From positions 26,112 through 90,111 of the forward strand of contig MU053271.1 of NCBI GenBank assembly GCA_013239625.1: 64,000 bases of DNA, in the 5' to 3' direction. Position numbers and translations under genes: made by a program. Positions 1 through 64,000 of the stretch are shown piece after piece (position 1 is the stretch's first letter; every line of letters begins with the position of its first letter). This DNA is from Lama guanicoe. Taxonomy: Eukaryota. The notes under the pieces are model-generated. The model searched no databases and was not told the DNA's origin. It saw only the letters and a program-made list of their open reading frames with translations.

Positions 1-299
1 TGTAAGAGCGTTTATGGTAAACATGCCCGTTTAGGACCTGCTCCTTTTGTTCCTGAGAGCATAACTGGAGCTTGCATTCCTGGACCCAGAGTACCTGCAG
101 TTATGCTGCTCACACTAGGCAGCTGGGGCACATTACACATAATAATCAATCCCTTGGAAAATAAGACGGCATATCCTGACCTTACACCATCCTTGTGAGG
201 AATAATCATGACAAGCCCCATCTACCTGTGCCACAGATTTACAGCCGCTCCCCGCAGGGCCCTCCAGTGGCCTAACACACTAGAAGCTGTGGGCATCCA

Positions 300-2890
300 T
301 GCTCAGACAGCATGAGGTCCCAGCGCTGCTCCAGCCCTGACAATCACCCGCACCTTACGTCATGGTTTGAACCATGTATTAGGCACCCCAGGCATGGGGT
401 TCAGCACTGGGATAAGGAGCCCCCTCAGCTGGGGTGAAAACCAGCGGGCTTGCTGGAGCACTGTAAGAAGCTGAGCCTCTGCTCATGAAGAGCCTGTGCA
501 GAGACCCAGTGACTCCCCATCACGGCAGGGACACAGCAGGCTGAACACTGCCTGGGGCTCTGGCCGGATTGCAGGGGTGGCTCAGATGGGGGCCCCCTGG
601 ACTTCCCCAGGCTCCTGCTCCCCTCTCAGATGGAGGCTTCCACTGCCAGTCAGCGTGCATACAGTGGGGGAAAGTGGCGCTGGCCTGGGTGTGGCCCTGT
701 CTCTGAAAAGACGGCCAGCAGTCACGGCCAGCTAGAGTGTCCCTGCACACCCTCTACAGGGAACAGCACTAGCACCAGGGCAGAGCCTGCCATCCCCAGA
801 ACTCACTTTCCTGTGCACACCCGACAAGCGGTGGGGCCAGCTCAGGGCTGCGGCCCCAATCTCTCTGGCCCTGACCCACCCTCTAGCCAAGCTGTGCACG
901 TCAGAGAAAAGGTTATACCAGTACAGAAGGGCCGCTGCAAGCCCTCAGGCCTCAGCCACATCCCAAACCAAAGCAAAGACTGCCACCACACCCAGGCGAA
1001 CCCCACTCCCACAGAGATCCTGCTCCAGCCCTATGGGACCCTATGCCACCCCTGATAGGGCTGGAACAGTCACTGAGCAGAGGAGAAGCCCCTGCTTGAA
1101 CCTGGAACTGGCTCCAGTCCCTCTGATTCCAGCCCTGCCACCCCCATTGCAGGGGCTGCCAGCACATCCTGAGGGAAGAGGGCAGCCCAGAATCACTTCA
1201 GGTCCAGCTCTTCCCCACAAACCTGCTGAGCACAGAAGACTGCACAGGAGTGCTCTCACACAAGGACACACCTTTAATTCTGACAGGTAACTGTTTCATC
1301 TAATTTCACAGAGATATAGCAAATTAAAATGAGAACACACAGGAACATATATTATGTGAAAGAATAAGAAAATAATCATAATGAAAATAAATAAATAATT
1401 TACCTGACAAAAAGGTCAAAGCAACAGTATTAAGAATGATAACTGCACTGGGAAAAAGAACAGATGAACACAGGGGGAATTTTCAAAAAGAAGTAGAAAG
1501 TCTAAGAAAGAACCAGTCAGAGCAGAAGTGTAGGTAACACAGAAGATCAGGCAGTACAGACGACCCATTAGCAATCCGTAAGATAGAATAATGAAAAGCA
1601 CCCAATCAGAAAGGTAAGAAGAAAAAGCACATTACATGAGGTTAAGGGACTTCTGAGACAGTATCAAGCACAGTAACACTCACATTGTAGGGGTCCCTGA
1701 AGGAAGAGAGAGAAAGAGTGAGAAAACCTTTGATAAAATTATGGCTGGAAACTCCCCTGATCTGAAGAACAAAGCTGATATCCAGGCACAGGAATCAGAG
1801 AGAGTCCCAAATGTGATCAGCTCAAACCAACTCACACCAAGACCTATCATTATTCAAAAAGTGAAATTTAAAGACAATGACAGAAACAACCAAACAACCC
1901 AATCCAAAAATGGGCAAAAGACCTAAACAAGCAATTCTCCAAGGAAGANNNNNNNNNNNNNNNNNNNNNNNNNNNNNNNNNNNNNNNNNNNNNNNNNNNN
2001 NNNNNNNNNNNNNNNNNNNNNNNNNNNNNNNNNNNNNNNNNNNNNNNNNNNNNNNNNNNNNNNNNNNNNNNNNNNNNNNNNNNNNNNNNNNNNNNNNNNN
2101 NNNNNNNNNNNNNNNNNNNNNNNNNNNNNNNNNNNNNNNNNNNNNNNNNNNNNNNNNNNNNNNNNNNNNNNNNNNNNNNNNNNNNNNNNNNNNNNNNNNN
2201 NNNNNNNNNNNNNNNNNNNNNNNNNNNNNNNNNNNNNNNNNNNNNNNNNNNNNNNNNNNNNNNNNNNNNNNNNNNNNNNNNNNNNNNNNNNNNNNNNNNN
2301 NNNNNNNNNNNNNNNNNNNNNNNNNNNNNNNNNNNNNNNNNNNNNNNNNNNNNNNNNNNNNNNNNNNNNNNNNNNNNNNNNNNNNNNNNTAACGCCATTC
2401 AACACGGATGCTCCTGGAGAATGTCATTCTAAGTGAAGTAAGCCAGAAAGAGAAAGAAAAATACCATATGAGATCGCTCATATGTGGACTCCAAAAAAAA
2501 ACCAACAAAAAAAACCCCAAGCATAAATACAAAACAGAAAAAGACTCATAGACATAGAATACAAACTTGTGGTTACCAAGGGGGAAGGGGGTGGGAAGGG
2601 ATAGACTGGGATTTCAAAGTTGTAGAATAGATAAGATTATACTGTAGAGCACAAGGAAATATATATAAAGATCTTATGGCAGCTCACAGACAAAAAAATG
2701 TGACAATGAATATCTATATGTTCATGTATAACTGAAAAATTGTGCTGTACACTGGAATTTGACACAACATTGTAAAATGATTATAAATCAATAAAAAAAA
2801 GTCAAAAAGAAAGACAATAACAGAATTCTAAAGGCAAAAAAAGAGGAAAATGTCACATTAAAGGAAATCCTTCATAAGCCCATCAGCTCT
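300..2890 (+). mobile_element. Old LINE-1 5'UTR and ORF1 (degenerate), interrupted by a younger L1 3' end
   Basis: GC-richer 5' segment followed by ORF1-like peptide (ENSPDLKNKADIQAQESERVPN...TPRPIII) at 1741-1870, resuming at 2826. Left boundary approximate. Confidence 0.75.
1886..2809 (+). mobile_element. Young 5'-truncated L1 (ORF2 end, 3'UTR, A-tail) with target-site duplication
   Basis: TSD aaagacaatgacagaa (1870-1885) / aaagacaataacagaa (2810-2825); 3'UTR nearly the same as those at 10100-10560 and 54454-54938; contains an N gap. Confidence 0.9.
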
Positions 2891-3544
2891 TCTTACTGCA
2901 TGTATTTTTTAAATTTACATATATCTACTGTTCACTGTCTCTAAGAAGGTTTAGAGCTGTAGCTTTTTTAACTTACATAGTTACTAAAGGAGTAAAGCCA
3001 ACCACAAAGCAAGAATTAATTCAAAAAGGTAATACACCCTGCTATTAACAGCAGCACTTTTGCAATTGCCAAGACATGAAAGCACCCCAAGTGCACATCA
3101 ACAGATGACTGGATAAAGAAGATGCACCATACACATTACCTAATGGAACACAACTCACCCGTAAAAGAGAAGGATATTTTGCAATTTGTGGCTTTTCATT
3201 CACTTTTTTTCACTTCAAAACCCAGAATCTCATAACTGGCATAAACATTTCCATTGCATCAAACACAACAAAACACCTAGAAATAAGCTTAGAAATAAAT
3301 AACCAAGGAGGTTACTATACTCTGAAAACTGATGAAGGAAACTGAAGATGATACAAAGAAACAGAAAGATATCTTCTGCTCTTGGACTGGAAGCATCATT
3401 ATCAAAATGGTCATCTACCCAAAGCAAACTACANNNNNNNNNNNNNNNNNNNNNNNNNNNNNNNNNNNNNNNNNTAGAACAAACCAAAATTTATATGGAA
3501 CCGTAAAAGACCCTGAACAGCCACAGCAATCTTGTGTATGTCCC

Positions 3545-5510
3545 CCCCCCTTTCTTCTTATGGTTCTGTTTTCTTATGGTTAGATAACTAGAGAAGCTCC
3601 TTTAACATCTGTTGTAAAGCTGGCTTGGTGGCGGTGAATTCTTTTAGCTTTTGTTTATCTGAGAAGATTTTGATTTCTCCATCAAATCTGAAAAAGAGCC
3701 TTCCTGCACAGAATATTCTTGGCTGTAAATTTTTCACTTTCATCTGTTTAAATATGTCGTGCCACTCCCCTCTGGCCTGAAGACTATCTGCTGAGAAATC
3801 AGCTGACATAACCTTATGGGAGCTCCCTTGTATGTCATTTTGTTGTTTTCCTCTTGCTGATTTTAACATTTTCTCCTTACCCTTAATTTTGTAAGTTTGA
3901 TGACTCTGTGCCTTCATGTGTTCCTCTTTGTGCTGATGCTGTGTGGTACTCTCTGCACTTCCTGGACTTGGGTGACTGTTTCCTTTCCCAAGTTGGGGGA
4001 GTTTTTGGTTATTATCTGTCCCAAAATTTTCTCACGTCCTTTCTCTCTCTCTCCTCTTTTTGAGACCCCTATGAGTATTAGTGCACTTCATGTTGTCCCA
4101 GAGTTCTCTTAAACTATCCTCATGCCTCTTCATTTTTTTTTCCTGTTCTGCAGTAGTGATTTCCACTAATCTGTCTTCTAGCTCACTGATCTGTTCTGCT
4201 TCATTTAGTCTAGTCTTAGTTCCTTCTAGTGTGTTAGGTCATTAAAATCATTTCAGTGATTTTATTAGTCAACTCTGGGTATTCTTTATATTTTCTAACT
4301 TTCTGCTAAAAATTTTGCTCTGTGCATCTATACTCCTCTTGAGTTCTCTGAACATCTTCACCATCACTACTTTAACTTCTTTTTCAGATAAACTGCCTGT
4401 CTCATCACTTACTTTTTCTGGGATTTTATCTTGTACCTTGGCCTAGAAGATACTCCTCTGTTGTCTCATTCTGTATGTCTTTCTATTTCTACTTTTAGGT
4501 AGGATAGTTATGTTTCTCAACCTTGGAGAAGTGGCCCTCTGTGGGAGACATTCTATGTGTCCCAGCAGTACACTCCTCTTGTCACCCAAGGGCCAGAGTC
4601 CAGCCAGTCCCAGTGAAGACTCTGACCTGTGTTTGTGGGCTCCTTCCACAGGCTTTGGGGGCATTGTTTTCTTCCTTCTGGTATCAGCTCCCTGGTGGAT
4701 GAGGCTGGGCTAGAGGCTTATGCAGGTCTCTTGGCAGGAGAAGTCAGTGCCTGCCCACTGCTTGTTCCTGGACCTCTGGTGGGAAGGGCCTTGTCTCGAT
4801 GTATTTTTAGGACAGGAAGCCCACTGATAGGTGGGGCTGTGTTCCCACCCAGTTTGTTCTTTGGCCTGAGGCTTCCCGGCTCTTAAGCCTACAGGTTGTT
4901 GGGTGGGGCTAGGTTTTGGTGCTAGTGATTCAATCAAGATGTCAGCCTCCAGGAAAGCTCACATAGATAAACACTCCTGGAATGTCAGCCACCAGTTTTT
5001 ATATCCCCTGGGTGAGCCACAGCCTTCCCCTATGACCCCAGGAGACCTTCCAAAACCAGCAGGCAGGCCTGGCCCAGGTTTCTATGAAATCACTAGTTCT
5101 GCCCTTGAACCTGGCACACATGAATAGATTCTGTGTACGCCTCCCAAGAGAATGAACTCTCTGTTTCCCCCAGCCCCGTGGGGCTCCTAGAGCTAAGCAC
5201 CCCTGCCTTCAAAACCAGATGTCCTGGGGCCTCTTCCTCCTCCCAATGCTGAAATCCCAGGCTGGGGAGACTGACATGGGGCTCAGAACTCCTGTGGGAG
5301 GGTCTCTCTGATTTACTCTCTAGCTTGTGGGTAGCCCACCCCGGGGGGTATGAGGCTTGATTATATCATGAGCACACCTCTCCTACCATCCTGCTGTGGT
5401 CCCCGCTTTGTTTCCAGTTGAAGATCTTTTTTGCCAGGTGCATCTTTTTTTTGATGCTTGTTTAGCAGTCAGCTGTGGTTTCACAGTAGTCGTGAGGACA
5501 GGAGAGCTCA
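3545..5510 (-). mobile_element. LINE-1 5'UTR plus ORF1 fragment, antisense
   Basis: ORF 3588-3917(-) is L1 ORF1p C-terminal domain (SADFSADSLQARGEWHDIFKQMKVKNLQPRIF...KLKEFTATKPALQQMLKELL). Confidence 0.88.
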
Positions 5511-8200
5511 TGGAGGCCTATCAGCTGTTTTTCAGCAGTCATTGCAGGCCAGAAGGAACAGCCATGATATATTTAAAGTACTTAAAGGGAAAAGCCTAGA
5601 ACCTAGGCTACATAGTCAGCAAAGTTATTAATCACAGTTGAAATTTCGACAGTTAAAGAGTTTCTCAGATAAGCAAAACCTAAGAGTTCATCAATCCTAA
5701 ACTGACCTTATAGGAATTATTAAAAGGTTTTCTTTATGTGAAAAGGAACAAGAAATAAGAACTTGTGTGAAGGGGGAAATCCCACTTTTAGGGCAAAAAT
5801 GGAGCAACGGCTGTGAATCAACCACTTAAATAAGCCACTATAAAGACTGAAAGACAAAACTTGTAAAAACTATACTTACAGTAAACATTTATACAAGGCA
5901 TATGAAGATGTAGAAAATAAAATCAAAACCAAAAAAAAAGAACTTACATGTCCTTAAACACAATCACTTTAAGACTATCAGATATTGGAACAGAGCGAAA
6001 TATATGAACCTCATGATAATCATAAATCAAAAACTGACATTAGATATGCAAAGGCAAGTGAGAGAAACACAGACATAACAACAAAGAAAATCAACCAACC
6101 ATAAGAGAAGAATATGAAGAAAGAAGGACAGAGAAGAACTACAAAAACATTTGGCAAGGTAGAAGGATACAACATTAACATACACAAATCAGTTGCATTT
6201 CTTTACACTAACAATGAAATAGTGGAAAAAGAAAGTAAAAATAAAATAAAAAATCCCCTTTAAAATCACATCTAAAACAATAAAATACTTAGGAATAAAT
6301 CTGGCCAAGCAAGTGAAAGACTTACACATGGAGAACTATGACACATTGATTAAACAAATTAAAGAGGACTTAAAGAAATGGAAAGATATCCTATACTCTT
6401 GGATTGGGAGAATTAATAATGTTAAAATGGCCACACTGCCCAAGGCAATCTACACAGTTAAAGCATTCCCTATCAAGTTACCCAGGACATTTTTCACAGA
6501 ACTAGAACAAATAGTCCTAAAATTCACATGGAATCATAAAAGACACAGAATTGCCAAAGCAATACTGAAGAAAACAAATAGAGCTGGAGGAATGAGCCTC
6601 CCAAACTTCAGACAATATTACAGAGCTACAGTAATCAAAAAAGTGTGGTACTGGCATAAAAACAGACACATGGATCAATGCAACAGAATAGGGATCCCAG
6701 AAATAAAACACACAGACCTACAATTAATCTTTGGCAAAGGTGACAAGATATATAATCGAGAAAAGACAGTTCCCTCAGCAAGTGGTATTGGGAAAACTGG
6801 ACAGCAGCACGTAAGTGACTGAAGTTAGGGCACTCCCTCACACCATACATAAAAAATAAACTCACAATGGCTTAAAGATTGAAATATAAGACATGGCACC
6901 ATAAAACTCCTAGAAGTGAAAATAGGGAAAACATTCTGACATGAATTGTAGCAATGTATTCTTAGGTCAGTCTCCCAAGGCAAGAAATAAAAGCACAAAT
7001 AAACAGATGGGACCCAAACAAACTTACAAGTTTTTGCACACACAGCAAAGCAAACCATAAAGAAAATGAAAAGACAAACTACAAAATTGAAGAAAATATT
7101 CACAATGTGACCAAAAAGGGCTTAATTTCCAAAATTTACAGATAGCACATAAAGCTCAGTAACAACAACAACAAAACAAATGATCCAAACCCCAAAACAG
7201 TCTGAAGACCTAGTCATTTCTCCAAAGAAAACTACAAATGGCCAACAGGCACATGAAAAGATGCTCAATGTTGCTAATAACTAGAGAAATTCACGTCAGA
7301 ACTACAATGAGGTATCACCTCACACCAGTCAGAATGGCCATTATTGAAATGTTTACAAATAACAAATGCTGGAGACACTGGGCAAAGGGAACCCTCCTAC
7401 ACTGTTGGTGGGACTGCACATTGGTACAACCACTGTGGAAAATGGTAAGGAAGTTCTTTAAAAAACTAAAAGTAGAGCTACCATGTCATCCAACAATCCC
7501 ACTGTTGGGCTCATCCAGAGAAAACACTAAATTAAAAAGATATATGCATCCCAATGTTCAAACAGCACTATTTGTAATAGCCAAGACATGGAAGCAACCT
7601 ACGTGTCCCCTGTGAGATAAATGGATAAAGAAGAAGTGTTTTAGATATACATATATTTTATAAACACACACTCACCAGAATACTACTCTGCCATAAAAAA
7701 GAATGAAATGATACTATTTGCAGCAAAATGCATGGATCTACAAATTATACTAATAAAGTTCGTTACAGAAAGACAAATGCCATATGATATAATTTTTATG
7801 TGGAATTTAAAACATGCCACAAGTGAACTTATTTACAAAACAGAAACAGACTCACAGACTTAAAAGACAAACTTTGATTACTAAGTGGAAAGCAGGAAGG
7901 GGGATAAATTAGATGTTTGGGATGAGCAGATACAAACTCCAGTAGATATAAACTACTACATGTAAAATAAGTATAAAAACAAGGTCCTTCTGTAAAGCAC
8001 AGGGAACGTTTTTCAATATCCTATAATAAACCATAATGAAAAAGAGTAAGGAAAGGAATATATATATATGTATATGTGTGTGTGTGTATATATATATGTG
8101 TGTGTATATGTATATATATATATACACATATACATACACTATGCTGTACATATTCAAACAAAATATTATTATATGAATTAAGCCATTATATTAACAGAGT
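5511..8200 (+). mobile_element. LINE-1 ORF1 end, spacer, 3' part of ORF2 and 3'UTR, with an internal deletion
   Basis: ORF1 C-terminal remnants 5511-5740; ORF2 peptides at 6313-6822 ([25 protein letters not shown]) and 7238-7615 ([13 protein letters not shown]...HCWWDC); 3'UTR ending in a TA/TG tract. Confidence 0.9.
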
Positions 8201-8239
8201 AATAGTAGACTATACTGAAAATGCAATACTGGTCAAGAT

Positions 8240-10570
8240 TCAAAAATAACTATTCAACACCCATTTATGATAAAAAAAAAAAAACTCACCAAAGTGGGTA
8301 TAGAGGGAACATATCTCAACATAATAAAAACTATATATGACAAACCTACAGCCAGCATAGTACTCAACGGTGAGAAACTCAAAAGCTTCCCACTTAAAAT
8401 CTGGGACAAGACAAGGCTGCCCACTATCACCACTCCCATTCAACATAGTCTTGGAAGTCCCAGCCACAGCAATCAGGCAAGAAAGAAATAAAAGGGATTC
8501 AAATTGGAAAAAGAAGATGTAAAATTCTCACTATATGCAGATGACATGATACTATATATAGAAAACCCTAAAAGGTCCACAAAAAAACTACGAGAACTAA
8601 TCAAAGAATTCAGCAAGGTAGCAGGTTACGAGATTAACATTCAAAAATCAGTTGCATTTCTTTACAGTAATGATGAATCAACAGGAAAAGAAAGTAAAGA
8701 AACAATCCCCTTTAAAATAGCACCCAAAGTAATAAAATACCTAGAAATAAATCTAACCAAGGAGGTGAAAGACTTATACACAAGAGAACTAGAAAACATT
8801 AAGGAAATTAAAGAATACTTAAAAAAACGGAAAGGCATCCCATGCTCTTGGATTGGAAGAATCAATATTGTTAAAATGCTCATACTTCCCAAGGCAATCT
8901 ATAGATTTAATGTAATCCCTATCAAATTACCTGGGACATATTTCACGGAACTAGAACAAATCATCCTAAAATTTATATGGAATCACAAAACACTCAGAAT
9001 TGCCAAAGCATTACTGAAGAAAAAAAGGCTGGAGGATTAACTCTTCAGGACTTCAGACAATATTACAGAGCTACAGTCATCAAAACAGCATGCTATTGGT
9101 ACAAAAACAGACATATGGACCATTGGAACAGAACAGACAGCCCAGAAATGACCCACAAACTTTTGATCAACTAATCTTTGACAAAGGAGGCAAGAACATA
9201 CAATGGAATAAAGACAGTCTCTTCAGCAAATCATGTTGGGAAAACTGGACAGCAGCTTGTAATTCACTGAAGCTAGAACACTTCCTTACACCTTACATAA
9301 AAATAAACTCAAAATAGATCAAAGACTTAAACATAAGACAAGATACAATATACCTAGAAGAAAACAGGAAAAACGTGATCTCAAAAATGTTCTCCTAGGG
9401 CAGTCTACTCAAGCAATAGAAATAAAAGCAAGAATAAACAAATGGGACCTAATGAAACTTACAAGCTTTTGCACAGCAAAGGAAACCGTAAGTAAAACAA
9501 AACAACCTACGAATGGGAGAAAATTTTTCCAAAAGATGAAACTGACAAAGGCTTGATCTCCAGAATATACAAGCAGCTCATATGTCTTAGTAAGAAAAAA
9601 ACAAACAACCCAACCCAAAAATGGGCAGAAGACCTAAACAAGCAATTCTCCAAGGAAGACATACAAATGATCAATAGACACAGGAAAAAATGTTCAATAT
9701 CACTCATTATCAGAGAAATGCAAAGCAAAACTACAATGAGGTATCACCTCACACCAGTCAGAATAGCCATCATTCAAAAAGTCCACAAATGACAACTGCT
9801 GGAGAGGCTGTGGAGAAATGGGAACCCTCCTACACTGCTGGTGGGAATGTAGTTTGGTGCAGCCACTGTGGAAAACAGTATGGAGATTCCTCAAAAGACT
9901 AGGAACAGACCTACCATATGATCCAGGAAGCCCCACGCCTGGGCATATATCCACAAGGAACCCTACTTCAAAAAGACACCTGCACCCCAATGTTCATAGC
10001 AGCACTATTTACAATAGCCAAGATATGGAAATAAATGTCCATCGACAGGAGATAAAGAAGAGGTGGTATATTTATACAATGGAATACTATTCAGCCATAA
10101 AATGACAACATAACACCATTTGTAGCAACGTGGATAACCCTGAAGAATGTCATTCTAAGTGAAGTAAGCCAGAAAGAGAAAGAAAAATACCAAAATACCA
10201 CTGCTCATATATGCAGTCTAAAAAGAAAAGAAAAATACAAATGAACATCAATACGAAACAGGAACAGACTCAAAGACATAGAATACAAACTTGTGGTTGC
10301 TGGGGGGAGGGGGTGGGAAGGGACAGACTGGGAATTCAAAATTTTAGATACTGACAGGTATACACAGAACAGATAAACAAGATTACACTGTATAGCACAA
10401 GGAAATGTATACAAGATCTTGTGGTAGCTCTTAGTGAAAGAGATTGTGACAATGAATATATGTATGTTCACGTATAGCTGAAAAATTGTGCTCTACACTG
10501 GAAATTGACACATTTTAAACTGACTGTAGCTCAATAAAATAAACTTTTTTAAAAAGTAGGTAAACAATAA
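8240..10570 (+). mobile_element. 5'-truncated LINE-1 (RT region to 3'UTR), frameshifted
   Basis: RT motif YADD in 8504-9040, C-terminal HCWWEC at ~9835, 3'UTR with AATAAA at ~10533. Confidence 0.95.
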
Positions 10571-11129
10571 AAATAATTAAATTAAATAAATATGCAAAAC
10601 TTTTTTGAGATCCCCAAAATAACTTCAGTCACTTTCTTGTTCATACGGTTCAGAGCATAGGAGATGGAATGAGAGCCAGACCATCATGAATTCATACGGT
10701 CAATATTCTGTTTCTTAGGCAGGTGACTTAATCCATATAAATCTCATTTCCCAAATACTCAACTTGAGAATACTACTATTAATCACATTGTAGCCCTACT
10801 ATGAAGTTAAAATATGGTAATAACTAAACTACAGTGGCTTACTAAATATTTAAAACTGTAGTCATCATTATATTACTAATACCTTTACAGTAAGTATGTA
10901 GCAATTTAAATGTTCAATAAGTATATGACTTCATTAAATATGCATTTTTAATATTTAAAAATTTAAATATTTTAAAAATAATTTAGTATTTAAAAACTTT
11001 TTAATATTTAAAAAATAACTAAATTACCCCCTTAACAGAAAGTACAATGATAAAATAATGATTAAGTAGGATAAATGTATAAAGGTATCTAATAAGGTTC
11101 ATTGAGTAGTCATGAAAATAACTCTTAGC

Positions 11130-12640
11130 AAAACTGTGAAAGAAAGCAACTTCCATTACAAAGTGAAAATAATCAAAGCAGTATAGTGTTGGCTTGGAAA
11201 CAGACACATATAGCAATGGAACAGAATAAAGCTCATAAATAAACCTGTGCGTATATCAACAATAATTCATGACAAGGGAGCCAAAAATATATAATGGGGA
11301 GAGGACAGTTTCTTCACTAAACAGTGTGGGGAAAACTGTATAAGTACATGCAGACAAATGAAAATGGACACCTATCTTATTACCAAAGTCAACTCAAAAT
11401 GCATGAAGGATTTGAATGTCAGACCTGAAACCATAAAACTACTGTAAGAAATTGTAGGCAGTAAGCTCCCTGACATCAGTCTTGGATCTTGGTGGTGAAC
11501 TTTTGGATTTGACACCAAAAGCAAAAGAAACAAAAATAAAGATAAGCAAGTGGGATTATATCAAACTAAAAAGCTTCTGCACAGCAAAGGAAATTAACAA
11601 AAACATGAAAAGGTACCTTACTGAATGGTAAGAATGGGAGAAAAGAACTGCAAATAGTAACTGAAAAGGGGGTGATATACAAAATATATAAAAAAGCTCC
11701 TACAACTCAATAATCACAACATTAAAAAAACACAATCTGATTAAAACATGAAAAGGACCAATATATCATTAGTCATCAGGGAAACAGAAATCAATACCAC
11801 AACAAGGTATCACCTCACATGTGTCAGAATGCCTGTTACCAAAAAGACAAGACATAACAAGGTTCGGCAAGACATGGAGAAATGGGAAACCTGTGACTGT
11901 TGGGAACGTAAATTAGTGGAGCCACAATGTTAAACAACATGGAGGTTTCCCAAAATACTAAAAATAGGGCTACTATATGATCCAGCAATTCCACTCTTCT
12001 TTATCTGAAAGAAATGAAAACACTAATTTGAGAGGAGATCTGCATGCCCATCTTCACTACAGCATTAATTCAATAATCAAGATACGGAAACAATTTAAGT
12101 GTCCATCAGTGGATGAATGGACAAAGAAAATCTGGTATGCATGTATACGTCTAACAAAGTACCATTAAGTCATTAAAAAGAATGAAATCTTGCTATTTGC
12201 ATCAACCTGGATTGACCCTAAGGGCATTACGCTAAATGAAATAAATCAGAGATAAACATACACGGCTTCATTTACAGGTGGAAGCTAAATAAGACAAAAC
12301 CAAAAGGCGGCTCATAGATACAGAGAACAGACTGGTGGTTGCCAGGTGTGGGGAGGAGGAGGGGAAATATTGGTGAATGGGGCCAATGCATACAAATTTC
12401 CATTTACAAAATAAGTGACACATACAGTGTGGTGACTGTAAGTAATAATACCACATAAAATACTTGATATTACTAAGGGAGTAGAATCTTATCACAAGAA
12501 AAATGTGTAAACATATACGATGGAAGTTAACTAAACTTACTGTGGTTATCACTTCACAATATATATAACTATCAAATCATTATGCTGTATGCCAGAACCT
12601 AAGATAAAGTTATTTGTCTATTCTAGCTCAATAAAAACAA
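11130..12640 (+). mobile_element. Older L1 (L1MA-like) ORF2 3' end and 3'UTR
   Basis: Degenerate TTRYHLTCVRMP, KCPSVDEW; 3'UTR ending ctcaataaaaa at ~12635. Confidence 0.85.
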
Positions 12641-12704
12641 TCACACAAACAAATAAGGCTATGCAATTTGTAAAAGGATATACTTGGGATAATGTGAAAA
12701 TTTA

Positions 12705-12950
12705 GCAACATTAGTAGTAATAATAATAATAATAACAACAACAACAATAACAATAACAACAACCCTGGGCACTTCCTTTGGTGATCATTGTGCTAAGGGC
12801 TTTACTCACATTATCTCACTTACAAGACAATCAATCATAAAAAGATCTGTACCAGACAATTTTACAAAGAATGAAGCTGTGGCTTGGAAAAGTTAAGCAA
12901 TTTTCCCAAGACAGCCAGTGGCAGAGCCAGGACTCAGACCTGTCTTTCAA
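12705..12950 (-). mobile_element. MIR SINE relic with adjacent (TAA/CAA)n microsatellite
   Basis: tgtgctaagggcttta...attatctca...ttttacaaagaatgaagctg...gttaagcaattttcccaag...gtggcagagccaggactc resembles antisense MIR core. Confidence 0.7.
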
Positions 12951-14193
12951 GCAGCGAAAACCTGGAACCAGAACAAAAGTGCACAGACTGATTTTCATCC
13001 TACTAGACTACGTCTTACTACCTAATCACTTCTGATTCCGGCCCCTTCAAGTCTCTGAACTTCAATTTTCATTTATATATAAAACTTAGGATACGAAAAC
13101 CTGCACTGTCTATCCTGCAAAGTCGTACTGAGAAAGAACAGGGTTAATGTTGCTTTGAAACCTGTGATAAGATGAATAGATACAAGGAGGACAGGCAATG
13201 GTCACAGCGTGGTGGCACCACCAGCCACAGCAGCCTGCTAAGAGCATCAGCACAGGTTAGTTCTGGTTTCTGCGCAAGATACAGAATGGACACTCCGTTG
13301 TTCTTAGGGATCGTCCCGCTAAGTAAAAATATCTAAATGAAGCTGAAAAGAGTACAGCACATCCAGAATCAGCTCATTAAAAGTGCTGAGGGTTTGATGT
13401 GTGTGTCTGTTTTGTTTTGCTACACAGAGGAGGGCTGCTATTATAAACTCTGAGCAGCTGTCTGTGGTTCTGTAGTAAAAATACATTTGGGGTCCTATTC
13501 TTGCAATTTCCTGAATGGGTGAGGAAGATGGGGGTGGCAGGGATGGGTTTACTCTACTGCACAGTAACGTATGTCCACACTAACACCCTATTCTGATGAG
13601 TCAGCACACCACTTTAGGATGAGCAACCTGAGAATAAAGAGAAAGCATCCTGCACCAGGCATTAAGTTTCATAGAGTACAGGTGCCCAAGTACAGGAATC
13701 ACACACTCAGCAGTCCAAGAAAACGCAAACAGCACAGCAGAGGAACATAAAAAGACAGCAAGCTCTTGCCTTTTGTTCAAAAACAAAAGTGACAATTTCA
13801 TTCTGCTTTACAGAAATCTGCAACCGTTCAGGCAGGTCCTGCAGACAGTTCCGACCTACCCAGGTCACTTCAGCTGTAGTTACTCCTCCCCCTGTGGAAG
13901 AAGAACTCTAATAAAGACTGCCATCTTTATTGCTTTACCAATAGAAATTCCACCCACGGTATTTTCCATATTCTTTGGAAGGAAACAGACTGAAAACTGG
14001 CTTTTTAATAGACAGAAATGCAAAGTGAGGTGCAGACGAAGGAAATAGAAAACTGAATCTAACATGAGTGAGCATGATGAGTCCCAACAATATTTAGAAT
14101 CCAGACAGGAAGAAACACATTCAGAGCAACAGGAACCAGAAAGAAAACAAAAGGAAAGAAGGCAGCTTCCTGAATCTGATTATCTAAGTGAAC

Positions 14194-14734
14194 TGACAAT
14201 GGAATAGAAAAGAACAAACCTGACTCCATACTAGACCTGTTCCTTTGACTTCAACTCTGTGCCCTGCTTCCTAGGCTCAGACTTGCCGGTTCTGCACCTT
14301 TTGTAAAACAATGTTGCCAACAGCCTGAAATAGACAGCAGAGCCTGTTCCCAAGGCTCTGACCTTTAAGGATATTTACACTTTTCCATTCATATAAAGGT
14401 AACAAGTTGCAATATAGAAAACATTTGTTTTGTTGGAGGTTTACAGGGACACCATGATCTCACCCACGTGGACAGCTGCCAAGAACACAGGATTCCAAGA
14501 ACAAAGAATTCCTACATTAAGAAGTTTCCAACAACCAAGCATTCCCCCTCCTCTTTTTAGTATAAAAGGAGCCTGAATTCTAACTTGGAGAAGATGGTGC
14601 TCTAGGACATCAGTCTGCCACCTTCTGGGTCAGCCAGCTTTCTGAATAAAGTCATTGTTCTTTGCCCTAACACCTCATCTCCTGATTTACTGGCCTGTCA
14701 CGTGGTGAGTAGAATGAGTTTGGATTCAGTAACA
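14194..14734 (+). mobile_element. Solo ERV1-type LTR
   Basis: TG...CA ends, TATAAAA at ~14561, AATAAA at ~14645, 3' end tttggattcagtaaca typical of MER41/ERV1-like LTRs; no clear TSD. Confidence 0.8.
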
Positions 14735-15849
14735 ATAACCAACAATATAATTAATGAGCAAATACTGAAAGTTTTCTTTGAAATGAACCAGATGCCAGCT
14801 TTCACCTCTTCTAGTCAATACTGTACTGAAGACACTGTCAGAATAATAATGTAGTAACAACAACAAAACAGGAGGCATAAAGATCACATTTTAAGTGAGA
14901 AAGCTGTCATTGTGTGTGCACGGCATTATTACATGCATGGAAAACCCACCATAATACAAAGACATTCATGATTAGGAAGTGAATTAGGGCATGGTTACTG
15001 GAGTGAGGATCAGTGTATAAAATCAACTGGATTATTCTGCATGAGTAAGAAAGAAACAAAATTAACCTGCAAACACCAGGCCAGCAAACAAGTATCCACA
15101 GGAAAAAGAACCTACACAAGATAAACTTACACAACATTAAAAAAAATGCTTCAGCCCACCCCGCAGGGGCCGTGAGCTCTCCCCAGCCAGGCTGGGTCCA
15201 GCCAGGGCTGCGGGGTGCTGTGCGCAGGCCGGCAGGGGCCCAACATTGGCCTCCCTGTGCAGCTGGTGCTCTCACCACGCTGGCCCTGGTCAGATGTCCA
15301 GTGCCTCTGAGCCCAGGGGCTCTGGGTGATAGAAATTTTAAAAACAATCAATGTAAGAAAAACACAAAAATCCAACAGGAAAGTGAGCAGGAAATATGAA
15401 GAAAAGTAAGCCGAGGAGGTTGACAGACCTTCTAAAAGGTAACTCCCCTGATGCAGGTCCAGGTGAGAGGATCCCAGCAGGACCCAGGCCAGGAGGCCAG
15501 GAGGCAGGACCACCAGGGAGGTGACAGTGCCCCCTGCTGTGGGAGGGTCCGGGTCCAGGACTTCCAGTGGGGACTCCAGGTCTTCTGCCTCAGTCTTGGC
15601 CTCCACTGCATCGCCAAGCACAGCCTCACGTCACCACCCCCAAGCTGGGGGGGATTCTGATTGGCCAGGTCAGAGAAAGTCATATAAAATGTGGTTGTCA
15701 CACAGAATTCAAACAGGGCACTGTCAGACTGTCACACAAGAGACAGGACTCAACTGTCATCAAAGCACTTCTAAAGAAGAAAGCTTAATTTCGCCCTCTA
15801 ACCAGGCAAGAGGTTGCAAAATGCTCAAACGAACAAGTATCAGACTCAC

Positions 15850-15989
15850 ATATTCATCGACCGGTCACCAACGCTGGGAGAAAAAATGATCCTGTGCTGC
15901 TGAGCTGGCCCATCAGCGTGATCCCAGGGCACGGACAGGCTGATGGTTGTCTCTCCAAAGACTCAGATTCCTCGGTCTACTGCGTGGTC
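15850..15989 (-). pseudogene. COL12A1: COL12A1-like exon with two small deletions and mutated acceptor
   Basis: [43 protein letters not shown]|gtgagt; acceptor reads ac rather than ag; 140 nt versus 143 expected. Confidence 0.9.
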
Positions 15990-16630
15990 GTAAATAAATC
16001 AACGCAATAGAGTCAGTGGCCTGTCTGTGAGCAGGTGGACATGGGGGTGGAGGGAGGGGTATAACAGACCTGTAAGCAGGTCAGTGTCACTGCATCCAGA
16101 GGTTTCACCACTCTCTGGGGTGTTTCCTCCCCTGTGATATAATCCGCATCTCCTACTTTTCTCATGTGGACCCCTCAACAGTAGGAAGTGCTCCATTCAG
16201 AGCTACGGTTACGTGCTGAGCTTTTCGGGACAGGGACTGGGTTGGAGCCTAAATGTACAGACTGGGAGAGAACAGGATTTTAACTACTCCGACCATTTCC
16301 TGCTGAATGAAACACAGGCTGAGCCCTCACATTTCAAAAGTGCCCAGTTGGTGAGAAGACCCACTGCAGGGAGGAGAAGGGAAGAAACTTCTCCTTAACC
16401 CAGGTCCCAGATGAGGAAACAGCCCAGTGACACTCGGCCCAGTGACACTCACTCAGCCCAGAGGGCCCTCAGACTGAATGTGCACGTGGGAACCCGGGCA
16501 GAAGTGGGCTCCAGGCGTCCCCTCACCTGCGCAAGGTGGCAGCGGCTCTCAGCACCCACCTCAGCACCCACCTGCCCAGCCTTCCTCACTGAGTCACAAG
16601 GGAACTGGGTGGGAAGGATTTCAGCCTCAT

Positions 16631-16759
16631 GTGTTTGGCCCCGCGTGGGGCTGGGATTCTGCCTCCATCCGAGTGGAGCGCAGTGATGTTCATGGAATAG
16701 GGTGTGTCTGGAACCAGCTGCTCCAAGTGCGCCGTGGGGGTGTTCCCTGGCACCACAAC
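16631..16759 (-). pseudogene. COL12A1: COL12A1-like exon with 1-nt deletion and mutated donor
   Basis: ctccag|GTT GTG GTG CCA GGG AAC...; [32 protein letters not shown] then shifted NPSPTRGQT; donor atgagg instead of gtgagg. Confidence 0.92.
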
Positions 16760-17794
16760 CTGGAGGGGAGGACATGCCAAATTCTGTCTGGTAACAACCC
16801 AAATGCTTATTTACTCTTTTGTTAGCATAATAATGTTTATAGTGAAGGACTGAGCCCAGACTCAGCAGAAGCCAACCTCTGTGCTACTTCGTGACATCTC
16901 CCCGGGCCACAGCATTACATGCACTTTTCCCTCAGAAATTCCCTCTCCACTAAATCTGAGTACACACTTGACCCTTAGCAACCTCGACAACCTCCCATTT
17001 AGGTTCCTGGGGAAGGTTCTCAAATACAACATCCAGGGCTTACGATAGTGACCCCAAAGCACCCCGAATGTTAGAGACACTTCTCAGGGAAAGGTTTTTC
17101 TATTAAAATGGAGCTACTCCATGCGATGGACAAGGGCAGTGCTGTCTGAACATGTCCTGCCACACACAAGGGTGCAAATCAACACTTGGACAGGCTCAAC
17201 TTGTGTTTATCTTTGTCCATGGTCCCTGCTTCTTTTTGTAAAGTCTCATAAATTTACTTTCCCTCAGGTGTTCTGACACTCTCCCTACTCAAATTAGTCA
17301 TTTCTGCTCTCTCTGTTATTAATCTACTTAGAGAATGGAATAGTACTAAGCCAGATTGGGCAGTCTATTAAGAGCCAATGAAGGCAAACTTTTAGGTAGG
17401 GTCCTAACAAAGAAGTGTGTGTTACAATGAAAGTCCATATTGACAAGGTGTATCAACGACTTGCATTTACTACTGGGGTTTTTAACTCATATAGCTAATT
17501 TGCTTTTTCCCCAAATTTGCTTTTGCTTACTAACCCTACAGTTCATACCGTTACAATTTAATTCATCAAAAGCAATCACTTAATAAGCATTGTACATGGG
17601 CATGTTTGTGGCCTGTGTTCTCACAGGCTGCCAAACATGACACAAATATGAGACGAAGTTCATCAGGAAATGAGTGTGCCTGTGACCCAGGGCCACACCA
17701 ACTGACCTACTGTCCTGCACCAGCAACTACAGCAGGAGGCACCGTAAAATCTACAAAATTCTTCTGCCAGCTCTAAGGTTACAACAGTACTTAC

Positions 17795-17933
17795 AAGTTC
17801 CGGGGGCCTCGTGCTAGCCAGGGGAGCGCACACAACGCGGTACTGCGGCACTGGCCAGGGGCGGGGTCGAGATCGTCCCAGCTGTTTGGGGTCGGACTGT
17901 ACACTTGGACATCTCTGGCCAGTCTTCTCACCA
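17795..17933 (-). pseudogene. COL12A1: COL12A1-like exon with frameshift
   Basis: ttcctcag|TG GTG AGA AGA CTG GCC AGA GAT GTC CAA GTG TAC...; VRRLARDVQVYSPTPNSWDDLDPAPG then shifted frame PQYRVVCAPLASTRPPEL|gtaagt; 139 nt versus 143 expected. Confidence 0.92.
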
Positions 17934-19131
17934 CTGAGGAAAGAAAAGCCAACATGTATTTCTTACATCTATTTATACATGTCAAGCTTTTGTTATCACT
18001 TCCCCCAAACTTCCACTTTGTAGCAGGATAAAATACTGACCTCTTTAGACTTTGAATTATCTGCATTCAAAAGCAGATGAAAACTCTCCAAATCCACATT
18101 TAGCCAAACTTAGCCAACTAGGGCCTTGGTCTCTATGGAAGCTAAGTTGTTGCCAATAAAAACAAGGGAGTACAAGTAGTAGTACTGGGCTGGCCATAAA
18201 AGGACAAGGGACAAGGAGCAAGAGCGAGAAATTGGAAAAGAAGCTTCAGTTTTCCAGCACAGGTCATGGAGAGAGAGACAAGAGGATTCTACCATCTCCG
18301 CCTCTAAATGAGAACTGACAACACCGAGGACACCCATCTAACTGTGGCAGCTAGGTTAGCTGGTTTCAATCATTCATTTCTTATCATTCAACAGACACTG
18401 AATGTCTTCTGTGAGTCAAAGAAAAGGCAAATATAGGGAGAAATCAAAGATAACTCAGTTCTCAATTAACTGCCCCTACAGGGACTTAGAAAAACATGCA
18501 AATTAAATCCATATATTATCCCCAAACTCCATTTTACCAATAACATCATTTTTCTAGATCACTAATCTTTTGCCAAAAGAAGTCATCCACATTTGCTTTC
18601 TTTTAGCCATCAACACATAGATTTTTAAGCCAAATAAAATATTTAGAGGTATGCACCAAAGACTTTAAACAATACTACAAAGAATTGTAAAACCACTATA
18701 AACTGTTTTCCCAAGATGTTAATAGCAAATGAAAGCAGAGATTTTCAATGCCAAAAAGCACTTCATCAGCAGAGAAATGTGCTATCAAGTAACGTGACCA
18801 ACAGATTTCAACAACTGCCACTCAAAGCCAGTGACAAAACGCTGCTTCATACAAATTTATCGAGCACAAAGCAAAGCTCATGAACTTTTGTCAGTGACAG
18901 AGAATACTGGTAACAAATCCTAAAGTTAACACTTCAGAAGAATGTCATTTTTATTTCATATACTAAAATATTAACAATTGGTGGGGGTTGGGAGGTAAAC
19001 TATGTGTAACTGTTACATTTTTATTCCATCATTATGAATTTCCCAAATTTTCTTTATATGTTAAACTTTATGCTACACTAAAAAGCAAAATGCATCATGA
19101 AAACGCTAAATTTGTCTGCCTTCTTACTTCC

Positions 19132-19261
19132 ACATCCTTCCAGTGTCTGGTGTACACCCTCCATCGCCCTCAGGATAAAGGGGAACCATTGTAACAGTGT
19201 CTGGGGCATCTGGCTGCAGATTCCTATGAACGGCATCATTGGTATTCACAGGGATTGGCAC
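19132..19261 (-). pseudogene. COL12A1: COL12A1-like exon, donor mutated
   Basis: ttcag|GTG CCA ATC CCT...; reads [43 protein letters not shown]; 130 nt; donor reads ggaagt instead of gtaagt. Confidence 0.92.
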
Positions 19262-19672
19262 CTGAAGATTTTAATAAAATGTTAAGTACTTGATTTGAAA
19301 ACCTTGTACAAGAAATAATACTTTGAACAATCACTCAAAATATTAACTGAAGACCAAGTCAAGAAGCAGGTTCCGTAGTATTGGGACCTAAGGATATGCC
19401 CCCATATGAACTGTTGTTAAGAGTTGATGAAGGCCTCTCTGCACACAGCCAGCTCCTTCTTGAAAAGCCCCTAGAATGATTTGATCCCCCAGCCCCAGTC
19501 CCCCAAAAGTTCCCATCACCCAGGCACTGAGGCCCCAACCGACTACCCTCCGTCAAGTTCTACAGAAGAAACATGAACTCCTTCAGCGCTACGGTACACT
19601 AGTTAACTCTTGATCTCCACTTTGCAGTCTACAGCTGAAACTAACACACTTTTCCCTACAGGAAATAGTGAC

Positions 19673-19810
19673 CAGTTCCTACAGACCACCTGCTGTGGGT
19701 GCATAAAAGAGCTTCTACTGGTGAGGATTTCACTCTGTGTGCTCCCAGCGAACGTGCAAAGTGCTGGTGGAAGGGTCATACACTGAGGTTCCTCGCGGTA
19801 TTCAAAGGTT
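19673..19810 (-). pseudogene. COL12A1: COL12A1-like exon with 2-nt deletion and stop codons
   Basis: tttcag|AA CCT TTG AAT ACC GCG AGG AAC CTC AG(--)TG TAT GAC CCT TCC ACC AGC ACT... = [41 protein letters not shown]|gt; 138 nt versus 140 expected. Confidence 0.92.
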
Positions 19811-20117
19811 CTGAAATGCACAGAAAGCACATCACTGTGACTCTAACAACCCAGCACACACGAAGCCCAGGTTTACTGATGAGTCCTGGGAACCCTAGAA
19901 CACAGGATCCCTTTAGTAGGCACCCCGCAAATACCTGTTGAAGTAGTGAATAAAGGAAAAAAGGTCTGTGATTATCGGGTACATGTCTCATCCCTCCACA
20001 AGGTACTGTGGCCTCAGAGCATAGTTTGTTTGTGTTATCCTAGAAGGTAATAAACACCTTTCTCCAAGACCAGAGACAGATAACTCCAGTAAGGATATTA
20101 AAAACAATTTAGATCTT

Positions 20118-20262
20118 TGGGGGAGGGTATAGCTCATGGGTAGAGTGTATGCTTAGTGTGCACAAGGTCCTGGGTTCAATCCCCAGTACGTCCATTAAAA
20201 AATAAATAAAACCTAATTACTCTCCATTCCCAACAGAGACCAAAAAAAAAAAAAAAAACAAA
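20118..20262 (+). mobile_element. tRNA-derived camelid SINE (Vic-1-like)
   Basis: ggggagggtatagctca(A box)tgggtagag...gggttcaatccc(B box)...acctaattac and A-rich tail. Confidence 0.9.
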
Positions 20263-20385
20263 GATTAACATGCAATCTTAAAAGTTTAGCAAAACTCTGT
20301 GTCACCCCAGTGTTTCCAGTGGAAGATGTGATTTCATCCCCATGATGGTTTACTAAAAAAGCCACAGGAGTCCAGATTCACTTAC

Positions 20386-20515
20386 TGGTCTCGCCTCTTC
20401 CCGTCATGCAACCTCCTTCCGTATCAGGATACAGGGAGGACAGGGTGATGGTGTAAGGAGTGTCAGGCTTCAGCTTCTGCAGGACCACACTGTTCTGCTG
20501 TCCGCCTATCCTGGT
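20386..20515 (-). pseudogene. COL12A1: COL12A1-like exon, 130 nt, frame open
   Basis: ttactccag|ACC AGG ATA GGC GGA CAG CAG AAC...GAG ACC A|gtaagt; reads [43 protein letters not shown]; both splice sites canonical. Confidence 0.95.
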
Positions 20516-21424
20516 CTGGAGTAAAACAGGGATTGCCAGCTTCGCTCCCTCCAGCTCACTCATCTGCTAGGAAAAGCTCTTTCTCTGTTTGAGACCTTTG
20601 TCAAGATCTGGAAACATACTCCACCGTGAAAGTTTAAAATATATCCTAGGGTAACATTTTAAATGTAAACTAGGCCCCTTAAATCATAAAAAGGATTTTA
20701 AGCCTTAAACTAGTGATCTTAAAAAGATATTTCAACTATCAAGCGGCCAGCACTGCAAAGTTCCATCCAAAACATGTCTCACAGATCTCTTCTCCAAAAA
20801 GGCATTAGTCCTAAGTGAGCTGCAAAGGACCTTGAAAGACAGCAAAGGTCTGCATAATAGTAGAGGCCATTCAGTATTATTCTCACCTTTTTACAGATGG
20901 TTTTTACTTGATTTAGAAGCACATTAAAAAAATTCAGCAAAAGATCTAAAGCTTTTTGGTTTCCCCCTCCAAAACTTCTCCATGGCCAGTGTTACCCGTG
21001 CAGACTACATGACAGGACCCCCTGCCAGGCCACAGTCAGGCAGGGCTTCCCAGTCCTCTCCCTGACTCCAGCCTGCTGGTATGAAGAGTTTTCAATATCC
21101 TCCAATTATGGAGTATGAAGGGTTTTTTTTTTAATTCACTGTTTAGGGCCATCTAGCTACCCTGTTGAATGAATATTCAGCTGTCTTGTTAACAGTCTAC
21201 TGAATTCAGAGGTTTATGCCATACCAATTAAAATCGCATGAAAATGGCAGGCTGCCCGCAGTGGGTGCACATGCGGAGGGTTGGATGCACTAGCACAGTC
21301 CAGGTGTTTCCCACTGAGTACCATCCACTCAAAGAGTCAGTTTCAGAGAAAACCTCAGTGGATCACTGGACTCATCCTCATGATGAGCAAGATGAGCTAC
21401 AGCAGCGAATTTGGACAACTTTAG

Positions 21425-21646
21425 TAAATTTGGGAGTTTGAGATTTGCAAATGTTAAAAACAGAATAAAAAAGAAATTTTTCTGTATAGCACAGGAAACT
21501 ATATTCAATAATCTTGTAGTAACCTTTAATGGAAAAGACTATGAAAATGAATATATGTATATATAAGCATGACTGGGACATTATGCTGTACACCAGAAAT
21601 TGACACATTGTAACTGACCATACTTTAATAAAAAAATAGAAAAAAT
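21425..21646 (+). mobile_element. Short L1 3'UTR fragment with A-tail
   Basis: ctgtatagcacagg...tgctgtacaccagaaattgacacattgtaactgac...aataaaaaaa; same family as 28395-28580. Confidence 0.85.
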
Positions 21647-24600
21647 CAGTATGTGAGGTTGTAAGAGCAAAGCATCAACATGACATTTTTGTTACTTGAC
21701 GATCTGAAAGCATCCACTTAGTAGAACCAGCCTCATAAGGAAGCAGGAGGGTGTGTGCCCACTTCTCCCATCCAACTCTCCAAAATCATTCCAGCACCAG
21801 GGAGTCATCAATTTGATTATTTCTTGGACTAGCATTAAAACGCAAATATGCCAAAGAATAACAAATCTTAAGGGATTATCAGCTAACATGCTACACGGGA
21901 TAAGTTTATGAGCTGTCTTCTAATTATGATAAACAGTTGAGAGACAGTAAGAGAGACTCAGCAGCAGTTGGAGAGTCAGTATCACCAACAACAGAAATGC
22001 TAAGCTTTGCCTAAATCTGGCCTGACAAAGACAAAAGTTCTGTTTCTGCCATTGAAATACTAATCCATCAAATGTGTCTTTTACACATAAGACAGTTGAT
22101 GGCCACTGGTTATTTAGTTTATTATTGATAAGCTATAGGACAGATTCTCAACCCAAGTGTCTCATACTAAGTTTAGTTCTTTGGAAACTGCAACAGGGCA
22201 ACTCACAAGTCACACTGGGGACAGGAGAGTCTCTGATTCAGCTAAACCCACTTACTGTGCAGTACAGAGACCTGTAACCACTGCCAACATCCACCTCTGC
22301 TAACACCTCGAACATGGTAACAGGTATGACCTACTTGCTGGAGTTCAGCAAGTCAGATGAGTAAAAGGGGAAAACTCACCTCTCTCTCAGGCTAATCGAG
22401 GAAATACGGCAGCCCCCAAAACATCAACAAAATGCTAGCCCTCATCAAAAGAGGTATTTGGAGTAGATCAGAAAGCATATCCCTGTTTTTGGTGTTTTTT
22501 TTTACACTAAGTGCCTGCCATGACTCTTAATAAAGTATCACTAGAGAAACAAGCAAGTGGATGAACTGAAGACTCACAGGTGCTGTCTGGTTGCTTTTAA
22601 GAGCCCACAGAACCCCTGCTGCCCTGGGTACCGGTTTCCTTTCCAGGCTGGCCACCATGCCTCACTCTCAGAGGCTGTGCAGTGATGGCCCCACATCCTT
22701 CAGATTTACTTCCTAAACTTCCCTCAAAGGCGAGTACCATTCTTGGCTCCAAAGAAATGCCATGTTCCTCACCGGGAAACTTACTCCTGAGAGAGGGGTG
22801 GGGTCCTGACTTCCTGAGCCCACTAAGAGCCCACCTCCAAGCAGAGAGTGGGCCCACCACAGCCAGATCCTAAAAGTGGGCCAGGCTGGCTCTCCAGAGA
22901 AATCACTGTGCAGCTGTCCTGGGAGGCCAGATGGCACAGGCCACAGAAGTTGTCCTAATCAGACTAGTGAGCTCAACTCCTTGGAGACCCTCCAAGAAAG
23001 AGCCTTCAAGAACACACACAGTCCACCCAAGCAGGAGAAACCATCAGCACCGAGTCTGGAGACGTGTTCCCTGAGAGTCACCTAACTGAAGCCCCTCGTG
23101 GGAAGTGTGGGAACAGCCAGAAATAGGCTGAGAGTGAGGGACCCCTCGAGGGACTGCCTGACCGACTCTCTTATCACAGGTGAGGCCAGCGCACAGACCA
23201 CACAGTAAAAAGAGCTGGCTTTGCACGTGGACTCCCACTGCCTTTCCCAGGAGAGCAACATCGACTCAGACCTGTTGTTTGCAGCTGGTGTTAAGCCCTG
23301 GAAGGGGCACATGCAGTAAACGCAACAGCCCTTCTAACAGCAGGCGCAGGAGATAAAGAGGAGTCTGCAGCCCTGCACCCCCACCATCCACCCCGAGGCC
23401 CACAGCTTAGCTCCCAGAAACCAGAGCGTTTGTCGTGAATAAACATGAAATCACCCAGAACAGGCTTTGTGACCAAAGACAACAACACCTACTTGAAAAC
23501 TTGGCGATCAGATGGGAAGATGGTTATTGAGTAAAAATGACTTATATGTAAACCTGTGGTTGATCAGAATGATTAACCAGAGAATACTTTGCCTGCTAAC
23601 TTCGTATTTGGTGGCCCCGTAATTCTTTTATAACTGACATGTGGCAATGCTTGAAATATGACTTCCATCTGGCCAAATGATGAATCAGTTACTTTTATTG
23701 TGTCCAGTGAATGACTATAGCATATCCATTCCAAGGGTCAATAAATAACACATTTGATTAATTTCCCTTTAAAAATCTATGATCAACATGTATATCATTC
23801 AACTCCTTGAGTAACCAAGAAACCATGAAGTNNNNNNNNNNNNNNNNNNNNNNNNNNNNNNNNNNNNNNNNNNNNNNNNNNNNNNNNNNNNNNNNNNNNN
23901 NNNNNNNNNNNNNNNNNNNNNNNNNNNNNNNNNNNNNNNNNNNNNNNNNNNNNNNNNNNNNNNNNNNNNNNNNNNNNNNNNNNNNNNNNNNNNNNNNNNN
24001 NNNNNNNNNNNNNNNNNNNNNNNNNNNNNNNNNNNNNNNNNNNNNNNNNNAAACCCATGTTTATTTCTGTCTCCAGCAGCACCACTTAGGACAGCTATAC
24101 TGTAAGTGCAAAGCTCTTTGGAAGGAAAGGGAGAAAATGATTAACAGCATTGAAAGTTGACTTAGACGTCATATTTCAGAAAGTATCTTTGTGGTGAGAA
24201 ACCTCCAATTACGTCATCACTTTGTATGATCTGATAAAGAATTCACTGTGCTCTTAAAGCTAACCCTGATCACTGGGATAATTTATTCAACACTTATGGA
24301 CTTCTTAACCAAGAGCAGAGAAAATTAGTGAGGGGAGGCCACAAGGGGGCAGGAGGGGCTCATAGACACAAAGTAGCCTCCCTTGACAGGAGCTCAGGGA
24401 GAATAAAGGCAGGCTCCCACTTGTGGAACTCCTGACCTGGGGCGGACCGAGGTGGTGGGGGAAAGGGGCAGTGTGCTCCAGGATGGGAGTGCTTCATGCT
24501 GTTCCTGTTCAGTGGGTCCACAGACCTCCCAGCCCAGATGTGCCTGGGCAGAATACTCCCCACAGCCTGCTGGTCATGTTGCCAGATGTGGGGTGAAAAA

Positions 24601-25849
24601 TATTCTAAGTCGTTCCCTTCCAAGCCATGAGAAAGTCACACAGTCTAGAATTACTATCAGAGTCACATCTGTGAGTCACCCAGCTGCCTGCACCAATTTG
24701 ACTACTGGAAATTCCTGATTAATGACATTTTTTTAAACACCAGAGCAAAAACTTGACCTGCCCCAAATGACCATTTTTTCTTATTTCACCATTTTTTTTG
24801 CTTTGGTTACCTATTATTTTCTGCAAAGAACACACAGGAAGTAAAATGAAAATAGTGATTTAATGTACATTAACCTCAAACCTGAATGCTGTTCCTTCCA
24901 AGGTGTGGGAAAGGGGAAAGGATTCTGTGGTGGTAGCTTTGAGGGAGTGAAAGACTCCTTTTTCGACGGGACTCTTGGGCTCCTTCAGGCCATGCTGAGA
25001 CACCAGGGGTTTTTTTAATAACTAATACAATTACTTCACATCTGCAACTAAGAGTCTTCTTGAAGTCACAGATTACCAGGACTGCGAGTTCCAATCAGAT
25101 ACACTGTCCACCAGGAGGCACAGTTACTGTGAGGAAAGCCCAAAGATCCCCCCAGCTGAGGCCCCTCGGTAAAGCCTTGTCTGAAGTTCTCCTCTGATGA
25201 CAGAAAAAGCAGGTGCCCGTTACATTTCCGGCTCCGAAACCACCCACAGCCTGCACTGGCAGCATTAATCACAGCAAAGAATCCCTGATGGTCACTTTAT
25301 TTTTACTCCATAGGAGCCAGGTAAGTCCTGAATCCGGAGACCTGCCAAGTAGCCATTCATGGGGGAAGCAACACACTGGTGGCCAGAACACTTTCTAAAG
25401 GAGAGCGAGCACCTAGGGAGCCGCTCTTTAGTTTCCAACACAGGTCGCCCCCTGGGGCTNNNNNNNNNNNNNNNNNNNNNNNNNNNNNNNNNNNNNNNNN
25501 NNNNNNNNNNNNNNNNNNNNGTGCCAGGAACACCCACCTGACCCAGCAGGGGGCCACCATGCATGCCGCCCCCACCCCTCGCTGGGAAGACTGTAATAAT
25601 TACAACTTTCGGCTACCTTTAGCCAACCAGCCCAGAACAAAACAACCNNNNNNNNNNNNNNNNNNNATCACGTGCACCCCACTCCACGTCTCTCCATGCA
25701 GCACGTTCTACAGGGTGGGGGTGCCAGGAACCGGGCACCCACCTGACCCAGCAGGGGGCCACCATGCATGCCGCCCCCACCCCTCGCTGGGAAGACTGTA
25801 ATAATTACAACTTTCGGCTACCTTTAGCCAACCAGCCCAGAACAACCGC

Positions 25850-26772
25850 CGCTGCCAGGGGAGACTCCTTACAGAATTCTAAGCCTCGCTCAGGAACTGC
25901 CCACAAAAAGCCTCCGTGCTCCCCTTCCACTTGGAGAGCCCAAGGCCACACTCCCGGGGCAGTCTGTCAGCCCCCTGGTCGCCGCGGACGTCACACAAGG
26001 CGTGAGTGGCTCCTCCAGCCTCCCCGCTGCGCCCCGCGCCCCTTTCGCGCAGCCCAGGCTCCCGGCGCCTTCCATCCATTCCCAAGAGTGGTTGTCTACC
26101 GGTCCCCGCTGGGCGGGGAGAGAGGATGCAGTTTGCTGCAGCCCCCACCCCCTCGCGGTACCTAGCCTGAGCAGGGCGCACAGCCCCTCGGCAGCCGGCG
26201 CCCCATCCCGGGTTTCCTCGGGTCCCCCAGCTCGTGGGGCCGAGCGGAGAAAGTCACCTCTCCGTGAAGCCCTGCTTGGTGCTCGCTCCCGCACCCCTGG
26301 GAGCCTCGTGAGCCAGGGCCCCGCGCAAGGCTGCCACGGGTGCCCCCGCCACCAGCAGCCCTAGCGGTGCCCCAGCTGTCCTTTTCTCCGCGCAGCCCTC
26401 GCCCCGCCTCCAAAACCCCAATGGCTCCCGCGTCCCCCACCGGGTCCTAGCGCGGCTTTGGGCCGGCAGCTGGCACCTTCCTCAGTGTAGACATTCTTGG
26501 GCTCTCCAGTTCAGCAGGTGCCCGTGGACATGGCCTGACCGCACGTCAGCCAGCCCGCCCAGGGATCCTCGCCGCTGCCGCCGCTCTGACCCGCTGGAGC
26601 TCCTTGCATGATCGAGCTTTATGGATGGCGCCTGCGCACTGGGCGCCCAGGAGGCGCCACGCATGGCACACAGATGGGAAGGCCAGCAGGAGACATCTGC
26701 AGAGGGGCGGGGCTCGCACCTGGGGGAGCACCAGGCTTCAGATCCTTTACCCTGGCACGCGCATTCACGGGC
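25850..26772 (-). promoter_or_regulatory. CpG island with candidate minus-strand promoter and first exon
   Basis: High GC and CpG density; GC box ggggcgggg 26704-26712; NRF1-like gcgcctgcgca 26628-26638; gccATG at 26531(-); donor-like GAAG|gtgcc after 26477. Source gene not recognised. Confidence 0.6.
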
Positions 26773-27720
26773 ATAGGCAGTATACTCCCACACATAAGTC
26801 CTGGCAATATATTTTTGAACCAGCTCCTGGAGTAATTGAAATAAAAGCAAAAATAAATAAATGGGATCTAATTAAACTTAAAAAACTTTTTTGCACAGAT
26901 AAGGATACCACCAACAAAATGAAAAAACCACCTACAGAATGGGAGAAAATACTTGCAAATGATGCGACCAAAAAGGGACTAATTTCCAAAATATAGAAAC
27001 AGCTCACACCTCTTAATATCAAAAAAAAGCAACTCAATCTAAAAACGGGGACAAGACCTAAACAAGCAATTCACCAATGAACACATACAAATGACCAATA
27101 GATACATGAATTGGCTCAACATCACTAATGGTCAGAGAAATGTAGATCAAAACTACAACGAGATATCACCTCACACCAGCCAGAATGGCCATCTTTATAA
27201 TGTCTACAAATGATAGATGCTGGAGAGGGTGCAGAAAAAAGGAAAACCTCTACACTGTTGGTTGGTTTGTAGACTGGTGCAGCCACTATGGAGGACAATA
27301 TGGAGGTTCCATGTGATCCAGCAATTCCACTCATGTGCATATACCCAGAGAAAATAAAATTCAAAAACATATGCACCCCAATGTTCACAGCAGCACTACT
27401 TACAATAGCCAAGATGTGGAAACAACCCAAATGTCCATCAACAGATGACTGGATAAAGAAGTTGTGAGACTATATACATACATATATATATATATACACA
27501 CACATACACACACATATACATATAAATACATACATACACACACAAAATGGAATACTACTCAGCCATTAAAAAGAATAAAGTAATGCCATTTGAAGCAACA
27601 TGGATGGACATGGAGATCATCATTCTAACTGAGGTAGGCCAGAAAGAGAAAGAAAAATGCCATATATCACTTATATGTGAAATCTAAAAAATAAAAAAAG
27701 GGGGGGACACAAGTGAACTA
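26773..27720 (+). mobile_element. L1 ORF2 3' end and part of 3'UTR with (TA/CA)n tract
   Basis: IEIKAKINKWDLIKLK, agatatcacctcacaccag, aaatgtccatcaacagatgactgg. Confidence 0.9.
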
Positions 27721-27990
27721 CTTATTATTTATAACTTTAATGACTGACTTCTTAAATATGTGTAAGCATATTTGGCTGTCCTTTATGATCAGATTACTGC
27801 ATTTTATTGATTCTTATTTTCTGGTTGGCTTTATTCCTTTGATAACTAAGTTTAAAAAGCTAAAGCTCTAATCTGTTCTTAGAACAATCAATACATATAC
27901 ATAAACTAACAAAATATGTGCAGTATATTGTATATATGTATTTACATGCAATATATTGTCAATTCTACCTAATAAAACTGAAAAAAAGAT

Positions 27991-28121
27991 CTTTTTTGTT
28001 TGTTTGTTTTTTTGGGAGGGGGAGGTAATTAGATTTATCTGTTTTACTTTAATGGAGGTATTGGGGATTGAACCCAGGACCTCATGCATGCTAATAAGCA
28101 TGTGCTCTACCACTGAGCATA
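27991..28121 (-). mobile_element. tRNA-derived camelid SINE (Vic-1-like)
   Basis: Reverse complement of the 20118 element: T-rich tail, ggtaattag, ggggattgaacccagg, tgctctaccactgagc. Confidence 0.9.
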
Positions 28122-29049
28122 GAACTGAATTTCTGAGAACAGTAAAACTAGGGAGGCACGCCTGATAACAGCCTGAACTTAGTGCCAGGAGGCAGTTTCC
28201 AAGCCACAGCACAGAGAAGGGGAAACTCAGAGGACAGCAGTCACAGAGTTGAGGGGTAGAGATCAACATTCACGGAGGCCAAGACAGCTAGATTTGGCAG
28301 TGCCGCACCCCTGGGAGGAGGGGGCAGCACAGAGGTCCCCTAGAGTCAGGCTGAATTCTGATCCGTGTTAAGAGGAGACTATCTAAATTTTGGGAAAGCA
28401 ACAAGTTTATACTATACAGCAGAGAACTTTATTCAGTATCTTGTAGTAACTTAGGGTGAAAAAATATAAAAACAAATACATGTATGTTCCTATACGACTG
28501 AAGCATTGTGCTGTACACCAGAAATTGGCACAACACTGTAAACTGACTATACTTTAATAAAAATATATTTAAAAAAATAAAGCTGGGGAGACAAGCACCA
28601 GAGAACAGTTGGTCTAAGAAGCCCAGAGCTCACACAGGGCCAGGACGAGTTCATGGCTCCACCACCAAGAGTGGAAATGATTCCTAACACACACGGCAGC
28701 AGACACAATCCTCAGAAGATCACCACCTTAATAATGGAGCTAAATCATCTCTAAACTAACAGCTGTCCTAGACCCACCCTAACAAAGCCTAAAAACTAGC
28801 TACAAAATGATACAACTAAGTCCCAGTAACTTAACTGCATGCCAGAACAAAGTCCAGCACTATTTGAAGGAGTACAACAAAATCTGGCACCCAACAATGT
28901 ATGTCTGATATCCAAGCAAAAATCATCAGGCAGGCAAAGGAAGAAGAAATTATGACCCATAACCAGCAGAAAAAGCAATCAACAGAAACAGACTCAGACA
29001 AGAGATAACGGAATTAGCAGACAAGAGCATTAAACAATATTATACTGGT

Positions 29050-29650
29050 ATAGCTTCTTGCGGAAAAGTTTGGCGATTCCTTAAAAGGTTAAACATAGGG
29101 TTATCATACGACCCAGCAACTCCACTCCTAGGTACATACCCAAGAGAAATGAAAAGTTATGTCCACACAAAGGCCTGTACACAAGTGTTCACAGCAGCAT
29201 CATTCGTAACAGCCAAAAAGGAGAAACAATCCAAATGTCCACCAACTGACAAAATGAGTAAAATGTAGTATATCATACAGTGGAGTATTATTCAGCAATA
29301 AAAAGGGATGAAGTACTGAGCATGCTACAGTGTGGATGAACCTTGAAACCACTATGCTAAGTGGGGGAAAAAAAGTAGTCACAAAAGAGCACATATGATC
29401 CATTTACATGAGGTGTCCGGAGGAATCAAATCTATAGACAGAAAGATGATTAGTGGTTGCCTGGGCTGGAGAGGAGGACAGAATGGGGAGTGACTGCTAA
29501 TGGGGACAGAGTTTCTCTGAGGGGTGATGAAAATAATCTAAAATTTAGATTGTGGGTGTGGCTGAACAACTCTGTTACTAAAAGACATTGACTTATACAC
29601 TTTAAGTGAGTAAATTATATACCTGTATGATCTCAACAAAGGTCTCAACA
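29050..29650 (+). mobile_element. Old L1 (L1MB-like) 3' end
   Basis: gacccagcaactccactcctaggtacatacccaagagaaatgaaa...gatgaaccttgaaacc...tagtggttgcc... Confidence 0.85.
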
Positions 29651-29659
29651 AAGCTATTA

Positions 29660-32600
29660 TGAAGTTATTATAAATATATTTCATGTAGTAAGAAGGTAAA
29701 GCAAAAGGAAGCAGAGAAATGGTAGATACAAAGTAAACAAATCCAGCTGCACTTCTAGCAAAGGAAAGTACAAGTTTGGAAATAAAAAATACACAGGTTA
29801 ATAGCAGAATAGACATTGCAGAAGATCAGGAAATTTTAAGAAACAACAATAAAAACTGTCCAATATGAAGCACAGAGAGACCAAGAAAGACTGAAACATA
29901 AATTAACAAAGTATCAGCGACTGGTGGGACAATATTCAGTTGAATAACACACATGTCATTGGGGTCAAAAATAGGAGAGAGGGAGAGGACAGGAGAAATA
30001 ATGTTTAAGTAATGACTAAATTTTTTCAAGATGATAAAAACCATAATCCCACAGATTCAAGAAAACTTAACAAATCCTAAGCAGAATAAATATAAAGAAA
30101 AACCACATGAAGGTACATCACATCAAAATTAGTGATAAATGAATTTAAAAGTCAGAGAAAAAAAACACACTAAAAAGAACACTGACAGAATGAGAGCAAA
30201 CTGCTTTTCAGAAACGATGTACGACAGGAGACAATGGAGGGGCGTCCTTAACACGAGAGGGGAAGGCTAGCATCCTAGAACTCCACTCCAAGTACAAGTG
30301 AAGGTGATGCAATACCACACAAACACAAACTTAGAGGATTCACTGCCAGCAGGGCTGCACTGTGAGACATGTCAAAAGAAAGTTCATCAAGTGAAAAGAC
30401 AATGACACCATCTAGAGGGAATTTAAAGGAATCGCTGAGCTGGAAATTATTGATACTGGAGTAAATATAAAGATCTTTTCTCACTTTTAGTATTTTTAAA
30501 AGATAATGGTGATTTAAAGCACACTAACAATAACGTATTGTGGGGGAACATACATATGAAGAAGTAAAGGAGGACTAAATATGGAGGGAGAAATGGAAGT
30601 TTATTGTTTCAAGGACCATACACTCTATGTAAACTGGTGTATTATCTAAAGATCGGCTATAATCAGTTAACGATGTGCAAAGTCTAGAGCAACCATTGTA
30701 AAACAACAGAGGCAGAGCTCATAAGCCAGGAGTGCAGATAAAAGGGGTTCATTTAAACAACAATAAAAACTTAACTCAAAAGAGGGCAGGTAAGAGGGGA
30801 AAGGACACAAAGAACACACAGGACAAACAGAAAACTAGTCACACTAAGGGTAGCCTGAAAAACGAACAAATCATAATTACATTAAATGAAATGGTCTTTT
30901 ACAAAACAATCTCCACAAATAAAAGGCAGAGATGGGCAGACTGGATCAAACAGCAGCAACAACAACAAAAACAAGACCGAACACTCCATGCTGTCTACAC
31001 ACATACAGACACAGATTCCACAGAGACAGAGACAGGTTAAAAGTACAAGGAAGGAAAAAAGACATCCCACAAAAACACTAATCAAAAGAAAGCTGGGATA
31101 ACTACATTAATATCAGCTCAAAAAACACTGAGGATGGAGAGAGACATTCCATACTAACAAAGGACTTAAGGGACCAAGAGGACAGGACAACCTTAAATGT
31201 CTGTTAGTAGTGAACTTCAAAATACAGGAAGCAAAAACAGAACAGAAGAGACATCCACAATTACAGCTGGACAGCTAAACATTTGTTTCACAATAATTGA
31301 CAGAACAAGAGGTCACAAAATGAAGCTGACCACCTTGATCTAACGATCATTTATGGAATACACTACCCCAAACCAGCATATAAACATTCTTTTCACATAC
31401 ACTTAAAACATTCACCACAACAGATCATGTTCTAGGCCATAAAACAACTCAATAAATTTGAAGAGAACTGAAATCATACCAAGTCGTTTCTCTGACCACA
31501 AAAAGATTAAGTTAAGACAATAACTGATAAGTCCTCCAAATACTTGGAAACTAAATAATTCACTTCTAAATAAACTCTGAAGGTCAAAGAAGAAATCACA
31601 AGATAAAATAAAAAGGGATTTTCAACGGAATGTTAAAAAAAAAACAGCGTTATATGTAGCTAAAACAGTTGTCTGCAGGAAATTTATTCTTTTTTAATGT
31701 TTATATTAGGAAAGAAGAAAAGTCTCAAATAAATGACCGAAGCTTTCATCTTAAGTTATCAGGAGAGGAGCAAATTAAACCCACAATAATCAGAAAGAAA
31801 TGATAGAGTAGAAATTATGGAACTAAAAACATAAAAGCAATAGGGAAAAGTCAGTGATACCAAACATTAATTTTTTAAGGAATCAATGACATCATATGTC
31901 TCTAGCCAGACTAATAAAGAAAAAAAGAAATGACAAATTATCAACATTAGGAATAAAAACAAAAACACTACAGATCATACATGTATTAAAAAGAGAATAA
32001 TAAAACACATTTATGCTCACAAACTTTTGACAACTTAGAGGAAATGGAAAAATTTCTGGAAACACCCAAAATACCAAAACTCACTCAAGAAAAAATAAAA
32101 AAGCCAGTAACAAACAGCACTCTGTCTATCAAATGAATTAAATAAGTAGTTAAAAGCTTCTCAAAGAAAACTCCAGGCTCTGAATTCACTGCTGAATTTC
32201 ACCAAATCTCTGAGAAAGAATACAAATCCTACCAAAAAGCAGAAAAGGGAACACTTTCCAATTCATTTTAAGAGACAACCACTCTTCTAATACCAAAATC
32301 AGACAAAGATTTTACCTTAAGAATGCAAGGTTGTAAGTTTAACACTGAAAATCAATCAATGCATTTCATATTAAAAGAAAAACCATAGGATCCTACCAAT
32401 AAATGTGGAAAAAGCATGAGGTAAAATTCAGTATCTAATCATGACTTTAAAAAAGAAAAAAAAATTTAACAAACTAGGATTAAAAGGAATTTCCTCTGCG
32501 TAATAAAGGGCACACATGAAAAACTTACACCTAACTTCATACTTAACAGTGAAAGAGTGAATGTTTGCCCTTAACACTGAGAATACAGCAAGGACTTCCC

Positions 32601-32682
32601 ACTACTTCTATTCAAAATGGACTAGAGATCCTGGCCAGTGAAAAAAAGCAAAAAAAAAGTAAGTAAATAAGTAAGTAAATAA

Positions 32683-32721
<39 letters not shown>

Positions 32722-33230
32722 TAATCATATACATGAATAAAAGGAAGATATAAAACTTTCTTCATTCACAGATATGATCAAAATAGAAAATCTAAGAAAT
32801 CTACAAAAAATGGTATTAGAATGAATATGCGAATTTAGCAAAGCTGCAAGAAGGTCTGTATAAAAATCAACTATACTCCTATGTGTCAGACATGAACAGT
32901 TGGAAGCTATAATTTTGAAAATATCATTTACAATGGTATGAAAATATTAACTACTCAGGAATAAATTCTACAGATACATGTGAAAGAGCTCTACTCTGAA
33001 ACGTATAAAATAATGCTGGAAGAAATTAAAGAAGACTAGACCTAGAATAGTTCAAACAATTTTGGAAAAAAAATGTTTGATTTAAAACTTACAAAAAAGC
33101 AAAAGTAATAAACACAGTATGGTATTGGTAAAAAAAAAAAAAGATATGTCCATCAATGTAACAGGAAAAAATGTCCAGAGATAAGCTATGTCAAGATAGA
33201 TCAATGAATAAATTAACATACTAAAGTTTC
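29660..33230 (+). mobile_element. Old, heavily degenerate L1 body (ORF1 through ORF2)
   Basis: A-rich; recognisable remnants of ORF1, endonuclease and RT regions in order with many deletions. Confidence 0.75.
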
Positions 33231-33504
33231 TAGGTGAATGAATTGTGGACATCCCCCTCAATGAGCATGTGCATTCCCACCCACCATGTTTTCCTAGGAA
33301 CAACCCCAGGCTCCTGTCTTGCTTCTAAGCCCTCACTGAAACAAAACCTTTTGGAACGGATGTGAGGATTCACACTTCATTTTTGGGCAAAGGCTCAAGA
33401 CAGTAATGTCTAAAAATAATCTACTTGCTCAGTTTAATAACTATAAACCATTGCTTTACTGAATGTGAATTACGCTAGGCCAATCTGAAAAACATTAAAG
33501 AACT

Positions 33505-35788
33505 AAGCTCCTAAAACCAATACCACAGAAATACAAAATATCATAACAGAATACTGTGAACAACTATATGGAAACAAACTGGACAACCTAAAAGAAATGG
33601 ACAAGTTTCTTAAAACATAATCAAGACTGAATAAGAAGAAACAGACCACTTGAATAGACCAATCACTAGAAATGAAAGAGAATTAGCAGTAATTAGCAAT
33701 TAGCAAAAACCTCCCTGCAAACAAAAGCCCAAGACCAGATGGCTTCACTCAGAAATTCTATGAAACATACAAAGAACTTACACCCATCCTTCTCTAACTC
33801 TAAAAAGACTGAAAAGGAATGAGTACTCCTAAACTCATTCTATGAAGCCACCATTACCCTGATACCAAAATCAGAGACACTACCAAAAACTAAAATTACA
33901 GGCCAATATCACTGATGAACATACATGTAAAAATCCTCAACAAAATATTAGCAAACAGAATCCAACAACACATAAATCATACACCGTGATCAAGCTGCAT
34001 TCATCCCCAGGGACACAAGGATTGTTCAAAATACACAAATCAATCAATGTGACATACCACAGCCACAAAATAAAGGACAAAAACCACATAGTTATCTCAA
34101 CACTATGACAAAAAAGCATGACAAAATTCAGCCATTTATGATAAAAACTCATAACAAAGTGGGCATACAGAGAACATATTTCAACATAATAAAAGCTATT
34201 TATGAGAAACCTATAGTCAGCACAATACTCAACAGTGAAAAACTGAAAACTATTCCACTAAAATCTGTAACAAGATAAGAGGCCCACTTTAACCACTTCT
34301 ATTCAACATGGTCCTGGAAGTCCTAGCCACAGCAATCAGGCAAGAAAAAGAAATGAAAGAGATCCAAACTGGAAGAGATGAGGTATAACTGTCATTACAT
34401 GTGGATGACATACTGTATATACAGAACCATGAAACCACCACACACACACACACAAAATCTAGATATATTAAAGAATTTAGCAAGGCAGCAACACACAAGA
34501 TTAACATACACAAATTAGTTACATTTCTTTACAATAACAATGAATCAACAAGAAAAGAAAGTAAAGAAACATTGCCTTTTAAAATTGCTTCCAAAAAATA
34601 CAATACGGAATAAATGTAACCAAAGATGTGAAAGATGTATATGTGGAAAACTACAAAACACTGACTAAGGAAATTAAAGATGACTTAGAGAAATGGAAAG
34701 ATACCCTATGACCTTGTATTAGAAGAATTAATATTGTTAAAATGGCCATACCTGCCCAGGGCAATCTATAGACTGAATGCACATCCCTATCAAATCGCCC
34801 AGGACAATTTTCACAGAACTAGAACAAATCATCCTAAAATTTATATGGAATCACAAAAGACCCAGAATTACCAAAGCATTACTCAAGAAAAAGAACAAAG
34901 CTGGAGGAATATCCCTCCCAGACTTCAGGCAGTACTACAGACCTACAATCTAAACAGCACGATATTGGTACAAAAACAGACATACGGATCAATAGAACAG
35001 AAATGAGAGCTCAGAAACAAATCCACAAACTTTTGGTCAATCAATATTTGACAAAGGAGGCAAGAACATACAATGGAGGGAACAGCCTCTTCAGCAAATG
35101 CTGTCGGGAAAACTGGGCAGCTGCATGGAAATCAATGAAGTTAGATGACTCCCTCACACCGTACACAAAAATAAATTCAAAATGGCTTAAAGACTTAAAC
35201 AGAAGACTAGAATCTACAAACCTCTTAGAAGAAAACATAGACAAAACATTATCTCACATAAATCTCAGTAACGTTCTCCTAGGGCAGTCTACCCCAGCAA
35301 CAGAAAGAAAAGCACAAGTAAACAAACAAATGGGACCTAACTGAACTCACAAGCTTCCGCACAGCAAAGGAAACCGCAAGCAAAACAAAAAGACAACCGA
35401 CTGAATGGGAGAAAATACTCGCAAATGATTCGACTGACAGAGGCTTCATTTCCAGACTACATAATCAGCTCATACAACTTAATAACCAAAAAACAAACAA
35501 CCCAATCCAAAAATGGGCAGAAGACCTGAACACGCATTTCTCCAATGAAGACATACAAATGGCCAACAGGCATATGAAGAAATGCTCAGTATCTCTCATT
35601 ATCAGATAAGTGCAAATCAAAACTACACACAAGTCAGAAAGGCCATCATTCAACAAAAGCCCACGAAGGAGAAATGCTGGAAAGGCTGTGGAGAAAAGGG
35701 GACCGTCCTACACTGTTGGTGACAATGTAGTTTGGCGCAGCCACTGTGAAAAACAGTTTGGAGATTCTTCCAAAGACTGAAACTAGAT
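33505..35788 (+). mobile_element. L1 ORF2 fragment lacking the 3'UTR, fused to GC-rich module copy 1
   Basis: [25 protein letters not shown] remnants, DD motif at ~34405, ends at ggagattcttccaaagactgaaactaga with no poly(A). Confidence 0.9.
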
Positions 35789-37405
35789 TTGCCAAAACAT
35801 TTTAATCTTGGGGGCAGGCCAATGAGTTCCCAAAAGCCCGGGCCTCATCTGTTACTCCAACCTGGAGGGTCCAGGGAGGGCTACAGTTGCCAGGCAGGTG
35901 CACCTAAGCAGGAAGGCCATGGCCTGAGGGCCAGTCGGAGGTGCTCCAAGGCCAGTCGGGCGCCCTCCCACCTCCTGGGGCTGCTCCCACTTTCCCAAAC
36001 CCACGTGTGAGCGGCGATGAAGACACCGGGGTTCAGTAACTACTAATGGCGGGGGCGATCCACCATAAACCAGGGCGGGGCCCTGGACCCCCCTCAGGGT
36101 CCTAACAGGCCACGTGGCCCGGGCCTCACCTACGCAGCCCTCCGTACCTGTGCGCCTTCCCAACGCAGCCCAGGCCTCAACCACCGGCTCCCCGATCTGC
36201 GCGCCCCCTTTACCTGCCAGGCGACAGCAGCACAGGCGAAGGCACGCGGTGGCCCAGACCCCAGGCCGTGTTCCTCCTCTGGGAGCTGGGCCAGGAGCAC
36301 TCGGCTCCGGCCCAGCTTCCACACGCTCTGAGCGCGGTCCCGCGTCTTCGCGCTAGCGCCTCCGCGTGCGCGCCCCTCCCCCTGCCGCTGGCAGCACTGA
36401 TGCTCGGGCTGGGGCTCCCGCACTATGGGACACTGCGAGCGGGGCCAAGAGGAGCCAAGCCCGGCCATGCGAGGCCAGGCCGTGGGGTGGTGGGGCTGGC
36501 CCACCCCGTGGCCCAGGACTGGCCAGCTGGGTTCCCAACCCCAATGCCCCCACCCAGACACCAACAGGGTCCCAGCACCCATCACAACCACCACAGGCCC
36601 CGGGCCAGGCCGCACGCCACAGTCCCATTCCCTCCACTGGCCGCCACACAACCCCCTCACCCCCCCGTCACGGCCCCCGCACCCCACCCCGGCCAGGCCT
36701 GATTCCTGACCTGATCCCCAAGACAGGGCTCCTTCTCCTCATACTGAGGTCCCCCCCAACACTATGCCCTACTAGGTTCTAAGCTACAGCCCCTGCAAAC
36801 AAGCTGACCCCTCATGCCTCACCCCGGGTCCCCTCACCCCTCACCCCAGGATTACCCCCACCCCTCAACCGGGTCCCCCTACTCCGAGCGCCCCTCACCC
36901 CAGGACGGCCTCCTCACGCTTCAGCCAGGTGACTTCCACTCTGACTGGACCCTCACTCCTCAACCTGGCCCCCCTCACCACGGGATCCCCTCTCACAACG
37001 ACTGCACCCCTAACCCAAGCTGACTCCTCTCACTCCTCACCCTACCGGGGGTGGGGCAGTCTGTGCTCAGGTCATCATAGTCACAGCCACCAGACAGGGA
37101 TCCCAAGCAGCGCGGGGACACACGGCCCAGTGTCTGAGGCTCCTCCGGGGCGCCACGGGTGGGGCTGGAGGCTGTGCCAGTTCCTACCAGAGCGCCCTGC
37201 ACCCCCCAGCACCTCTGTGCCCAGGGCCTCATCTGAGCAAGGGGGTCAGGGTGGTCCCGGGCCGCAGGCCACTCGCCACTGGGCCTTGGGTGGGTGATAG
37301 CACACGTGGTGATCCGAACACCAAGGGCGGCAGGCCCTGGGCACAGGGACCTGCCAGGATGAGCATGCGGCCCCAGGGAGGGCAGCAGGCAGTGGTGGCA
37401 TCCAC
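35789..37405. repeat. GC-rich dispersed module, copy 1 (block A 35789-36420, block B 36420-37405)
   Basis: Collinear similarity to 58478-59020 and 63080-63710 (block A) and to 56996-57890 and 63710-64000 (block B), e.g. gcaggaaggccatg, cctcacct, ttcctcctc...ccaggagcactcggc, ctaagctacag...caagctgacccct. Confidence 0.92.
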
Positions 37406-38499
37406 GCGTGCCCATCCTCCTCTGGCTGGGATGGCAGATCCTAGACTTGGGTCTCCTGCAATCTGGGACACCCATAAAACTGGCTTCGAGATTCCTCCGT
37501 TTGATACAACTCCCTCCTAATGACCTCTCTAACCTGAACCAGATGGGGAAAACTTCACCCACATAATTCTGAATATGCTGACCTTGTCCACATAGTACAA
37601 AGTAGAGGTCTAGAAAATCTAATTTGAAGTCCTATTTTCCTTTCCTTAGAGTATGGCAGAGAAAATTCCTTAAACCTTCTGAGGTCACATACTTGTAGCT
37701 CTGCAAATCTGTAACATCTCCCTTCCCTGTCTTTTATTCTAAAATAGGTTTGTTCCCTGAGAACTTTCAGTGGCCTCCATTCTCCCAACTTTTTGAGGAT
37801 GGTCAGCTGGAAGTCCGGCTCCCTGCTTGCATTCTCTGTGTGGCTGGCAAAGTCATTCCTTCCCCTGTGGCCATCCCCACACAATGGCCTCCATCTTTCT
37901 ATTCATCAGAGTCACATGCTTTACAGCTTAAGGACAACTAACCACCTAAGACCAGAATTCAATCTCTTGTACCTGAAGACCCTGCTGCTTCCTCATTAAC
38001 ATTCATGCTGTGAGGGACCCCAAATGGATTTGCTTCCTGAAATTATCTTTTCTTTCAGACTAATGTTGATGAGAAAAAAGTCTTGTTTGCAAAATGGAAT
38101 CAGAGCTTCTATGTTGATGTTTTCATTTAGATTATTCTGCTCTTATTTCTTGCTTTCTGCTTAATTCAGTATTGGGGACAGTCTGAGGAAAATGTCTTCA
38201 GAAATAAACACTGACACAGTCACACCAAAACAGATCAGGAGACTTTCACCTGCTGGTGTGTTGTTTCATTCTGCAGAGCACCTGGGCAATTACTAGAATC
38301 AGGGAAGTGTGGCTTTGAAAATAACTGTTACAGCATTTTTCACTAAGCTATACAGCTTTTACCATATAAAGATGAAGTGTTTCAAATATGGACTCCAAGA
38401 ATTGTAAAGAGCATCAGCTCACCTCTGGCTGCAGAATATGACTTTCCCACTCTCTCTGTGATTCTTCTCCACAGGTCTTACAACACACACTTTCCAGAA

Positions 38500-39440
38500 T
38501 CTGCCCACATTTTGTCACCCACTTTTGCCCTAGTCTCAGCCTCATCTCCTGCCAGGACCTCTAAATAATCTCCTGAGTGGTCAGCTTCCCCTCTCACCTC
38601 CTCCCTACAGCCCATGCTTCATACAGCTGCTAAAGTGGTCTTCACAGGGTTTGGCCAACTTTTTCTCATAGGACCAGATAAACGGTATTTCAGGCTTTCA
38701 GGCCATATTATCTTTGTTACAACTACTCAACTCTGGTGTCATAGTAAGAAAGTATGAAATCAAGCATGAAACTAGCCACTCACTGAGCATAGCTCAAGGC
38801 ATGTGCACGGCTGTGCTCCAATAAATTTTATTAACACAAACTGAGGGTAAACCCACTGGGCAGAGTTTGCCAACCCCTATTTTAAAACTATCAGAACCTG
38901 TCACTGTTGCTGAGGCCCTCATTCGTCTTCCTGTTCTAGGCAGGATAAAATCTGCACTGCTGGTAAAGGCTTACCTCTCTTGACCTGCTTCTTCACAACC
39001 CTAACCAGGCACCCTCCCCACTGTGTCCCTAACAAGATCTAACTCCTCTAACCCTCCAGCTGTAACTTGCCATGCTGGGCTCTCTCTGTCTCCTGAGACC
39101 TGGTCCACTCCCATCAGCACTTGGCTGGGGTATTTTTGGTTTCATTTTTAATCAGTTGGGTTTTAATTCAAGCTCATTTCTGCTGAAAGCTTTTGACTCT
39201 CCTGTGGAAAATACTGTTCACCGTCCCTGTGGTAATGACTATTATCTCTTTTACAGACTCACTGTCTTCAGAGTCCTTCATTATTTCAAGTGATCTTATT
39301 TTGCGTATTTCTTTGTGTTATACCACTACAAAGAACATCAGCTCTGGGAAGGCATGGATTTTGCTTTCCTGATATCCAGAGGCATCCTTGAATCATAGTT
39401 GGTGCACAATTTATTGTTTGCTGAATGAATGAATGAATAG
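38500..39440 (+). mobile_element. L2 LINE 3' relic
   Basis: Pyrimidine-rich L2-like body ending in tgttt-gctgaatgaatgaatgaa tail; interrupted by MER58A. Confidence 0.65.
38645..38878. mobile_element. MER58A-like hAT-Charlie MITE
   Basis: Termini cagggtttggccaact...agtttgccaacccct; internal acaactactcaactct and ggctgtgctccaataaa. Confidence 0.85.
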
Positions 39441-39795
39441 ATGAGTGCAGTTTGTTTAGTGTGAGTGCAGATTCTAAGTATTAAGTATTGATAGAGGAAA
39501 AAAATAATTCCCTAAAGGCGTGATTGAGCCAAAGTAAGGAAATGATGTGGAATTTTTTTACATCTTACTTGTATGAAACATTAGTAAGTAGAGGTTTAAA
39601 TTTCTTCAAGTTTTCTGTCAAACCAGTTACGGCTTTAGCAAGCAGCAGAGTTTAGCATACATAGTTTTTTGTAAAATGATAACTTACTAAGGGATTAAGT
39701 GGAGTTGCTGAAACAAGTGTATTTTAAGAAATGTCTCTCTCTGGTGTCATGTGTCAGACTCAGACATATCGCTTGAGTTCTGTCTTTCTACAGAG

Positions 39796-40096
39796 CAGGG
39801 CCATACAAAGTAAATGCAACACAAGTCACATGTATAATTTACAATGATTATAACCACATTATAAAAAGTAAAAATAAACAGGAGAAATGACATGTAATAG
39901 TATTTTTACTTAACCCAATCTATCTAAAATAATATTTCAACATGTATTAAATACAAAAAGATTAATGAGATCTTTTTGCATTCTTTCTTCTGTACTAAGC
40001 CTTTGAAATCCAGTGTGTGTTTTATACTTAATGGAACATCTCAATTTTGTCTAGCCATGTCATGCTTGATGACTAATGGTTACTGTACTGGACCAG
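39796..40096. mobile_element. MER33-like hAT-Charlie element
   Basis: aaaaagtaaaaataaacagg...taacccaat...ttcaacatgta...tactaagcctttgaaatccagtgtgtgtttta...catctcaatt matches recalled MER33 consensus. Confidence 0.8.
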
Positions 40097-42120
40097 GCAA
40101 GACTATAGCTGTTTGCCTGTGTGACTATTGTTTAGAAGCTATAACAGGCTACGTCACTTCAGCCGTGTCACTTGAAAACTTCGGGACTCCACCTTTTTAG
40201 TGATGTTAGCTTTGCTAATAGAGGAAAATTCTCTTTCTTCACTAATCTGTCTGTGAATCTCCCAATATAAGAAAGATGGTCTGATCATAAAGGGCACATT
40301 ATGGCTTTTCAGGAAAACATTAATAACAATATCATGTGTTTAACTGTACATTGAACATGCCCCAAGTTATTATTCAAGGCTAAATTTCATGGTACAAACT
40401 ACCCAGCTTTTATACATCATTCACGGCAAGGTGTTACACATTGAAAAATCCTCACCAGAGAAAAGAACTTCTGTTCACAAGATCATCTTGAGAAAAATCT
40501 GACTATGTAGTAGGAAAGCCTCTCTTGTCTTGATACCACTAGACATGTGAAAATGTTCTCCACCAAGAACACTGGCATTTTCCCCTTTATAAGGTTTTTT
40601 TCAGTCATTCGTCAGTGTGCTACATATCATTTTTCTAAATAGTATTGTCAAATTATATTGAAAGAGATACATATGGAAAAAACACAGAAACCCATTCTGA
40701 CAGAAGTGGATTATTATACTTACTTGAGGGTAGGTGGTTTTTAGTTTAATTTCTTATCCCCAATTTCTATATACTATGGTTGTTTTCATGGTATATTCAG
40801 AAGGTCTTGAGCTATTTACAGCAACCTAGAAATCAGACCTGGGGACAAGGGAGAATAGCTGGGGAGCTGAAGACAAGTGCATTTCTCCTTGCCACTTGCA
40901 TGTGGGGCCACTGTGCATTTGAGAACTGTGAACCACAAACATGCCCGCTAGATAGAAAAGGGCTCCCTTAGCTTCTCAGCCTGGCTTCCTAAGTCCTCTT
41001 CTCTTCCTTTCTCTCTGCTCTACCTTATCTGCCCTCCCTCTGCTTTTCTCCACTTGTGAGACCTACAGACATGTAGCAACAGCTGAAGGACAATAGAAGC
41101 TAAAGCCAAGTGGGAAATCATAGTGTGTTTGGGCATAAAACATTGAAGGAATTTGCTGTATCACCTCATCACACACAGAGCCTATATTATATTTGATATT
41201 ATTAGCTTGTACTATTTTATTTTCAAAGTAGCTCAGTATCAGAAAGAATTATTCTGGCTATGAAGCAAAGACAATGTGCCAGTCTGTCTCCTTCCTCTCT
41301 TCTTCCTTTCCCCATCTTGCCCCTTACCGCCCTCATTCTATGCTCAGTCCCAAAGGACTTTGGTATTTATAATTCAGAATCTATTTGTTTCTACAAACAA
41401 TAGCCAGGAAACAATGCAAGGATCAAATCTGGCAAGAAAAAAAAACTCTCTGACTGCCATTTAACAACAACAACAACAACAAATCAACAACAACAGAATC
41501 CCAAAAATTCTCTAAAAATTGAATTTGAGGACACTTGCAAACAGTTTTTCTATAAGAAAACTAGACAGGATTTTATTTAAATCTGGCCTTTTCTATTAGA
41601 ATATTTTATAGTCTTTGTTAACTTAATCAAACAGTAGGCAAACAAGCTGTCCAGAACTGTGTGTCTTAATCTCTTCTGTAACAGTTATTAACATGATATC
41701 TAAAAAAAAAATGACTTGAACATATATGTAATAAATATTACTTACAATAGAAGCAACCACAAATCTCTTCGAAATACAAAGAAATCCCACATACACTAAC
41801 ACATCAAGGGGAAAAAAATCCTGATTTGGCTTTCAAAGTCATCAGTTTTATCCCCAGGAAATAGGTCCAATTTACTGACAGCTATAAGCTGGACAGTAAA
41901 TTAACTCTATAATATCATCTCTGCTGTTGTTAAACTATGGGTCCCATTCAAGAATCATCGTCCAGCTGTTCCACGAAGCCCACATAAAGATACACCAACC
42001 CTGAAAGTAACCTCTTTCCCAGTTTTTGCAAAGGCACAGGATTTATGGGGATCTATTAGGGAAGCCAGGCTAATAAAAACAGGAAAATACCCTAGTGCTC
42101 TTGGCAGTGCACTGTGCTTA

Positions 42121-42559
42121 TATAAACCTCTTAGAAGATATAGGCTAAACATTACCTGACATACATCTCAGCAATGTTCTCCTAGGGCAGTCTACCCCAG
42201 CAACAGAAAGAAAAGCACAAGTAAACAAACAAATGGGACCTAACTGAACTCACAAGCTTCCGCACAGCAAAGGAAACCGTAAGCAAAACAAAAAGACAAC
42301 CGACTGAATGGGAGAAAATACTCGCAAATGATTCGACTGACAGAGGCTTCATTTCCAGACTACATAATCAGCTCATACAACTTAATAACCAAAAAACAAA
42401 CAACCCAATCCAAAAATGGGCAGAAGACCTGAACACGCATTTCTCCAATGAAGACATACAAATGGCCAACAGGCACATGAAGAAATGCTCAATATCTCTC
42501 ATTATCAGATAAATGCAAATCAAAACTACACACCGGTCAGAAAGGCCATCATTCAACAA
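42121..42559 (+). mobile_element. Isolated internal L1 ORF2 fragment, near-identical to 35215-35656
   Basis: Shares private changes with that copy (aaacaaacaaatggg insertion, loss of atgaggtatcacctca, gattcgactgacagagg); no 3'UTR or poly(A). Confidence 0.92.
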
Positions 42560-44459
42560 GTGTTTAAGCTTCTCTGTCCGAGGTGATATTCTTGCTCTTC
42601 AGTGAATGAAATTCTAGGGGAAGCTAGCCAATAATGTTCAACAATGCAGTCTATGGAGCGTGACTAGGAATAAATAAATCTGTCCAATGAAAAGTTTGTT
42701 TCTAACAAGTCCTATTTTCTCCCATGGTTTTCTCTGCCCTCAAACTGCAAATGTCTATAGTAATGACAGTCATCAAATTCCTCCTAAGAGCAGAGTGATG
42801 GGTATGGCAAAACAGGACTGACAGAACATTAGAAATAAAAGCATGTCTTTCCTTCTTACTTTTTAAACCTTTTGTGATGTTCTTTTCTAGAGCCAAATCT
42901 TCCATTCCATAAGGAAAAAAAACACAGCCACTTCTCAGAAGCAACACCTGGAAGAGGTCCTAAGGATGTTATGGACATCTGTTTGCTTTCATTTGCTTAG
43001 AAACCAAGACACAGAGTTAACTCTCAACTTTCCCAGCTTACCCCTTCAAAATAGTTTTTGAATCCTGACTCCTCTCTAGCTAGGTTATCTGGGATACATT
43101 TGCTAGTCTCTGCACCTCAGTTTCCTCATTTTAACACAGTATCTACCAATAGGATTGCTAAAAAGATTAAAGCTCTTGAAAGAGGGCCAGGCATGTCGTA
43201 GTTTCTCAACATGATGAGAACTTAGCATTTGCTGTGGTGTGGAGGTGGCCTTTCGTTGCTTCACTACCTAGCAGAAAAGATGGTTTGGGAGGGCTGTGTG
43301 TCAACGCACCCAACTGGAGGTGCAGAGGGAGGTGAAATTGATAGTTTCACAATCTCTGACTTATTCCCTTGTGTTTCAGACAGTGTGTTGAATTCTCAGG
43401 GTCTTATCTAAGACAGAGAGAAAATTTAATAGTAATGATACAGGATGAACGTTTTCATGGCAAAAACTGAACCAGAAAAATACACACTGATTCTAATTTT
43501 ATTGTAGATAAAATTAATTAGGTAAGCAAGAATATAGATTGATAGATGATTGATAGATAAATAGATATAAAGTTATATTTCAGTTATATCACAGGTAGTT
43601 CTTGAGATATGGAGTATTTGATCAGTTAATATATATGCATGCACGTTAAAATTGGTAAGCATTAATATAATAAATTCCATCTGCTATAATTACAGTCTTA
43701 TGTTACAGCAGGGATTACCAACAACCTTATGTTGTACCAACTACAGGTTCTCAATATTAGGAAAAATAAATAAAAGCTAATACATTTCTCTAAAAAGTTA
43801 ACTGCCAAACACTGCAAAGCACCTCCTTACAGGGGTAACATTCAAGTTGATTAATACAATATTTTTTCCCACAAGTGGAATCATGTCCCTATAATTCAAG
43901 GATCCTGATGAAGTAATGGTAAAGTGAAATTTTTGGCAACTGGCAATATAGCCATATTATATAGATCATTTTTGTTATGATTTGTCAAAGAATCTTAAAT
44001 TTTCTCCTAACTAAACTTGAACAAGCACAAATTATAGATCTCTTTCCATATTCTCTGCAATAACATTTGCAGTAAATTTAATTTATACTACTGTCCCAGG
44101 TATCCAGTGCTATACTGTCATTGAGATTATTGAAATGGTAGTTCTGCTAGATGATCTAGCAATCCAAATGGCAGAACTTGGACCAACCTCGTCTATATTA
44201 AAATTACCTTCTCTGTAAGGAACCTATAATTCTTTCCTTTTCTTTCACAATTTTGCCTCTATTTTGAGTTTTATGAATAATTGCTTTTCTACTAATCAAA
44301 AACAAATTCTAGTATACTAGATACACTACCATTGATCACTGTAAGTACTAATGTACTTATATAGTACTAACGTACTACTGTGGTGGGGCTCCCATGGGCC
44401 GCAGGACCACCTGGCCCACAAGGTGCCAGGGACCCAACTCCACTTCCCCTTTGCAATTT

Positions 44460-45620
44460 ACACCTGAGCAATATCCAGCATGATGTGTCTGAAGAACTAA
44501 AAGAAAGCCAAGATCACTGACATACTCAGTGGCATGAAGTGGACAGACAAGGAGGCAGGGACCAGATCACACAAGGACTTGTAGGCTGAGGGGAGGAGTT
44601 CCATTTTCATTCTAGGTCTGGTGGGAAATGACAGGGTCCAGTTTGCATATTTGAGAGATGCCTCTGGTAGCTCGCTGGGGATGGGCTGGACAGAGGCAAG
44701 AGGGGGAGGGGACATCGTGTCAAATTGGACCGAAGAAGGCAGAACTACGGAGAGAGTAAAAAGATTAGTGGTTGCCAGGGGGCTGGAGAGGTGGAAGGGA
44801 TGAAGAGGTGGAGCACAGAGGATTTTTAGGGCAGTGAAACGAGTCTGTATGACACTACACAATGGCAGCTACAAGTCATCACACACTTGTCAAAACCCAT
44901 AGGAATGGGTTCAGCGCCATGCGGGAACCCTCCTGTAAACTATGGACTTTGGGTGATGACGTGTCCATGTAGGTTCACCGACTGTAACCAGCGTTCACTA
45001 GTGGGGGTTGCTGACAGTGGGGGAGGTGGTGCCAGTAGGGGGAGAAAGGGTACACAGGAAATCTCCGTACTTTGTACTCAATTTTGCAGGGAACCTACCT
45101 AAAACTGCTCTAAAACATAGAGTTCATCTGTTAAAAACATTAAATTCACCTGTTTCTGTTCACTTTTTAAAAATGTGGCCGTAAGTAAAGGTAAACTTTC
45201 ACATGTGCCTCTCATAGTGTCTCTCCAGGCTAACACGGAGTGAGAAGGGATGGTGGTGGTTTGGACTAGGGCAGTGGTGGGAGAGGTGCAGTGGAGAAGA
45301 CACAGCTGGGATGGGTCTTTGGAGAGAGCACTGGCAGCTCTTGCTGTTAAACTGGATGTCGGGGGTGAGGGAGAGGAAGGGGAGTATCAGAAATGGTAGC
45401 GTTGGTTCTGGCTTGAGCACGTGGATGCACAGTGGTATCACTGCCTTGAATGGGGAAGACTTAGGGGAGGCGAAACTTTGGGAGGCAGGTGGGGGTGGGG
45501 AGCTGCATATTCCTTTGGGACAAAGTGAGTTTGAGGTACCTGTAAGATGCCAAATAGCTATGTCAAGCAGACAGTTGGATGTCTGGGCCTGGTCCTCAGG
45601 AGCAAAGTCTGGGGAGAAGA
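44460..45620 (-). mobile_element. L2 relic interrupted by an old L1 3' end (about 44720-45200, plus strand)
   Basis: Purine-rich L2 antisense pattern (gagtttgaggtacctg...cagttggatgtctggg); insert has aaaagattagtggttgccagggg...gtcaaaacccatag...gtaaactatggactttggg. Confidence 0.7.
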
Positions 45621-46444
45621 TCTCAATTTGGAAGCAACCACTTGGGAAAAAACAAGGTCCCTCCTCTGGGTCTGAATCTCACCACAGACAGACAGTCAGA
45701 CACAGATGGACAAAGATGTCAGTGCACACCCGTGCTCTCCCAGTTACAGCAAAACCTTCTGAATATGCAAATGTTCTCTCTGGACAACCTGTGGTCTCTG
45801 CAAGTCACCAATTCTGCCACTTTGCTCCCCTCCCCCCAGCCCCTAAACTCCCTTTCTGGGTTCCCACCTCCCAAACTTCCCTGGCAAAAACTATGGCACA
45901 GAGGCCCACCGCAGACAGCCTTTGCCAGTGAGCTGTGGGTCAGGATGTTTGCACAAATGCCTCACAGCATCATTTATCTTGAGGGATGTCAACTCAAAAA
46001 ATGTTAGTTCATGTCAGTTGCTGGAAATGCCAAAAATCAGCTTTCTTTCATCAGAAAATGGAATAATTAACTTTGCAACTGTGTCCCAATCTGCTAATTA
46101 ATGGGTTTTCCCCATGTGATTTGTCAGGCTACACAGCGAGCAGAATAGCAGCCTGGGCCCCTGGAGGATTCCTGCCTCCCCTCCTCTCCACCCTCGGAGT
46201 CAGAGTTGGAAGAAGTTACAGGAAAACCAGTGGAGGAAAGCAAGGCTGGAGGAAAACGCTGCTACTTAGGGACCGAGAGTTCTCCTTTTCCTTTCAAAAT
46301 CCATCTCTCACCACTTGGCTCTCCCACATTGCTGTCCCCAGCTGATCTCAAAATTGTGGTGGTTAGTCTTAGTTGACGGGCTCAGCCAACACCTGTCACC
46401 CAAACTTGGAGGTCAAATCAGATGCCTCTCTCCCTCACCCGAGA

Positions 46445-46692
46445 TGGTAGGGGGCAGTGGTTAAATCCTGGAGGTAGACAGATGTGGGCTGCAGTGGCAG
46501 TCTGAGTTCCTACCAGCTGTGCGTCCAAAGCAAAACACTCCCCTGGCTCCCCTGCCAACCACCTCATTTCTAAAATGGGATTCGTAGTAGACCTACATCA
46601 GCAGGTTATTGGAAGCTTAAAGAAGATGACAAACACAAAGCCACGGGCATGCCGTTTCAGACGTGGTAAGTCCTCAACAAACAGGGCTATTA
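46445..46692 (+). mobile_element. MIR SINE relic
   Basis: gcagtggttaa...taccagctgtg...cctcatttctaaaatggga...acctacatcagcaggttattg...tggtaagtcctcaacaaa. Confidence 0.7.
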
Positions 46693-46828
46693 GTGCACCT
46701 CTTACCCGTCTCCACCTATACTGCCCCTGACATGGCTCAAGCGCCTCCTCTGACCACTTCTTCAATGAGGGTCAGTTCATCCCCACTGTGAGTGCTAGAC
46801 AAGTTTTCCCACTGTGCAAATGTGAGCA

Positions 46829-48410
46829 TGTGGTGGGCTAGACTACTGGTCCCAATTCTTACTCCACTGTATCAGGACTATCCATCCATACCCTTTGCCT
46901 GTAGCTCTGCAGAGCCTCCCGCTGTAGATGGAGTGTACTGCCCCACGCCACTGAATGTGTCGAGTATTTTTAAATTTTAATTGTGGTGAAATACACATAA
47001 TTCACCACTTTCTCCAGCAAGCTACTATCAACATTGGCTGCTAATAGCTTTTACCCCCTCCTTTCTCTGGAGAATTGCCATTGCCCAAACAGGATCTGCC
47101 AGCTTGTAGCCAGTGATTGACTGACAAGGGAGGGGCCTTTCCAAGGGCCTTAAGACGGGACCAAGGCCGGGGTGCCCTTTTTGCCTCTCCATTGGACCAT
47201 GTTGAAGTTGACCTCCAGCTGACAGCACATCCTGACTTAATATTCTTCATCTGCTTTATTGTGTTTCCTTAACTTTCCTTCTCCTGAGAGCAGTCCCCTG
47301 CTAAAACATTTTCACAATAACCCCCATGAGCAGTAACAGATGGTTGTCTTAAGCCACTGACTATTGAGGTGTTTTGTTACGTGGCATTATGAACTGATAC
47401 AATTAGAGCACATAATACACGGAATTCTATCCAGCCATTAAAAACAATGATGAGGGCTTTACATATTGACTCCAAAACAAGTCAACAAGGCAATGTTGCT
47501 TGAAAAACAAAGTTGGCCCCAATAGAGCACATATAGCAGCATTTTTCTGTTAAAGAAAGTTAGTATGTGCTTCCATGAGAGATTCAGGTACAGAGAAATG
47601 TCTGGCTGGGACTTCAGTGGTTAACAGTGTCTATTACTGTGTGGTGGGATTATAGACAATATATTCCTTTTGTCTTTCCACTTATTTTATACCATTTGGT
47701 GTTTAAATTGAATTTTCTTTTTTATCTGAATTAAAGTTCTTTAAAAAAATATTTACCAACTTAACCATATTTAACCATACACTTTAGCAGTGTTAAGTAC
47801 CTTCACATCATTATGCAACAAAACTCCAGAACTCTTTTCATCTTGTAAAACTGAAACTCTATCAATTGACCAACAATTCCCCATTTCTCCCTCCCCTCAC
47901 CTCTAGCAACCACCATCCTACTTTCTTTTCTGTCTCTATGAATTTGACTACTCTAGGTACCTAACATAAGTAGAGTCATACAGTATTTGTCCTTTCTTAT
48001 TTCACTCAGCATAATGTACTCCTGGTTCATCCATGTTGCAGTCTGTGTCAGAATCTCCTTCCTTTTTAAGGCTGACTAATATTCCTACTGATGTTGGGCT
48101 TAGCCATGTGACCTGCTCTGTCCAGTGAAATGTTAGAAGGATATGATGCATGCAGGAGCTTTACATGTGCTTGCATAGCTTAGCTTGGTTTCATGTACTC
48201 TGATGAAATGCCATGTGAAAATTAGGCCCCAGATAGCTGCTGACTCTTCATCCTGGATCCCAAAATGAAGACACAGCAGACCTGAGCCCAGATGGAAGCC
48301 TGGAGTCCAGCCTGGCCCAGCCAAACCCAGTCAAGGTTAACTAAAAGTCAGATGACCTGTGAACATTAAAATACATCTTTGGGATTGTTTGTTAATGCAG
48401 CAAAAACTAC
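46829..48410 (+). mobile_element. MLT1 (MaLR) LTR split by nested inserts including an antisense L1MB-like 3' end (about 47740-48086)
   Basis: tgtggtgggctaga...ggagtgtactgcccc continues at 48090 gatgttgggcttagccatgtgacctgc...tttgggattgtttgtta. Confidence 0.65.
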
Positions 48411-49104
48411 TCCCCTGCAATGCCACCTCTGCCCAGAGCCCTTCCTCCCTGGGTGCATTAAATGTGTACTTCCTGAATAGAGATGGAGGCTCTCACCTTA
48501 AGAGAGCTCTTGATCACCATCTTGTCCCTGCTATAGGCGTGCCTTCTCCCATCACAAGAATACCACCAGGCAACTCACAGACCACAAATGCTCATAGACT
48601 AAATTGGGATGTTTAAATCACGATGTTCATTAAACCAATTAAGACACAAAGCAAAAAAAAATCAAGAAAAAAAGATTTGAGGTTGGTTGGCACATTTAAG
48701 ATGGGGTACATCTTAAATGGGTGGGTGGAAGGACCAAATGACCCCAGAACCCTGAGGTACGCAATGTTCATATGTCCTGTCTCTCTGTCACATCAGCCTT
48801 CCCTGCTGATGCATGGTTCAGAGGACCAGAGTTAAAGTTTCAGCAAGGGGGTCCAATAGACAGAAGGTGCTGGGGTCACACACATGAGTCTATTGAAGAG
48901 ATAAAGTCAAGTACATATGCCTAGACCCTGCTGCAGCTGGACCACTCACCTCTGAACAGCCATGGGTTTTACCTGCATTTCTTGGACAGACCATATGTTG
49001 GGGCTGAACAAGACCAGGATTGGTAACACCAGGTCAATTTAGGGATGACCTAGCTGTCAAATGAGAAGTGGCGCAATCATGACGTGGCCTTTCCACCCAT
49101 TTCT

Positions 49105-49264
49105 ATTTTTTTTTAACATTTTTTATTGATTCATAATCATTTTACAGTGTTGTGTCAAATTCCAGTGTTCAGCACAATTTTTCAGTCATTCATGGACATA
49201 TACACACTCATTGTCACATTTTTTTCTCTGTGATTTATCATAACATTTTGTGTATATTTCCCTG
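49105..49264 (-). mobile_element. Young L1 3' end (rest lies in N gap)
   Basis: Poly(T) then reverse complement of the 3'UTR seen at 54770-54915. Confidence 0.9.
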
Positions 49265-50545
49265 NNNNNNNNNNNNNNNNNNNNNNNNNNNNNNNNNNNN
49301 NNNNNNNNNNNNNNNNNNNNNNNNNNNNNNNNNNNNNNNNNNNNNNNNNNNNNNNNNNNNNNNNNNNNNNNNNNNNNNNNNNNNNNNNNNNNNNNNNNNN
49401 NNNNNNNNNNNNNNNNNNNNNNNNNNNNNNNNNNNNNNNNNNNNNNNNNNNNNNNNNNNNNNNNNNNNNNNNNNNNNNNNNNNNNNNNNNNNNNNNNNNN
49501 NNNNNNNNNNNNNNNNNNNNNNNNNNNNNNNNNNNNNNNNNNNNNNNNNNNNNNNNNNNNNNNNNNNNNNNNNNNNNNNNNNNNNNNNNNNNNNNNNNNN
49601 NNNNNNNNNNNNNNNNNNNNNNNNNNNNNNNNNNNNNNNNNNNNNNNNNNNNNNNNNNNNNNNNNNNNNNNNNNNNNNNNNNNNNNNNNNNNNNNNNNNN
49701 NNNNNNNNNNNNNNNNNNNNNNNNNNNNNNNNNNNNNNNNNNNNNNNNNNNNNNNNNNNNNNNNNNNNNNNNNNNNNNNNNNNNNNNNNNNNNNNNNNNN
49801 NNNNNNNNNNNNNNNNNNNNNNNNNNNNNNNNNNNNNNNNNNNNNNNNNNNNNNNNNNNNNNNNNNNNNNNNNNNNNNNNNNNNNNNNNNNNNNNNNNNN
49901 NNNNNNNNNNNNNNNNNNNNNNNNNNNNNNNNNNNNNNNNNNNNNNNNNNNNNNNNNNNNNNNNNNNNNNNNNNNNNNNNNNNNNNNNNNNNNNNNNNNN
50001 NNNNNNNNNNNNNNNNNNNNNNNNNNNNNNNNNNNNNNNNNNNNNNNNNNNNNNNNNNNNNNNNNNNNNNNNNNNNNNNNNNNNNNNNNNNNNNNNNNNN
50101 NNNNNNNNNNNNNNNNNNNNNNNNNNNNNNNGGGGACAATTCTCATTCATGTATTCATTTAACACGTATTTATGAGTGCCCACCAGGTGCCAGGCACTGA
50201 GCAGGTGCTAAAGACAGGCGGATGAGTAAAACAGACATAGTCTCCCAAATCACAGGCCTCTCCAAGAATACCCCATTCCAGGCCCCATCCTGCTCTGTAA
50301 TCTGGAAGGTTCACCCCCGAAAGCAGCGCCTGCCAGATGAAAGCAGGCTCCGGGAAGCTCTGAGTACTCATGGCCTCTAAGCCCATCTTGCACTCCACTC
50401 TTCATCCTGCTCCCTGGCTTCTGGCCTCTGGGTCTATTTCCTGTTATCAGCCCACTGCTTGGATTTCTGACTCTCTGACTTCTGATTTCCCTCATAAATT
50501 CAAGCCCCAAACCAGACCCAGGTATTGCAGCCTTGACCTCAGCAT

Positions 50546-50622
50546 CAGCACCCGGAAGTCCACCCCACCAGTCCGGAAGTCCACTCCACCAGTCTGGAAG
50601 TCCAAGGCACCAGTCTGGAAGT
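50546..50622 (+). repeat. 21-bp minisatellite, about 3.6 units, carrying ETS-type CCGGAAGT/CTGGAAGT cores
   Basis: cagcacccggaagtccaccc|caccagtccggaagtccactc|caccagtctggaagtccaagg|caccagtctggaagt. Confidence 0.85.
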
Positions 50623-51498
50623 AGTTTTGGCCTCACTCTTCCCTGCGCCTCCATGGGCCAGTGCCTGCCTTCCATAAATACAGCGTTATCCGTGGGCTGG
50701 GCTGGCTCTCCACTTCCCCTCAGGCCCATGAGCCATTGTGCCCCGCCACTGAGGCACAACTCGGAAGCACCATCTCTTTGGGCTCTTTTTCCTGCTCTGT
50801 CTGAACTGAGCTCATTTACTTAAAATTAGTTGGGAATGAAAAAAGCCCCTAGTTTATCAGCATGCTGTGATTCCCCTCCTGCCATCCCCCTGCAGCATGA
50901 TGGATTGCCTGGTGCTGGGACACAGCCCCAGTCAAGGAGTCAGCAAGCTCCACATGGTCCCCGGCACAGACAGGGAGGCCCAGTCCTGACCATGATTCAT
51001 TAGCTCCGCAAAGCCTATTGAGCGGAGTTCCATCAAGACTGATGCTTTCTCCTTGTAACAGCATTTCCAAAAAGTTTCTATTACATTTTGATTATGTTTA
51101 TAGCATCTCGCTGGTCTAGGGGAAGATGCAATCTTGTTCCCAGTGTGTGTCTTCGTGGGCTGTCTCCGTGACTTGCATGGCCCTGCCTGCTTGGCCTCTG
51201 TCCCCGAGAGCCCGTCACTTGCTGGGCAGTGAGAAAGACCTCTGTTGCCTCTCAAGATCAGGTTCGAGGAAGCCAGGATCCACTCACCTGGTGCCCAAAG
51301 TCCAGTCTCAGGCAGCTCTGATTTTTGAGCACAAACCCCAAAGGTGTTCTAAGGCCTGGTAGGTAAAGAGAAAACCGGAGAGCACAGATGTTTCCTGAGG
51401 CCTGCTAGATATCGGGGAAAACCCCCATTTGTCTACCTGGTTCCCATGGGCACAGTACAGGGCCTTGTCAAATGTCTGGTAAACTCCGTATTTAAATT

Positions 51499-51530
51499 GT
51501 GTGTATGTGTGTGTGTGTGTGTGTGTGTGT
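51499..51530. repeat. (TG)n microsatellite
   Basis: Direct observation; other (CA/TA)n tracts at 8060-8140, 27470-27545 and 32683-32720. Confidence 0.95.
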
Positions 51531-52204
51531 TGTGTATCATAGGTCATCCCACAGGGGATCTGAGTGATTTACAGGAAATGGTGAAAAATGAATAAAGAAT
51601 AAGAATTAGGACCAGGAAAATGCAAATCAGCTAAAAATGTTAAGACCAAAAGTAAAAAATAAAATATATATACAGCAATATATATCTACTTTATTTTCTA
51701 CTTACATGAGATGACGGATGTACACTAAACTTACTATGATAATCACTTGAAGATGTATGTAAATCAAATCATTATGTCATACACCTTAAACTTATATCAT
51801 GCTGTTTGTCAATTATATCTTAATAAAACTGGAAGGAAAAAAATTAAATTAAAATAATACATATTTATATAATATATAAGTAAATATATATCTAAATACA
51901 TATTATTTTAAGTTTATATTTTATCTTAATATATAATTACTAAATATAATGATAATTTATATATATATATAAAGTAAGATCCCACACAGCCTATGCTTCG
52001 GCTTTTAATTTGGTCTGAGTTTCCTGATAGTCAAAGAGAAAAAGGAAACAAAATTAGTTACTTAGGTCTTACTGTCATTAATAAAAGAATGAAAAAAGCC
52101 AGTTCCCCAAGGGACTCTTAGGGTTTCTTCAATTGTGAGTCTAAAGGAAATTTCGTATTAGGGAGTTCTTAATTACAGACTGTAAGAAATGTGTTAAGCC
52201 AGTT

Positions 52205-52379
52205 AAAATGTTTCTCATTCTGACACTACTGACATTTTTGGATGGATAAGTTTTGCTGTGGTGGGGTCCATGCAGTACATTATAGAGTGTTGGCCTCTAC
52301 CCACTAGATGCCCCTTGCATCCCCCTCCTCAGCTGAGACAACCAAAATGTCTCCAGACACTGTCAAATGTCCCCTGGGG
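52205..52379. mobile_element. MER20-like hAT MITE
   Basis: cactactgacattttt...ggcctctacccactagatgcc...gacaaccaaaatgtctccagacactgtcaaatgtcccctgggg. Confidence 0.85.
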
Positions 52380-52556
52380 CAGAGTTACTAGATTTAGCAA
52401 CGAGAAATTCAGGATGCCCAGTAAAATTTGCGCTACAGATAAATAACGAAAAATATTTTAAGTATGCCCCATGCAATATTTGGGACATACTTATACTAAA
52501 GAATCATTCCACTTTTTATCTGAAATTCAAATCTAACTGAGAATCCTGTATTTTAT
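52380..52556. mobile_element. MER53-like palindromic hAT MITE
   Basis: agatttagcaa...caggatgcccag...aagtatgccccatgcaatatttgggacatactta...tctgaaattcaaat...tcctgtatttta. Confidence 0.85.
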
Positions 52557-53129
52557 TAAATGACCCCTCCTGATGAACAACATCTTTTGGTGGGAACAAG
52601 ATCCCCAGGATACACTGCAAGGAGCCCACTCCCTACATCAGATTTTTTTAAGTGTTATAATAGTGAAAATGTGTTTTCCCCCCAGTGCTTCTATTTATTT
52701 ACATGTAACCAACAATTTGTCTTCTGTTTCATATCTTTTTTAACTGTGAAACCCCACTGTGAAGTATCTTGCAAATAAGTTGTACAAATGTTTTTATCAA
52801 AAAAAACCTCTGATTGATTAAACACTGAGTTAATGCCCTCAAGATAGCAGATAATGGAGCCAGGGGGTTCCAGAAAGCTCTTTCTTGTAGCATCTATACA
52901 ACAAGAAGATAACTCTACAATGCAATTTTTTAAAAGCAATTCTTTGTAATTCTAAATAATATCCTTCTACATCATTTTCTGCTTGATGCAAGGTTAAAAC
53001 CTAGAGATACTTCACTACAACCTGCCCCTAGCCTACCTGCCCAGAATCCCTTGGCAAAAAGGTAACAGGTGAGTTTCACCTGCTGGCTTGGAATGACCCC
53101 ATGCTGGGCTTCCTGTGGCCATTGGGATT

Positions 53130-54370
53130 ACCATCTTTAGAAATAATCCATTCTCAAATTAATTCTAAAAACTGGCTAGGCATTTAGAAAGATAGCAAGT
53201 TGGATACCTCCCTCTGTGTTCATTCCAAAATAAATTTTGGATATATCAAATATCTTAAGCATAGAAATGAAACCATAATAGTACTAGGGAAAAAATACAG
53301 GATAACTTAGAATGTCAGAAAGGGAAAAGTCTTTTTGTGTTACTTTCTGGACAAGATCCAGGAGCTGTTGAAAAAAACAAAAGATTGAGAGATTTAACTA
53401 CATTAAAAATGTTTAACTCTCTGCACAGCCAACAGAAAAAAAAGGAAGGCAGCAAACTCTGGAAATAATATAAGCAACATAAAATAGAGAACTAATTTTT
53501 CCATTACTTAAAGAGGCCCTCACAAATCAATAAAGGGAAAAAATAGAAAATTAGGCTTGAAAAAAAATTAATGGAGAGTTCCCAGAAAAATATAAATGGC
53601 TTTTAAACACATGAAAGAGTGATCAACCTCTCACAGATACAAATTAAAACCATAATTTTAAACCTCTTTGTATCTATCAGATGGGCAAAGATCAAAGTGT
53701 TTAATAGCATGCCGGCGGTAAGAGTAGGAGGAAACAAAGACCGTGTTCTTGGGAACACGTGCGCTGGTGCTCGCCCGCGGGAGGCATTTTGGTAGCATGC
53801 ATTCAAATTTTAAATTTTGAACTGTTTGTTATTTTTTTTATCACGTGTACGCATTCACTTTTCAAAATGAAGCGCTTACAATTTTTTAATAAAAAATGCC
53901 CAATTGTGCTTAAGGAAATTTACCTTATGGAAACAACCAGAGACAGGTGCTAAAATTTATGCTCCAAAATATTTATTATAATATTATGTAGAATAATGAA
54001 AAATTAAAAACAACTTCTATGTCCAATAACAGAAGGTGGGTTTAAATGAATTACGGTATATCATACAGTAGACTATTTTATAGCCATTAAAAATCATATT
54101 CATAAAGTATGATTTAGGTCATAAGGAAATGATCATGATACATCATTAAGCGAAAAAACTTAGGTATAAAATTAGGTACAAAATGGTGTGATCCTGATTT
54201 TTTAAAACAGACACAGAGAGAAATGCCTGTGAGATAGGAAGGCTATTTCCCAAATGTTAGCAGCCATGTTCTCGGGGTTGTGGGTTTGCAGGTAATTTGT
54301 AGTCCTTTTTCATACTTTGTATAATTCCACATCTCCTATGAAAAGATATTAATTTTATAATAAAGAGCAT
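53130..54370 (+). mobile_element. Ancient L1 (L1ME-like) 3' region
   Basis: Degenerate aaacacatgaaagagtgatcaacctc, ctatgtccaataacag, tagccattaaaaat. Confidence 0.6.
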
Positions 54371-54453
54371 TAAATTTTATGTGAAAAAAGAGAAAATTCC
54401 ACTGGCTTACTAATGTGTAAATGAAAAATAAATTCCCACTAAGATGAATACCA

Positions 54454-54938
54454 TGGAATACTACTCAGCCATAAAAACCGACAACATAATGCCATTTGCA
54501 GCAACATGGATGCTCCTAGAGAATGTCATTCTAAGTGAAGTAAGCCAGAAAGAGAAAGAAAAATACCATATGAGATCGCTCATATGTGGAATCTAAAAAA
54601 CAAAAACAAACAAACAAACAAAAACAAAGCATAAATACAGGACAGAAATAGACTCATGGACAGAGAATACAGACTTGTGGTTACCGGGGGGGGGCGGGGT
54701 AGAGGGTGGGAAGGGATAGACTGGGATTTCAAAATTGTAGAACAGATAAACAAGATTACACTGTATAGCACAGGGAAATATACACAAAATGTTATGATAA
54801 ATCACAGAGGAAAAAATGTGACAATGAGTGTGTATATGTCCATGTATGACTGAAAAATTGTACTGAACACTGGAATTTGACACAACACTGTAAAATGATT
54901 ATGAATCAATAAAAATGTAAAATACTTAGGAAAAAAAA
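54454..54938 (+). mobile_element. Young 5'-truncated L1 3'UTR with perfect 13-bp TSD
   Basis: TSD aagatgaatacca at 54441-54453 and 54939-54951; AATAAA and A-tail present. Confidence 0.95.
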
Positions 54939-55361
54939 AAGATGAATACCAAGTTCCCTAGACTCTCCATGAAGCTTAGGGTCTGCCTTTATTAAATGAA
55001 AATGCTGGGTTCTAGTGGGGGACTGTTTGGGCGCCAGCCTCACCTTGGGTAAAAGACTCAGGCATCGCAGAGAGGGCCATGTCTCAGTCCCAGGGGATTC
55101 ACAAGAGGATGGGGAAAGGGGAGGGCAGAGGTGCTGGCCCCATGATATTACCTGGAACTCTTCCCCACATGTTCTGGCTAAAACCACTAAAAACTATTCC
55201 CAGAAGAAAGCTAGAATAGCTCCTCCAAGTCCAACAAATCATCAAAGCCCACCACACCCAGGCAGGCCTCCCTGATAACACCTCCTCTGCTTTCTTAGGA
55301 CAGTGTGGCACCACTCCTCAGGTCCCCCATTATTTACTGTACTATAAAAAGTTTTTACTTT

Positions 55362-55580
55362 ATTAATAACAGCTACCATTTATTTCACAACACACACTAT
55401 GCTAAACACTTTATATTCATTAGTCTGTTCAACCTTCACAACAACCCTAGGACGAAGCCTCTATGTAAGTTGTATAGTTGAGCAAACTGATGCCCAGAGG
55501 GATCCAGTTACTCACTCAGAATCTTACAGACAGTAATGGCGGCACCAGGACTCAACTTAGTTCAGTTATTTCAAAGACCA
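55362..55580 (-). mobile_element. MIR SINE relic
   Basis: aataacagctaccatttatt...tgctaaacacttta...cttcacaacaaccct...aaactgatgcccagag. Confidence 0.7.
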
Positions 55581-55994
55581 TCATTTCAACCATGATGAAA
55601 TGCTGAACTCTTTAATGATGTGCTTCTCAGAATCAGAGACTTTTGCTTCTGGGCAGACCCTGCCAACTATTCATATCTCCTCCTGACCACAGCCACTGAA
55701 TACTGCCTTGGGAAACTCTCAGCCCACATCACATGCATTTCTCAGACTGTCATTCAAGGTGTCCCAAGCTTCCTGGCCCCATGACCTCAGCTAAGCCAAT
55801 CATGTTCATTCACTGGAGTCTCCAAAGGGTGATGTAGAGAGGCGCCCTGATTCTTGTAACTGGACTCTCCATCCTCAGAGCTGAACCTACTGACCTCATA
55901 TGCTCCATAAAATTCCTGGTTTTGCTTGAGTTAGCCAGAGTTTGCTCAATTTAGTTTGCAACCTAACCCTACCTGAAAGGAAAAGTTCAAGAGT

Positions 55995-56995
55995 AAAAGA
56001 CAAAAACTATCAACAAAATAAAAATTTAGCAAACCAAATTCAGCAGCATGTGACCAAGTGGCATTTATCCAGGAGTGCAAGTTTGGGTTAACACAGAAAC
56101 ATCAATCAATGCAATACACCATATTAATAGAATAATGGATAAAAACCATGATCATCTCAACAGAGGCAGAAAAAGCATTGGGAAAAATCCAATACCCTTT
56201 TATTAACAAACCAGAAATATTAATAAACTGGAAAACCCACAGCTAGCATCATACTTAACGGTGAAAAACAAAACGCTTTTCTCCTAAGGTCAGAAACACA
56301 ACAAGGATGTCTGCTCTTGCCACTTCTATTCAACATTGCACTACAGTCTCTACTCAGGGCAATTAAACAAGAAAAAGAAATAAAACACAAACAGAAATAA
56401 AGGAAGATTTTCCAGATTGTAAAACAGGAAGTAAAATTTTCTGTATTCACAGATGACATGATCTTATATATAGAAAACCCTAAAGAGTCTACAAAAAATT
56501 TTAAAAAATATAATGAGCTCAGCAATTCTGCAGTATATAAGGTCAATGTACTAAAATCCATTGTATTTCACACACTTGCAATAAACAATCCAAAAATAAA
56601 ATTAAGAAAACATTCCATATCAAAAAGTATAAAATACCTGAGAATAAATTTAACAACAATGCAAGACTCATATACTTAAAACTACAAAAATATGATTGGA
56701 CACAGTTAAAGAGGGCCTGAATAAATGGAAAGATGTCTGATGTTCATGAACATACTATTGTTAATAAGGCAGGATTCCTCAAATTGATCTGTAGTATCCC
56801 TACCAAAAATTTCAGATGACTTTTTTGCAGAAATTGACAAGGTGAGCCTAAAAATATATATGGAAATGCCAAGAGAGACAAAAACAATAGACAAAATAGA
56901 CTAAACCATCTTGAAAAAGAACGATCACACTTCCCAATTTCAAAACGCACTATACAGCTACAGTAATCTACAGTTACTGACATAAAGACATAAAA
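55995..56995 (+). mobile_element. Old L1 ORF2 RT-region fragment abutting GC-rich module copy 2
   Basis: [15 protein letters not shown], aaaaccatgatcatctcaacagaggcagaaaaagc; ends abruptly at actgacataaagacataaaaa. Confidence 0.85.
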
Positions 56996-59020
56996 ACCTG
57001 CGGCCCGGGCCGGCTGGGTCCCCAACCCCAACATCCCCACCCCGCCACCGACCAGGTCCCAGCACCCAACTAATACCACCAGCGGCACGGGCCAGGCCAC
57101 AGCCCCCAGCCCCACTTCCTCAGCTCACCTCCGCCCCATCCCCCGTCACAGTCTCCCCACCCACAGCCAGGCCTGGTCCCCAACTGGACCCCCAAGACCG
57201 CTCTGCTTTTCCTCACACGGAAGGTTCCGCCCCCACACTCTGCCCCTTGAGTCCTAAGCTACAGTCCCTACAAACCAAGCTGACCCCTTATGCCTCACTC
57301 CAGGTCCCCCCACCATCCAGAGATGATCCCCTATTCCCGGGATTACCCCCTACCCCTCATCCAGATCTCCCCAACTAAGAGCGCCCCTCACCCAGGGACG
57401 GCCACGTCACTCCTCAGCTGGGTCACTCCCACTTCCCAGAGGCCTCTCACCCCGCAGCCTGTCCCCCGTCACCACAGGATTCCCCCCTCACTGCCATTGC
57501 ACCCCTACCGGGGCTGACCCCCTCACCCTGCCAGGGGCAGGATGGTCTGGGCCTGGTCACCATGGCGACAGCCGCCAGATGGGGATCTTGTGCAGTGCGC
57601 GGGCACACAGCCCCGTGTCCTGTGTCTAAGGCTCCTCAGAGCAGTGCACGGGAGGGTGGGGTGGGTAATAGAGGCACTAAGAATTGCCACCATGACGCCC
57701 TGCCTACCCAGGGCCTTATTTGAGCCAGCAGGTCAGGGTGGTCCTGGGCTGCACACTGCTCAACAGTGGGCCCTGGGTGGCTGATGGCCCGGATGGTGAA
57801 CCGGACACCAAAGGCGGAGGCCCTGCGCACACGGACCTGCGAGGGGGAGGGTACGGCGATTCTGGGGATGGACAGCAGGCAGCGGCAGCAGTGGGGGCTA
57901 GGGGCGGCCCTGCTAAAGACAATCAAGTTGCTCCCATCACCCCCAAGGCCTGGCCTGGGGGAGGCCTCTTCTGCTCCAGCTTCATGGACCGCACTTCCCC
58001 CTGTCAGCCTCCTCCCGGGAGGCGGGCAGGGTGTGGTCAGTGGAGGCTGCAGTGGCGATGGTGAACTGGGGCTGCCCCTTGAGAGCACGGGGATTTGATC
58101 GCATTTCCCCGTCACTGTCACCACCCCGGCACACTGACTGCACCATGCCCTCCTCCCAGGAGCAGACTGACCCGTAACCTGTGACCTGCGGATGTGGGGC
58201 AGCAAAGGCCGCCCCCAGGACAGGACGCGGGGGAGATGGGAGCAAATCGACAGGCTCCCAGGGGCAGACCCCTCTCCCCGCTGCCGTCGCTGCCGCCGCC
58301 CCCGCACCCCGACAGCACCACGTCGCCTCCCAGAAGCAGGCTGGCCGCGAGTCGTGCACCCCGCGAACATAGGGGAGCAGCGGCCACCCCAGTCCAGGCA
58401 GCGGGGGAATAGGGAACAAACCCAGGGGCTCACACAGGGAAGCAACCATCCCCCCGCGGCGGCCCCGTGAGCGCACCGCACCCACCTGCTGGGAGCAGGC
58501 CATGACCCGAGGGCTGGTCAGAGGTGTTCCGGGGCCGTCCAGCATCCTCCCACATCCCGGGGCTGCACCCGCTTTTCCAAACATGGGTATAAGCGGCAAC
58601 GAAGACGCGGGGCTCAAGGACTACTAATGTGGGGGCTGGGGGGGTGGGGCACCACGAGCCAGGGCGGCGGCCCGAACCCGCCTCAGGGTCCTAAGGGGCC
58701 GCGCGGCACGGGCCTCACCTCTGCAGCCCTCCCTGTGCGCCTCCCCAAGGGTACAGCCCACGCCTCACCCGCCGGCTCCCCGACCTGCGCGCCCACAGGA
58801 GCGCCCCCTTACCTGCCCGGCAACGGCACTCGGCGGCCCAGACCCCAGACCGCGTTCCTCCTCCAGGAGCTGGTCCAGGAGCACTCGGCTTCGGAGGCGC
58901 GACCGTCCAACACGCTCTGGGCAATTCCCGCGTCTGCGCATCTGTGCGTCCTCGCGCATGCGCGCCCCTCCCCCCGCCAGCAGCGCGGATGCTTGGCCTT
59001 GGCTCCTGCTGCAAAGGGAA
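56996..59020. repeat. GC-rich dispersed module, copy 2 (block B 56996-57890, extra block C 57890-58478, block A 58478-59020)
   Basis: Same blocks as copy 1 in permuted order; CpG-rich; perfect NRF1-type palindrome gcgcatgcgc at 58954-58963. Confidence 0.92.
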
Positions 59021-62000
59021 GTGGGGACTATAGTAAATGCATTACATTTTATTTTTGTTATATGAAATGGAGTGGAATAATTACAAGCAAAATAACATTT
59101 GTCACATAAATGAATGTGATCAAGGTACTCATTTGTATTAGAAAAACACTAAGAGATTTTTTTTCATATTTCAACATGATGTAGCATTTTACAAAACTTT
59201 GAAAAGAATTTTCTTAAAATGAGAATTGACTATCACATCACTTAAATACTGTTTTTCAATGTGAAATCGAAGGAATTTTTATAAAATGGCTTGTGAGATT
59301 GTATGAAAAGTTACTTTCGAACTTACATTCCAAGTAGCTTTAAAAAGAGTAAGGATGAAATATTTATACTTATTTGGTGAGCTGAGTACATAGAATTTTT
59401 GTATGGCCAATTTCATTTAGACAATTTTTAGTATAATTTTAGGATTTTGATGTAGTTTTCAATGTATCACTTATCATGTACATGGGGTTTTGTTCTTCAT
59501 TGGCTCTTTAGAGAAAAAAGTTAAAGTTTTATTCATTCATGGATTGATCCTAACTTGTTTGTTATGTTATTGTATCACAGATGTTTTCTAGACATAGTGA
59601 TATAGCCTAAAATCTACATCACGTTATTTTTATAAAAATAATGTAAAGTGACAGACTGATTTCACACAATAGAAACAAACTTTAGCATCACAGTTTTAAA
59701 AAGTCTTTGTAAGTATACAGTAAAATCGTACTTTATTTCTTTATAGTCAAACAAAAGATCTCTGAATGAAGATTCAGAGATTTCTTGGTTTTTGTCTAAA
59801 TTTAAATTGCCCTCTACTGTCACAAACATGTACTGCTGACAAAGAGAAAATTTGACAAGTATGAAATCAAAGTCTAGACAGTGAGGAATGGAAGAGAACT
59901 AAGAGAGGTAATGGTGCTCTGCCCTGGGGCAATTCAGTTTGTAATGTTCTAGCAGTAAATAGATGCACCCTCACTCCAAGTTAAACGTTACTTAAAATTA
60001 TTTGTAAGTTTATAAACTGTTGCTTCATTGCTTCTTTTCTTTTTCCTTAGCTTTGGTTTTAAAACTGACATTTCACTTTGGTGTCATTTACATTTTACTA
60101 TAATAATCTGAACGGTGCGTATTACGACTGTCAGGATAAAAGTTAAAACTACCCATATCCTGATATTTTTATTTCACTCTTGAGGAATATTGTTTAGACG
60201 GCTTTTCCCCCATCTTTTTCAATATCAGAACATTTTAATTTTAACTAGGAATTATATGTACTTGAAATGAAAAATATTCATCATTACTCTGAAAGAATAA
60301 AGCTAAGTAATCAGTTGATACAGTGTGGGGGGAAAAAAATCCAGACTTTTAAAAATATCATGCAAACAAGTGGTTGCCTATTTAAGTTCACTCTTAAAGA
60401 AGGTATTTAAACATTAAGAAGACAGTTGTAAGCGTGCTCTGTGTGTTTAAGTGTAAGCTTGGTACAATCTTTCAATTAAAGTCAGTGACCTCCCCCCACA
60501 ATTTTTGCCATAAGAAATTCAGGCTAGTCAATAATGCTAAGTTGTATTTTGCAATGTCCTACAAAGTTGTGAAACTTGAGGTTAGTGACAGACATAAGTG
60601 AACAATTTTTGAAATGGTTACTGACATGTTTTATTAAAGCACTGGATGGTATATTTTAAAAAGATAACATTTTGATTGAATTTTAACTTTTTGTAATAAA
60701 TCAATAATTCGAAGTGAAATTAAAGAAGCACTGATGTAACTAAGGGATAGGAAAGCTCACAAGTTGTCAAGTGTCCAGCACGTGTAACAGGTCTTGGCTA
60801 ACTAGCTCCATGAAATACTTGGTCTCTATTTCAAGCAAGAACAAACTAGAAATATAAATAATAAGTATAAAAATGAATAGAAATAAATAATTGGGGGAAG
60901 AGTTTACATAAAAATCAAGGTTTTTATAGCTCTTATGTCAGATACATGTAGAGACAGTTTTTGAGTTTAATAAGCCAGTCAGGACTTCAGCTGTCACTGG
61001 CGGGTAGAGAAGCCCAGAGAGCTAGTTTCCAGGAGCGCAGCCCTCAGGCAGCCTCCCTGTTCCCAGTGCTTTTCTTCTCTCTGCCTCTTAAGCTCCTCTG
61101 GTTGATTTCTAACTTTTTCACATCCCAAATGTCCAAGTTGCCTTCTGTGAGGAAGAAGGTCATTCAGACAGCACTTAGTGTTGATGCTTTCCTGACATGA
61201 AGGGTTATAGCTGTCAGGGGGATATGAGCGCTTCCAAACAAGCAAATGGACACATGAATGAGAGAGAGAGGCCAAACTTACCCAAGGTTGGTGGTTCTCC
61301 GGCGGTGGTAGAATTCAGAGGTGATTTGGAGAAAGAGAAGCTTGTTGGATAAAATAACGTTACCTGCCATCAAAGTTAAAGGCTGGCTCTGTTCGAAGCA
61401 AATAGCACACCAGTCTTCTCAACTGTCTGACAAAGCCCGGGGATCTAGTATATCTAAATACTTCCTCTGGCTGTTTTGAGTACTTAAGGGCAAATCTACT
61501 AACCCAAGTATATACTTCAACCTAATTTCTGTGGAATCGCCATTTCTCTTTATCTGTGCTCAGTTATATTCCACTATTTGGAAACAAATTGCATAGGTAA
61601 TATTAATCCTATCCCATAAAGATGTGTCCACATTTAAAAAAAAAAAGTCTAATGCTATGGTATCCTAAATGACCAACTAAACAGTACTTCTCTTTCTGTT
61701 GCTTTTTTAGAATCAACTCTTCTCTTCTGAATTCACTTTAAGATAGTCTAATTTCTAATTAATCTAATCTAATTTATAATAGATCCTTGTTTTCTGGTGT
61801 AAGTACTGTTCATCATTATAAGTCAGTTTAAGAAAAGTTTAAATCAAGGGGTTTGATATCCTCTGGCCAATGATGAGCTCAGGTAGGCCCATGGAATTCT
61901 TTCTTCTAACAAAAGGAATTCTGAGTTAAATGTTACAAGACAGAAAAAAAAAATTGGCTCCCTGAAGAGATTAGTTTTTATTTCCTATTACAGGGAACCT

Positions 62001-62199
62001 GGGAGCCACTCCCATTGTCCTTTTTGGGGCGCCTGGTTGTCCAACTGTCTCCTAGTTTCTGTGGGCTGCCCAATATCCTTCTGATAAATTCTGTTTCTCT
62101 GTAAGCTAGCCAGTCATTTGCTTTTGTTGGCTGCCAAATAAATCTAATTGACACAACGCATGCCCTTCTCAGTGAGCAGCTCACAGACTCACCGGTGTT

Positions 62200-63079
62200 G
62201 TTTAAAAACAAGAGAGGGACAGCTCAATGAAAAATCTCAACAGTAAAAAAATAAATATTCCAATTAGAAAATTGGCAGAAGATTCAGAGAGACATTTCAC
62301 AGAAGAGGATATACAAGTGGCAAATAAGCACATGAAAAGATGTTCAATATCATTAGCCATTTGGAAATCACAAATTGAAACCATGATGGGATATCGCCTA
62401 TAGGAAGAATAAAATAAAAAGTAGTAGCAACACCAAATGTTGGCAACTGTGCAGAGAAACTGCATGACTCCTACATTGCTGGTGCAAATGAATGTAAAAT
62501 GGTTCAGCCACCCTGGAAAACAGTTTGGCAATTTGTCATTAAAAAACAAACTTACATACATCTCAAAAATTTTCTCCTAGAACAGTCTACCCAAACAATA
62601 GAAATAAAAGCAAGAATAAACAAATGGGACCTAATGAAACTTACAAGCTTCTGCACAGCAAAGGAAACCATAAGCAAAACAAAAAGACAACCTACGGAAT
62701 GGGAGAACATTTTTGCAAATGAAACCGACAAAGGCTTGATCTCCAGAATATATAAGCAGCTCATACGANNNNNNNNNNNNNNNNNNNNNNNCAAAAATGG
62801 GCAGAAGACCTACAAGCAATTCTCCAAGGAAGACATACAAATGATCAATAGGCACATGAAAAAATGTTCAGTATCGCTCATTAACAGAGAAGTCCAAATC
62901 AAAACTTCAATGAGGCATCACCTCCTCACAATGGTTGGAATGCCCTTGGTTCTACAGACACACAACAAAGGCTGAAGAGGCTGTGGAGAAAAGGGAACCC
63001 TCCTCCACTATTGGCAGGAATGTAATTTGGTGCAGCCACTGTGGAAAACAGTAGGGAGATTTCTCAAAACACTAAAACC
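62200..63079 (+). mobile_element. Old L1 ORF2 fragment (62200-62552) followed by a younger L1 ORF2 fragment (62553-63079) fused to module copy 3
   Basis: Younger part reads [41 protein letters not shown] and closely matches 9380-9730; ends gggagatttctcaaaacactaaaacc with no 3'UTR. Confidence 0.88.
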
Positions 63080-64000
63080 AAACTCTCCAAAACCATTTGT
63101 TGACCTCAGGGGCAGACGGACAACCTCCCAAAGACCAGGGCATCTCACGTTTATTCCACCACAGGTCGCCTGTGACCGGGAGGGTCCAGGGTGACATGCA
63201 CTTGCTGGGCAGGACCACCTAAGCAGGAAGGCCATGACCCCAGGGGCAGTCGGAGGCGCCCTCCTACCTCCTGGGGCTGCACCCGCTTTCCAAAACACGC
63301 CTATGTGCAGCAGCAAAGATGCCAGTTTCAGTGAATACTAACGGGGGGGGCATCTTAATCACGGTTGCGGGCCGAAACCCGCGTCAGGGCCCTAACACGC
63401 TGCAAGGCCCGAACCTCACCTACGAACTCCTACCTCTACGCCTCCCCAAAGGAGCACAGGCCTCATCTGACGGCTCCACGACCTCCGCGCACCTTAGATG
63501 CATGGCGAAGGCAGCCAGGTGAAGACACATGGCGGCCGAGACCCGGAGACGCGTTCCTCCTCTAGGAGATGGTCCAGAAGAAACCGGCTCCCGCTCAGCT
63601 TCTAAAGGCTCTGCGCGGGTACCAGAGTACGCGCATCAGTGCGCACACGCGCATACGCGCCCCTCCTCTTCACGCCTGCAGCTAAGACCCTAGGGATGCG
63701 GATCCTGCTGTACCGGACATGCGACTGCGGCACAGTGAGGAAGACAAGGGTTGGCTAGGAACGGGCAGTGGGGGTTGGGCAAACGGCCGGAAGGGACGGC
63801 TGGGACCCAAACCATAACGTCCCCACCAGCACACCAACCAGGCACACACACAACTACCGGAACGGGCCACACGACATCCACAAAACCCAGTTACGCAGCT
63901 CATCTAGGCCACGTCCCAGGTCACTGTTTCCACACCCACAACCAAGCCTCCACCCAAACAAGACCCAGAAAACCTGTCTGCTTTTCCTCACACGAAAGAT
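63080..64000. repeat. GC-rich dispersed module, copy 3 (block A then block B, runs off the window end)
   Basis: cacctaagcaggaaggccatg, ctcctggggctgcacccgcttt, cctcacct, gcgttcctcctc and tctgcttttcctcacacg shared with copies 1 and/or 2. Confidence 0.9.

Follow-up and report, generated by a model that had tools for sequence, protein, structure and literature searches.

A candidate promoter and first-exon module joined to unrelated gene fragments in camelid genomes

We analyzed a 64,000-nucleotide stretch of Lama guanicoe DNA (contig MU053271.1, positions 26,112 to 90,111; here called the window), the best protein matches of which are camel and alpaca models. Self-comparison revealed three GC-rich modules, referred to as copies 1, 2 and 3, that probably represent a dispersed promoter and first-exon cassette moved by duplication at the DNA level. 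Two GC-rich blocks in degenerate tandem make up the module; in minus-strand direction, B precedes A. The L1 sequence beside it looks like a passive fossil neighbor rather than the vehicle that moved it.

Architecture of the GC-rich modules

In copy 1, an L1 fragment is followed by a non-L1 head (35795-35913, no strand assigned) with homology to 63090-63227 only, by block A (35914-36421, minus strand), a CpG-island core with a GC content of 0.70 and a CpG observed/expected ratio (o/e) of 0.68, and by block B (36521-37400, minus strand; GC 0.67, CpG o/e 0.34). Its last element (37398-37471, no strand assigned) matches 36358-36433 (alignment score 54, maximum 41 in 500 shuffles) and is what remains of the end of another block A, a sign of a former A-B-A tandem. 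Copy 2 (57008-59009, minus strand) is circularly permuted, with B at 57008-57890, a block C at 57891-58496 and A at 58497-59009; it has no head, and its donor is intact at 58813/58812. Copy 3 (63090-64000, minus strand) comprises the head (63090-63227), A (63228-63710) and the start of B (63793-63998) and is cut by the window end, its right end lying outside. The permuted orders A-B-(A relic), B-C-A and A-B suggest that B and A once formed a tandem. Identity among the module copies in the window is 66-82% (73-82% for block A), which makes them too old for the usual definition of segmental duplications (>90% identity over >1 kb). Multiple copies of an L1-anchored composite had been proposed in an earlier note on this DNA; three modules are indeed present, but only two carry the L1 junction, as copy 2 has neither head nor junction.

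Several further features were recorded. Block C of copy 2 contains, at 57878-58294 and 58109-58483, an inverted repeat (65% identical, ~420 nt; 57878-58294) and a 200-nt direct repeat, which we regard as traces of fold-back or internal duplication. Directly after copy 2, GC falls abruptly from 70% to ~30% in AT-rich, intron-like DNA (59030-60900) with a possible short exon near 60051-60117 (plus strand). Seven N gaps occur in the window, four of them within L1, suggesting a short-read-type assembly. A 125-nt duplicate (25521-25640 and 25721-25845, 96% identical) between two N gaps is probably an assembly duplication. A 5S/U2 gene array was considered and rejected: Rfam gave only two tRNA matches in the window, both in SINE-like sequence. 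These SINEs, at 20118-20230 and 28030-28120, are tRNA-derived elements of camelid type (family Vic-1).

A junction shared by two copies

The homology to L1 ORF2 stops at the identical base in copies 1 and 3 (35794/35795 and 63089/63090), 6-10 nt later than had been noted, and gives way to the same non-L1 head; the two heads align with a local score of 59, whereas none of 500 shuffles exceeded 35. This shared stop base and common head indicate that the junction arose once. The upstream flanks of the two copies are unrelated. In a tree built from the final 140 L1 bases, none of the four branches was supported, and the four derived L1 sites common to copies 1 and 3 all lie within ~15 columns of the junction; an exact 21-mer that they have in common was given no special weight. 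Two other origins of the head were rejected: as a decayed continuation of L1 it scored 20, a value reached by 152 and 203 of 500 shuffles, and for the end of block C of copy 2, 86 and 179 of 500 shuffles scored as high.

As the earlier note had stated, no poly(A) follows the junction, with no A-run of at least 6 found within 680 nt to the right of copy 1. The target-site duplication (TSD) check that it had suggested likewise yielded no TSD-like 6-8-mer common to both flanks of copy 1 or copy 2. Copy 2 adjoins an older L1 (56004-56990) at an ORF2 position other than that in copies 1 and 3, a contact that is unremarkable because L1 makes up ~28% of the window. Two 5'-truncated young L1 insertions elsewhere (1871-2825 and 54443-54950), with apparent TSDs and poly(A) by eye, serve as ordinary controls for real insertions.

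Ages and patches of the L1 pieces

The L1 ORF2 fragment of copy 1 (33480-35794, plus strand; 3' end cut off) is antisense to the module exons and sits in the predicted intron between the block A donor and a COL12A1 cassette. The earlier note had each L1 changing character partway along. For copy 1 this did not hold, its Kimura two-parameter (K2P) distance to the L1 at 8.3-9.9 kb being 0.15-0.21 in all five segments of 34130-35795. Changes at 35275-35656 (plus strand) that had been thought private to copy 1 recur in an isolated L1 ORF2 fragment at 42121-42559 (plus strand), that part of copy 1 being nearly identical to 42165-42559. Over 35273-35570 (298 nt), the two differ by one mismatch and have the same 19-nt deletion, with five mismatches in the next 84 nt and nine in the preceding 58.

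In copy 3 a change of character was found. Its L1 (62560-63089, plus strand) consists of a young-like patch (62601-62865), which differs from the L1 at 9.4-9.9 kb at 10 of 242 nt, and a diverged part (62866-63089), which does so at 44 of 224 nt (Fisher p=1.5e-7). The stub to the left of the patch is again more diverged (5/41 versus 10/242), a weak difference (p=0.049). An older L1 (62245-62538) precedes this piece ~515 nt out of register, ending at reference-L1 position 9893 where the copy 3 piece begins at 9378; the left edge is therefore not a homologous crossover. The internal change at ~62866 is in register, but surrounds an assembly gap, as a 23-nt N gap (62769-62791) lies inside the patch.

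Between copies 1 and 3, K2P is 0.23 for L1 (last 112 bases; 108 non-CpG sites), 0.30 for the head and 0.29 for block A. Such similar depth on either side of the junction is as expected for one old duplication, and the distance of 0.04-0.06 for the young patch places the patch much later than that event. A Camelus ferus model, which may be an ortholog or a close paralog, agrees with copy 1 in 50/55 and 33/39 residues, so that the split of copies 1 and 3 would be several times older than this comparison. By block A, copies 1 and 2 are closer to each other (0.15) than copy 1 is to copy 3, though the junction is common to copies 1 and 3; copy 2 may have lost the head, conversion may have acted, or copy 3 may have changed faster. 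Either gene conversion or the filling of gaps with reads from similar L1s would fit the patches in both copies 1 and 3. For the later, local L1 switches, we lean somewhat toward gap filling in a short-read assembly; gene conversion is plausible at lower probability, and a late L1-L1 exchange is improbable.

CpG retention and predicted splice sites

Block A has kept its CpG content in all three copies (CpG o/e 0.68, 0.77 and 0.83) despite 18-27% divergence, whereas block B has values of 0.34-0.37. The splice donors of the module lie on the minus strand. Exon A, as in model EPY77445.1, spans 36214-36327 (minus strand) with donor GGCAG/GTAAAG at 36214/36213, and a modeled exon in block B (37205-37041, minus strand) has donor AGG/GTGAGG. 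Copy 3, with the highest CpG o/e, has lost the main donor. Copy 2 has an exactly matched NRF1-like motif and an RFX-like motif. L1 lying mostly antisense is expected within a transcribed unit, and 17 of 20 L1 segments >80 nt are on the plus strand, antisense to the modeled transcript, although these counts are not independent, as they include pieces of one insertion, and minus-strand L1 at ~3.5-5.5 kb is under-recovered.

Between copy 1 and the COL12A1 exons lies a second CpG island (25750-26780; GC 0.68, CpG o/e 0.64) that bears no relation to the module and abuts an L1 piece at 26792; it could be the true promoter. At 50552-50622, a 21-nt tandem of 3.4 copies carries in each unit a CCGGAAGT/CTGGAAGT core that we take to be ETS-like.

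Camelid gene models with the module

In predicted models of four camelid loci, homology to the module breaks off at the GGCAG/GTAA donor (36214 or 36213). The C. ferus model EPY77445.1, a 'hypothetical protein', joins exon B (50/55 amino acids identical), exon A (33/39), the exon at 20515 and sequence from 15615-15442, in collinear order over 21.8 kb of the window. Blocks B, A and B occur in XP_072816843.1 from a 96.8-Mb contig of V. pacos (alpaca). In XP_032329732.1 (C. ferus, 27.7-Mb contig), B and A are followed by a further exon, presumably KLHL2-like. XP_074209745.1 (C. bactrianus, 37.4-Mb contig) and XP_064334160.1 (dromedary) contain A twice and then PRSS47, which matches Pfam Trypsin (E 3e-14). 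The contigs with module-bearing models measure 1.7, 27.7, 34.6/37.4 and 96.8 Mb and come from four camelid species (three of Camelus, and alpaca); the models join the module to different captured fragments (a COL12A1 exon, PRSS47 and others). They support the earlier suggestion of a promoter-like cassette dispersed in camelid genomes. The RefSeq-type models have several isoforms, as given by annotation only.

The protein-model searches returned only five locus-level models with the module. Searching exons B and A against longer proteins gave no match among 242 candidates, and one frame of the copy 2 exon gave three matches to representative proteins, one of them real and two dropped as repetitive chance matches. 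No Pfam family was found in models P0007, P0043 and P0044. The reading frame of block A differs between models (two frames in all), and copy 3 contains a stop and lacks the donor; the module is therefore no conserved coding exon. Directly before block A, residues 1-66 of P0042 (C. bactrianus LOC141575137) form what we take to be a KHDC1-like N-terminus, for which Pfam gave only MOEP19 at E=0.065. Atlas and PDB searches confirmed neither the KLHL2 nor the KHDC1 name. KHDC1 and COL12A1 lie next to each other on human 6q13, a possible lead to the source of the module.

A share of 0.60-0.71 of the words of 35770-37480 occurred in 18 of the 24 sequencing runs listed (5 organisms, 7 studies), in contigs and as presence only; in two RNA runs it was 0.14-0.15, likewise a word share only. 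Motif scans gave no match in metagenome contigs and none in viral contigs.

A COL12A1 cassette downstream of copy 1

On the minus strand, 15.7 kb downstream of copy 1, lie six decayed COL12A1 FN3 exons with introns kept (15864-20515; at 20515, 19795, 19261, 17937, 16771 and 15974), which contain stops and frameshifts. The same derived first-exon start was present in all 18 camelid partial models examined, and the 12 models with a BLASTP match of at least 55% begin at residue 1706-1710 of a COL12A1 protein. The cassette is multi-copy (proteins P0004-P0006, P0017 and P0021), occurring on contigs of dromedary (24.9, 57.4 and ~70 Mb) and alpaca (55.6 Mb); three dromedary models are near-identical (136/137, 186/197 and 126/137 amino acids).

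In alpaca ANKRD26-like models (1164-1377 amino acids), the N-terminus consists of the COL12A1 cassette seen in the window. Eight isoforms are listed, with FN3, ankyrin, CCDC144C and DUF3496 domains, and a camelid-specific chimeric gene of COL12A1 cassette and ANKRD26-like parts is possible. In the alpaca isoforms, the six residues that precede the cassette could be derived from the 3' end of block A with a one-base shift, a weak hint of a link. No ANKRD26 exon was found within the window. A Pfam search of 246 stop-free frames of at least 45 amino acids outside L1s (20.7-26.8 and 37.5-62.2 kb) gave no further gene fragment; two weak matches below the cutoff were taken as chance.

Discussion

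In the reading that we favor, the module would be a low-copy repeat of camelids in which a decayed B and A tandem provides a CpG-island promoter region and 5' exons on the minus strand. Segmental duplication would copy it at the DNA level, along with its introns and the sequence upstream, and at every new site the block A donor would splice to whichever gene fragment lies downstream, here a six-exon internal piece of COL12A1. The L1 would have inserted in antisense into the intron that follows exon A; a single ancient deletion or duplication breakpoint would have joined its ORF2 to the head, and copies 1 and 3 would owe this join to one duplication long before the split from Camelus ferus. More speculatively, the module may be a camelid core duplicon of a germline promoter and first exons that repeatedly captured unrelated gene fragments and founded at least one expressed camelid-specific chimeric family, FN3(COL12A1)-ANKRD26, with a block A paralog as its first exon; we put this forward tentatively.

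Tandem and permuted units would also be seen in a degenerate GC-rich macrosatellite without a promoter role, riding in pseudogene-rich blocks while annotation pipelines pick cryptic splice sites in it, and in alpaca such blocks are described as gene fragments between GC-rich repeats (PMC13751797). This origin appears unlikely given that block A has retained a CpG o/e of 0.68-0.83 after 18-27% divergence, against 0.34-0.37 in B, that models of four loci have one donor in common and that the L1 pieces are strand-biased. An RNA-mobilized L1 chimera or non-autonomous retroelement, with the GC-rich module as a new 3' end of an L1 transcript, would account for the 5' to 3' order of L1 and module along the plus strand. 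Copies 1 and 2 have no TSD and copy 1 no poly(A), the right end of copy 3 lying outside the window; splice signals and modeled exons are on the minus strand, and the linked COL12A1 fragment keeps its introns. These observations largely refute such a retroelement and leave it barely credible.

The earlier note had favored another vehicle, in which homologous recombination or template switching carries the L1-module junction into further L1 copies. One junction at two places with unrelated upstream flanks is what this would produce, as is the in-register passage from young to diverged L1 at ~62866, and LINE-LINE non-allelic homologous recombination, documented in human for L1 pairs >4 kb with >95% identity, could account for that passage (PMC4344489). 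Here, however, the L1 spans 0.5 kb with 80-86% identity at the junction, and the left edge of copy 3 is out of register. The copy 1/3 distance (0.23-0.30) contrasts with that of the patch (0.04-0.06), which encloses an N gap and has a more diverged stub to its left (weakly so); the L1 of copy 1 has no switch, copy 2 has no junction, and the paralogs found elsewhere are tied to gene fragments. Taken together, this makes junction hopping very unlikely. Apparent L1 subfamily switches beside N gaps call for long reads before any mechanism is proposed.

If dispersal of a promoter and first-exon cassette by DNA-level duplication is correct, the module would provide an old camelid case for comparing the origin of new genes in duplication hubs, one cassette feeding COL12A1, PRSS47 and probably ANKRD26 fusions. 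It would also account for odd camelid annotations such as 'collagen alpha-1(XII)-like' and ANKRD26-like proteins with FN3. No name for the cassette, as the earlier note had anticipated, and no published description of the module or of a COL12A1-ANKRD26 fusion was found in the literature searched.

Seeds of mosaic duplication that carry a promoter are known chiefly from primates. Camelid pseudogene-rich blocks are already in print: those named in alpaca carry NEK10, ATF5, FMN2, ACTB and ABHD17A and are said to be absent from camels (PMC13751797). Our region resembles them in its multi-copy gene fragments between GC-rich repeats in camelids. It differs in that the module has models in three Camelus species as well as alpaca. 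Set beside the long homogeneous arrays of the alpaca VpaSat satellites, the units here stand at most two in a row and are 20-30% apart; the two primers for VpaSat13 (1 of 13 pairs) had no match at up to three mismatches, and the full consensus set may match. Expansions of the ANKRD26 family lie at artiodactyl breakpoints (PMC4141111), and the alpaca ANKRD26-like models begin with the COL12A1 cassette of the window; the accessible text of that paper has no occurrence of camel, COL12A1, KHDC1, PRSS or KLHL2.

LCR16a/NPIP is a primate core duplicon in which a recurring GC-rich seed lies within mosaic blocks on several chromosomes (PMC7419210). The camelid module, with three copies in the window and models of further camelid loci, may likewise be a recurring, GC-rich seed, and it has lineage-specific gene-fragment flanks and fusion transcript models, the core-duplicon trait of such flanks with fusion transcripts being seen here in gene models only. 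In contrast to LCR16a/NPIP, its copies in the window are only 66-82% alike and the seed looks like a promoter with 5' exons; the expanded coding family under positive selection that marks LCR16a has no counterpart here, given the two frames, the stop and the lack of Pfam matches. As it has no coding-family feature and is older than the segmental-duplication cutoff, we assign the module to no named family. HYDIN2 exemplifies promoter adoption by a duplicated gene (PMC5345166). Like HYDIN2, the region has duplicated internal exons of a large gene, here COL12A1, behind a putative foreign promoter and first exons; unlike HYDIN2, one promoter-like module stands before several unrelated fragments, and the local COL12A1 exons are decayed.
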